DNA of 62,935 bases, the filler included, from Reticulomyxa filosa (lineage: Eukaryota; Protista; Foraminifera), in assembly GCA_000512085.1 (NCBI GenBank). It is 21 parts of 21 records of this genome, joined end to end, with 100 filler letters (N's around TTAATTAATTAA, not from the genome) between each part and the next. Parts side by side here need not be neighbours in the genome. Positions count along the whole stretch, not along the records: positions 9,081 to 10,346 come from ASPP01002150.1; 20 more parts are not named here. One strand, written 5' to 3'. This document shows, piece after piece, positions 1-62,935 of the stretch. Position 1 is the first letter of the stretch; each line of letters opens with the position of its first letter. Below the pieces are notes generated by a model. That model saw only the letters and a list, made by a program, of their open reading frames with translations. It made no database searches and was not told the DNA's origin. The position numbers were made by a program, and so were the translations under genes.

Positions 1-284
1 CCTTATTTTGTCATTCTTGTGATCGAATATATTGTATGCTGTGATAACATCATAGGTAAAATTTTGTTTGAAGTAGTATCATTATTTTTGTTTTTTTGTT
101 GGTCTTTCTAATATGCTAACTTGCAAATTATAAACTTATTGAAACTGTCCTCTCTCTCTCCTCCGCCCTCCCCTCTTTTCCATTTGAGAAGTATTTTGTG
201 TAAAGACAAACATAAAACTAAATTCGAATTTTTTTATATTACACAAATTGGAGAATGAATAAATAAATAAAAAAAAAAAGAGTG

Positions 285-1110
285 TAATGAATGATATTTC
301 AAAAATGGTTTCGTCACACGAACATGAGGCAAGAGTGGCGAAATATCGACGCATGTGATATAAGGGAGATGAGCAACAAGAGTAGCAAATATTTGTTGTA
401 GATGGATCATATAATCTCGCGAGCATAACATAATCATTTGACCATCTGGCGAAAACTTGGCACCATTGACACTATTATTGAGTCCTACGAATATTTTCAA
501 TTGTTTTCCTGACACGACCGTCCCATAGCCGAAGTGTATTATCAGTTGAGCCAGACACAATGAATCGAACCATCTGGAGAAAACTGTGCTCGCTGCACAT
601 TGTTGCGATGTCCTCTTTCACATGTGCTTACACTCCAAATGCCAAGAGTGGAGTCTGTCGACGACGACGACGATACAAGCAATCGACCGTCAGTCGAAAA
701 TTGTACGTGATTGACATAATCGGAATGACCTTCTAGTCTTTTCATCTCTTGTCCGGATTTTATATCCCACAATCGAATTGTTTTATCTATCGAACTTAAA
801 GCAATTGCATTACCATCTGGTGAAAAGTATATACTTGTCACATTCCAAGTAATATTTTTATCTCTTGTCCTGACTCTACACTCCACAATTGGATCGTTTC
901 ATCTTTGAACAAGACCAATTAGTTTTCTGTCTGGTGAAAATTTTGCATCCAACACCCAAAGCGTATGATTATTCAATACATTCATTTACTGTCCTGATGC
1001 CACGTCCCATATTCGAACGGTTCTGTCATAAAACGCGGACACAAATGACACACTTTTTATTAAGTCTACATGATCACGGAGGATCTTTACTAGTTCAAAA
1101 TGTTTAGCCT
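285..1110 (-). pseudogene. WD40-repeat protein pseudogene
   Basis: WD repeats spread over several frames (AKHFELVKILRDH, DRTVRIWDVASGQ*, FSPDGNAIALSSIDKTIRLWDIKSG, EGHSDYVNHVQFSTDG, FSPDGQM) with an in-frame stop and frameshifts. Confidence 0.85.
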
Positions 1111-1218
1111 ATTTCGAANNNNNNNNNNNNNNNNNNNNNNNNNNNNNNNNNNNNNNNNNNNNTTAATTAATTAANNNNNNNNNNNNNNNNNNNNNNNNNN
1201 NNNNNNNNNNNNNNNNNN

Positions 1219-1994
1219 ATAACGAATGGCAACGTATACAACACGAAGACCGACGCATATAGTTTCGGCATAACGATGTGGGAAGTGTTTGCCGGGTCGG
1301 AGCCTTATCCCCAATCTCACCAAAACAAGTGTGGTGGCCCAAGTGTTGCATAAAAAATGCCGTCCTTTTTGTACCCATGCATTGGCCCACGCCTTTGGCG
1401 TATCCTCCATTACCTCGCTCCAACTTCAATCGGTCTCCACAACTCTCTGTAGGTTATTACTCTCCTTTTATTTTAATGTACGTATACATATATATGTATA
1501 TGTATCCTAATTTGTCGATAGAGGAGGAAAAAAAAAAAAAAAAAAGAAAAGCAAAAAGAAATGAAAACGAAGAGGACATAGCTGAAGCAGAGAGAGAGAG
1601 AGAGAAAACATTTGTGTTGGAAGCATACGAGGCTGGAAGTGAACCCCGTCATTTGGGTGAACATGTGGTGCAAGCCCATTCGAAGGTAATGTCGACGCCT
1701 ATTTTAACATCCCCTCCGATGACGATCCATCATGAACTAAATCAAAACAGCGAAAGAATCAGTAAAATTGAAAATAATCAAACTTCTGTTCACATCACTG
1801 ACAAAGACGCTGCCACCAAAGATTTATCTACAGTTTTGGAAGACAACACACCACATTTTAGTGGTCAAGGAAACAGTATCATCAGTCATGAAGAAAGTCA
1901 CACTCGAAGTAGTCATGATCAGTTTGTGGGTGCATCACCACGATCAACAAGTGACAAAAATGATTATGCTAATGATGAAGTAAATAAAAAGTAA
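1219..1994 (+). CDS. Protein kinase (TK/TKL-like) 3' fragment, subdomains IX-X plus low-complexity tail; 5' truncated
   Basis: Frame from 1219 reads ITNGNVYNTKTDAYSFGITMWEVFAGSEPYP (DxxSFG..xWE motif); it continues NLTKTSVVAQVLHKKCRPF/VPMHWPTPLAY after slips at CCCC (1309-1312) and a T run near 1366-1370. Not shown in the ORF track. Confidence 0.75.
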
Positions 1995-2896
1995 ATCTGA
2001 ATAGACTGGCGAACAACATATTCCAAATGTTGTCTTTCTTTTTTTTTTTTTTCTTGTAGCTTCATGCAACAGCTTTTTGGTTTGTGTGGGCAGGATCCAT
2101 TTTATTTATTTTTTTTTTTTTGTGTAATGAAAAAATGTCGCAAAACAGCGGTAAACTTTCCAACTCCAATTATTACAAAAAAAATTGTCACAAGTTCTGG
2201 AAATAAAAGTTTTTTAATATGTTTTTCTTTTTCATTTCTTCCCTTTTGTGTTGTCAATTTTGTTGGTTTAATACAATTGATGCAAAAGATTTTTTTATAT
2301 ATNNNNNNNNNNNNNNNNNNNNNNNNNNNNNNNNNNNNNNNNNNNNTTAATTAATTAANNNNNNNNNNNNNNNNNNNNNNNNNNNNNNNNNNNNNNNNNN
2401 NNAACGCAAGTAAAGAAACAAGTAAAACAAGAGGAAAGTGAGTAGTACTAAGAAGAGGGTTTTAACCCACTGAGGTCCCACCGTTCCGTTAGTATTTAAG
2501 GACGTAATGTAGTGACTTTCCCTACATAAGTATTCAAAGAAAGCAAAATTGATAAACAAACTGTATTTTTGTTTGTACTTCTTTCAGTGCTGCTACTACA
2601 ATCGAAATTTTACTTGTTGTAATTAAATTTATTTTTTTCTGAATTCTCAATAAATCAAAAGAACAAACAATTATGTCGATATAACTCACGTAGTCCCATT
2701 GACTGTCAACAATAAATGTCTGAAACTGTGTTCACAACTGCTGTATCAACTGTATGCATTGTGGTACAATACTTCATTATATGTGCTAAAAGCAAAAAAC
2801 TTGTTTCTGCTGGGGACTCAATTTTTCTGGCTCTCTCGGTAATAAAACATTATTATTTCTTATACATACCGAGTGATTTCAGTATCTGCGGTGAAC

Positions 2897-3543
<647 letters not shown>

Positions 3544-3678
3544 TAATGAACTGTGCAATGTGATCCCTTTTTTTTTNNNNNNNNNNNNNNNNNNNNNNNN
3601 NNNNNNNNNNNNNNNNNNNNTTAATTAATTAANNNNNNNNNNNNNNNNNNNNNNNNNNNNNNNNNNNNNNNNNNNNAA

Positions 3679-3709
<31 letters not shown>

Positions 3710-3725
3710 GTATATAAAATGTTTC

Positions 3726-4660
3726 ATTTTCTGTTTGTATATTACAAGCATCAGATCTCTCCATATCTGGCATAAACACTTTTGGTCGAATTAAAAAAAT
3801 GATTCCAATCACATACACCAGTAGTATGACTACATGAATTTTGGTGAAATGATAGTGTTTATCCAACATCCACGACAACAACGCGATAAAAATGGGATAA
3901 CTGGATATTATAGTCACACAGTCAGCCAATGGCAATAGGCTTAGTGCATAAAAGTAGCAACAAGCGGATACACCCATTAACACTCCACGACATACCTTTC
4001 ATCCAATCAAACAAAGAAGCAACCTCAAAAAATATGTACACATATTTCTATATAGCGCGTATGTATACATATTTTCAAAACTGTCCACAGTATAATGTTT
4101 TGGCTATCACGCCTACATTTTGTTTTCCACTCATAAATGAGATCGTCTTTTTTTATTAGACATGCCGCCAATATTAACAACAATTGCATCATTTTATTGG
4201 CTACCATTACTTCAAAGCATGGAACGTGCTCATTTTTTGTTCTTGTTGGTGCTGTCAAATAATCAATTAACGCAAAAAAGAGAGAAAACGTCAGTGTTGA
4301 CAAAAATAACAGTGTGGTGCTCAAACGGTAAATGCTGGAATACGTGTGATACTTTTGTGGAATACAAGATGGTAGTACGCCTTCTTGTGTTTTACTTGGG
4401 GATGTGTCAATATAATCGAAATGATAAGTTTCAATCGACAATGTACGCTGTCGATCGTTCTTTAACAGTTTGTCTTTTGCAGTAGCTTTTTCATTTTCGA
4501 CTGGTCCTTTCGATGCAACCATTGCTTTTGGTGTTTCAACGACAACTGCACTTGTCGATGCTGAAGCATTTCGCCCTACATCTTCGTTCCATAGCATCTT
4601 TTCTCTTAATATGGAATGTCAAAATGGGACAAACTTAGGGTTCGTTGTTCCTGCATTAGT
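3726..4660 (-). CDS. EamA/DMT (SLC35G-like) transporter, 3' truncated; ORF 4606-5169 may be a 5' extension
   Basis: FYALSLLPLADCVTIISSYPIFIALLSWML...VIGIIFLIRP is an EamA repeat signature; upstream TM helices in ORF 4025-4597. Exon structure and start uncertain. Confidence 0.7.
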
Positions 4661-5462
4661 TTACTCCGGAAAATACGCTTCAAGCAAGCTGTTGCGCAAA
4701 GAAAGAAGTACATATTTAATTCAATTTTGAAAACAGAAGTATTTCCGTTATATATATATATATTGTGACTGAATTTAAACGAGTTTTCCCTTTTTCCAAC
4801 ATAGCATCTGTGCTCGTTTGTCTTTTCTGATTCTGCGTTTTTTATAAATATCGCAATCTTCTTTTTTTTGCTACGCAATGATGACCACATACGAGGCAAA
4901 AGCAACTGACGAAAGTATTCTCGTAAATTTTTCAGAGGAACAGCCCGAACGGAAAAACGGCTCGAAAAGTGAAACGAGCGAAGCAAAGGAGCAATGGTCG
5001 ACTTGTACCAGTAACAACAGACACCACAGTAGTAATTTGTGTGATCTACAGCACTTATCGAAGCAGTGCCTTCTGCGGGCTTGACCATCACGATGTGTTG
5101 GTCCCTCGGCCCATCTGCCTCAGCGATAGTATTTTCCCTACCGCCAAGGCGCTCGATCTCAAATGCCATATCTCGGACACAAAAAATAATTCCACATTTA
5201 ATATTTTTAAAGCAAGCAGTTCCATTCCGTTGTCTTCGACTTGTTGCTCAATAACAAATCCAAGTGAATGCAGCGCACAGGCAAAATCACAATGTCCGGG
5301 CTGCGGTATATTTGTTTTACAAACCGCTAGAGAGTCACTACGTCATAAACGAAGATGCTTTCAAAAACGTAAGGACAAATCTTTTTTTTTCCTTCTCTTT
5401 TTTTTGTAATTGTTACACCAGTTCATAACAAATAAACATGAAACAGTCTATCGGTGCCATAA

Positions 5463-6092
5463 ATGTTTTGTATTGACATCGAGCCTGAAAGAAGTATCGG
5501 CACACAAGAAAGTTTGTCAAAATCGCCAACCCAAACAAGAAAAACCAAAAAAAAAAAGAAAGAGAAAAAAATGACTATTGACAAACCAGAAATCAAATAT
5601 CAATGCGAGGAATGTAACAAGGTTTTCAAGAGCAACCGCAACCTGAAAGAACACATAACAGGTGTACATGTAAAACCTTTTGCGTGTCCTTACGAAATCT
5701 GTCAAATCACGAATAAAAGATTTGGCCAAAAGCGCTTCTTACGAGCGCATATCGAACGATTCCACTTAAAAGTTCGTGAAGAGTGCCCATTTTGCAACAA
5801 TTCTTTTTTTGATAAAAAATGCCTGAAAAAGCATATCGATGAGACTCATCTTCAATTAAAACCCTATTCTTGTTCCATATGCCAGAAATTATTTGCAAGG
5901 TTACATTTTCTTTATTATGTTTTGGTCGTTACTGAAAAAAATATTTGTGCGAATGTGTTGAATAGAAAGGAGAGTTTGCAGATCCATTGGAGTAGTCATT
6001 ATTGCTCAAAGGAAAACATATGTTCGTATTGTGGCAGTGTTTTCGTTCACAAAAAAAATTTACAAAGACATATAGCAACCTGTCAAAAATGA
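5463..6092 (+). CDS. C2H2 zinc-finger protein (five fingers) with one in-frame intron 5900-5965
   Basis: CEEC..H..H, CPYEIC..H..H, CPFC..H..H, CSIC..H..H (restored by splicing FAR|KESLQIHWSSH) and CSYC..H..C fingers. Confidence 0.9.
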   Translation: MFCIDIEPERSIGTQESLSKSPTQTRKTKKKKKEKKMTIDKPEIKYQCEECNKVFKSNRNLKEHITGVHVKPFACPYEICQITNKRFGQKRFLRAHIERFHLKVREECPFCNNSFFDKKCLKKHIDETHLQLKPYSCSICQKLFARLHFLYYVLVVTEKNICANVLNRKESLQIHWSSHYCSKENICSYCGSVFVHKKNLQRHIATCQK

Positions 6093-6405
6093 GTTAAACA
6101 AATTTTTGCTTAAATGGCTTGCTTGAGTGTTGTTACGTGTGGATTTAAAATAAATCACGAGATTTGTTTCTTGGCTTTGGGAAATTTCCTTATTCAAGAA
6201 AGACTTGCTCTAATTTTCATGCGCTTGCATTTTCAATATATTTTGGAAGTACAAAAATGTTTTTCCAATATAATATCAACAAAAACGTTGATTAAAAAAG
6301 AAAGGATAAAAGTAAAAAGTTTTAGAATTGGTTAATTCTTTACATCAAATATAGATTTCACAAAACATATACAACCGGAGAAATATGAGAGTGGACTGAA
6401 GAAAA

Positions 6406-7604
6406 TTATTTTTGTACGCTGCTAACAGTTCCGGATTTGTTCGAACGATCAATGTCAGAATCAAAACCAAACTCTTCTGGCGCAGCGTTGACAATGTATT
6501 GAACAGCAGCTTTTAAAATCGACAATGAAAAAGCGGCCTGTCCCTTGGTAGTGTTTTCTTCTGGCAAAACCAATTCAATGAAGCGAATAGATACGTGAGG
6601 ATTTTCAAGACGAGATTGAATGATGCAATACACTACAATAGGAAATAAATCATCAGTGCCCAAGGGTACAACCTTGGATTTTTCCACACCTTGCGACTTC
6701 TTTTTATCTATTGTTTTTATTGTTGGTTTGAGTATCGTGTTTTGTTGTGCTCAGATATAGTGAGGAAAAATGTATTACTAACTTTCGAAATTCCTCATTG
6801 CAATTTCATTAACTAATTTGATTGCCTCCAAAATCAAATTAATTCCTTTGTCAGGAGAGCAATGAATTTCGTTGTGTTTTTCCAATTCACCAATCATGTC
6901 AATTGCCTCATAAAACGGAACACTTGATGGATATTTATTCTATTCGAGAGAAAAAAGGTGTTACTTTTTTAAACGGAGAGAAGAAAAAAAAAAAATCAAA
7001 AGAAGATGAACTTCAGAATTAGTATCATTCCAATACTCTTGATTAATTTGAAGTTGGTCATGCTTGAGCGTTCGCATCCAACTTGTCTTTTTTCTGTACA
7101 TTTCATCCAAGTCATACAATTCTTGAAAAGTCGCAGTGATAATGTTTAATACCACACTTTGCGTGGATGATTGTCCCAAGACGCAGCGATATACAAATAT
7201 TCGGACACATTCATAGTATTGGCTCCTGTGAGTTACAACAAATGGAGAGAAGACGATTTTCGTATAAAAACTATCATATCTCAAAAAAAAACAAAAAAAA
7301 CAGATTAACTTGGACAATTGATAGGAATCAATGAAAGTGTGTGACAATTTGATCATGAAATCGCACAACGATTCCAGACTAACTTCACTTTGTTTCTGAA
7401 CAATCCATCGTAGCCATCGTGTTGTGATACGTCCTTCTTTGTTCTTTGATCCAGCACGAAGCTATCAAAAGTTTTTTGTTCTGCAACGTCATGTTCGTGA
7501 TAATAATAGCCCTCATTGCTTAGTTTAGTAAGCCGATAATTTTTGGACTTGGCCATTCTTTTCGACTCATATTGATTGAGCTTTTTGAAACCAAGCATCG
7601 TCAA
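6406..7604 (-). CDS. VPS9-domain Rab5-family GEF, multi-exon, 5' truncated
   Basis: LGTDDLFPIVVYCIIQS...IRFI...GQAAFSLSILKAAVQYI is the VPS9 signature; upstream exons in ORFs 6961-7368 and 7353-7604. Confidence 0.85.
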
Positions 7605-7626
7605 TGTTGTTTTTATTTGTGTATAA

Positions 7627-7665
<39 letters not shown>

Positions 7666-7765
7666 NNNNNNNNNNNNNNNNNNNNNNNNNNNNNNNNNNN
7701 NNNNNNNNNTTAATTAATTAANNNNNNNNNNNNNNNNNNNNNNNNNNNNNNNNNNNNNNNNNNNN

Positions 7766-7794
7766 GCGTTCAGTTTTCTTTGCAACCTACTGTA
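7766..7794. mobile_element. Terminus of a Tc1/mariner-like element (TIR plus TA) at contig start
   Basis: Reverse complement reads TA|CAGTAGGTTGCAAAGAAAACTGAACGC, nearly identical to the terminus at 19750-19777. Confidence 0.65.
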
Positions 7795-8270
7795 GTTGCA
7801 TTGGCGTTTTCTTTTTTATCTTCTCTTTTTCAAATCATATTTTGAAGACAGATTACCAATAGTTCTGAAATTTGTTGTCTAGAAGATTTACTCTTTACAA
7901 ATTCGCAATGACATTGTGTTGTTGAATTGGACATTTTCCATTACTTTGTTTCAAATGTTTTTGCAGACATTCTTCTCCAAACAAATACACTTGTTCTGCA
8001 TTTCTATGTTCATCACAATGCATTGCACTGAGCTGTTTGAAATTTGTTTGCAAATATAGCAGACAATGTGTTCAATTTCTCTGATTTGTTAGTCATCAAA
8101 GCCCAGTCTTTGTCATAATAACCAAAACTGAAAAATGTTTCCACATTTCAAAAGAAGAAGGGCGGATACCATTCCAGAGTTGTTGATATAAGTATTACAG
8201 TTGCGACAACGAGATACACATTATTTAAGTTTTTTATTATGTATTGGAATGAATTACATTTTTCATTGCA
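7795..8270 (-). pseudogene. RING/TRAF-like zinc-finger gene pseudogene
   Basis: Fragments YDKDWALMTNKSEKL, VCYICKQISN, HCDEHRNAEQVYLFGEECLQKHLKQSNGKCPIQQH and RQQISELLVIC in shifting frames. Confidence 0.7.
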
Positions 8271-9080
8271 ATTATTTCTTGCATTGTTTTTTCCAAGATT
8301 TCTTGTGAATAACAACAAAGACAAGAAGCAATTGACATCAAATAATGTGGAATTTGTTCTTTAAATCACATTTATTTCACATAACACAACAAAGCGAATA
8401 CAAATGTTCTATGTGACGTTTGTTTGAAATCCCTTGTCATACAATTCAACAAATTTATAATTTTCATTTTTCAAAAGAAAGCAAATGGTTTTTTGTGCAA
8501 GGCTTTAATAGTCTTTCTTGTTGCAAAAAAGAATTTAACGATCTTTTATTGTATTTTGAATTTGGACATAACAAAAGGCTCTTCAATAAAATATAAAAAG
8601 TTCATAAATATGTTGTTGTGTGAAATTACTTTTCTCAAACAATGTTCTGTCATTAAATTAAACAATATTTATATCCATTAATTTATTTTGTTTAAATTCA
8701 ATGTGTTTCTTTCTCCAATTACGTTTTGTCATTTCGTTTGTTATTTGTATATTCCATTGGCCCTCCAAATAGAACATTCAAAAGCAAATGATTCAATGTA
8801 TTTCTTTCTTTTTCTGTTGTTTTCAACATGAAAAATTGGAAAACATCACGATGATAAAACAAAGCGTTTTTTCTTGATTTCACAATCATATGATAAGCAA
8901 ATATGAATTGCGCACAACTCAAATTAACTTTCAAAAATCTTGTGTCCCTTGTCTAAAGAAAATGTGCACTCTGCCGAGGGNNNNNNNNNNNNNNNNNNNN
9001 NNNNNNNNNNNNNNNNNNNNNNNNTTAATTAATTAANNNNNNNNNNNNNNNNNNNNNNNNNNNNNNNNNNNNNNNNNNNN

Positions 9081-9223
9081 TGCAGTTTTTGCATAAAAAC
9101 TTTTGTTTACCTCTTGTTAAACCATGCCTGACATATTTTTCTGAATTACAAAACCTGCAATGCATTATCACTCCATACTAGTTGCTCCCCTAATATAACA
9201 TGTATCTAAATGTTGGCAATCCC
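9081..9223 (-). mobile_element. IS1-family-like element left end with InsA-type zinc-ribbon start (ATG at 9165); truncated by contig end
   Basis: GGAG RBS then MHCRFCNSEKYVRHGLTRG/[slip]QKFLCKNC, a C-x2-C...G...G.Q...C-x2-C ribbon typical of IS1-family transposases; candidate terminus GGGATTGCCAAC at 9223. Confidence 0.6.
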
Positions 9224-9615
9224 TTGATTTTACTGATTATTGATTATTTTATATTAATCAAATTTATTTCAATAGAGGTAGAATCAACACCATTTGTATT
9301 ATCAAATAAAAGTGAAATTGGGTTTTATTTTAAAGAATTCATCTTTTCATCTTTAATAAGCAATTTTTTCTTTATATTTGTCTTAACATTCTTTTATAAA
9401 ATGTATAAAAAATTAAAAGACGACCCACGAATCAGGGAATTAAGTTTGTGATCTAGTTATTAATATTCAGAGACGATTCATTGAACTTTATGGATTCTGT
9501 ATTTTCGGATATAGATATTAATCCATCGCCTATTTTTCCCAATTCGCTTGCTAAATATTATGAGATAGTTTTGAATTAATATCAGCGTTGAATTAATACA
9601 ATCTTTAAATTTATT

Positions 9616-9873
9616 TTGTGTGTAATTTTAAAATGCTGCTTTCTTATTTCACTAATACCAGTGAATATATCTTTCATATTTGCAGGAATAATCGGTGTGT
9701 TAGTTGATCCGAGTTTTGCTTTAATTGCTTTTTTCATTGCAATAATAACCCTTCTTCCTTTAACTAACATTTATTTTGTCAATTCATGGCTTAGCGTTTA
9801 TTGCATTATTGGTATTGATGTACTCATGTCTAGTATAAAAGAATCAAAAAAGAACAAGAAACACAGCAATTGA
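9616..9873 (+). CDS. Possible small bacterial membrane protein, convergent with the tRNA
   Basis: 85-aa hydrophobic ORF (GTG start) with a basic tail; no family recognised. Confidence 0.3.
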   Translation: MCVILKCCFLISLIPVNISFIFAGIIGVLVDPSFALIAFFIAIITLLPLTNIYFVNSWLSVYCIIGIDVLMSSIKESKKNKKHSN

Positions 9874-9884
9874 TAATTTAATAG

Positions 9885-9961
9885 TGGTGGGACCTGTAGG
9901 ACTTGAACCTACGACAACACCGTTATGAGCGGTGCGTTCTAACCAACTGAACTAAGGTCCC
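9885..9961 (-). tRNA. Bacterial tRNA with CAT anticodon, probably tRNA-Ile2 (lysidine type); CCA encoded
   Basis: GGGACCTTAGTTCAGTTGGTTAGAACGCACCGCTCATAACGGTGTTGTCGTAGGTTCAAGTCCTACAGGTCCCACCA folds as a full cloverleaf (77 nt). It lacks initiator features, and the acceptor and anticodon arms resemble bacterial Ile2. Confidence 0.92.
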
Positions 9962-10000
9962 AATATCTTTCAAAAATTTTAAGCATAGTTAGCTAGTAGT

Positions 10001-10029
10001 AGTATAGCAATAAAGTGCTCTTATGTCTA
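10001..10029 (-). promoter_or_regulatory. Sigma70-type promoter for the tRNA
   Basis: TAGACA (10029-10024), 17-bp spacer, TATACT (10006-10001) with extended -10 TGn; the -35 overlaps the fur stop codon. Confidence 0.7.
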
Positions 10030-10215
10030 TTCCTTTTTGCCTTCCGGAGGCTTTTTAGCTGTTAATGAACGCCCGTAAAGTTCCAAGCTATGATTGATCA
10101 ATTCATAACCTAGTTTTTTGGCAATTTTCTTCTTCAACTCTTCTATTTCAGGATCAAAGAATTCAATAATCTTGCCCGTATCAAGATCGATCAAATGGTG
10201 GTGGTGATGTTCATT
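10027..10215 (-). pseudogene. fur: Fur-family regulator, C-terminal half, interrupted by an IS
   Basis: NEHHHHHLIDLDTGKIIEFFDPEIEKLKKKIAKKLGYELINHSLELYGRS...* matches the Cys-less alphaproteobacterial Fur/Mur/Irr C-terminus (HxHLID..TG..IEF...IE...IA...G..L..H.LELYG). No start codon, so it is absent from the ORF track. Confidence 0.88.
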
Positions 10216-10216
10216 A

Positions 10217-10346
10217 GACTTCTTTCGAAACTAAAAGAAATAGATTAAAAAGTATTTAGTAACTAATATAGGAAGTTATGAAATACGAAGCTATCAAAGG
10301 GTTAAATTCAGACCAATTTCGCCGTTTAACCGGTGTAAAGAAAGAA
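10217..10346 (+). mobile_element. IS5-family (ISL2-like) element left end with transposase start at 10278; truncated by contig end
   Basis: TTA (10214-10216) then GACTTCTTTCGAAAC; AGGAAG RBS; MKYEAIKGLNSDQFRRLTGVKKE carries the FRRLTGV N-terminal motif of IS5/ISL2-type transposases. Confidence 0.8.
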
Positions 10347-10446
10347 NNNNNNNNNNNNNNNNNNNNNNNNNNNNNNNNNNNNNNNNNNNNTTAATTAATT
10401 AANNNNNNNNNNNNNNNNNNNNNNNNNNNNNNNNNNNNNNNNNNNN

Positions 10447-12716
10447 AATAATAATAATAATAATAATAACAATAATAATAGTTATGATCATCATCATCAT
10501 CGCCACCATCGTCGTCGGCAACATAGCTACTCACCGCCGATGTTTGTTGCGCAACTTCGTCCTCGACTTCGACACGACCACGATCTCGATCGTGATCCCG
10601 ACCTGGCAGCGACATATCGTAAGGTACGCGCGCATCGTCGCATAGCGAATGGACGAGACAATAACAATGGCAATGATGGTAATAAAGTCAGTGATGTTGA
10701 TGAGGAAGATAGACGACACAATGTACCCTCGAAAAACAGTGAGTTTCGATCCAACCATGCGACGGAGAGTCGCGGTCTTGTGAAGATGACAACAACGACG
10801 ACGAGAATGAGGACAAAGACGATGAGAACGATGAGAACAATGATGACGACGAGGCATTTGAACTCGTCTTCGCTTTCATTGTCATCGTCATCGTCGTCGT
10901 CTTTGACTGCAAATGAGCCCGAAAGGAGCACGGATGTCGCCGAGAGCAAGCAGCGGACGGAAACGCGCAACTACAAGTACAATGAGACACGGGCCAGTCG
11001 ACATTCCAACGTCGATCCCATCAACGTGGATCTCGGACTCACTTCGTCACGACCACAATTCGGAGAAAAGTCCGTGCTCGACGGGATGGCCTCCAATCCC
11101 TCGTATTTTACATACAACGACCGTCCTCGCAGAAGGCGTCGAAAGCTGATCGTGGACGCGGAGTCACATCTCACACTCGCGTCTTCGGAGAAGAAGAAGA
11201 AGAACAACAACAACAACAACAAAAAGGAAGAGGAAGAGGACGAAGAGGACAACAAATACGTACCTTTTATCAATGCTTCTGTTCAAACACGTCTTGTCAA
11301 CATTCCAGGTAACTGATACGCACATAACCATCAATGCTATTTTTATTACATGCACGTATGCGCGCATGAGTGTGCATGTTGTATAAATAGAGGAGGAGGA
11401 GTGAAATAATTGCTTTTTTTTTTTAAAATACATGCATGCGTAGTATAAAAAAAAATAAACAAATACACATACACGCATATACATATATATATATATATAT
11501 GTATATATACAGAAGATAAGCGAAGCAATAGATGCAGTACAAGCAAAGCGAAAAGATTGGGGTTGGGCTCTCCTGTGCGATCTCAGTCAATATCATATCC
11601 ACATACCAGTAGAGATGGCGTAAATGTCGGAGTCGCACGCCGAGACAGCGAAAGTTTGGTGGTGGTCGTGAAAAGCAGAAACAAGAGCAAGACCGATGAC
11701 TCCAAACTAAACAGCACAAGACATTTGGCCCGTCCAACAACAAAGGCAATCGAAGACGATTGCCATCACGGCGATGATGAATATGAAAATGAAGACAGGT
11801 ATGGATATGATGGTGATGACGATGATCGAAGACTGAGTTTGAAATGGTATGGCAACCAACCATGGATATCAGCTCTAGATGTAGAAGATTTTCCAGATGA
11901 AGATCAAGAAGATCCAGTTTATTATACATATATACATATATACATATATATATATATGTGTATATGTATATGTATGTATATATTTGTTCGATTCTTGCAC
12001 ATGCAACAGGAGGAACGAAGTAGAGTGATAGCATTTTTGGAGTCATTGCCGGTGAAGACTCCAAAAGATATCATCACGTGGGCACCAAATGCGACGAGCA
12101 ACAAAGCCAACGACACGCAAATAGCAAAGGCAGAGAAAAGCATGCATGAGGGAGCGACTGGTGCAAAGGGATATCCTGTAAGCAACAAAAGAGACGAAAA
12201 AGAGAAGAAGAAGAAGAAAAAGAAGGAGGAGGAGGAGGAGGAAGAAGAGGCCGTTATGTGCACAGAAAAGGACAACAAATTACCCAATTGTAACAACTAC
12301 GTGCCTTCGCTACGTCATAAACGCCACGACAGTTTCACCAGCGGAAAAGGTGGAGGCATGAATGTCGGTGTCGTGTTGGTATTGGTGGCGATTCGAGTCG
12401 ACGGCCGTCCAAACACTGTGTGTATGTGCGGAATCGCAGCACCAAGTCCGTCACAGAAATGCCTCCAGGATCGCTACCCAAGAGCGCACAGAGTAGTCCC
12501 AGGTCGTTGGACGAGGCCCAACGCAAAGGCAAGATCGATCGCAATTCCACTCCCAATGGAAATGGAAGTGTGGCACATATCCACGTGTTGACTGAAGGTT
12601 ATCTAATTACATTTTCCTTTTCTTGTCTTTTTAGGTTGTTAGTAGTCCATTTCTTCAATATATGCACACAAAGACCAAGAAAGTGGATCCGAGTCCGCTG
12701 CTGCTGCTGTCACTGA
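10447..12716 (+). CDS. Large low-complexity multi-exon hypothetical protein, 5' truncated
   Basis: Long GC-richer ORFs (10540-11316, 11557-12591) separated by (AT)n-rich intron-like stretches; no domain recognised. Confidence 0.55.
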
Positions 12717-13415
12717 AAGGGTTCAACAGACAAAGAAAAAGGCTCAAGTAGAAAGAGACTTTCGTCAGTGATCCACCCTTTTGTTTCAATTTTTTTTTTT
12801 TTTTTGTTCTTCTTTTAACATTCAGATATAATTGTTTTTCGTTGTATCATATTCTCATTCAATTTTTTTTTCTTAAAAAAAAAAAAAGTGAATGCATATT
12901 TTTAATTTATTGTACTTTTGTATTTTTGGCAATTTCTTGCGACGTTTTTGTTACTTTGGATTTTTGTTTTTTTTGTTTTGTTTTTTGTTCCTATCATCAC
13001 AGCATACATTTTTAACCAGTTTTTTCCCAAACGGAAAAAAAAAAGACTTATTCTATGCATCTTCTTTTTCCACTTTAGCCGTTCATTACATCCAGACAAA
13101 AATGTCCGAGCAAGTAAGACACTACACAATTTTAAGATTGACGAAGTACAAAAAGGGATCCAGATCACGGCAGGTTTCAAGGAAAATTCCAAAATTCTTT
13201 CCAAGAAACGTGTGCCGACAAAATACGTATCAACAACAAAAAGAATGCCGAATATTCAAATAATAGTTTTGAACAAAATTGTCCAGTCAGTCATCTTTGA
13301 TCTTTCAAAAAAAAATTTGATCAATGCTGAAGAAAACAAAACTGTGAGTAAGAAAGAAAGAAAACATAATGACGTAATGTCAAATCCAACAAATGCAAAA
13401 AAAAAAAAAAAAAAA

Positions 13416-14694
13416 TTAGGTGCGTTTCATCATATCGTCTTTCACTCCGGCACTTTTTGACCCATTTTCAATTAAATAAATATCGACAAAGGTGTTGTTG
13501 GGATTTGTCATGAAGCGCCGGGGGAGCCCATTTTCCCACGCGTCGTCGCTTTCGGAGCACTTTGTCGACGACAGCAACTTGACCTTGGATGCGTCGCCGC
13601 CGGTGATGGGTGTGAACAGCTGAGTGAGATCTTCTTTGGAAAACGTATACGGGGGTCTTTCGATTTGTCCATCGTTGCTGTCAAGGAATTGTGTAAGAGT
13701 TTTTTCTAGCTTTTCTTTTTTTAAAGGGTCGTTAGTACTTTTCAGCTCCTGTTTCCACATGTCCACCTGTTTTGCCATATTCTTCCATCTCTCCTCTGCA
13801 TTATACCGAAACACTGTCAGCAAGATCTTCCCGTCATTCGCCAATATGTAATGGAACAACTTAATATATGCCGGCCGTTGGTTTGGCTCCAACGCGACTA
13901 GCGATCCCCGATCAAAAATGCCTCCGACCTTTATACATTTATTTATATACACATATATATTTTTTTTTTGGTTTCTATCTCATTCACGGATTTGTGCATG
14001 CACGCATCATGCATGTTTATAAAAAGTTACACCCCCCACCCCCCCTTTTTTTTTTAAATAATAATAAAAAAAATAAATAAATAAATAAAAAAACTTGAAG
14101 TGTCAATCGAGGGATTGCCTCCGCGAAAATGTCGGAACAGATCAAATGGAAATTTTCGGAGCGATAAATCGGGATTTTGCTGAACTCGTCGATGTCGATC
14201 TTATACTGATTGTTGCATTCGCGTTTCAAAAATAACTCGAGCGCCTTGCTACTAAGCTCCACTCCGACGACCTTAACCTTGAATGCGTCTGCTCCGTTGC
14301 GAATACCCTCCATCTTTTTGGACGGAGGACGGAGGGTCGAATCTTGCAACGCCTCCGTCACGCGTTCTTGCACTTTGCCATTTATGTGGTCGCTGATTGC
14401 CTTCATGTCTGGAGTTGCGCCACATAACGGCACAAACACGCGGATCACTTTTTGCTGCTCCCAGTTTTTGACTGGTGGGACTGATGGTATGAGGTCGTTC
14501 AGATGATATTTCGCTGCACGTGTTAAGCCCCCTGTCTCCCAATGGAACGTCGGTTGTTTCCCAAACGTCGAGCCAACGCTTGTTTACCGCGTCGTCTTGT
14601 TATGCTGATAATAGCCAAAGGCTGAGGCTGAGGCTACTACTGACCCACCTACGATAAGCAGGGCGGAGGAACGCTTAAACAATCGTTGATACAT
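13416..14694 (-). CDS. Thiopurine/thiol S-methyltransferase (TPMT family), intron 13929-14094, two apparent frameshifts near the 5' end
   Basis: KRWLDVWETTDVP(W), RVFVPLCG, VVGVELSSKALELF, LICSDIF, GGIFDRGSLVALEPNQRPAY and PPY are TPMT motifs; N-terminus MYQRLFKRSSALLIVGGSVVASASAFGYY. Confidence 0.85.
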
Positions 14695-15790
14695 CTGATT
14701 TCGAAAAGGATTTTTCCCGTAAAGATTTTCCCCATGAACAAAACTTCTACCGAAAAGAAAATTTTTATGTTACATAATACACGTTGCACTGGTTGCAATA
14801 TCCCATTATAATCCTTTTTTAAAATAAAGAACTCTTGCTTATTTTGGATCGAGTTTAAGCAAAATTTATTTAAAAAATGAGATTGCTTACAAAAGTGTTC
14901 GGATGTAAATATCACAACCCAATGATTTAGTTAGTTTAAGCCTGAAAATTTGTCCTGTCTCTATTTTTCTCTCATGAACAAGGAGTTAAACAAACTCAAT
15001 AACAAAACACATCCTTTTTTTTTTTGTCGTTCTTTTCTCTTACTTGTGCGAAAATTTCTATCTAATTCTAAAAAGTAAATTATTAAGATTAGCAGCGTTA
15101 ATAAACACATGTTTTTGCTTTGCTTATTTTTTTTATTTGTAATAATCAATTCAGATTTTCCACAAAATTGTAAATATTGATTTCGTTGGCCTGTTATCAA
15201 GTTTTTTAAAATTTTTTAAAGCTGCCAACACATGTTGTATCGAATTATCACCAGAAAAAGAAATTGTCAAAGTCAGAGAATAGTTGAATAGACCTTTGTA
15301 ATTGAGAAAAAAACATTAAGGACTAAAAGAGGTAATTTCTTTTCATTATTTTAAGCAAAAACAAAAACCTTTTAATTAAAAAAAATCCACTTTTGTGAAA
15401 ATAATTCACAGATAAACCATGAAAACACCACATTAATTGTAACAATTCTGTATGTGTTGGGAGACAACTTTGTCATTTGGTCTGGTCAGAAGACAAAAAA
15501 ATGTTTATTACTGCTATTTAAAATTATTTACTTATTATTTATTTTTATTTGTTTTGTTCACAAGTCAGTTTTCTGTTTTTGTACATTAAGATAGGCGCGC
15601 CAAAATGAAAAGTTTGAGGCCATCCAAATTTGATTTGCACCAATGGCAACGTCATTTAACACCACATTGTCATATAATTTCACGGCTGCCTTCAAGGCTC
15701 CAGTTCTATTAACAAATTTTTATTGTATTGTAATATATATTAAAAAAAAGAAACAAAAAAAAAATATTTGCAACTTTTTTAAAAAAAAAT

Positions 15791-16954
15791 TCAAAACTGT
15801 TCGTTAACAATGCAAATGCGACCACCTGGACAAGTCACTAAGAGATTTCCATTTACAGATGTCAAGCCACGCACACAGCCTGCTTGTTTTTTGATTGTAG
15901 AATTGTTCCATTGCAAACTATCTATATTCCATTCTTGCTTTAACGTCCATTGTTCCTTTTCACTTTGATCAACTTCAAATACGTATACAGAATAATCCCC
16001 TTCCACGCAATTACCAACAAATGCTTGTTTTGGATTACGAGTAGAAAACGCTACTTGTGTTGGGGTTTTCACCTTTGTTGTAACTCTCTCTACTGTTTGT
16101 GATGCCGCACCCAATGTTACGCGATATACTCCCGAAGACTGAGGAACAGTGAAATACAAATATTCTTTGATGGACTCACTGTCAAGTGGTAAGGGCTTTG
16201 AAATGGCTTTCCTTCAAACTTATCCGCAATCACTGTCATCTAAAAAAAAAAGAATTTTCCAACAACACAAAAACAAGCAAAGGAATAACCTCTTGTCAAT
16301 TTGTTAAAAAAAAAAAATTAACTTTATTGAACCCGTCTAAAAAAAAAATTCTACCTTCCCGTTTTTAAGGTTCAATCGCACAATTTTCGAAGGCATACTA
16401 ATGTATACAGTGTTTGCTTCTTTTATATCGAGGGCAATACCGCTTGGGCCATTGCGAGCAAATGTTTTTTCTTTGCCGGTCTTTGTGTGATTAAATTCGT
16501 ACTCAATATCCAACCCTTTTTTTTTCCCGATTTTGCGGATAGAAATTAAAAAAAAAAAAAAAAATTATATAACATTCCCAAAAAATAAAAGAATTTTTTG
16601 GGTTTATTTTGTTTGTTTTTAAAAACCTGTCCATGTGTGATAAGAAAAAATTTTGGAATTGACAGAATCGACAAAGTAAAGCTTGCTCTCAGCCTCGCTC
16701 CACGCGAATTGCTCCACCTCTCCAAAGTTTGATCCTATTTGTTGCAGCCAAGTCGCCTCGAAATATTTTGGTTCAAATACTGAGTCAATGACTTCGACAC
16801 TGCCTTCTTTGCGCATTGAATTACGGTCGAAAAGTCGGTAGTCTCGAAAGTAAAAGTTTAATCTCCACAATTTTTCCAATGGCGCACCCGATGTGTACGA
16901 GTATAATATGCCATACAAAAATATGCACACGCCAATCCAACGAGATGATGTCAT
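15791..16954 (-). CDS. Secreted SMP-30/gluconolactonase-like six-bladed beta-propeller, multi-exon
   Basis: Signal peptide MTSSRWIGVCIFLYGILYSYTSG; EQFAWSEAESKLYFVDSVNSKIFSY; NGPSGIALD exon near 16440; PTQVAFS and VRGLT blades. Confidence 0.7.
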
Positions 16955-17679
16955 GGCTTTATTCCCCCATTTTGTTATTGTTATGTATGTGGTTCATTCC
17001 TAAAAACACGCCATAGCATTCACAAAAAAAAAAAGGAAAAAAAAAGTCGCACCGCCAAACATTTTTTGTCTCTTTTTAGTCGCTGGAAGTTGTTCGAGTT
17101 TTGCTTGAGACGCCATCTTATTCTAAAGTTTTTAAATTTTTTTTTGTAAATTGCAAAAAGATCACAAAAGAAAGATTCCCCTGATTCCCTTAAAATAAAC
17201 TTGGGGGTCGCGCTGTTTGTCAGAGTGCAGAATGCCTTGCTTGTTACTGGTTTAACCTTGCCCGTTATTAGAAGAAAATAGAGATGCAATGCTATAACAC
17301 ACGCAGTTCTTTCGTACTTCACGATGGAGAATATCATAAAAATCGAGGAAATGAAAAGTCATCTAATTTTACAACTGAAAGCAAAGTGAGTAAAAGTTAA
17401 AATGAGTCTCCAAATTTTCCTTTGTGTTCGCTCAGTCAAAATGAATAAAACAGACTTTTTAAAGCGCGTTTAACTGTTTTATAGTTTGTACAAGAACGAC
17501 CTTTTAACAAAAAAACCTAAGTTTTCAAACAGCGACCCCCTTTTCAATATCGTGTTTCGCTTCCGCGAAAATTCAACATTCACAAAGATTATTTCGTGAA
17601 GGATATTTTGCCAGATTTGCGTCGTTGGTTTGACAATCTCGTTCTAAAAAGACAACAACACAAAAAAAAATTTAAAAAA

Positions 17680-18036
17680 ATGGGAAACAACGGCCTCAAA
17701 GAAGAGTGCAAGAATTACTATAAAGAGTACGAAAAATGCTTCGACCAATGGATGGCAACAACAAGTTGGAAAAGAGTCCAACAAGAGGGCATGCCGCCCA
17801 GATGTGAGGAATTGTATAGTGATTTCCAATTTTGTTGGAAAAAGCAGTTTACAGAAAAGCTGAGACAAGAAGTGCCAGAACACATTCTCAAAGAAAGAGA
17901 AAAGCAATTGGAAGAGCGTGCAATGAGAAACAGTATGAATAATGTTGACAATGACGGCAAACCAAAGTTTGCAGTTCCACCAACAAAAATCACTGAATCC
18001 ACCACAGCCCAATCACAAAAAAACGTACCACCTTAG
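17680..18036 (+). CDS. MDM35: Mdm35/TRIAP1-like twin CX9C mitochondrial intermembrane-space protein
   Basis: ECKNYYKEYEKCFDQW...RCEELYSDFQFCWKK: two CX9C motifs with the Y..CF..W pattern of Mdm35. Confidence 0.8.
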   Translation: MGNNGLKEECKNYYKEYEKCFDQWMATTSWKRVQQEGMPPRCEELYSDFQFCWKKQFTEKLRQEVPEHILKEREKQLEERAMRNSMNNVDNDGKPKFAVPPTKITESTTAQSQKNVPP

Positions 18037-18477
18037 AAAAATGTTTTTTTTTTTCTTTCCCTCTTGCGTCGGGAAAATGATTGGTTGAAACTAGATTGAC
18101 ATTCACTTTCTCTGAGTTGAAAAGGAAATGAGAATATCCTTTTGAATATGTATCAAGGCTTCAATAGTACTCAAAAGGATTGTTGCACAAAAAAAAATAA
18201 AAACACGTTTGATTGTTTGTTGGATGAAGTGTTATTGTGTTGGTAATCCTCAAAAAATTTCTGGAAGGTTTTGACCTTCTTTTTTTCTCTGGCGAGTTAC
18301 ACATCACAAAAAAAAAAAAAGCAGATGAACTATCTTACGTGTTGTTACAGTCTTTTCCAACAAACAACCTTTAAACCAAAGTAATCAATTTTTTAAGCTT
18401 TTTACTTTTCAGTGCCGTCAAAAAAAAAAAGGGTCTTCTTTTCTCTTGATTTCATATATCACAAAAGGAAGAGAGAA

Positions 18478-18983
18478 ATGACGTTTTTATTATCAAAATC
18501 ATTGAACTATTCCACATTACAAAGATCAAATGTTCTTTCAAAACAACGGTTTCGCTTGAACGCAAGCAACTTTTTAACAAACACACGACAATACAACCAC
18601 GAACAAGTCGAACAGCGGCTACAACAATTTTCAGAGACCAGCAAACAATCCAAACGATGGACATTTCATCTTTTTGTCACATTTTGTTGCGTTGGATTTC
18701 CCTTGGCCTTGGCATTTGGACATGATAAAATCCCTTTTCACGACGAACTTATTGAAAAATTGGTGAGAAAATCAAACAAATCCTAATTTTTTTCCCTCCT
18801 TATATACAAAGTTACGAACATTAAAAAAAATGTAAACAGGCCAGAAATATGTACATTTATAAAGATCGAGAATCACAATTGGATTTCAAAAACTTGGAAG
18901 AATATAAAACGAAATATGACGATGAATTGGAAAAGCACGCATCAGAGCTGGACAAGCTTATTGTAGAATCATCTCAGAAATAA
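18478..18983 (+). CDS. Small single-pass protein with probable mitochondrial presequence; intron 18763-18839
   Basis: Basic, Ser/Leu-rich, acid-free N-terminus, one TM helix (FHLFVTFCCVGFPLALAFG); a phase-0 splice gives ...EKL|ARNMYIYK...SQK*. Confidence 0.65.
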
Positions 18984-19703
18984 ATGTCATCAACTTTGTA
19001 GTCCTAACACACTGAACAGAAAAAAAAATGATACATTTCAGTGTTACAGACACATTTTATAAAGTATCAACAATTAATAATAGGAAAAAATTATCAACCA
19101 TTATCATTTATTGTTGTTGTTTTATGTGTTGCTTTGATTTTTCTTGTTGTTCAATCATTATCAATCATGTTTGACTTCTTTAAATGCGCAATTTTTTTCT
19201 GCATTTTTGTTATTTGTTATGCGGAGATTTGACTATATATGATGAACTTAGAAGGGTGCAGTGCAATTTCACGAATGAAATAAACGTGGGTTTTTGAGAG
19301 ACCAAACGACTACAAAAAAAAAAAAAGAAGAAAAAAAAAAATGTAATTAACAATGTTAAAAAATGTGTTTTGTCTTGTGTGTTCAATGGCTAACGAAACA
19401 TCAGCGCAAAAAACAACTGTCTAAGAGTGGATGATAATGACTATCCAAGACAAACCAACCGACATTCCTTATCCCCTTTTTTTTCCTATCAAACAAATTT
19501 TTTTTAATATTATCTACAATCTTCATTAACATAAACAAATGAAGAGAAGCGCACTTTCCCAACAATTTTCAATTTAATTTTGAGAAGGGGAGGAGAGAGG
19601 GGGNNNNNNNNNNNNNNNNNNNNNNNNNNNNNNNNNNNNNNNNNNNNTTAATTAATTAANNNNNNNNNNNNNNNNNNNNNNNNNNNNNNNNNNNNNNNNN
19701 NNN

Positions 19704-19777
19704 TGTTTTCATTAAGAAAATCTATCATCTTCATAAGGTGGCATTTTCCGTGTTCAGTTTTTTTGCAACCTACTGTA
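19704..19777. mobile_element. Terminus of a second Tc1/mariner-like element at contig start
   Basis: Ends ...GTGTTCAGTTTTTTTGCAACCTACTG|TA; same TIR as at 7766-7792. Confidence 0.65.
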
Positions 19778-19798
19778 CATACGTTACAAATGTGACTA

Positions 19799-20630
19799 CA
19801 GTAGTTTGCACAAAAACCGTACAAAAAAAAAGGCTTTTTTAGTGTTTGACTTGTATATCTTTATTGAAAAGATCTAAAGTAAAAATAATTTTGTAGATAC
19901 ATAACAAATCATAGACTATCTTTACTATATGTTTCAATGTCTTATCTCTTGCATTTATTTGAAAAGATATATTTAATTTTTTTAGCTGACTTTTACAGTA
20001 TGCTTTTTTTTTTGTAACAAAAATTTATATATGTATATCAAACTGAACCCATTTAACAAACGTTTAAACTGTGTTTAAAAGAAATTTTATGTGTAATTTA
20101 CTACTTGGTAGCATCGCACTTGGCCTTTATCACAGCACGAATGTGCTTAGACATTGAATGTGATTTGTGTGATATGATTATTGCTTCAATCTAGTACAAT
20201 TGCTTGCTAAACTCCTCAAATAGATACTTTTTGCTGGAAAATAGTCAATTTTTATAAGTAAGGCACTTGGTAATCCACCAAATGTTCTAAATTAAGTTAA
20301 ATTTTGTTTTGACCCTTTTCGCATATACTTTAATCTAAAAGCATTTGCAAAGCTATTCTCTTTGTAAACTCATCACATTGCTTCACCATAATGATTTTTA
20401 CTTTCTTTTGTGTTTATTGTGCGTTAAATACTTTAATATTAGTATAATTAATTTTAAACTTTTTTTGTTTGGCAAGACAGATAAGACAGTACAATATAGA
20501 TGAAATATTATGTGATTCGTTATATGTACATACAAAATTATTTTTAATTTAGCTCTTTTCAATAAAGATATATAAGTCAAATACTAAAAAAGCTATTTTT
20601 TGGTTGTACTGTTTTTTTTGCAAAATACTG
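19799..20630. mobile_element. Complete non-autonomous Tc1/mariner-like element (MITE), 832 bp, ~155-bp imperfect TIRs, TA target duplication
   Basis: TA|CAGTAGTTTGCACAAAAACCGTAC...TTGACTTGTATATCTTTATTGAAAAGATCTAAA aligns to the reverse complement of 20472-20630, which ends GTACTGTTTTTTTTGCAAAATACTG|TA; no transposase ORF inside. Confidence 0.85.
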
Positions 20631-21439
20631 TATTTGATAGAATTAATGTTAATACAATATCAGCCAAAATATGGCAATACGTTTAGTTGAAATATTACGA
20701 CAAGTTCAGTGATCACAAGTTTGCCATTGTTTTCACACAAGTTTCTAACATCAAAAAGCTATTCGCACAATTATTTCATATTGCATTTGGACTTATTATT
20801 TTTTTCTTACTTTTATATTCTTCATTTTCACATTGAATTAACCAATAACTAATTTGAAATTTATTTAAAATCCTCATTTCCGAAAAGCTTTTTTGGTAAT
20901 TAAATGTTGTTTGTCCCAAGTTTTCCTTTACAGCAAATGAACTTATATAGTACATACATACAAAACTAAACTTAACAAACAAACATGTAGTCCATGCTGC
21001 AATGTCGGTGATATAATAACAAAAAAAGTTTAATGTGTTTCTTGTATATTAATAACTAACAAGAAGTGTTAGTGTTTTGTACAAACACCTTTTTAAGAGA
21101 GATTGACGCTGAACTTGTGAAAAGTCTTACTGGTGGAGAACCCAAACTTGTGCTATGTCGAAACTTGAGATTGCTTGTGTATTCGCAAGCATTTGTATCA
21201 CAATGTATTCAACAATAAAAACTTCATTATCCACAATTCTTCTTACATTCATATGTAGTCAACTAAAACTTTTTAAAATACTTATAAGATCCTTCTCTAA
21301 TGTTTACTTTAAATAGCGTCTTGTTTTTTTTTTTCTAAACAGTTTAAAAAGTTATAAATAAAAAACGTTGAATAATTTGCGAAGCAAAAGTATATATTTC
21401 GAACGTGCTACAAGCCAAAAAAGTGCACGTTCGTGAAGA

Positions 21440-21697
21440 ATGTCGTTGAATGTACAATATCCTGACGTTCCTCTGGGCTTGCATTTGGCAGGTTTCTTTT
21501 GGATATGGCTTCTGTGGCTTTTTTCACTGGAACAATTTTGTGTGTCGGACATTAGCGATTTTCCAAAAATAAAGTACCGAGTTGTAACGATTGTCTATGC
21601 AACTTTTGAAATGATTTCAGAAGCAGTGGTTAGTGGCCATTACCAATCCCGTAAGTTGAAAGCAAGCATAGAGTATACGCGTCCTCCAATTACGTAA
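21440..21697 (+). CDS. Possible first exon of a membrane protein, 3' truncated
   Basis: 85-aa ORF with a hydrophobic N-terminal helix running toward the contig end; no family recognised. Confidence 0.3.
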   Translation: MSLNVQYPDVPLGLHLAGFFWIWLLWLFSLEQFCVSDISDFPKIKYRVVTIVYATFEMISEAVVSGHYQSRKLKASIEYTRPPIT

Positions 21698-21891
21698 CGC
21701 AAAGAGAATGAGCACAAAAAACAAACAAACAAACNNNNNNNNNNNNNNNNNNNNNNNNNNNNNNNNNNNNNNNNNNNNTTAATTAATTAANNNNNNNNNN
21801 NNNNNNNNNNNNNNNNNNNNNNNNNNNNNNNNNNTCTTTCCCCCTTTTCTAACCCCTTTTTTTTTTTTTTTTAAAAAAAATAATAACATAC

Positions 21892-22403
21892 CGGAAAATA
21901 TCCAAACCACACTGAGCGTATCTTGTCAAAAAGGATTTAACAACGTCCCTTGGGTTGACACTATACCCACAGAGGGAATCACTACGGATTAAACAGCTCG
22001 TTGGGGTGTGGGTCAACTTGCTGCTGATCGCTTCCATATTTCGGAAAGGGTTTTCGCCCTTGAAACGCAATGGGAAATCGACGACGGTACCTCCACCAAT
22101 TTCCTCGTGTCCAGGGAATTCCATGTCGCTTGGGCGGATTTTGTTTATTGCCACCGCTGCCTTCTCCAATAAGTCAATGCGGTGCATTCCTCCATTCAAC
22201 GATTGGTGCCCATCTCGCAGCGTTATGCCCGTCACACGCACTTTCCCTTTTTCGTTTGGGTAAATTTTTCGGGGGTCCCAAGTGCGCTTGCTTGGGTCCG
22301 TAAAGTTTACTCCGGCAAAGTTGCGAACTGAATGGTCCCCATCGCCCTTCAACAGTTGACCAATGCTCCCCTTTTTGGTCAATGACTTCGCTAGGCGATA
22401 CAT
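21892..22403 (-). CDS. First exon of an OadA/PycB/transcarboxylase-5S-type carboxyltransferase (HMGL-like TIM barrel) with probable mitochondrial presequence; 3' truncated
   Basis: TLRDGHQSL, EEIGGGTVVD..LRF.GENPF, LIRSDSLCGY...DVV..F......GLDIFR align to the pyruvate carboxyltransferase domain; GTATGT donor at 21891; in-frame TGA directly before the ATG. Confidence 0.85.
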
Positions 22404-22537
22404 TCAATGAACCTCAAGCTGACAACAACAATTCAAAGAAAAAAATACAGAACAAGTGGAAGGTCTAGAATGGATCGGTTGTCAAAGAGTGCAAGAATTT
22501 TTTAAAATTTTTTTTTTTTTTTTTGACGAGTGTTGTA

Positions 22538-23055
22538 TACATTTTTTTATTTTGTTTGCGGATCGGCATACATTCGACTTTGTAATGACCTTTTGAAGTG
22601 TTACACTTTAATCGCAAATCTGTCGCGCAATTTTTTTTTATGTGACGGTCTGTTACACAATTACAAAATTTAAATTTTGAAACAAAGAGAACAATTAAAA
22701 AATTTTCTATTTCTGGGAGTGTATGCAAGCTCATGAATTGTTTTATATCTCGTTTTGCTAGAATATTATTACACAAGCATCATTCATTCTTAGTTTAATG
22801 TTCGACTCACCGTAAGCAACAAAAAATACCCAAAAAAACGTGGAAAAAAAGGGTAGGAAGAGTGGTTACAAAACTCCCATAAATAGAAAATTTTTTAATT
22901 GTTCTCTTTGTTTCAAAATTTAAATTTTGTAATTGTGTAACAGACCGTCACATAAAAAAAAATTGCGCGACAGATTTGCGATTAAAGTGTAACACTTCAA
23001 AAGGTCATTACAAAGTCGAATGTATGCCGATCCGCAAACAAAATAAAAAAATGTA
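22538..23055. repeat. Long inverted repeat: arms 22538-22720 and 22873-23055, spacer 152 bp
   Basis: Arms are exact reverse complements over ~175 bp, including homopolymer lengths, with one mismatch near the inner end. Confidence 0.95.
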
Positions 23056-23439
23056 CAACATTTCATCAAATGTACAAATAGTAGAAATCCAGTGGCGTCA
23101 CGAATCTCAGGCATTGGAAAATACATTAAGATAAAAAAGAAAGTTGACAACTAAAATACCACCTTATATAGATGATTGTGTTTCTACATGAAAAAACAAC
23201 ATTTAATCAAAATTTTTTTTAAAAAAAATATCTACGAATCGTGTAGTTTTTAAATATCATTTTGGTTTTTTATTAAGTATTTACAATTTTTTCAAAAATT
23301 TTAATCTTTCATTTGATTTGGTAAAATTTCTTTAAAAAANNNNNNNNNNNNNNNNNNNNNNNNNNNNNNNNNNNNNNNNNNNNTTAATTAATTAANNNNN
23401 NNNNNNNNNNNNNNNNNNNNNNNNNNNNNNNNNNNNNNN

Positions 23440-23950
23440 ACCACCACCACTAGTGTCCCAACTGCGACCACCCATGTTGCCTCTGCTGCAGTTTCGTCGC
23501 CACATAAAAAAAATCCACCGTCCACTACTGCGACATTATTACCCTCCAAAGCCAAACTTGCGCCAACTGCTGCAGCAAGTGGGATCACTACTACTACGAC
23601 GACGACGACGGCGACGGCGAAAATGAATGCTCCCAAATCGCAATTGTTGAATAAACAAAGACATAGTGTGCCCAACATAATGAATATAATTGATAAGCCT
23701 CCTGCCAATGTCGGAGGTGCTTCCAAGGCGTCTAAAGACGTGCCGGCCAAGTCGCACACTGCTGCTACTGCTGCTATGCGTCCCACTCCTTCCGTCGATC
23801 CCAAAAAAAAAGACGCCAAAGAAAAGAAAACTCTGCCAGCAGCAGCAGCAGCAGCAGCAGGGAAAGTCGATATGCCATCCAAACCTGTCCAAGGTCTCAT
23901 ATTATTATTCCATGCTTATTGGATTTTTAAATAAATACATATACATATAC

Positions 23951-23982
<32 letters not shown>

Positions 23983-24673
23983 GTATGTATTTATTTATTT
24001 GGTTCATTTATTTATATTAAAAAAAAGACTGGACTGTATCCGACGTGCAAGAATGGCTAATGCACATATCCAAACGAAGACCCAAGTCGAAAGAAAAGAA
24101 AAAAGAAGGTGCGATTGTGGCGTTTTACGAAGAGTACGGCAGACAATTTGAGACACACCAAATCGACGGCGGCAAACTGCTGGCGCAAACGAAGACGACG
24201 TTGACGAAAGACCTGACGGTGAAAAGTCAACATGCGCCTTTGCTAATGGAGTTTGTGGACGAATTGAAAGGAGACCACGCGTCTCCATTGCAGCCGCAAA
24301 GCTCGCCCAAGAGAACTAAAATTGGAGGGCATGACGGGGAGCATGAAGAAAAAAAGCATGACGTTGCCAAGTCAGTAAGGGATACGTATACATATGTATA
24401 CACTTATATACATATATATATATATACATAATAAATATATAAGTGTATATATTTATATTTATATGTACATGTAAATGGATGCAAAATAGAAAGCAAGGAG
24501 AAAACGACTTGGACGAGGAAAGAAAAAACTTGCTGCTGAACGAAAACAGTGGGAAGAGCAAAAGTATGATGTATTGCTTGATTGATCTTTGTTTTAATAC
24601 TAATGTATACGTATATATATTTATATGTATATTATATAATGTATATGTAAGGATAAATGAAAAGTATGCTTGC

Positions 24674-24714
<41 letters not shown>
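23440..24714 (+). CDS. SAM-domain protein, internal fragment; intron 23894-24027
   Basis: Spliced PVQ-DWTVSDVQEWL...YGRQFETHQIDGGKLL...LTKDL.V......L...VDELK is a SAM domain. Confidence 0.8.
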
Positions 24715-24814
24715 NNNNNNNNNNNNNNNNNNNNNNNNNNNNNNNNNNNNNNNNNNNNTTAATTAATTAANNNNNNNNNNNNNNNNNNNNNNNNNNNNNN
24801 NNNNNNNNNNNNNN

Positions 24815-24852
<38 letters not shown>

Positions 24853-24917
24853 ACCCATCTTTTGCTCTGTGTGTTGAATTTAAAAAGTATGACGTATAGC
24901 AATACAACAAAGAAGAA

Positions 24918-26487
24918 TAAAACTGTAGGCAATGCTTCAGGAGATCCCATCAGCTTTTCTTTGTTGGAATACACTAGCATTTTGTCTTTGTCAGACAATG
25001 GCTCAATTCCATCTATCTTAATCAAGTGTTCCAGGAGATCTTTGCCCTATTTGTTATTTATTTTGGTTACGTATACTACTTTGCAATAAAATATATCATC
25101 TTTTTTTTTAAAAAAAAAAAAAAAAAATTGAAACTGGATAATGTCTACGCTTGAATGGAACAATGGACTGGGCCACGGCAGGGTCATGCCTGGCATTGAC
25201 GATAGGGGCGACAACGTGGAAAGGATAGCTTGGAAACTCGACACACAAAAGGATGCCATAGAGGTCGTCTTCGCCCTCGGTGTCGATCTCGTTGGCCGTG
25301 GAATCGGAAAAGAAAGAGTGGTTGATTTTGATATGACGCTCTTTTTTGGAAGGCTTCTTTTTGCTGCTGTGTTTGAGCTCTTTGCTTCGTTGGGCGTCGC
25401 GCTCTTTGAATACTTGCTTGGCTTTGTCGCTCAATTTGGGCTGCGTCGTCGTCCCAAACTTTTTCCAAAAGCCAGTCGTGTGAGGGTCCACCTTCGGCCC
25501 GCCCTTCACATACGTCCAAACGGGGACGTCCCACAGTCGCAGTTTTATTTTCCCGTCGCGGATTTTGCGTTGCTCATCGACCAGTGGCAATCGGCACCAG
25601 GCCAAGGGTTCGCAATGCCATTTCAAGGCACTTAAAGCCAATTCGAGTTTCGCTTTTTTTTTTTTTTTTTTGGCAACACATATGTACATAACCATATACG
25701 TATACGTGGGTGGAAAAAATAATTGATTTTTTTTTTTTTTTTTAAAAAAAAAGAAAGACCTCGTAATCTTCTGTTTCGGTAAAGGGAAGAATCTCTTCCA
25801 CATCGTCAATGATCATTCGCTCGGTGTCGTCTTCGACACATGCGGAGACGATTGCGGAAGGGGTGGCGAGATCATCTGTACTACCATCTCCATTAAAACC
25901 AGCACCAGCAATAGAAGTAATAGGCTTATTAGAAGCATTTGTGGAAATAGCCAGAAACTCAGAGTTTAACATTTGTGGTTTATGCTTGTTCTTAGACTCA
26001 CGCTTGCCCTTCTCTTCCTTTGTCTTGTGCAACTGCTCTTCCACGCCGTAGAGCGTAAAGCACCAACAGCACTCGACCGGCAATTGCGAGTAAAACAGCT
26101 CCGCGTCAATGGTCGAAAACGCGCCTGCCTCCAAAGGAACCGTGATCACTTCCGAAATCTCTTCGGTTGGGATGCGGATGTCCCATGCAATGTCCTCGTA
26201 GCGCAGTGCGCCCACAAACAACTCGATGCGCAACACCAAGTAGTCAAAGTTCTTTCGAAATCGCGCGCTCTGGTGCGCATTGCGAATCCCTTTGATCTTC
26301 ATTTCTATCGGTGCGCAAACTCTTCTAGTCGCACTTGCTTCTGAGTCACACTTGGCCACTCCACCTCAACGTTGTCTTCGTCCATCTGGATCGACACCGC
26401 CCGTTTCATCGTGTAAGGAAAGCCTCGGCGTCCGAGTAAGATATCGGTAGGATTTGCCTTATTGTCATTGTTATTACTATTATTATT

Positions 26488-26521
<34 letters not shown>

Positions 26522-26835
26522 CATTATTGTTATTGTTATTGCTATTGTTTTGTGAAGATTTAGTATCCTCACTCTGTGCTGTCGATTTGCTTGTGTCATC
26601 TGCAGCTTCACTCTTGCCATCGTTCTTGACATCGTTCTTTGAATTGACGCTCAAAGTCGCCGTCTTTTTGAACACATTTCTCCCGGGCTTTCGTGCATTT
26701 AACGTCTCTTTTTTTATTGGAGCTTTGGCCTTGCTCGCGTTAGTACTCGATGCACTTTCCGGTTTTTTGTTGTTATTATTGTTTGTGTTTGCATTGCCAT
26801 TGGCATTGGCACTAATACTAGTATTAGTATTAGTA
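24918..26835 (-). CDS. Phosphoinositide 3-kinase fragment (PI3K-C2 and start of PIK helical domain)
   Basis: LFYSQLPVECCWCFTLYGV, PLAWCRLPLVDEQRKIRDGKIKLRLW, LCVEFP and LIKIDGIEPLSDKDKMLVYSNKEKLMGSPEALP. Confidence 0.8.
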
Positions 26836-27030
26836 NNNNNNNNNNNNNNNNNNNNNNNNNNNNNNNNNNNNNNNNNNNNTTAATTAATTAANNNNNNNNN
26901 NNNNNNNNNNNNNNNNNNNNNNNNNNNNNNNNNNNTAGGAAGGAAAAGAAAAAAAAAAAGAAAAAAAAAAAAAAAAAAGGAAATAAAAAACAACAAAAAA
27001 AAAAGATATGAATTTGGTGTAATGCAGAAG

Positions 27031-27742
27031 TCACTGTGGGAAAGACCAGATTGCGTTCCACCACCAGAGGAGTGGTGGGTTGAAATGCAGACGACCAGTG
27101 GCAAAATGTATCAAAACATTGTAACTAAAGAAATGACGACGAAAAGACCTGCAGAATTGGGCAAAGAGGCGGATGGCGATAGACAAGAGGAACACTCACC
27201 AAAATACGAAGAAGGAAGCGCGGTCGATAGCATACCCACAAATACGGTCGGAGAAAGCAAGACGTCAGAACACAACGCAACTTCCACCACATTTGCAAAT
27301 AAGAGTATCCCCGTCAAACCAAAGATTAAATGTTAAGTTTCATTTTTTTTTTTTTTTCTAAAGTTGTTGTAATTCGATTTGTTATGTCATTACTTTGTGT
27401 GTCCAGTGGTGGAAGGAGTATCCGATGAGAGCAGCGACGAAGTAACAATTGACAACAAAGGAAGAGAGCAGCACAAACCAAAAAATGCACAAAGCAAAAC
27501 GATCAAAATCGCTCCATTGGGTATCTCAAAGTCGGGTGTCGCAAGCAAAAGTAAAAACTTGAATGGCAATGGGACGAAGGTGTCATTGAACGATTACAGT
27601 GATAAGAAGGACGAACAATCCTTACAACGTATTGGCCAAACCATTTCATCACTATATTTACTAATTGCTATTATATTCCTTTTTTTTTTTTTTTTTGCTC
27701 CCTTTTCTTTGTGAATGAATAATCAATACACATATGTATATG

Positions 27743-27787
<45 letters not shown>

Positions 27788-28118
27788 AAAGAAATGAAAG
27801 TGGACAAATCTCAATTCCGTGTGGAGAATAGCAGCTATTTGTTAAAGGCACATAAAAAATATGAATCATTGAGCGCAGCAAAAAAAGCATTTCAAAGCCT
27901 GCTAAGGGACAAACGAATAGGCCCAAACGATGCATGGATAAGTGTGTTGCCAAAAATTGCAGGGCAAGAACGCTATGATGCTCTGAAGAAAGTAGAAGAT
28001 AAAAAACTGGCACTGCGGGAATACCAAGAGGAATTGAAACTGAAATTGAAAAAAAAAAAGGAAGAAAAAAAATGTGTGAAGAAAGGTTTGTCCAAATGCT
28101 AAAAGAAAAAATGGACAC
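27031..28118 (+). CDS. Prp40/TCERG1-like WW- and FF-domain protein fragment
   Basis: SLWERP then WVEMQTTSGKMYQNIVTKEMTTKRP (WW-like); AKKAFQSLLRDKRIGPNDAW...I....RYDALKKVEDKK.A..EY (FF domain). Confidence 0.75.
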
Positions 28119-28218
28119 NNNNNNNNNNNNNNNNNNNNNNNNNNNNNNNNNNNNNNNNNNNNTTAATTAATTAANNNNNNNNNNNNNNNNNNNNNNNNNN
28201 NNNNNNNNNNNNNNNNNN

Positions 28219-29061
28219 AATTCATAAGATAATCCAGATTTAATTGAATATGAACATTGATAGTTATTATCCTTCACAGATATTGAAGCACCACTTGCAC
28301 AAATTAAATGTTCGGAATTATAGAACATTGCTTTGACAATGGATGTGATTGTTTCTTTTTTACAATCAGGACAATTAAAAGAAGTTTTATCTGAAATAAA
28401 TGTAATATTATTAAATCCGATATTAATCCATACCAGTAATTTCGCTTTTGATGCTAAACACATTTCATTGATGCAATATCCTTGCAAATTAATTCCTGGT
28501 TTTGTTTCACCAATTTCTGCTTTTTCCATCTCTCTTTGTATACTTTTATTATCATCGAATATATTCGTTGTGTTTTCTTGTTCTTGTTCTTGTTCTGATT
28601 CTTGTTCTTGTTCTTGTTCTGATTCTTGTTCTTTTTCTGATTCTTGTTCTTTTTCTGATTCTTGTTCTTGTTCTTGTTTCTATTCATCACCCCAAAACAG
28701 AAACATAAAGATAATAAAAATGTCATAAAATGAATTAAATAATTTTATTGTTACCTGTTCGATATTCTCCAATTCATTGACTTTGCGCTTATCCTTTTTA
28801 ATATAAAAACAATATCAATTATAATAAATAAGATATGTTGTTATTATTTTTGTAATATACCTCATTTTCAACAGATAATTGGACAAGTTCTTTTATCACC
28901 AATTCGATATTTCCATTGTTATTTATTAGCTTCTGTTTCAACTCTTCTTTATTAATTAAATCACTGAATAGTCGAATCAATGTTTTTATTTCCTTTTCAT
29001 ATTTCTTGTCCCCTTCGTTTGTGATATTAGTATTGTTATTGTCGCTGTTGTTGTCTTGCAT
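28219..29061 (-). CDS. Lineage-expanded Cys-containing hypothetical protein (GINLQGYC family), three exons, 3' truncated
   Basis: Exons MQDNN...VENE | DKRKVNELENIEQ | KQEQEQES...MEKAEIGETKPGINLQGYCINEMCLASKAKLLVWINIGF...CPDC. Confidence 0.7.
28575..28680. repeat. Coding tandem repeat of 6-bp TTCTTG/TTCTGA units, encoding EQEQES/EKEQES on the minus strand
   Basis: Directly visible hexamer array with higher-order 18/24-bp units. Confidence 0.85.
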
Positions 29062-30269
29062 TCCTCCTTTACACTTTATTTTATCTATTCAAATAAAATC
29101 ACACACATCTTCATTGTTCATATAAGCAGATATATTATTGTCATTCATATCATTAACTGTGATTTTGGAGACCTGCACGCAATACTTTAGGAAATATCTA
29201 TTTTTGATCAAAGAACAAAGTAGTTCTTTTTTTCCTCCTATTATCCAAAACATAAATAAAATAATAATAATAATAAAATCAACCTCAAGTCGCTTTATCT
29301 TGCTTCTCTTGCTGTAATTGCTCATCTTTCCAAAACAAACATTTAGAGCTTTGAATGAAAAGGATAAAGAGAACGCACTTTCGCAAGAAAAAACACTTTT
29401 TTAGATCTTAAACATAGAATTTTAACAGACCTTAATTCTTTGAATGTCTGTTTTATTAAAGGATTCCTTTTATACTTGATCGTCTCCAGAAAATGTCCAA
29501 TAACAAAGCAAAATTTTAAAGACAGATTTGTCCCAACTTTTTAATCAATAATGAAGATTTTAATTTATCAAATACAACAAATTTAAAAATTTCAAGGGTA
29601 TTAGAGATTTATTTATTCGTTGGACAAATGTATTCTAAATAAATCAAAGATATTTATCAAGAGTGTACTTCAAGGAAATAATCCGTATCAAGAATTTTAT
29701 TAAAGAATCATATATTAATAATATTCTAAATACAATTGATAAGCAAATATATAATTTGATGGCATTTGATAAAGGAGGTTATTTCTAAATTATGTTTGTG
29801 ATATTATATCATCTAACTCATTGATAGATAATTGAAAAAAGTGTACACTCTGATCAAGCTATTCAAGTATAAAAAACATAGAAATGGAAAATGAAATGAT
29901 TAATAAACGGCAACAAGGAATTGTTGTTGCAATAAATATTGATCAATTGGCAAAACCTAATAAATGGTTTTGTAAAGTTGTGCAACAAATTTAAAGAAAG
30001 TTGTTTAATAAAATGTCTTGTTTCTTTTGTTTATATAATTATTGAGAAAAATAAATTTTGTTATATAGTTTAAGTTGAATTATTACATTTGATTTTTGAT
30101 AAAGTTATTTTTGTTCAATTTGCTTAGTAAACTATTTGAAAGTTTGATAAAATGAATTAACACACTCCAAATTTAAAATGAATAAATCAAAGGGTGAAAA
30201 TTGAAAATTTTTATGTCTTTCACTTTTCAGAAATTCTAACGATTTAAAATAGCGTCGTTTTTATATGTT

Positions 30270-30930
30270 CATCCCCAAACATGAATTGGTCCACTGCATG
30301 AACCATAACATAAATAACCACCACGATTCTCGCTTAATTTTTGTTGATTGTTTCCTTTCTTTTTCAATGATACAAATTCAAGACAAATATTCCATCGTCT
30401 TTTATATCATCTCCTTTGATAATAAACAATTCGTTCTTATTTCGAATATCCCAAAAACTGATTGTATTATCAATCGATCCAGAACATATCACATTTGAAT
30501 TACCGTCAACTTTGATATCACTTACTACAAATGGTGGAATATTCAACAGCATACACCCAGTTATTGTGTCCATTGAACACTTGAATTTATTTACCAGATC
30601 GAATATCCCACAAACGGACACTATTATCATTTGATCCAGATAATATTGTATTTATTAATTCATTTGATCCATATTTTACATTCACCGCTGCACTTTCATG
30701 TCCCTTGAACGTAGTCGATTGTTTGGTTGTTTTAATATCCATATTCGAATGGTTTTATCAAATGATCCAGAACAAATAGTATATCCATTTCCACCAATCA
30801 CACCAATACCATTACTTTTATTTTCATTATTATTACATTGTAATGGCGAAATATCAACACACCAAACACCTTTTTCATGCCATTGAAAACGTATAATGAT
30901 TTGAATGTTTCAACATCCCATAAGTGAATA
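30270..30930 (-). pseudogene. WD40-repeat pseudogene, 3' part; paralogue of 31344-32736
   Basis: NTIHLWDVETFKSLYVFNG, GVIGGNGYTICSGSFDKTIRIW and NVICSGSIDNTISFWDIR in broken frames. Confidence 0.85.
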
Positions 30931-31343
30931 GTATTATTTGAATTTTTTCTTTCTTCAATCACAAATAACAAATACAAATACAATAGAAACCTGAAGGTAG
31001 CAAACTTTCTGAAAACTTGAAATAAGGCTTACCACTGCTAGTTGTGCTGAAGCTTGTTTTTCATTGTTAAGAGTTGTCATTCACCTTGTATATAGTGCTC
31101 AAATGTTTTGTAAATATTCAATAAAATGCCTTGTACTTAAAAAGATGATAACGAATTATTTTAAGAAATACTAAAAAAGTCAAGTTATGAATAAACAAAC
31201 TACGATTGTTTCATCTTATATTCTTATCCAATCTAAGTACGCCAACAAACCCCTTTATGGTTAGAAAAAAGTTCTAAATTTAAATCTTACGTTATCTCAT
31301 CATCTAAAAAAAATTAAAAAAAAAAATCACAAAAAATTGCAAA

Positions 31344-32736
31344 ATGGGAAATCCCATCAGCAAAAAAGATTTATCAACACAACAATCAGTGGTACGTTTC
31401 ATTTCCTCCTCCTTCAGAGCGAGTTGTCTTTTAAACTTTGATCGGTTGTGATTTCAGATAAGTCTGTCAGAAGGAGAAATCAAAGTAATTATCAAATATT
31501 GGGTTAGAATCTTAAATATCAAATTAGGATGGATCCAGGACTTTGATAAACTCGTTGTCAAATACGTTAAGTGTATGTGTCTTTTTTGTTTTATTGAATA
31601 AGAAATATTTATTTGTTCACATTTCAATACAGACAACTAACTTCTTCATGCTTGAGATGTTTCGCTCATCATCCAAATTACTTAATACATTCACTGGACA
31701 CACTAAGTATGTGAATAGTATAGATTATTCAAAATTTGGTAATGGTCAATTCATTTGTTCTGGATCAGATGATAATACAGTCCGTGTATGGAATATAGAG
31801 AAAAACAAACAAATTCAATCATTTAATGGACATTCAAGTGGTGTATTTTGTGTAAAATTTTCGCAATATTATTACCATAATCATCACCGTAACGTCATTT
31901 GTTCTTCATCGCACGACAAAACGATTCGTTTTTGGGACTTCAAAGATAATCAACTATTGCAATTGTTCAATGGACATACTGCCTGGGTTGGTAGCATTGA
32001 ATTCTCACCATTTAATAGTGGCAGATATTTGTGCTCTGGATCTGGTGATGGTACTATTCGTTTATGGGATGTTGAAACATCCAAAATATTACATATTTTC
32101 AATGAACATAAAAGTTGTGTTTGGTGTGTGGATATCTCACCATTGCAAAGCAATAACAGCAAGAATGAAAGCAGTGGCATTGGTTTGATTGGTGGTAATG
32201 GATATACTGTTTGTTCTGGACTACGGGATAAAACCATTTGGGTATGGGATATCGAAACAACTAAACAATTGATTGTATTCAAAGGACATAAAGATTCAGT
32301 ATGGAGTGTAAAATATGGATCAAATGAATTAGGAATTAATGGCTGTGCAAATATAATATTATCTGGATCAGATGATAGAAGTGTTCGTTTGTGGGATATT
32401 CGATCTGGTCAACAAATTCAAGTGTTCAATGGACATACACATATTGTATGGGATGTTGAATATTCACCATTTGTAGTAAACAATACCGAAGCTGGTAGTA
32501 GCTCAAATGTGATATGCTCTGGATCAGATGATAATACAATTCGCTTTTGGGATATTCGATCAAATAAGAATCAATTGTATGTGATTAAAGGATGTTATGA
32601 AGATGATGGAATAAGATGCCTTAAATTTGTATCATTGAAAAAGAAGATAAAGGATAATGAACAAAAATCAAAAGATGATTGTGGTGTTCATCTATGTTAT
32701 GGCTCAAGTAGAGGTCCAATTCGCGTTTGGGGATGA
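31344..32736 (+). CDS. WD40-repeat protein (intact), two 5' introns
   Basis: Exons MGNPISKK..., ...IKLGWIQDFDKLVVKY, then a long ORF with six to seven GH...WD repeats ending PIRVWG*. Confidence 0.92.
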
Positions 32737-33469
32737 AATACGTATGAATGAAGTTTTGTTTTGATTTTCATATTCCAATTCATTCAATTTAAAAATTGGA
32801 TTGTTGTTTGATTTATTTTGAAAACTTTTATCATTCAGTGGGAAAAAAAAAAAGGGCAATAGTTCGATTGGTGTATTCTATTTCATCAATATTTTTGTAC
32901 TTTTTTGATAATATACGTGAGAAATAATTGTACTAAAATTGAATTTTGGTATTTGATACTTTTGAGAAGTCGAAATGCATATCAACTGCAAAGAATGTGA
33001 ATACTAATACAAATGAAACTTTTTTGAAAACACAAATTGATCTCGTGATGGTGATAAACTTGCTAATTTTGTTCGAAAGCAAAACACATACAATTATTTA
33101 GTGAAATATCCTATTTTCAGTATGTAATGGAAACAGTGAATAAGGCACTTATATAATTTAAAAGAGGTACTATACTGAGCACATCATTTTAAATGAGGAG
33201 CGCATAATCCGTTTTAGAAAAGTGATCTCATGACAAAAGGAACAAAGTTTTCTAATTCGGTTAGATTTATGTTCATATTGTTTTACAATTCATGTAAATT
33301 CTTGTTCAAAGGCAACATCTAAAGAGATTATGTTTTTTTTTCTTTTGGGCATTAATAATATTGTCATTCATACAAACTTATTTCAAATTTGATTTCCAAA
33401 AAAAAAGAATATTTTAAATTTGATGAAATTAAAAAAAAAAAAGCATTAAATTGGATGTTATGTTTGTGT

Positions 33470-34655
33470 TTATCCCCAAACCCGAACTGTACAATCACGA
33501 GAGCATGATATAAGTATATTACCATTTGGTGAAACATCGATTTTTGATATATCATCAGAGTGTCCTTTTAACTCCTGTATTTTTTCTCCTGACTCCAAGT
33601 CCCATAAAACAATTGCTTTATCATCTGAGTATACAATAGTTTGACCATCTAGAAAATATTGTACATCATACATTTCTTCTGTATTTCCATGTAATACTTT
33701 CAATTGTTTTCCTGATTGTACATCCCATATACGAATTGTAGAATCTCCTGAAATTGATAGGATAAATTGATTATTTGGGGAAAATGTTGCACGCCTTACA
33801 CCACGCCAATGTCCTTTGAACTGTTTCAATCTCTCACTTGATTTCACATTCCACAAACAAATTGTTTTATCTTTGGATGCTGATACAATCGTTTGACAAT
33901 CTGACGAAAATTCTACACTCAATATGCCAGCATAATGTCCAAAAAAGTTTCCAATTTTTTTTCCAGATTCTACGCTCCATAGAATCATTTCCATACTTGA
34001 ACCTGTCACAATATATTTCCCATCGGGAGAAAAACTAACACACGCCACTATACTTGTATATCCTTCGAATCGCACTACCTCTTTCTCTAAGCTCACATCC
34101 CAGAGCATCATCCCATCTCGTGAGCCTGACACAATATATTTACCATCTGGTGAAAATGCTGCAAAATGATTCCAATCCGAAGATCCTTCGAACATTTGAA
34201 TTTGTTTTCCAGATTCGATATCCCATATTCGAACTGTTTGATCGGACAATGATGAAACAATCTTGCTGCCGTCTGGTGAAAATTTTACACTGTTTACTCT
34301 CACATTATTTCCTTTTAAAATTTTTATCAATCGAAAGTTTTTGGCCTAATTTTTCACATATTTGTGATTAATAACTTGTCATTTTTTTTTTTATAAAAGT
34401 CGAAAAAAAAAAACACAAATAACTTAACGTATTTCACAATCATCTTGTCAAAGTCGTCAATCCATCCAAATTTAATGTTTTCAAGCCAAAGCCAATTTTG
34501 AATTACTAATGTAACTTGCTTTTCAAGCTGGTTTTTTTATTCATATATACATGAATAACCACATTCATTGTCACGTCAAATGTACTAGATGTGATAAAAC
34601 TTAAACTTACCAGTTGCTGTGTTGTATTTCCTTTTTCGTTGATAGTGGTATCCAT
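33470..34655 (-). CDS. WD40-repeat protein, two 5' introns
   Basis: MDTTINEKGNTTQQL | ...FGWIDDFDKMIVKY | AKNFRLIKILKG...; seven FSPDG/WD repeats ending VRVWG*. Confidence 0.9.
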
Positions 34656-34978
34656 TTCTGCACTAGTTTGGTTGATAAAATTTATACTTTGCTTTGTGGC
34701 CATTCCAAAAGACATACGTTGAATTTATAATATTAATATTCAAAAATTCGTTGTTCAAATTTTTTTTGTTGGGGACAGTGTTAACATTAAAATTAACAGA
34801 TTTTGAAATATTTTGAAGGTAAATTACAAAATAGTCTCGTATCTCCATTTTTTATTAGAATCATTGATATGTCGTTTATACAAGTGAAACACAAAAATGA
34901 AAAAAGGTAAAATTTCAACTTTGTTTTTTAAATTATCTAATATTGATTTGTTATTCTGAAGACAAGCAAAGAGAACGA

Positions 34979-36153
34979 ATGAGCGCTGCTACCAACGAAA
35001 TAAAGATCATTAAATCACAGTTGGTTAGTTATCTTCAAAACATGTCAAAAATCTTTGTCGTTTTATTCAACACACAAACGAATTTGACTGTATGTAACGA
35101 ATTAGTTGGAAAAAGTGTTGCAATTAATTATTCAAAATTGGACACGAAACTGTGATATCAAATTGGGATGGATCGATGATTTTGACAAAATCGTTTTCAA
35201 ATATGTTCAGTATTTTGTTTTTTCAAATGTGAATGCAAAATAAAGCATATATTACATTTCAAAACATAGGCCAAATTTTTTCAATTGTTAAAAATTTTAA
35301 AAGGACATGAACATTGTATAAGTAGTGTAAAATATTCGCCATGTGGTTGCAAGATTGTTTCGTCATCACATGATAAAACAGTTCGAGTATGGGATGTTGC
35401 ATCTGGAGAACAAATTCAAATCTGTAAAGGACACACCGGTTACGTTTGCAGTGCAGAATTTTCACCAGATGGGAATACTATTGTGTCAGGATCATGGGAT
35501 AAGACGATTCGATTATGGAATGTAGAATTAGGAACAGAGTTAATGAAATTGGATGGATGCTCAAGTTTGGTGTTGGATGTATGTTTTTCTTCAAATGGAA
35601 AAAATATTGTGTCCAGTTTATACAACCACATAATATGGTTATGGGATGTTACTTATGGAAAAGGGATTCAAAAACTGAGCGGTCATTCAAGTAGTGTAAG
35701 GAGTGTACAATATTCACCAGATGATCAAAAGATTGTATCAGCGTCTCATGATAAAACAATTGCTTTATGGGATGTAAATACAGGCGAAAGGTTAAAACAA
35801 TTTAGAGGCCATAATGGTAGAGTGGCATGTGCAAGATTTTCTCCAAATGGTCAATTGTAGTATCCTGTTCATCGGATAGGACAATTCGCATTTGGGATGT
35901 GGAGTCAGGGAACCAATTGAAAGTGTTGGAAGGACATTCAGATAGTGTGCTAGATATGAAATATTTCCCAGATGGTCAAACGATTGCGTCTTGCTCATAT
36001 GATGGTACAATTCCATTATGGGACGTAAAATCCGGAAAAAAAATTAATGGATTAGAAACACGTGGTTCGTGTGCATATTGCGTTGACATTTCACCCAATG
36101 GAAGTATGATTACGGCAGGTTTTGCGAATAACATTATTTGTATTTGGGGATGA
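34979..36153 (+). CDS. WD40-repeat protein with one frameshift near 35855 (possible pseudogene)
   Basis: MSAATNEIKIIKSQL | ...LGWIDDFDKIVFKY | AKFFQLLKILKGH; ORFs 35285-35860 and 35827-36153 join across the shift. Confidence 0.85.
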
Positions 36154-36749
36154 CAAAAAAATACAAAACAAATGCGTGCGTCGCATTAATCATAATTTTT
36201 TATTTTTTTTTTGGAATAATATCAAAGTGGACTTGCAGTAAATCAAAAAACAATATTTTGTTTTTTTTTTCTATCAAATTTTTATACAACAAATTATTAA
36301 TATGACAATTCCTTTTATTTGCCTTTACTCTTTTTTTTTTTTTTNNNNNNNNNNNNNNNNNNNNNNNNNNNNNNNNNNNNNNNNNNNNTTAATTAATTAA
36401 NNNNNNNNNNNNNNNNNNNNNNNNNNNNNNNNNNNNNNNNNNNNGAAAAATCATTTTACTTTTGTATTGCAAACTATCAATGTTTTGCTTCAACAAAATT
36501 AATTTTTGCTAACACAACACATTTTTAATAATAATTCAAAAAATAAAGTCTTCTTTATTGAAAGTAGTTATCCATTTGCAAAAAATAAAACTAACAAATT
36601 TGATTTAAACACAATAGAACAAAAACAAATTCGTTGGGTATTTTACTCATGGCAAAACAAAAAGCATAAAAGACTTATAATTGATTCATCATTAGTAAAA
36701 TTGATAACTATCACTGATATAGCGATCCTCATCTGTTGTTCCAAAATGA

Positions 36750-37520
36750 CAGCACACATCATTTAATCTGATTTTGAAACCAAACACACTTTGTTGCTTG
36801 TTTTCGGTCATCGAATAGCAGCATTTACTTCTTTTCTGGTGATATTTCCACGATAGTTGAGCATGATAGACAAATATCTATTATCGACAGGATCAAATGA
36901 ATCATAATGGACCGGAAAACTGGTAGGATTTAAACATTTTTTACACATCATTGGGGACTGTGGTCACATCCGTTTTTGAGACATTGAACTCATTCTCGTG
37001 ATCATAAACTGATCAGACTCGCTTGCAACTCATTCAAACTATTGTGCAATTCTCTATCGAGTCGAAGGAGTATAGTCATTGATAATATTGCTTTTGCAAC
37101 CAATCGATTTATATTGTTTACATCAGGTTTTGCGATATGCATATTCATTTGGCACATATTACAGATAGTTTTATTATCAAATACCAACGTGATGTCGTCG
37201 TAGCAAAACAACGAAGACACTGCTAATAGCACATTGTAAGGCCAAACTATCGATGTCGATAATATATTAATCGATATGTCGAATACCCTATTTTTGATTT
37301 TTTCTTGTAATCCATGTATATTCGCATCAACATAAATCCTATTACTTGTCACAAGTGCCTACCAATTTTTGCAACTTTGATTTTTATTTACATCGTGATG
37401 AAATAGTGTGCAAAGATGCCTCCAGTACATCCGTTTTCTGATTACAAAGAATCGATATTAAACAATGATCCAAGTGATCAAGATTTCACATCACCAATCA
37501 CATTTGGTCCCAAAGCTATC
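36750..37520 (-). pseudogene. Highly degenerate alpha-tubulin pseudogene
   Basis: VWPYNVLLA...LVFDNKTICNMCQ....KPD..NINRLVAKAILSMT..LR...L...LNELQ.SL and FDPVDNRYLSIMLNYRGNITRKEVNAAI align to alpha-tubulin; many stops and shifts. Confidence 0.8.
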
Positions 37521-38199
37521 TGCTTTTTTGTTCAAATATATTGCATATATGCGTATGTGTGTGTTTTTTATTATACTAATAAATAAAATGAGATCATGTT
37601 CTAAACTGCAAGATTTCTTGCAATTTTTTTGTTTCACTAACCAAACAAAAACGTTCACATAAAATACTTATTGTCTTTTTTTTTTTGAAAGGGTCATTTT
37701 TAAAAACTTCAGCAACATCAACAATATTGTTAATCAAATACAACAAAAAAATCTCCTGAAAGACAAACTGAACAAAATCAGTCTCTTATTATGCACTTTC
37801 ANNNNNNNNNNNNNNNNNNNNNNNNNNNNNNNNNNNNNNNNNNNNTTAATTAATTAANNNNNNNNNNNNNNNNNNNNNNNNNNNNNNNNNNNNNNNNNNN
37901 NCACAGCCTCTCTTAAGTTTAACTTAAGTACGAACATAAAAGACAAGAAAATAAAAAAGGAACTAGACCCTTTTTAGAAATCCGTTCGCTAATATGTTCA
38001 GAATAAAGCAAATAAAGTAAATTTTATAATATTTTTAAGACATTGTTTTGTAAAAAAAATTTTATTGAAGTTTTTTGTACACTTAAACAAGTGTTTCTAA
38101 AATTAAAAAAAAACTAAGAGCATGATACCTTCTGTTCATTTCAAGAACAAATTGATGTTATCATGTCGTTTTGAGAACATTGTCAAATCATGAACATGA

Positions 38200-41100
38200 A
38201 CTCTTCTTGCACAAATGGATACTCATGTGGCAACGAAAACACCAAACCACCTTTCTTTCCAAAGCGTTAAGATTGTCAACAAGCAAGCGCAGACATCGAT
38301 CTAAAAGACTCTGAGCGAATGGAACAATTTAGCATTATCACTGAAATGAATGTCAGTGGCCACATGGTATGCATAACACATATTTCGTGATTAAAGAGTT
38401 TATATCATACTCTCCTTGAAATAATTCCATTTCAATGATACACAATATCGTCACTTCACAACAACTCGAAATGTTTTTTTTTAACGTACAGGATGGACTG
38501 AGACGTGAGTGTGTTCGAGTGGACCAACTCGTTTGGCAAACAGCACATTCATGTACTTGCTATGTACATATCGCTTCAATATCTTCGATTCATTCGTCGT
38601 GGTCCAGCTACAACATTACACTTACTCGTCGATTGGATTTATATACTCTTCACAAAAAAATGATCTTAAATGATAGTCCTGCTGGAATGCGTAAGGGGAT
38701 GACAAGTATATTTACAAGTGCTTAGAATTGTGCAGGTATCTTTTTTAAAAAGGTTTCACATCTTGTTTACTTGTCACAAATCAAAGAGCACCCAATCAAT
38801 TTTTTTGTGATGATCTCTTTTCTCATCCAATCAAAAAAAAAACACAAAACATAGTGTAAAACAATTTTAATGTGCACAATACACAAGCACATAGACATAT
38901 ATTGAAATGGCGGCACAGGTATTCGATTTTCCAAATTTCAAAACAAAAATAAAGATTGAACATTTTTGCATGACCAGCGGCCACGAATATACTTGTGCCC
39001 GCTTTTATTAGAAAGCATTAAACAATTCACTCATCCTGCTTTTTTCATTTTTGTTTTTTTTTATTGTCCGTAGCTTTAAACTAGAAGGTGTGATTAACTT
39101 GAAGAGTTGAAATGAGAAAAACACTAACTTTTGTCCACCTTGAGCTATGGCGAATGTCATAAAACAAAGTACAACAAATTATATTTTCCCGATCAACTCA
39201 GCATTTCAATAAATCGTTTGCCACAAACTTTTTTTCATCTTAAAGTGGCTTTATTGCTCATTTCGTTTGAGTGTAGGGGATCATACGGAATAGAAAATAT
39301 TGTGTGAAAAACTTTGGTCATTTCGAGTCAGCATGAAAGCATCGCTGGTGTTGATAGCAGTGCATGTATTAAATGCATTCTTAATGATATCAAATGCAAC
39401 TAATGTGAATATATTCAATTCAAGCAAGGACGTGGCGAACGAACAAATTTCACAACAATATGTTCATATTGGCAACGCCATTGAATACATTAGCAAGTTA
39501 CTATATCAACAACGTGTGGACATCGAAAACGTGGAAATGTGTGTAATGTTCACAAATCTACAATTTGGCAATCTTGTCAGCTGTGCAAATTTCAACAAGT
39601 GGTCGATGGTATTAGAAAATGAAAGTATACGTTTTCCATCGAGCAAGCTATTGATCAATACAAAACTATTCAAGAATATTTCATATATCAAAATGCAGGC
39701 AATGAATATATTCCAATCAACTTTGGTTATTTCTTCAACTTTTTTCAAATTGGCATTCAAATCATTGTCACACAGGTAAATAACATAGATAGAAAGGTCA
39801 AATGAAAAAAAAATATGTACTGAAAAAAAAGGAGAGTTACGTATAGCAAGAGATAATAAGTGAGAGAATTGATTGCATATATGATGGAATTGATTTAAAA
39901 AAAAATTTAAAAAAAACAAAAATAGTATTGTATTGGCAGCTGGCGAATTTGAAGTAATGACAAGAACGTCGCCGTCAAATGAGATGCACGAGCTATGTCC
40001 AAAATCAGAATCAAGTATAGGATTGGAGCTATCATTTGATAATTCTCTGCACAACGTTGGCTCGAACACAAAATTCAACTATCAGCACCAATTGCAAATT
40101 TACTTTTCTGGTGTCTCAATGTTCAATGTAAATGATATTCCATTTCAAATGATTGAAAACTCAGACATCAAATCAAAAATTATGTCATTGATATCCACAA
40201 TTCGCCTGCAATTCTACAATGCCGTCCAATTCTGCAATGTTAAGTTTTCTTCTTTTTTTTTAAAAAAAAACAAGCAAATAAACAAAAAAATTGGATAGAT
40301 CAAACAATAAAGCAGGAAAAAGTTGTGCGAATATGCGTCATTGGTAAGTGTACGTGGGCAAACGACGATGCTGACTTTAACACATTGCCCGACATTCTAC
40401 GATTGTCGGTACAAAATGTGAATAAAAGTCCGTCGTCATCGCCCAATTGTTAGGCTCATGCCTTTGAAGTGATTGAAGCGCTATTGGCGCAAGTGAATGA
40501 TTGGAGCATAACGCATCTGACGAACATGTCAGTCGTGATGCCCATCATCTTTGTGCAAAGAAGTGCTCATTCGGCAAAGACTTGACCTCAATTACACTTG
40601 CACATTCAACGCAATATCTGCACTTGTGGATATCTGATTATAATTTCAAATGCAATCATCTCCATACAATATCACTACTCCTCCAAACATTGCCATTATT
40701 CATCCAAACATTGACCTGTCTTAATGTCAACATTAATGTGAATGGTCCATTATGAATGCAAACAATTCCAAGTTGTTATCTAATCCAAAACGTCGACGAT
40801 ATAATGTGGCATTGCAAAGTTAACCTTTGTTTTTTTATTGTTGTTGCAATAATATCAAATTTTTTTTGTTGTGACTTGTATATAGGAATACGTAAAGAGG
40901 ACAAATACGGCCAAATTATATTTGAATTTGGAGATAGCATACAATAAATGGCACTTGCTGTGGCAATCAATATGAACGGTACATTGTAATGCTATAAACC
41001 AAAGAAAGTAAATTTTTTTTTGTTTATGCCTAACTTAAGCTGTAGATTGTGTGTATTGAAAATAGAACTTCCATTGTGATGAGAAAAAAATGAATGCGGA

Positions 41101-41400
41101 GTAGAAACTACTTCCGTCTCCGAAAGGAGAACATCAGTTTGTTTTATTATCTTTTTTTTGAATATATTTAACTATTGTATGATTTGTACTATAGGTTCCT
41201 CCGTCCGTCAACAATTGTTCCAACCTATTCACACACAAAAAATAAAAAATGAAAAATAAAATCGGGGTTGAAATCCACCCCGTCTCCAAAAGGAGTAAAA
41301 AAAGTATTCATATATTTATATTTATGTGTTTATATACTTTTATCAATAATGTGTTTGTGTTTGTGAAGAAATATAAAATAGGAATTCCCCATCCAAAGAA
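38200..41400 (+). pseudogene. Degenerate multi-exon gene, possibly a large extracellular protein
   Basis: Exon-like blocks between intron-like AT tracts, ORFs 39300-39779 and 39933-40298, Cys-rich pieces (INGTCCG, HCDEK, NECG); no family assigned. Confidence 0.3.
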
Positions 41401-41992
41401 AAAATATATATATGTACTTATCTTTATGTGATATACCTCCCTCCCTTAAAAAAAAAATTAAAGTATTTGTCACAGGAAAAGAAATTTGAAATTGTAAATA
41501 GTGTTCCAATAATCAAGTTATAAATATATTCGCCTGTCCCAAAAAATTATAAATGTAACTTTGTGTGTATGTAGATATCAGGTTCCAAAAAAAGTTCAAG
41601 ATTTTATGTTTGTTTTCTTGAAAGGGGTTTGGGGGAAAACGATGAAAAAAAGTAACAAGTTGGGAAAAAAAAATGGAATAATAAATTAGAAAAAAAAGGG
41701 GGAAGTGAATAAGAAGGAGAAGAAAAAAAAAGTATAATAAAAAAGAATAAAGTAATAGAAAAAAAGAAAAAGAAAATGGAAAATAATGGAAAAAAGAAAA
41801 TAGAAAATGTGAAAAAAAAGAAAAGAAAAATAGGTGAAAAAAAAGGAGCAGTTGCGACGAGAGCGGGACGAGTTATTGGTGAAATATGCGGANNNNNNNN
41901 NNNNNNNNNNNNNNNNNNNNNNNNNNNNNNNNNNNNTTAATTAATTAANNNNNNNNNNNNNNNNNNNNNNNNNNNNNNNNNNNNNNNNNNNN

Positions 41993-42018
41993 GCATTAGC
42001 ATTAGCATTAGCATTAGC

Positions 42019-42053
<35 letters not shown>

Positions 42054-42985
42054 CATCAGAATGATTAACATGATTAGAATGTGGTGACCTGGATGCAATG
42101 CGAGCATGCTGTTCTTCAGCCACGAGCACGTCAATATTGAGTGGTTTGGTGGTGAAGGTGAGTTGAGACATGCTAAAGTCGACATACTTCATCTCGCGAT
42201 GAAAGGCTTTGTAGCATTCCAAGAGCGGCCAGCGTTCATCAAACTTGATGAAGATGGTGCGATCAAAGTGGTAGAGCAGAAGACAGTGTTCCTGGCCACT
42301 GCGTTCGCTGAGTTCGTCAACGCAGACATCAATTTCACTGATGCGAAAGCCACCACTGGCCACACACTTGCCACCCGACGACGGCGACGACGGCGACGAC
42401 GGTGACGACGAAGATGATGATGACTTGGTCTTAGGACTAGTAATACTCTTCAGCGGCTCCTTATCAAAGTAATATAGAATGCCATTCCACACCATAAAGT
42501 AGCGATGATCCCATCCGACCATCAAGCGTGCCTTTCTTTTGTTCGCCCAGCCCAAGTGCTTGGCCTTATCAATCACATGCGGGTCCAACTCCAAGTCTTT
42601 ATCGATCAACGGGTACGGCGCTTCTGGCGACGACGTGCTCGCCAATGCTCGATAGTACTGTCCATTCTGTCGTAGCTTCTCCGTCCATTTCTTCGCCTCG
42701 TCGTACCCGTTAAACTCCAGACGCATTCCATCGTTATTGTTCGGCCCAATCGCCACAATCACAGGTCGGTTCAGCTCCGCGCTGTCGATCCAGATCGGTA
42801 TCTTCGTCAGGTCCAGACGCTGCTCGCACAGCGCGTTGCGTGCGCTGCTGTAACGCGATATCCATCGTCCATGCGTCGCTATGTACTGGTCCCTGCCACT
42901 CTGCGACTTGCTTCCGGGGTTGATCCACTTCAACACTTTGCCCCCTGCTCCATGCGGCATCGTCACCACCCAAGTCTCTATAGAT
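41993..42985 (-). CDS. Tandem PH-domain protein, internal exon
   Basis: GWANKRKARLMVGWDHRYFMVWNGILYYFD (PH strands 1-3) and an upstream PH ending RLEFNGYDEAKKWTEKLRQ. Confidence 0.8.
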
Positions 42986-43328
42986 CTAATTTTTTTTTTT
43001 TTTTTTTTTTNNNNNNNNNNNNNNNNNNNNNNNNNNNNNNNNNNNNNNNNNNNNTTAATTAATTAANNNNNNNNNNNNNNNNNNNNNNNNNNNNNNNNNN
43101 NNNNNNNNNNTTTTTTTTTTTTCTAGTCTTTGAGCATCCATGCGTTCACATCAATATAATATGCGTACACATCATATACATAAATATGTGTGAAAAGTGA
43201 GTATAAGATAAAATTAAAGGGTTTTATATAGTGTTTGATTTGGATTTGTTTTCTTTGCAATGAACAATTGTACACTGTATATTGTATTGTATTGTATTGT
43301 ATTGAATTGTAATGAGCAAAGAATTGAA

Positions 43329-44367
43329 ATGGATTGTCATTTGTGCGGCCAATGGCAGAAACGCGAGCAGAAGATGAAGAAGCTGGGTATCCACACAAGT
43401 GCAACCTACCACGCTCGTCGTTATCCCCACTCCCACAAAGAACACGATGCAAAGCCGATGGGAAAAACACACCGACACAAACGACCGTCCCGTCCGACTG
43501 TTGTTTCGGCCGTCGCAAACGGTGTGTTTACATTCACTTTTTTGTTTTGTTTTGTATACATTACGTATATATATTATGTGTGTGTGTGTGACATATTTTA
43601 AAAATATATTGAGTTATTTTGTTTTTTTTCATATCAAAAAAATTCAATAAGGAGGGCAAATGAATAGTGGTAAGTATCATGACACGCTGTTTGAACATCG
43701 CGAGAATGATAAATTCGAAAGTGATGGTTTGTCTACTTCATCATTGTCGTCGTCATCTTCGTCGTCGGAATGTTCGTTTTCTTATCGATCGAAAGGAAAT
43801 GAAAAGAAAGGAGGAGGAGGAGGAGGAGATCCGAAAAAACAGAGCTATGGGTATTGCAATGACGTCACATCACTGTCTTCCTCGTCGCTATTGTCGCTGT
43901 CCAACTCCAACTGTAGCGATTGTTCTTCGCAAACTGCTTATGTGTCCACCACCACCACCACTACCGCTTCTTCTTCTTCTTCTTCTTCTTCTTCTTCTTC
44001 TTCTTCTGCTGCTGCTGCATCTGCATCTTCGTCAGCAATGTTGTGCAATCGCAATTGCGATGACAAGAAAGCGTCGTTCGAGTGTCCCACTTCAGTCATC
44101 CATTGCTACTGCCATCGTCATCGTCATCGTCATCGCTATCATCACCATCACCATCATCATCATCATCATCATCATCATCACCAGCACAACTGGCAGTCTT
44201 TCACACGTCATCATCACGATCATCACAATTATCACAATCATCATCGGTATTGGAGAAAGGAAGAGGGAGAGAGTAACAGTCAACACGGTCAACCATGTTA
44301 TGCGAAGGAGGAAACGAACAAAGAAGGAGAAGAAGGGAAATATAACGCTGACAATAACAACAACAAC

Positions 44368-44419
<52 letters not shown>

Positions 44420-45433
44420 GTAATGTGACATGTAAGACGCAACAACAACAACAACAACAACAACATCACACATTCCAAAAATGCGATTGGTCATGTTCAA
44501 TCGATCACAAAAAAAAAAACACCGAAAAGCACGTTCTCAAACGGACATACTGCCGTCGTGCCACCCAACGCTTACTCCACCTCCAAATGCCGCTGCAAAT
44601 GCCAATGGCAATAATAGCAACACAATGGTGACAACGACAACAACCACAATGCTGACAGCCACAGCTTGTCAATCTCAATCTCAACAGTATCGTTATTCAT
44701 ATCAATATCAATCTCGATCCCAACCCAAGAAAGTGGGCAACGTCCACTTCCCCATGGCCACTGAGAAGAAGCAGTTGGACTTTGCTTCTATCTCGCAACC
44801 GATAATGGCTAGGCTCGCCAATTTGTCCAAATCCAACACCAACAACGACACTTTGGCTTATCCACAATCACCTTTGCAATTGCAGCAAAACAAAAGTAGT
44901 TGTGACAGCAAAAAAGCCTCCAACATGTCGCTCGCTTCATTGTCTTCGGTCAATGCCGCCGCTGATGGAAGCAAAAAGCGAAAGCTTTTGGTCATTCCGG
45001 ACCCTGTCTTCCCCAAAAAAGTCCCTTCTGAATGTGCACAATCGCGATGGAAACGAAAAAGACTCGAAGTCTATAAGTTAGTCATTGCCATGTTTCCTGT
45101 TCGTTTTTATTCTGTTTCAATGTTTGTCAGACTTTTTTTTTTTTTTACATGAACAAATCATCTCATTCAACTTTTCAAAAAAAAAAAAAAAGATGGGAAG
45201 AAATTAAGAAACACAACACCAAAGACTCGTGCTGGATAGTTGTAGACAATTTAGTGATGGACGTCACAAATTTCTTGAAATATCACCCTGGAAAAGAACA
45301 ATCCATTTTACGGCACGCTGGAGAAAAGTGTGACCAACACTTTCACATGCATTCGAAAAATGGTCAGAAATTATTTTACGAGTTTGTCATTGGAAGAGTA
45401 GAACAAGAAGAATCCACTTGTGTAGTCATGTAA
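43329..45433 (+). CDS. Cytochrome b5 heme-binding domain protein with long low-complexity N-terminus and C-terminal CaaX; last intron 45077-45192; start uncertain
   Basis: YK|WEEIKKHNTKDSCWIVVDNLVMDVTNFLKYHPG...AG...F.MHS...IG, ending CVVM*; upstream poly-S/H/N/Q ORFs link with one frameshift near the A run at 44510-44520. Confidence 0.85.
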
Positions 45434-47825
45434 CCAAATTGACTTATTTTGGTGTGTGATTGGTTGGTGAGCGAGCGCGTCCTTTTCTTTTTTTTTTTTG
45501 TGCTTTACGATTTCTTTTTTTTCATTTTACTTTTTGGAGAAGAAATGGGTTTGTTGATTCTTGAGCTGTTTTTTTTTTACTTTCAGGCCACTAAAAAAAA
45601 AAAAATGCTAAGTTCAAATTTTTTCAATTAATGAACAAAGAACCATTATTTTTAAATTATCATCCGGTTCGATAAAAATAGAATTATAGGTTCTTAAAAA
45701 CATTCTTAGATTTCAAAATAAATAACAGTTTTATTTCATAGAACAAAATAGGATCGCTTTTTTCCTCTTTATCTAAGTATTTTCTTTTTTATCTTGTTAA
45801 ATTATTACATTCTTTGGAAAACAAACACGTCATTTGTGCATAGATATTCTTTTAAAAAAATCGCAAAAATATTGTTTTTTATAAATAAAATGACAAACAT
45901 TTCGATTGTAAATGAAAAAAAAAAGCATGAATGCTTTTACAAGTCACAAGTTTGCGTCTTAATATTGACATATTTATTATGCTTAGTTTCATATTAACAT
46001 ATTACAATACATTCAAACTGACAAAGTTAAATTCATTTAACATTAGAATTTGCATTATATTTGTCATTATTTCAGTTAATTTGTATTTTCATATTATGTT
46101 CGTTATTTTTATTGTTCAATATTTATTCATTTTAACAAATGAAAATTAAAATATATTTATTCAATTAATTTCTTTATATTTATAATAATTTCATTTTCAT
46201 TAAAAATATATATATAATTGTCCAGGTAGTAGTCGAACATAATACTAAATAGCTTCTAAGGCCACAATAGTAGCTCAAAACATATTGACTAATCAAAATT
46301 ACACATGCGTTCCTGATCACAAACATAACAATAATTAATCAAATGTTTTATTACTTTATATTTCTTCCACAAGCTAGACAGAATCATTTTTATCATTTAA
46401 CAGTGTTAAAACTAACGTATTATATCAAATTTATTTAACATTATTTTTTTAAAAAATAAACTTTTTGTAATTAAGTATTAAATAATATATTTATTATATA
46501 AATTTTTTATTATTTATTTTTTTTATTTGTAAATAATATATATAATTTTTATAATATTTTATTTTTTTTTGAGACAAAAACAAGATAGAAAGTGAATTGT
46601 GTTTTTTTTTAAGAAAGTTTGACTTCAATGTTCTATTGGAGCTTCTATTCATAATAAAAAAAATACAATCAAATAAAAAAAAATTTGTTTTGTTTTGGCA
46701 TATTTATTGAATTATTTGTTTTTCTTTTGGTATTAAGTTTTTTATTTTTAGATGAAAAATATTCAATGGACATTTTTGAAGATATTAAAAAAAGAAAGTT
46801 GGTACACTTTGTGCTTATGAGATAGACATCACTGTTAATTTTTTAAAAATATCAAATTAAAATCATATTTAAAGATTGCATGATTATAGATATTGTGAGT
46901 TTTCTACAATCAAAATGTGAACATAAAAACAAGTAGCTTTCAAGATAATGGCAGTATTTTTCTTGCATTCAAAGAAGGAAAATGCAACTAGACATAGGTG
47001 TTGCTTCAAAATATTTAATTAATTTATAATCATTAACTATGTCAAGCGTTTCTCATCCACAACGGTTGTTAATTGCCCAAATAAGCAATTTATTTCAGCA
47101 ATGCACAAGTGGACCCAATTATGCGGACCATTTCACTCAGCTTGTGGTGAATTACTTGAGTAAAACAAAAAAGTACAGGAATGCAGTTATTTTCTTTCAG
47201 GTCTTGCGAGAAGCTAAAGAAACTTCGAAAGAAAAACTGAACATACAAAAAAAAGAAGATCATTTCACGACATAACACAAAAGTGAAATTAGTTTCTCAT
47301 TTCACCAGCATGTTTTTTATTTCGCATTTGGTTTAGAAGTATGAACCTTGCTTTCAAGTATGGATATAATTTTCGTTTCTAATAAAAAATGTGATAGCAC
47401 ATACAAGTATCATATTTTTCCAAATCCGCATTTTTTTGTTAGTGTCCTTTAAAAAAAAATGTTATGCACACACCAACAAACAGTTTTTTTTGATTTATTG
47501 ATTTAGAGGGAATTTACAAAAAAAAGAGTGATCTTTTTTTGTATAGTATCAATGCTTTTTTTTTTTCTTTTAAACAAATTTGACATAAATTGTATTATAA
47601 TTTGTAAGGTAATCTAATACATATATTTTGAAAGGAAAAAAACAAACAACAACAAAAAAAAAACATAAAAGACAAATGCGATACGTACAAAATTCCGAAG
47701 TAGGATTTGCGAACAGCAAAAAAGAACCCAAGAAAAGGGGGCCACTCAAACCGAAATAAAGAATACAAAAAGCTCAGCCAAAAAAAAAAAAAAACAACGA
47801 TATGAAAAAAAAGGGAAATTTATAT

Positions 47826-48855
47826 TTAACAAAAACAAAGAAAACGATAAACTGATTTGGAAAAAGAAAAGGATAAGAGAACAGTTGAGCAAGTAACACA
47901 GGATTCAATGTAAAACACAATCCACGTGGTCTCTTTCAAAGGAATCACTATTGCAAATACATATAACACAAATGTAGCAAAAGTACTCACTATTGATAGC
48001 CTCAGCAACTTTTCTAAGTATATTTTCAGCACTTCTTGCAATTGCTTGTTAGAAAACAGTTCACTTTTTCTCAACTGTTATTTTCATTACATACAATAAA
48101 TTGGATAGTAATGTATACGTAATGTTTTTTGTTTTTTTTTAATTGTTGTTAGTAAACAAAACTTGCTGAATGTGATAAACTAAAAAACACAATAAAGTGA
48201 TATTCCAAAACAAATGGCAAATGGAAAACAAAGCGATCAAAATAATGGATACGAGATCAGCAAAAGCACATTTATACACTTGCAAGCGTAAATTGAATGC
48301 GACAAATAGACCACCATAAGTGAGCATTGGTGCAATACCAAGGAAATACTGTTGGATCTTTGGGATTTGGTACACACTCTTTTCAAGCAAAATGGTTGCA
48401 CGGATCAAATAAAAATTAAAAAAAAATCCGTCTGCAAATACTCGAAGATACGATACGTATAACGTGCCTAAACATCCTTTCCCCGAAAAGGGGGCTATTA
48501 AGTAAAGTAGACGTTCACACGTACCACCAATACATATCAAATAATTACTTAGCACGCATAATGTCACAATCCATTTAATCCTCCTATCAATTGTGGATGC
48601 CTCGCTTTTCTCTTTTCTTATTGCTGACATGCTTGCACTTCTGTTAGCTTCTTCGATCTCAACTGCTGTTGCTAGTCGCAACTCCCTCTTGATTATTGAC
48701 TGACTCTCAACTTTTTGGCGTGGTTCGGTCCACAAGTTACGCCAGGTCACAAACAGCAAAAACAAGCAATACACACTACACACAAAACTCGTTATAACCA
48801 CCGCTAGGAAATTACTTTCAGAAGTAAAACCTGCTTTTTGTACAGTGGAGAACAT
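47826..48855 (-). CDS. Multi-pass (about 7 TM) GPCR-like membrane protein, at least two exons
   Basis: Five hydrophobic helices in 48139-48855 and two in 47826-48074, ending YRFLCFC. Confidence 0.6.
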
Positions 48856-49669
48856 TCTTTTTGAAACTTTTGCTGGTTTTCTTGGTGTGTGTGAGTTTTT
48901 TAAAATTCATCAAAAAATTTTTATTAAAAGTCCACAACAAGACGTACTTTTTTCTCTGCTTTGAATTTACGTTTTGACAAGTTAAAAGCAAAGCCTGGAG
49001 GAAATAAAAAAGTATAGTTTTCATTTTCTTCATTTTTTGGTATTGATGGATATATTCAAATCTTTCAAAATAAAAGAAAAACGAAATAAAAAATGGTTTT
49101 TGTGCTTGTGGATATTTTTTTAATTTTTTAATAGTGTTTTTTCGTATCGTTTTATATCATTTTGATATTCTTAGATCTGATTGCACTCTCTATAGCTATA
49201 TCTATTTGACCAGTAGTAATTCCCCTGAGCAAAAGGCAATATATGTGGCTTTGTTTCGATTATTTCAGCCAATGCAATAATTTTGTAACCATTAGTTGCA
49301 TTTGCACTCTTGCATGGAGACACTCATTCCATCTATTTCTTTCGGCTCTGTCCTTTGAAGTTTGAGTTGTTTTTTTTTTTTTTTAAAAAAACGAGATATT
49401 TCCTAACCCTTAAAAGAATAAGTCAAAGTAGCAAAAGACATTGTTTGTACGTGTAAACCTCTTGGCATTTGCAAGACACTAAAACTGATACAATACCACA
49501 CAAATGAAAAAAGTAATTCTCTTAAACTTTACTATCTCATCTTAACAACAATTTGTTTTGGATTTACGTTTTTTTTTTTCTGAAGCATAAAATAAAAAGA
49601 AAGTACAAACTACGAATTGAAAACTAAAAAAGTACTTTTTCAAAGAGGAGGAGAAAGAAAGAGTCTCCT

Positions 49670-50391
49670 TCATAAGAAAAGGCTAAACCAGCTACTCGAT
49701 CCTTGACAACAACTCCAAACTTTGTCAATACTTTTGTTAATTTCCTCGCAAGATTTGACAAAACCATCCAGTTTGGAAATAAAGTGTGTCAAAATTTCTT
49801 TGTTTTGAAATCTTTTCAAGAATTGCGCAAGCTCCTGTTGTTTTGCTTCGTCACTATCATTGACTTGATTCTCTTCTTTTCTTTGGATACTCACCTTCGC
49901 ACCCTTTATCACTGTTTTCAAAGCCTCTGCAAAAGTAGTGGCGTCCATTTTTTTAATGTCGAAAGTTTGTCCATTGGGGCTGTCCTCCTTGCACTCGTAG
50001 AGCTTTTGTTCTTGGGAAAATTTTTTTATGCTTTCAAAAATATCACTTTCAAATCTCAGACGTTCTTCTATCCATCATATGTAATGCATTAAGTAAAGAA
50101 GGAGAAGATAAAATATGTGTATGGGCTTAACAAAAAAACAAACAAACAAACAAACAAACAAACAAACAAACCTTCAGTACTCTGAGACGGTATCAAATAA
50201 CCTATCAACCCTCCAATGAAAAATCCTACAGCTACGCACAGGAATACCATAGGGCAGGTGCAAGGTAGACAATATGCGCCAATGAGTCCACATAATCCTC
50301 CACATAATACACCAATTACAACTTTCGGTTCATACAAGCATTCTTTCAAACACTTTGCATTTTGGCGTTGCTTTTTCAAATTATCGGCCAT
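49670..50391 (-). CDS. Hypothetical protein with Gly-rich hairpin TM segment and helical tail
   Basis: GVLCGGLCGLIG...GFFIGGLIGY exon, intron with (TTTG)n, then an exon leading into ORF 49670-49948. Confidence 0.5.
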
Positions 50392-50527
50392 TTTCTTTGC
50401 AGTTTTTCTTTTTTTTTTTTTTTTTTTNNNNNNNNNNNNNNNNNNNNNNNNNNNNNNNNNNNNNNNNNNNNTTAATTAATTAANNNNNNNNNNNNNNNNN
50501 NNNNNNNNNNNNNNNNNNNNNNNNNNN

Positions 50528-51048
50528 TTTTTAATTTAAAAAAAAAAAAATAAAATAATAATAATAATAATAAATAAACAAAACTTGTTGAAACAAAGCC
50601 TTTTCAAAACAAGGATTTTGAATAGCTTGAGTTGGGTCAAATGTTACTAATCTGGACGTTTGCAAGTCCTCAGGGGTAAAGTCTTTTGCCACAAGCTCCA
50701 ATAATTTGTGCAAGGGACGATCTTGCAGGAATACAAAAATGATTTGAATTCCACCCATGTCACTACGTTCTTCTCGTTCAGGCTCATTTCCTCAAACACT
50801 GTGTGCAAACCTTCGTCCGTCACTACCAATGGCCACTTAAACGCGTCCAATATGTCAAACAACATCTTACGTACGTCCAGAGGTTGCAGTGTCTCGTTAT
50901 TTTCGTCGATACAATACGTGTCAAATATTTTGCGAGCATTTTCTTCGGTGCAGCTATTCTTTGCCTCTTCTTCTGCAATCAAGGAGAGCAGAAAATGCAC
51001 TGGGGAGTTGATTTCAGCTGTTACGTTTTCAGATAATTGATGAGACAT
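50528..51048 (-). CDS. Protein with degenerate EF-hand pair, 3' truncated
   Basis: ARKIFDTYCIDENNETLQPLDVRKML and LHTVFEEMSLNEKNVVTWVEFKSF. Confidence 0.6.
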
Positions 51049-51345
51049 GGAAATTATTAATGAAGTTTTAAGCTGATTAAAGATGTCCTTATTTATAGAC
51101 ACAATTCACTCTCTTTTTCGACAACGCAAAAACATTCCATTTTTAGAAAACAGTGCTTTAAACACTTTGTGTTATTTTGTAGAAATAAGAAACAACGCTG
51201 TTCAAACAAATGACAGTATAGTTAATTAATTCTTGTCACGAATTAGCATTTTAAAAAAAATGTCTCTGAACACGTAACAAAACACGCGGTTGTTTTTGAA
51301 AAGTGGACGTTATTTTAAAGCAAAATAATATAATATTTGAAACAA

Positions 51346-53678
51346 ATGAGCCGAAAGCGAACAGAAGATGTGTTTGTTGATGATGAAAACATTACGTTTG
51401 AATCGATGCATTTGAAAGCAGAAGTATTGAAAGGTCTGCAAATGGCAGGCTTCCGAAAGTTAGTATTTCCGTGGTCTGGACAAAGATTAAAAAAAAAAGA
51501 AAAGAAAAAAAAAAAAACAACAGACCTTCCCCAATTCAGTTGCGAGCAATTCCAATGGGATGCTTGGGTTGTGACATAATTGCGCAAGCGAAATCAGGAA
51601 CAGGCAAAACATGCGTATTTGCGTGGTGATATTGGAAATGTTGAATTTGGAGAATCTGTGCCCGCAGGCGTTGATCCTCGCGCCGACACGAGAGATCGTG
51701 ATACAAATCCGAGATGTGATTCGCAAGTTGGGTCGGTACATGAGCGACCTGCAAGTGGAAGCATTTATCGGAGGGATGGCAGTGTCGATGGACAAGCAGA
51801 AATTGAACATGGGTTGTCACGTGATCGTAGGAACGCCAGGACGAATGAACCAGCTGTTCGAATTGAGCGCAATTCCGACCCAAAGCATTCGCTGTGTGGT
51901 GTTGGACGAGAGCGACCAGCTGCTGACCGAGTCGTACCGCTTAGATATTAAAAACATTATGTGCAATCACACACCGTCGTCCAAGCAGGTCATGGCATTC
52001 AGCGCGAGTTATTATGAGGACATTGAAAAAGAAATTGCTACGTATATGCGTGAGCCCAATTACATTTTGTTAAATACCGAACGGCCTAGTTTGAAAGGAG
52101 TGGAACAATACTTTACTATTTGCGATCCACCTCCACTCTCTTCTTCTTCTTCGAATCCTGTTGATCAAAGCAATTCTCTGCTGTCCAAAAAAGTCGATTT
52201 ATTAATCACTGTATTGCAAAAGATCCCCTTTCACCAATGTATTGTTTTTTCCAATGAAAAGCATAGGTTATATCTACTTCTCTTTTTTTTTTTTTTAATA
52301 TCACAAAACTCAGTGCAGTGCGCACGTTCGAAACATATCACAGGGTGAGAGATATCGCGGATACGTTGACGAGATTTGGTTGGCCATCTGCATGTATATC
52401 TGCTGATCAAAGCCAAGAAGAGCGAAATTTAGCTTTGAATAAACTTCGAAATTTCAAAGTTTGTTTGTTTTTGTCGTTACTGTTTTTTTTTCCCCCTCCT
52501 CCCCCCCCTCCCCCCCCTCCCAATCGCATTGCTTTGTTTGCTTTTGACAGATTCGTATTTTGGTTTCCAGTGATTTGACCTCACGTGGCATTGATGTTGA
52601 CAGATCAATGTTGTCATTAATCTGGTTTGCTTTATTTTATCAAACATTTTCTCAATGTTAAATACAATACAATACAATACAATACAATACATGGAAAGGA
52701 TATCCCATTCAATGCAGAAACTTATCTGCATCGAGTTGGACGCACAGGGAGATTTGGGTCTTTAGGCATTGCGATCACTTTTGTGAGTGGAAAAGAAAAA
52801 TTGGAATTGGATAATTTTATCAAAACACTTAATACAAATATACGATTGCTGCCTGAACAACTCCCGCTTGATTATTTTTCGTTACGTATTTAACTGCATT
52901 CCTATTGCTCTTCCTTTTTTTTTTTTTTTTTTTCTTTAAAAAAAAAAAATTGCTGTTTATAAATAAATAGAACTGATGTATTGGAGCGAGTTGAAGAAAA
53001 AGAGGCCTTTGAAAAAATGGAAAAAAATCGACAAATAATCCAAGGAAAAATCGCTCCAAAAGACATTCAAAATGCCTTGCCTGCTCCTTCCGAATTGATT
53101 CAATCGCATCAACAGACATCCACTACCACTGCAACTCATTCTCGCAAAACATTTAATAAAAATAAGAAAGCTCATCCGAAAATTAATCAGTCAACACAGC
53201 CCAAGTCCAAACAATCAAATGTAATCATTGACAATACATCGTCAGCACAAAAAAAACAAACAAACCAAAACCTGTTGTTTCAACTGAAAACAAAACTCAA
53301 TCTCACTCACAATCACAACCACAGCCACAATCACAATCACAATCACAGCCGCAATCACACCCACACTCGCAACAGCAACAGCAATATCAATACTCACAAT
53401 ATTATCAATATCCCACACAAACACACCCAAATTACACAACACAGCCACTTTATAGCAATGGCTTTTATTTTGGATCAAATTACACAGACTATTATCAACA
53501 ACAATATTATCCGTATTATCAGCATCACCAGTATCATCAATATCAACCTCAATATGTTCCAAATATGCATTTTAATAATTATCCTTCAATTAGCTCATTC
53601 ACAACACCACAACAAACGCAAGAATTAGTCGCGCAAGCACACAAAGCAGCTCGAGCGTTTCATTCATTGTATGGATGA
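51346..53678 (+). CDS. DDX20: DEAD-box RNA helicase, DDX20/Gemin3-like, multi-exon
   Basis: [21 protein letters not shown]|[77 protein letters not shown]; slips at short runs near 51620 and 52600. Confidence 0.85.
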
Positions 53679-55323
53679 TAGATTTGAAAATATTAAATTT
53701 TTGCTTTTCAGGCAGTGTAAATGAATTACTTACACTAATTTATTACAAAATGTAATAAATTAACCATTTTTGCCAATTGTATTGTCAAAAATTTCAACGA
53801 TAACAAAATATTAAATTTAAAGAAGAATTATACAAATCAAAACGATAAGGCGATATCAACACTCTTTTTTGAATCTGTATTGCCAGTTACGTTTTATAAT
53901 AGCAAAAAATTTAATAAGTGTAGTTCTATATCGAAAGAAAAAATAACAAATGTCAAAAAAAAGAAAATGCTTTCACACTTACAAATTGTGATCGCATCTA
54001 TAATATCGACTGACAGTTCTGTGTAAGCCCACATTGAAATTGGATATATTCAAAGAAGGATTAAACTAAAGCAACTGAGGAATAAGACGAAGATTAGCAG
54101 AAGTTGAAACGGGGACAGAGGCGCTATGTCAGTAGTTAAAAAAAAAAATTTAACTACTTTCATTATCACCAAGTTTTTTTGGAAAAGTTACTCATTTGAG
54201 TGGATTTGTGTTCGTTCAAGCAAGTTACTTCAACATCTATTAAGATTGACGTTCATTTTGGATTTAAGTGGCAAAAATTATTTCGGAAGTCAAACTGAAC
54301 TTTCTATGGAAAAGCGAAGAAATTATTGGATAGATTAAACATTACAGACTTATTCTTACGAAAACAAGTGCAAGCTTGAAATGAAAAACTAACAGTAAAA
54401 CATTAAATTACATTACAATTGACTTGACAGCACTAAAAATGTATATTGTTCAAGTCAATAATTGGCAAAATGAAAAATAACAAATATTATAATCTATTAG
54501 TGAAAATAATGTAGGACAAGTCCCTACTATAAATACTTGAACACAAATGGAANNNNNNNNNNNNNNNNNNNNNNNNNNNNNNNNNNNNNNNNNNNNTTAA
54601 TTAATTAANNNNNNNNNNNNNNNNNNNNNNNNNNNNNNNNNNNNNNNNNNNNAGCACTGCATTCGAAGACATTCAAGAAGGCCACGCACATACACAGAAA
54701 CACCATTCTCAACAATCACAATAAAATGCAAACACACAATTTCTAATTCTTGAATCGAATGCAAATGAGCAAATGCTGTTGAATTGCAATGCAATGCACA
54801 AAGATGTAATGAAAAATGATAATATTATGTTATATTATTTGTTTGAAAATTAAACAAAAAACGAAACTGAGTCTTTGCCATATCTTCATAACTATATAAT
54901 TTACTACGCAAAAACAAATCAGATTAGTCCTCCACAACATATGTTCACTTGCAAACAATGGACTTACGTGATAAGTTATATTTTGATTTGTAAATGTAAT
55001 AATATCAGTAATTTTAATATAATTGCATTCCAAAAGTATACCGTACTTGTATATAAATTTTTTATTGTATAAATTAATTAAGTGCTTATCTTCTGTTTCT
55101 CACGCAATATTTTCTTTTGGAAAGTCTAAAAAATGAATTAGTTGAATTTTTTGAAATTTCAAAACCATACAATACGTATGAATTGACATGTGGTTCAAAT
55201 AAGTTTTGATGTAAGTTACCAACGGGGGAAGGCCAAAGTGTTGTTATGTTGAACCTAGAACTTTTGTTAACTGTTCAAGCTTTTGTGTCATTTTTTTTGT
55301 TATTGTTTGTAAATTTAAAAGAA

Positions 55324-56682
55324 ATGAGAGAAGTTCTCACAATTGAAGTCGGCCAAGCCTGCATACAATTAGGCAAAGCCATTTGTGAACAATACTGTGC
55401 AGAGCAAGGAATTGACAACACTGGCAAAAGAAAAGAAAACTCTGGAAAAAAAGACTCTTTTAAGGTCGTCTTTGAAGAAACAGTTAGTGGCGAATTTGTT
55501 CCTTATGACATTGCAGTTAAGTGCTCCATTTGGTTTTCGTTTTTCCGCATACGTATAATAAACGAGAAAAATAGGTTGATTTAGAACCAAACGTTACTGA
55601 TGATGTTAAAAACGGCCCTTTTGCGGCCATCTCCCATACTGAGTTGTTGGTCCATGGGAAAGAGGACGCAGCAAATAACTTTGCCCGTGGTCATTACACA
55701 ATCAGTAAACTAATTATCGATAAAGTGAATGACCAATTAAGAAAACTTGTCGATAATTGCGACAACTTGATGGGCTTTTTTATTGGACACAGTGTTGGCG
55801 GAGGCACTGACTCAGGGTTGGGCGCCTTAACTTTGGACCGTTTGGCGGTTGATTACAGAAAGAAGCCAAAAATTGACTTTGATATTTACACATCACCAAA
55901 CTTGTCCACATGCGTAGTTGAACTTTACAATGCGTTGTTGTCGACCCACTGGTTATTAGACCATGCTGAAGTTTCTTTATTGTTGGACAACGAGGCCATT
56001 CACGGGATTTGCCAAAAAAAAATTGAGAATTGCCAAACCAGACGGACAAAACTTGAACAAATTGATTTCGAAGGTTATCTCCGCCATGACTGAGTCTTTG
56101 CGAATTGGCGTAAATTGACGTAGACTTGAACGAGTTTCAAACGAACTTGGCCACTTTCCCTCGTTTACATTTCATGACTGCAGGAATGAGCACAATTATT
56201 CCAAAAGTTGATTTATCAACCGCCAAACGATGCCAAAAAATTACCGATACTGTTGTTTTAAGCCAGCGAACTGGTTTGTGAAATGCACAATTTGATCCCG
56301 CTGAAGATAAATACATGGCCATCCCTTTGAATTACCGTAGTGACATTAAATCAAAAGTCCAGTTGTTAATTAGTAACAACAAAGTCGCTTAATCGAATGA
56401 TATCGAACTGGCTCAAGATGGCTTAAACGAGGTGCCAGTAGTAACTTTGGAATCCGACGATATCGCAGCTTTTAGCAAAAACGCTATCATGACTGCGAAC
56501 AATCGGCATTTCTCGGTGTTCAGCAAACGCATTACCCAAAAGTAGATTTGATGTGCTCCCAAAGTGCGTTTGTTCACTTGTACGTAGGGAAGGTGGAAAA
56601 AGAGAATTTGCTGAATCCAGTGAACAACCAACTGATGATGTTGAGGTGTGATAACACTGGCAATGACGCAGGTGACAATTAA
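55324..56682 (+). pseudogene. Divergent alpha-tubulin pseudogene retaining intron 55516-55574
   Basis: MREVLTIEVGQACIQLG, VDLEPNV, GKEDAANNFARGHYT, GHSVGGGTDSGLG, VDLNEFQTNLATFPRLHF, AFVHLY; several frameshifts, deletions and stops in the 3' half. Confidence 0.9.
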
Positions 56683-56899
56683 ACTTTGAGATTTTTATAT
56701 CGTTGTAAAGTTTGTTTGTTTTGTTGCCGAAAAAAATTTGTCCATTTGACTTTATTAATTAAATTTTTTTTGGACAGAATGAATTTTTTTTCGACAAATA
56801 TCTTTTTCTGAAATACTTCTTTTTGAAGAAAGTAATAAAAATTTTTAAGGAACGAATGTTATCAATTTCCAAAAAAACGTCAAGAGTTCAATCAAGGTA

Positions 56900-58980
56900 C
56901 CTTCTATAAAATGAAACAAACATTTTACATAAAATCACTGCGTAAAACTATCTTTTGGCATTTTTTTGAAAGGATTTGATTTCTTTCATTGTCTTATCTG
57001 GCCAAAAATCAGAAGCCACACTTTTGTCGTCTCTGCCATCGATTACAAAAATAATGACAATGTCTGGATAGAGAAAATAATCGTTCATTTGTCCTCCCAT
57101 TTAGTTCTCCATCGCTGTTGAATAAACGAGTAAACTATTTCCAAAGTATTGTTGATATGATGCTCCAAAAGATTACAACATAAGTTATAAATATATATGG
57201 CCGAATGTTTTTTTTTTCTCAAACATATTCCAACTTGCCATCATACGCCGCGCCGGATCGATTATTTAGACCGTATTTGTTCGTGGAGGGAGACAAATAG
57301 TTTTTCACTATCATCTATCTCATGGATTTTATATCGTCCAAGCTATGCTACTACTGACATCAATAGCAAATATACTTCTTTATTTTTTTGATTAAGAATT
57401 TCGAGATACAATATATATACGTAACATGTGGCACCATAACAGTAAGGTCAATGGAGTCATTCTTTTCTTCTGTTACAGGATCATGCCATAATCTTTCTGT
57501 GTAATAAGATTGATTAACTTCACCACACTTATCTTTGATTTTTTTATGACTAGGATGACCACATCAAATTGTGTTTGTGATAATTTATAAATTTCAAACA
57601 CTTCCCAATAATATTTATGAGTGACTTTATCCAAATTATTTCTTCCTCTGTGTTCATCAAGATTTGCATGTAGTAAGTCTTATTGCTGATTGTCTCCATG
57701 TTTTTTGCATCCGGTCAGATGGAAATGGCCGCTTCCCATTTTCTCGCAAAAGAAAAAGTCACATATTTCAGCATCTGTAGTATACACGAACCGGGTTTTC
57801 GACAACTATTTTCTGTCAGTGTTACGGGATCTGTTATCCGTTTTGTCGTTTTTCATTGAATTCTACCCAAGAATTGTTTTCTACCGTAAATTTGTATTCG
57901 ATATATTGCTACGATTTGGTTTCAATAGTTTGGATTCAATATTTTCGTTTCATTTACCACACGCTTATACTCGGTTTCATGCTTGTTTGGACATCCAGGC
58001 AAAGAACAGCTTTCATTGCAACAGTTGATGAGACTATTACAAATGCAAGGTATTTCGTTGCTGTAATCACATTCCAAGCCACATTTTTCATTACAATTGC
58101 CATATTTTTTCAAAGGGCAATCGTTACCACACGTATGATTTTTCTCACGACAATCATGAAGCGTTTTATGACCTGATTGCAATTAATACGGCAACGGCTT
58201 TTCTCTTTTTTCATTTTCACCTTTTTGACAGCGACTACATACTTGATCACATTGATGCGATTCCAAACAATTATGCTCAATTTCACTGATGCGATTGTTG
58301 CAATAAATATAAGAAATAACAATGTTTAATTGATTAAGTGCATTGTTGACGAAAGGCTTGACAAATTTAGCCAACACTTCACCTTGACTATGTTTTGCCG
58401 GTTGTGTCAACTTTTTATTCTTATACATTATTATTTCCTCGTAGCGTTTGGAACTCAAATTCAGGAAATTCATTAGCTATCCATTTCTCTAAGATCAGTT
58501 TTCGTCTCAAATAAATCAATTTCAAAAACAATTGAAATGCAATGAACCATTGTCTGTGGATGGAATGACTTTGTTTGCATTCGGGCATTTGTCTCTCAAA
58601 TTCACTGTACAAATATTTCAAGATATTGTCATGGATTAAATTCAATCTATCCTTTGGAATATTATCTAATATCTTTTCAAATCTCTCTTTCCATTGTCTT
58701 TGATTGATCATTACTTTGAGAGCAAATATGTTCCAATTTTTGCAAAAGAGAGTTGATCACGTCTGAATTTTTTTATTTTTTTTTTCTTTTCGTGAATTAT
58801 CGACAAGCTTTCAATCGATTTTCGCAATACCAAAAACTTTTTGAAAAACGAATCATGCGTCAATGGTGGATAAGGTCCAGTGTAAATATTTGTTGAATCT
58901 TTGTAAATGACTCTGATTGTGTGTTGCCATGACAAAAGGATGCAATTTTTTTGGAAAATTCTGATAGGATTTGTTTGGTG
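56900..58980 (-). pseudogene. Pseudogene of a large Cys/His-rich plus vWA-like domain protein
   Basis: HDCREKNHTCGNDCPLKKYGNCNEKC...CSLPGC, CEKMGSGHFH, VTHKYYW, CGHPSH and IVIIFVIDGRDD (vWA-like xxxxTDG strand) in broken frames. Confidence 0.55.
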
Positions 58981-61900
58981 TCTGCCGGAGGGATATCTTT
59001 GACGACAATGAGCAAACANNNNNNNNNNNNNNNNNNNNNNNNNNNNNNNNNNNNNNNNNNNNTTAATTAATTAANNNNNNNNNNNNNNNNNNNNNNNNNN
59101 NNNNNNNNNNNNNNNNNNTTTTCTACTTTTTGTGTAAGTTGGAAGATTTTTACAACTTTGGCCTGAACAAGTAGATGCACCATTGTACAACACTATTGTC
59201 TCTTTCTAAAAAATAAACATTTTTAAACTACCAACTTGATTTGTTTTTGTTTGTGCAACAGAATTATCAATTCACTGAGAATTGATGAAAATTGTACATT
59301 TTTTTGTTATTTAAAATCATTTAATTGCTTTTTTGTGAAATGTCATTCAAAATAAAAAACTTGTTGTTCATATGTTATCAAGAGTGATTTATGATTAATG
59401 TACTTGGCTGTTCGTTGTCTAAAAAACAAGATTTTTTTTTTAATCTCGATCTTTCTCAAAAAAAAAAAAACTTTTTCGGGTCCACAAGAGTTTTTTGTAT
59501 CTATTTAGTATTTATGAAAAAATTGCTTTTAAATTTCTGTTTACGTGGGTACACTAACAAATGGAAAATGAAATATTTTACTTAAACACATAAATGGTAT
59601 TATCATATTCAATACAGTTCAAAAAAACATTAACTTTTGTCTAATCGATGAATTAACTTTATTGACATCAAAGAAAATAAGATATAATTGCAATGTAAAA
59701 TCTATTTTTGATAACAAAAATTGTATTATAGACAACGACAATTTTTCAAAATCAGGTTTTAAAAATACTAATCAATCTTAATAATGTGGATATTGCTTAT
59801 GTTACTACATGAATATCTGTTGTTTATATGAATATCTTTGATGCCGACTTTGCATAATGATTTACTAGTTCGCTGGCTGATTGCAAATATTATTAAAATT
59901 AGACTTTTTCAATATTATCAAATTAATTTTTTTCAAAACTATGACAAAAAAAAATTGTCAATCTTTGGACTTTCTTATTCATAAATTTTTTTGATTTATC
60001 TCTTTCATTCTCTTCATTAGTACAGTTACAATTAAGACTTATCTAGAATTATTTGTTTTGTAATTACGTCAAAAGAAAAAAGTAACTCAGCCAAGAATTT
60101 CCACTAAGTGAAGACAAAAGTACTAAATTAGATTCATTAGATGTGACAACTGAACTTATACTCTTTTGAACTTGTTGATAAATCAAAGACATAATAGATC
60201 AAAAAAATAAAAAAATAGGATTAATTTCCTTTGAGTTCCTTTCATCTGAGATTATTTTAATTTGTTTGAAGAAAGAGAAACACAAAATAAAATAACCGAA
60301 AGACGCTCAAAAAGGGAGTAGTTTCATTTTTTTTTTTGTTATCTTCACTAGCTTTGGAAAATGAGCAGCAGACCAACTTCTAACTTTGTTGATGCTGTCT
60401 TGAAAAAAATCTGTAAAAAGACCTTGTTCTCGTAACAAAAAGTATGCTACTTTACTGTTAATTTTTTTGAGAAAGTCTCACAAAGAGATTTGACATTCTT
60501 TATTCGGCTCATCTTTCAGTGACAAATTTTTTTGGTGCATTCAGTTTCATTATATATTGCACGATATTGCTGAGAGTATTTCTTTGACGATGTGTTTGTA
60601 TACATTTCCAAACATGCTACACTTTAATGCATCAAATGTAGAAATAAGTAGGAAGTTATCTAGAAAAAAACAAAAATCTATATTATTGTGCGAAAGAAAC
60701 AATGTATCACAATATCCTATGCTCACTAAAGCAAAGATATGTTGCAAACAAAAATTTTCTATTCAATAAGTTTATAGCATTATGTGGTGGTCCTTCAACT
60801 AATGAAATAAAAAAATATCATTTTGTTTAATGCAGTTCCTTGTTCTCAAAAACATTTATTTTTGTTGTAATGAAGAATGTTTTGATGATTCTATATCAAA
60901 AAATAACAAATGATATATCGCATTTTGCATTATTTGTTATAAATATTTTCAAAGGAGTGATTGTAATGTCAGTAGCTGGAAAAAAGGACAAAAAGCAATT
61001 GAAATATAATTATCATTTTTTACAAAGGAAAACAAGAAATTTTCTCTTCAGAAAACTTGTGCTCCATTTAAATTCGGTTGAGAGCGTATAGCTCCAAAGA
61101 AGTTGCATGACAGTATCATATCAACTCTTTTTCACGTATTCGGCTTGGTTTGTTGAAATAATCATAATCATTTATTAACATGCAAAAAAAAAAATCCCCC
61201 AAAATGAACTGACTCAAAAAATTACAAAAAAAAACTTTTCATAATTTGCTTAAATGAAATATATATATCATTGTGAGTCCAAAAATATATTTTGTTTTTA
61301 ATAAAAGTGANNNNNNNNNNNNNNNNNNNNNNNNNNNNNNNNNNNNNNNNNNNNTTAATTAATTAANNNNNNNNNNNNNNNNNNNNNNNNNNNNNNNNNN
61401 NNNNNNNNNNGCTACAAATATTGAACAATTGGCAAAACCGAATTATCAATTATCTCAACAAAGTATCCCTCTCAATGATGATTAATTCAAATCAATACAT
61501 GAAAAAGAAATTAATCATTGGATCATATTCTGTTTCTTCATTCCATGCAAAAAAAGTTATATTTGATAATATTATAATTGATAGATGTGTTTATGCTATT
61601 GGTTGTATTATTGACTGATTTGGAAATTATCATATTACTCAACAACTTATTTACACTAATAAATTTGTTATTCGTTGTCAATTCTATTATCATGTTTTTA
61701 TTTGTCCTTGACCTATTGATATAGAAAATTTAATGGAATTGGTGGAAAGTTTATTAGAAATCTCAAAATTTAATTAGGCAATTCAATTATTTGTTTTTCT
61801 TTCGCTTGAATTTCTTGTTTTATTTTTTGAATTTTGTTGTCTTTTGATTCAATATTTTTTAAAAATTTTTCCATTTCAACAAATGTTGTTTTCTGTTTAA

Positions 61901-62935
61901 TTATTATTTTCTTGCTTTTGATATTTTTAAGTCGATTGAAAACAAAAAAAAATATAACAAACTTGAGCAAAGTTTAATTGTAGATTATCTTTTTGATATT
62001 GCTTCAATTATTGTTTCAAATGTGAAATCTCTTCATCTTTTTTATATTTCAATTGTAAATCCACTTTAAATGTTTCATTTTCCAAATTTAATTTCTTAAT
62101 TTTTTCCTATTTGTATTTTTTTCAAGATAGATATACATATATACATATATTTATTTATTTATTTTTGTGTTTGAGTAAAATATTTTATCATTGAAAAAAT
62201 AACTTTTTATTTTGTTACTTAAATACCTCTTTTTTAATTGATTGCTGGACAAGATCTTTACATTCCATTGGGGACCATGAAGTGGTTTGAAATATTCATC
62301 TGTGTTTTGTCAACTACCTGGATAAGCTGTAATTATTGAAGGAAGTGGCAACAATATGAAACAGTATTAGAAAATGACAACAAATTACTGTGTGCAGAAA
62401 GGGCGTTGAATATTGCATTGTGATTGTATTATTATTTTCGATTGGACGACAATGGAAGAAAAATGTACAATGATGTTATGTATCAAAGAAACGAGCGCTC
62501 ATTTTCAGAATTATTGGATAGTGAAATAAAGAATTTATCGGAATTATTTGAAATACCAGCCCAAGTGGCATTGCACAATACTATAATATTCCGACAGTTG
62601 AAAGTATTTCTTAATTTCAATATTCTTCACTTTGTTATATCATCTTCAATATCCTTTGCATACTGTCTTTTGTTCGGTCCATGCTGCCAATACGTTGCAA
62701 GGTTTGCGCTGATGACAGCAAAAGATATGAATAAATAATGAAAGATGAAAAAAAAATTTAGGTTTCGTTCCAATTTTTTTTTAAATATATTACAAAGTGA
62801 AACAATGTCCTTTGACAGCCACAAAATATAACCAAATATTCATTTTGCTGTTCTAACAGTTTTGTGATATTGTTTAAATCATTTACATATGCAATTAGGA
62901 CCTGCAGTACAATCTCTGGTTTTTTTTCCAAAAAT

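What the first reader, a model, noticed from the sequence alone, without database searches (positions are those of the whole stretch)
9081..10346. A bacterial, probably alphaproteobacterial symbiont contig inside a protist assembly
Seen: a CCA-encoding CAT tRNA, a TAGACA-N17-TATACT promoter, two RBS-preceded transposase starts, a Fur C-terminus and no introns or microsatellites. Established: Cys-less HxHLID-type Fur proteins are characteristic of alphaproteobacteria, and eukaryotic nuclear tRNA genes do not encode CCA. Inference: AT-rich DNA broken at IS elements on both ends looks like an IS-rich, eroding host-associated genome (Rickettsiales/Holosporales-like). The ORF track misses all three informative proteins. 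The window cannot distinguish symbiont, food bacterium and nuclear insertion.
Basis: partly seen in the sequence, partly recalled or inferred. Interest (0 to 1): 0.8.

Follow-up and report, generated by a model that had tools for sequence, protein, structure and literature searches.

The report
Bacterial contig: tRNA, broken fur, IS ends
This 1.27-kb piece is ordinary bacterial DNA, most likely alphaproteobacterial, holding one tRNA gene and a fur iron-regulator gene cut in half next to a mobile element; it cannot show whether the bacterium is a symbiont.

Summary
On the minus strand at 9885-9961 lies a tRNA gene with anticodon CAT and a templated CCA. By its G3-C70 pair it is probably tRNA-Ile2 (lysidine type), not tRNA-Met. 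At 10027-10215 (minus) lies only the C-terminal half of a Fur regulator. Homology stops 131 bp inside the piece, so this is a truncated pseudogene, not a gene cut by the contig edge. Next to the break an IS5-type transposase begins (10278, plus). At the left edge an IS1-type zinc-ribbon transposase begins (9165, minus). About 660 bp (9220-9884, 24-30% GC) hold no detectable gene. The Fur remnant carries the Cys-free HLID motif. All 40 alphaproteobacterial Fur genes fetched had it, and none of 40 from other classes. Best identities are 71-78%, to Pelagibacterales, Rhodobacterales and unlabelled metagenome fragments, so no order can be assigned. Short contigs 96-98% identical occur in wastewater, activated-sludge and microbial-mat runs. 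Bacterial and probably alphaproteobacterial origin is supported. A Rickettsiales/Holosporales symbiont in a protist is neither supported nor excluded. The promoter motif is no better than chance. Interest is low.

The parts
9081..9165 (-). First 28 codons of an IS1-type transposase (InsA-like four-Cys zinc ribbon); the rest is cut off by the piece's left edge
   Evidence: NCBIfam IS1/IS1595 zinc domain 33.8 bits (cut-off 28), 4-Cys transposase domain 36.5 (cut-off 27), and IS1 family transposase positions 1-27. Pfam Zn_ribbon_InsA 24.9 bits, just under its 26.1 cut-off. tblastn matches IS1595 and IS1 transposases. The first-listed record (46.7% identity, E 0.3) is a plasmid of Ca. Bandiella woodruffii, where the matching ORF overlaps an annotated IS1 family transposase.
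9166..9219 (-). Leader of the IS1-type gene: Shine-Dalgarno GGAG (9174-9171) and a promoter-like site TTGCCA-16-TATATT (9219->9192); the end of the IS was not delimited
   Evidence: Sequence read; promoter scan (count not above chance). Alignment with the Bandiella IS1 end showed no shared terminal repeat.
9220..9884 (.). AT-rich stretch (24-30% GC) with no detectable gene or known RNA
   Evidence: Composition. The ORFs of 83, 85 and 62 aa have no Pfam hit and no meaningful NCBIfam hit. The Atlas recognition score of the 83- and 85-aa ORFs is about 1480, under the 2300 that 91% of known proteins reach. Codon-position GC is flat. No Rfam match at E<=0.5. tblastx against 88 loci gave only low-complexity noise.
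9885..9961 (-). tRNA gene, anticodon CAT, CCA templated; elongator type, probably tRNA-Ile2 (lysidine-modified CAU reading AUA)
   Evidence: ARAGORN and Rfam at 71.2 bits. The acceptor stem has G3-C70 and C5-G68; the D stem has U11-A24 and U12-A23. Silva et al. 2006 state that G3/C70 excludes Met and fMet and that A11-T24/G12-C23 mark fMet (PMC1635315). The best E. coli BLAST matches are tRNA-Ile.
10001..10029 (-). Promoter-like site TAGACA-17-TATACT with TG, placed to drive the tRNA; its first three bases are the fur stop codon
   Evidence: 10 of 12 matches, the best site in the piece, but the total count equals that of shuffles (7 against 7.2).
10027..10215 (-). fur pseudogene remnant: 62 codons of the C-terminal dimerisation and metal-site domain plus the stop codon; the N-terminal DNA-binding domain and the start codon are missing
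   Evidence: Pfam FUR E 2.9e-13, profile 75-121/121 only. NCBIfam Fur model positions 85-135/148. Alignment with full-length relatives. In-frame TAG at 10231-10233. A 98%-identical microbial-mat contig stops matching at 10215 and runs on for 45 unlike bases.
10039..10051 (+). Short GC-rich hairpin followed by a T-run on the + strand, lying inside the last codons of the fur remnant
   Evidence: Terminator scan, (1 found against 0.3 expected); function not tested.
10216..10277 (+). Probable left end and leader of the IS5-type element, with AGGAAG at 10270-10275; this is the sequence that replaces the 5' half of fur
   Evidence: The boundary is inferred from the end of Fur homology and the divergence point of the microbial-mat contig. 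The terminal repeat could not be defined because the other end is outside the piece.
10278..10346 (+). First 23 codons of an IS5-family-like transposase, cut off by the piece's right edge
   Evidence: tblastn at 52-68% identity over 22-23 aa to N-termini; the annotated matches are all IS5 family transposases (E 0.1-9). The Ca. Fukatsuia IS5 transposase starts with a closely similar N-terminal sequence. No Pfam or NCBIfam hit for so short a piece.

Best explanation
The piece is a fragment of a low-GC bacterial replicon, most likely from an alphaproteobacterium. The assembler could extend it only as far as two repeated insertion sequences: an IS1-type element on the left and an IS5-type element on the right. 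Both have their 5' ends facing inward.

Between them lie three things:
- an intact, probably functional elongator tRNA gene, tRNA-Ile2 with anticodon CAU (lysidine-modified, reading AUA) and a templated CCA;
- the 3' half of a fur-family gene, whose 5' half (DNA-binding winged helix and start codon) has been replaced by the IS5-type end at about 10215/10216;
- about 660 bp of AT-rich DNA without a gene.

Shown: the features, the truncation and the alphaproteobacterial signature of the remnant.

Inferred: the remnant cannot bind DNA and so is a dead gene. The break came from IS insertion or from an IS-mediated deletion. It is probably recent, because the 62 remaining codons are open and keep all family-invariant residues. 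The tRNA is probably transcribed from the promoter-like site 40 nt upstream.

The lifestyle of the bacterium (endosymbiont, food, co-cultured or contaminant) cannot be decided from this piece.
For: Bacterial origin:
- An elongator tRNA with templated CCA. Proteobacterial tRNA genes template CCA in 96% of cases and eukaryotic genes do not (PMC5143459).
- A Fur domain.
- An IS1/IS1595 zinc domain above its cut-off and an IS5-like N-terminus.

Alphaproteobacterial affinity:
- The best GTDB matches are Roseovarius, Pelagibacteraceae and uncultured Alphaproteobacteria at 60-76%.
- The HLID motif is in 40 of 40 alphaproteobacterial sequences against 0 of 40 from other classes, which carry H[ML]VC.
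- In the tree, the labelled rows nearest by path are all alphaproteobacterial; the nearest row overall is an unlabelled contig (L084).

Truncation:
- Pfam and NCBIfam match only the last third of their Fur models.
- There is an in-frame stop upstream.
- The alignment shows nothing before the His cluster.
- A 98%-identical environmental contig diverges exactly at 10215.

No other gene was detected in 9220-9884.

It is not a phage or known plasmid. Only the tRNA matches those collections.
Against: - The class assignment rests on 62 residues of one gene, and that gene can be transferred horizontally.
Rickettsiales, Holosporales and other groups may simply not have been sampled.
- The tree on 53 columns gives no supported placement.
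- The tRNA's best DNA match among plasmids is to Bacillus (88%), ahead of an alphaproteobacterium (83%). Firmicutes also template CCA.
- The IS5 assignment rests on 23 residues with weak E-values.
- The insertion was not seen directly, because no intact allele could be fetched.
- The absence of a gene in 9220-9884 is negative evidence only.
Confidence: 0.75

Rival explanations
1. The bacterium is a host-restricted endosymbiont of the sequenced protist, in the IS-expansion and pseudogene stage of genome erosion.
For: - Two different IS ends, one truncated regulator gene and about 660 bp of gene-free AT-rich DNA lie within 1.27 kb.
- Streamlined free-living low-GC alphaproteobacteria such as SAR11 have short spacers and few IS elements (own knowledge).
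- The first-listed, weak match of the IS1-type N-terminus is a plasmid of Ca. Bandiella woodruffii, a Rickettsiales symbiont of the ciliate Euplotes, with 6 places in that record.
- Close relatives occur in wastewater, activated sludge and microbial mats, habitats rich in ciliates and amoebae.
Against: - 1.27 kb cannot measure genome-wide IS load or coding density, and IS-flanked fragments are exactly what short-read assemblers leave from any IS-bearing genome.
- No Rickettsiales or Holosporales sequence appeared among the Fur relatives.
- The Bandiella match has E 0.3.
- An elongator tRNA gene that still templates CCA is less typical of strongly reduced symbionts such as Wolbachia (PMC5143459).
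- The host assembly could not be inspected.
Confidence: 0.4
2. The bacterium is free-living: a food organism, a co-cultured associate or an environmental or reagent contaminant of the sample. It merely carries IS elements and one IS-disrupted gene.
For: - Contigs 96-98% identical are found in three unrelated environmental studies (wastewater, activated sludge, microbial mat).
- The labelled Fur relatives are free-living marine groups.
- CCA templating of an elongator tRNA is the normal proteobacterial state.
- IS-disrupted genes occur in many free-living bacteria (own knowledge).
Against: - The environmental contigs are 158-264 bases at depth 2-3, so they are rare members there and could sit inside protists.
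- The very low GC of the spacer, the long gene-free stretch and two IS ends so close together are more usual in host-restricted genomes.
Confidence: 0.35
3. The segment is bacterial DNA integrated in the protist's nuclear genome (horizontal transfer), no longer part of a living bacterium.
For: Only that the fur gene is dead and much of the piece is non-coding.
Against: - The tRNA gene is intact with perfect cloverleaf scores.
- The fur remnant and both transposase starts are open and undecayed.
- Near-identical pieces occur in metagenomes of three habitats.
- No eukaryotic sequence adjoins the piece, which ends in IS elements on both sides.
Confidence: 0.04
4. The DNA is bacterial but not alphaproteobacterial, for example from a low-GC Firmicute or another proteobacterial class that acquired an alpha-type fur gene.
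For: The tRNA's best plasmid-database match is Bacillus at 88%. Firmicutes template CCA. IS1 and IS5 families are found in all phyla.
Against: - The HLID motif and identity ranking point to Alphaproteobacteria.
- The NCBIfam Bacillus-type Fur model scores 28.8 bits against 52.1 for the proteobacterial model.
- tRNA identity over 77 bases is a poor taxonomic marker.
Confidence: 0.15

Closest known systems
Alphaproteobacterial Cys-free Fur/Mur regulators (Pfam PF01475), e.g. those of Pelagibacteraceae and Roseovarius found here
   Same: The C-terminal domain is the same: the His cluster, the HLID-x-D-T-G motif in place of the CxxC of enteric Fur, and the invariant E, F, A, G, L, H, E, L positions. 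Identity is 71-76% to GTDB genomes and 78% to metagenome fragments.
   Different: Only residues matching about the last 50 of roughly 140 are present. The winged-helix DNA-binding domain and the start codon are gone. There is a run of five His and an extra Lys/Pro-rich tail of about 10 residues. In the nearest relatives fur is followed by enolase; here it is followed by a tRNA gene. No fetched locus has a tRNA(CAT) gene within 5-10 kb of fur.
Bacterial tRNA-Ile2 (anticodon CAU, lysidine at position 34; ileX/ileY of E. coli)
   Same: It has anticodon CAT, a G1-C72 pair, G3-C70 and C5-G68 in the acceptor stem, A37 and A38, the T-loop shared with E. coli ileX and ileT, and a templated CCA.
   Different: It has A4-U69 instead of the C4-G69 that E. 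coli TilS requires. Overall identity to ileX (56/77) is only slightly above that to metT (53/77). Lysidine modification cannot be tested here.
IS1 family insertion sequences (InsA zinc ribbon followed by InsB), e.g. the copies on the Ca. Bandiella woodruffii plasmid NZ_CP110821.1
   Same: The N-terminal C-x2-C ... C-x2-C zinc ribbon scores above the NCBIfam domain cut-off, and the start is preceded by a Shine-Dalgarno sequence.
   Different: Only 28 residues are in the piece. Identity to the Bandiella copy is 47%. IS1595 family transposases match about as well. No terminal repeat was identified.
IS5 family insertion sequences with an N-terminal helix-turn-helix, e.g. the IS5 family transposase of Ca. 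Fukatsuia symbiotica plasmid NZ_CP021662.1
   Same: 15 of the first 22 residues are identical (68%), and the gene starts about 60 nt from the presumed element end.
   Different: Only 23 residues are available. The E-values are weak (0.1 and above). The catalytic DDE domain and the terminal repeats are outside the piece.
IS-expansion stage of recently host-restricted bacteria
   Same: Locally, two IS ends, a regulator pseudogene and a long AT-rich gene-free stretch are packed together.
   Different: Genome-wide IS load, pseudogene fraction and host location are unknown, so membership cannot be claimed from 1.27 kb.

Membership tests
Fur family (PF01475) | Sequence match above the curated Pfam cut-off | tested here: met
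   50.5 bits against a cut-off of 23.1, E 2.9e-13
Fur family (PF01475) | N-terminal winged-helix DNA-binding domain | tested here: not met
   The match covers profile positions 75-121/121 only. There is an in-frame stop at 10231-10233 and nothing alignable upstream. It is therefore a remnant, not a working member.
Fur family (PF01475) | C-terminal dimerisation domain with the His/Glu metal ligands | tested here: met
   All 16 invariant columns of the alignment with 13 relatives are kept, including the His cluster.
Alphaproteobacterial Cys-free Fur subtype | HLID in place of the first Cys of the CxxC motif | tested here: met
   HLIDLDTG is present. The motif was in 40/40 alphaproteobacterial and 0/40 other-class sequences fetched. 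The sample is biased by the way it was collected.
tRNA-Ile2 (CAU, lysidine) | Cloverleaf with anticodon CAT | tested here: met
   ARAGORN and Rfam at 71.2 bits
tRNA-Ile2 (CAU, lysidine) | G3 or A3 / C70 or T70, stated to exclude tRNA-Met and tRNA-fMet | tested here: met
   G3-C70 is read from the alignment; the rule is from PMC1635315.
tRNA-Ile2 (CAU, lysidine) | C34 converted to lysidine by TilS and charged by IleRS | not testable with these tools
   Needs RNA modification analysis, or at least a tilS gene in the same genome.
Initiator tRNA-fMet | C1xA72 mismatch, A11-U24, and the G29-G31/C39-C41 stack | tested here: not met
   It has G1-C72, U11-A24 and an anticodon stem CACCG/CGGUG.
IS1 family | N-terminal four-Cys zinc-binding domain of InsA | tested here: met
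   NF050000 scores 33.8 bits against 28. Pfam Zn_ribbon_InsA scores 24.9 against 26.1, just under.
IS1 family | InsB catalytic domain and terminal inverted repeats | not testable with these tools
   The gene runs off the piece after 28 codons, and no repeat was recognised.
IS5 family | Transposase similarity | tested here: inconclusive
   23 residues, 52-68% identical to N-termini; the annotated matches are IS5 family transposases, E 0.1-9. No profile hit.
IS5 family | DDE domain, terminal repeats, target duplication | not testable with these tools
   These lie outside the piece.
Sigma-70 promoter | -35 and -10 hexamers with 16-18 nt spacing, more frequent or better than chance | tested here: inconclusive
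   The hexamers are present (10/12, with TG) and well placed for the tRNA, but the count of 7 equals the shuffle mean of 7.2.
Host-restricted endosymbiont genome | Genome-wide IS and pseudogene load, reduced gene set, location in host cells | not testable with these tools
   Only 1.27 kb is available.

The most novel reading that the evidence does not exclude
The piece comes from an undescribed low-GC alphaproteobacterial lineage that lives in protists and is in the early, IS-driven phase of genome erosion. It has just lost Fur-type metal regulation, and close relatives (96-98% DNA identity) are spread through wastewater, activated sludge and microbial mats.
Probability: 0.3. Interest if true: 0.4.

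Novelty: new member of a known kind. Interest (0 to 1): 0.2.

Why it matters
For the assembly it is a housekeeping result. This contig should be flagged as bacterial and kept out of the eukaryote's gene set. Contigs sharing its coverage, composition and IS ends could be binned to recover the bacterium. If that bin proved to be an IS-laden symbiont, the fur truncation would be one dated example of regulator loss early in host restriction. By itself the piece shows only well-known things: a tRNA gene, an IS-disrupted gene, and contig breaks at repeats. A small practical point is that the tRNA is labelled Met by anticodon alone but is probably tRNA-Ile2.

Tried and rejected
- Two exact-pattern scans of JGI metagenome contigs were both blank. 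One used 14 fur codons with free wobble positions, the other the whole 77-nt tRNA.
- Exact look-ups of the 83-aa and 62-aa ORFs in public assemblies found nothing on record.
- The search for sequencing runs did not find the source run. The best holders share 6% of the words.
- Cluster look-ups of 20 Fur relatives gave almost no names and no taxonomy.
- A profile search with full-length Fur relatives returned 8000 unnamed proteins, mostly of 135-140 aa, with no taxonomic labels.
- fur-tRNA synteny was looked for in 57 loci. None has a tRNA(CAT) near fur.
- A maximum-likelihood tree of the Fur C-terminal domain (53 columns) was unresolved for the piece.
- Alignment of the IS1-type end with the Bandiella IS1 end showed no shared terminal repeat. 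The repeat search inside the piece found only chance-level pairs.
- tblastx of the gene-free stretch against all fetched loci gave low-complexity noise only. Atlas feature searches of its two longest ORFs gave no usable hit.
- Phage and plasmid collections match only the tRNA. Phage and known-plasmid origin is therefore rejected. Organelle origin is also rejected, because Fur and transposases do not occur in organelle genomes (own knowledge).
- Identity to E. coli ileX against metT alone (56 against 53 of 77) did not settle the tRNA type. The published G3-C70 rule did.
- A literature search for Fur in Rickettsiales or Holosporales symbionts found nothing relevant.
Full report
**What is in the piece**

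The 1266 bases (9081-10346) have 30% GC. Composition ranges from 24% in the middle to 41% over the tRNA. Four things can be recognised.

**tRNA gene**

- ARAGORN finds a tRNA with anticodon CAT at 9885-9961 on the minus strand. Rfam's tRNA model scores it 71.2 bits, E 2.8e-15, full length.
- The gene ends in CCA, so the 3' end is templated.
- ARAGORN names it tRNA-Met from the anticodon alone. It is not an initiator: it has G1-C72, U11-A24 and U12-A23, and an anticodon stem without the G/C stack.
- Silva et al. 2006 (PMC1635315) classified more than 1000 bacterial CAT tRNA genes. They state that G3, A3, C70 or T70 exclude both Met and fMet, and that C5-G68 is frequent in tRNA-Ile(CAT).
- This gene has G3-C70 and C5-G68. 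BLAST against 5,426 E. coli genomes puts tRNA-Ile genes first.
- Plain identity to E. coli ileX (56/77) against metT (53/77) is not decisive on its own.
- I therefore read it as tRNA-Ile2, the lysidine-modified tRNA that reads AUA. An AT-rich genome needs that tRNA heavily. The modification itself cannot be tested here.
- Rfam's sub-threshold match to the plastid ycf2 leader on the opposite strand (32.9 bits against a cut-off of 65.7) is probably the antisense of plastid trnI-CAU. That explanation rests on my knowledge of plastid gene order, not on a test.
- Ardell and Hou 2016 (PMC5143459) report these rates of CCA templating:
  - Proteobacteria template CCA in 96% of tRNA genes.
  - Bacteroidetes mostly do not.
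  - Cyanobacteria and Actinobacteria do so mainly in initiators.
  - Strongly reduced symbionts such as Wolbachia and Buchnera keep it mainly in initiators.
- An elongator gene with CCA therefore fits a proteobacterium (or a Firmicute) that is not extremely reduced. It excludes a eukaryotic nuclear tRNA gene.

**fur remnant**

- The minus-strand frame from 10215 down to the stop at 10027-10029 encodes 62 residues.
- They match Pfam FUR at E 2.9e-13, but only profile positions 75-121 of 121. They match NCBIfam's Fur model at positions 85-135 of 148.
- Alignment with 13 relatives shows that all 16 invariant columns of the C-terminal domain are kept. Nothing before the His cluster is alignable.
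- Upstream in the same frame there is a TAG at 10231-10233.
- The gene therefore ends inside the piece, 131 bases from its right edge. It has lost the winged-helix DNA-binding domain and its start codon.
- Independent support for the break point comes from a 264-base contig in a microbial-mat run. It is 98% identical over 10003-10215 and then runs on for 45 bases that do not match what lies right of 10215 here. The orientation was checked against the loose-end table of the same call.
- The transposase-like ORF starts 62 bases to the right of the break. The simplest reading is that an IS5-type element, or a deletion it mediated, removed the 5' half of fur.
- The remnant is open and undecayed, so the event is probably recent. 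Both of these points are inferences.

**Two IS starts**

- At the left edge the minus strand has GGAG, five bases, then an ATG at 9165 and 28 codons of a four-Cys zinc ribbon.
- This ribbon passes the NCBIfam cut-offs for the IS1/IS1595 zinc domain (33.8 against 28) and for a 4-Cys transposase domain (36.5 against 27). It aligns to the start of the IS1 family transposase model. Pfam's InsA ribbon is just under its cut-off (24.9 against 26.1).
- tblastn against plasmids finds IS1595 and IS1 transposases. The first-listed record, though weak (47% identity, E 0.3), is a plasmid of Ca. Bandiella woodruffii, a Rickettsiales symbiont of the ciliate Euplotes. There the matching ORF overlaps an annotated IS1 family transposase and occurs six times.
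- At the right edge, AGGAAG precedes an ATG at 10278 and 23 codons. These resemble the N-termini of annotated IS5 family transposases (52-68% identity, E 0.1-9). The Ca. Fukatsuia copy starts with a closely similar sequence.
- Both genes point outward and run off the piece. This is what a short-read assembler leaves when a unique segment lies between repeated elements.

**The rest of the piece**

- From about 9220 to 9884 nothing is recognisable.
- The ORFs of 83, 85 and 62 aa have no Pfam hit and no meaningful NCBIfam hit. The 83- and 85-aa ORFs score about 1480 on the Atlas recognition measure, where 91% of known proteins reach 2300. All three have flat codon-position GC.
- There is no Rfam family in this stretch at E<=0.5 and no tandem repeat of note.
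- The TAGACA-17-TATACT motif is real and sits 40 nt upstream of the tRNA. However, the piece has as many promoter-like sites as its shuffles (7 against 7.2), so it is a plausible promoter, not a demonstrated one.
- A short hairpin with a T-run on the plus strand lies inside the last fur codons. Its role is unknown.

**Whose DNA is it?**

- A scan of one genome per GTDB species with the Fur remnant returned 301 relatives. The best 80 are led by Roseovarius, Pelagibacteraceae and uncultured marine Alphaproteobacteria at 60-76% identity. Pseudomonas, Stutzerimonas and betaproteobacteria follow at 40-61%.
- The tabulated motif shows HLID in all 40 alphaproteobacterial sequences. All 40 gamma, beta and epsilon sequences have H[ML]VC or a variant.
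- The sample is biased. It was seeded with 8-residue words from the query and cut at 600 rows, so groups such as Rickettsiales or Holosporales may simply be missing.
- An exhaustive profile-free search of 1.84 billion representatives found 1441 relatives, none above 69% identity.
- The word-indexed search of 5.8 billion clusters found two fragments at 78%. Their contigs (36-38% GC, 0.5-1.1 kb) carry fur followed by enolase, not a tRNA.
- A maximum-likelihood tree on the 53 usable columns puts the piece on a long branch. Its nearest labelled rows are alphaproteobacterial, but there is no supported placement.
- The tRNA gives no help. Its best plasmid-database match is Bacillus at 88%, and an alphaproteobacterium follows at 83%.
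- I conclude that alphaproteobacterial origin is probable (about three in four) and that the order is unknown.

**Where else is it found?**

- Laying the three best runs shows short contigs of close relatives:
  - 158 bases (wastewater) and 171 bases (activated sludge), both about 96% identical. Between them they span 9846-10037, covering the tRNA and both of its non-coding flanks.
  - 264 bases at 98% over the fur remnant, from a microbial mat.
- Identity of that order in non-coding flanks means the same species or genus. All three are at depth 2-3, so these are rare members of their communities.
- These habitats are full of ciliates and amoebae. The result therefore fits a protist associate and a free-living bacterium alike.
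- Two exact-pattern scans of JGI metagenome contigs were blank.

**Verdict on the interpretation**

- Bacterial: yes. Alphaproteobacterial: probably. Contig broken at IS elements: yes. Local signs of erosion: yes.
- The piece is too short to speak for a genome, and nothing here points specifically to Rickettsiales or Holosporales.
- Symbiont, food bacterium or contaminant cannot be told apart. I give them roughly 0.4 and 0.35, with nuclear insertion at about 0.04. The last is low because the tRNA, the remnant and both transposase starts are undecayed, and near-identical DNA occurs in unrelated metagenomes.

**Novelty and interest**

All the parts are of well-known kinds, so interest is low. 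The organism seems undescribed in the collections I could search, which makes this a new member of a known kind. Its practical value is to flag the contig as bacterial and to seed a binning effort.

**Rules and limits**

Noticed in passing
window 9885-9961 (-): ARAGORN labels the CAT tRNA as Met. By the published G3-C70 discriminator, and by its best E. coli matches, it is more likely tRNA-Ile2 (lysidine). Annotation by anticodon alone would mislabel it.
   Followed up: yes
window 9887-9961 (+): There is a sub-threshold Rfam match (32.9 bits, cut-off 65.7) to the plastid ycf2 5' UTR family on the strand opposite the tRNA. It is probably the antisense of plastid trnI-CAU, which lies next to ycf2, and not a real element here.
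   Followed up: partly
L081:447-773, L082:3-368, L083:1-294: The closest Fur relatives (78%, ENA metagenome contigs, fur followed by enolase) look damaged too. L081 lacks about 30 residues of the recognition-helix region compared with L082, and L082 has an in-frame stop. L083 starts with what looks like a Nextera adapter sequence. Coverage, where the record names give it (L082, L083), is 2-4x, so sequencing or assembly errors are as likely as real decay.
   Followed up: partly
window 10039-10051 (+): A GC-rich 5-bp hairpin with a T-run on the plus strand lies inside the last codons of the fur remnant. On the fur strand it is followed by an A-run, so it would terminate only transcription coming from the tRNA side.
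   Followed up: no
window 9846-10037 and 10003-10215: Short contigs 96-98% identical, including non-coding flanks, occur in wastewater, activated-sludge and microbial-mat runs from three studies. A 49-base wastewater contig also matches 10232-10267 (the IS5-type leader) at 86%.
   Followed up: partly
L089 (Ca. Bandiella woodruffii plasmid NZ_CP110821.1, 4038-7127): This ciliate-symbiont plasmid carries a degraded IS5 family gene with several internal stops. Directly beside it is an IS1 element whose InsA-like ORF is the first-listed, weak match to the piece's left-edge fragment. The IS1 N-terminus occurs at six places in the plasmid.
   Followed up: partly
L084 (Logan contig of SRR14234068, 29.7 kb, 34.5% GC): This unlabelled low-GC contig has an intact 142-aa HLID-type Fur, 65% identical to the remnant. 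It is the nearest row to the piece by path length in the tree. Its organism was not identified.
   Followed up: no
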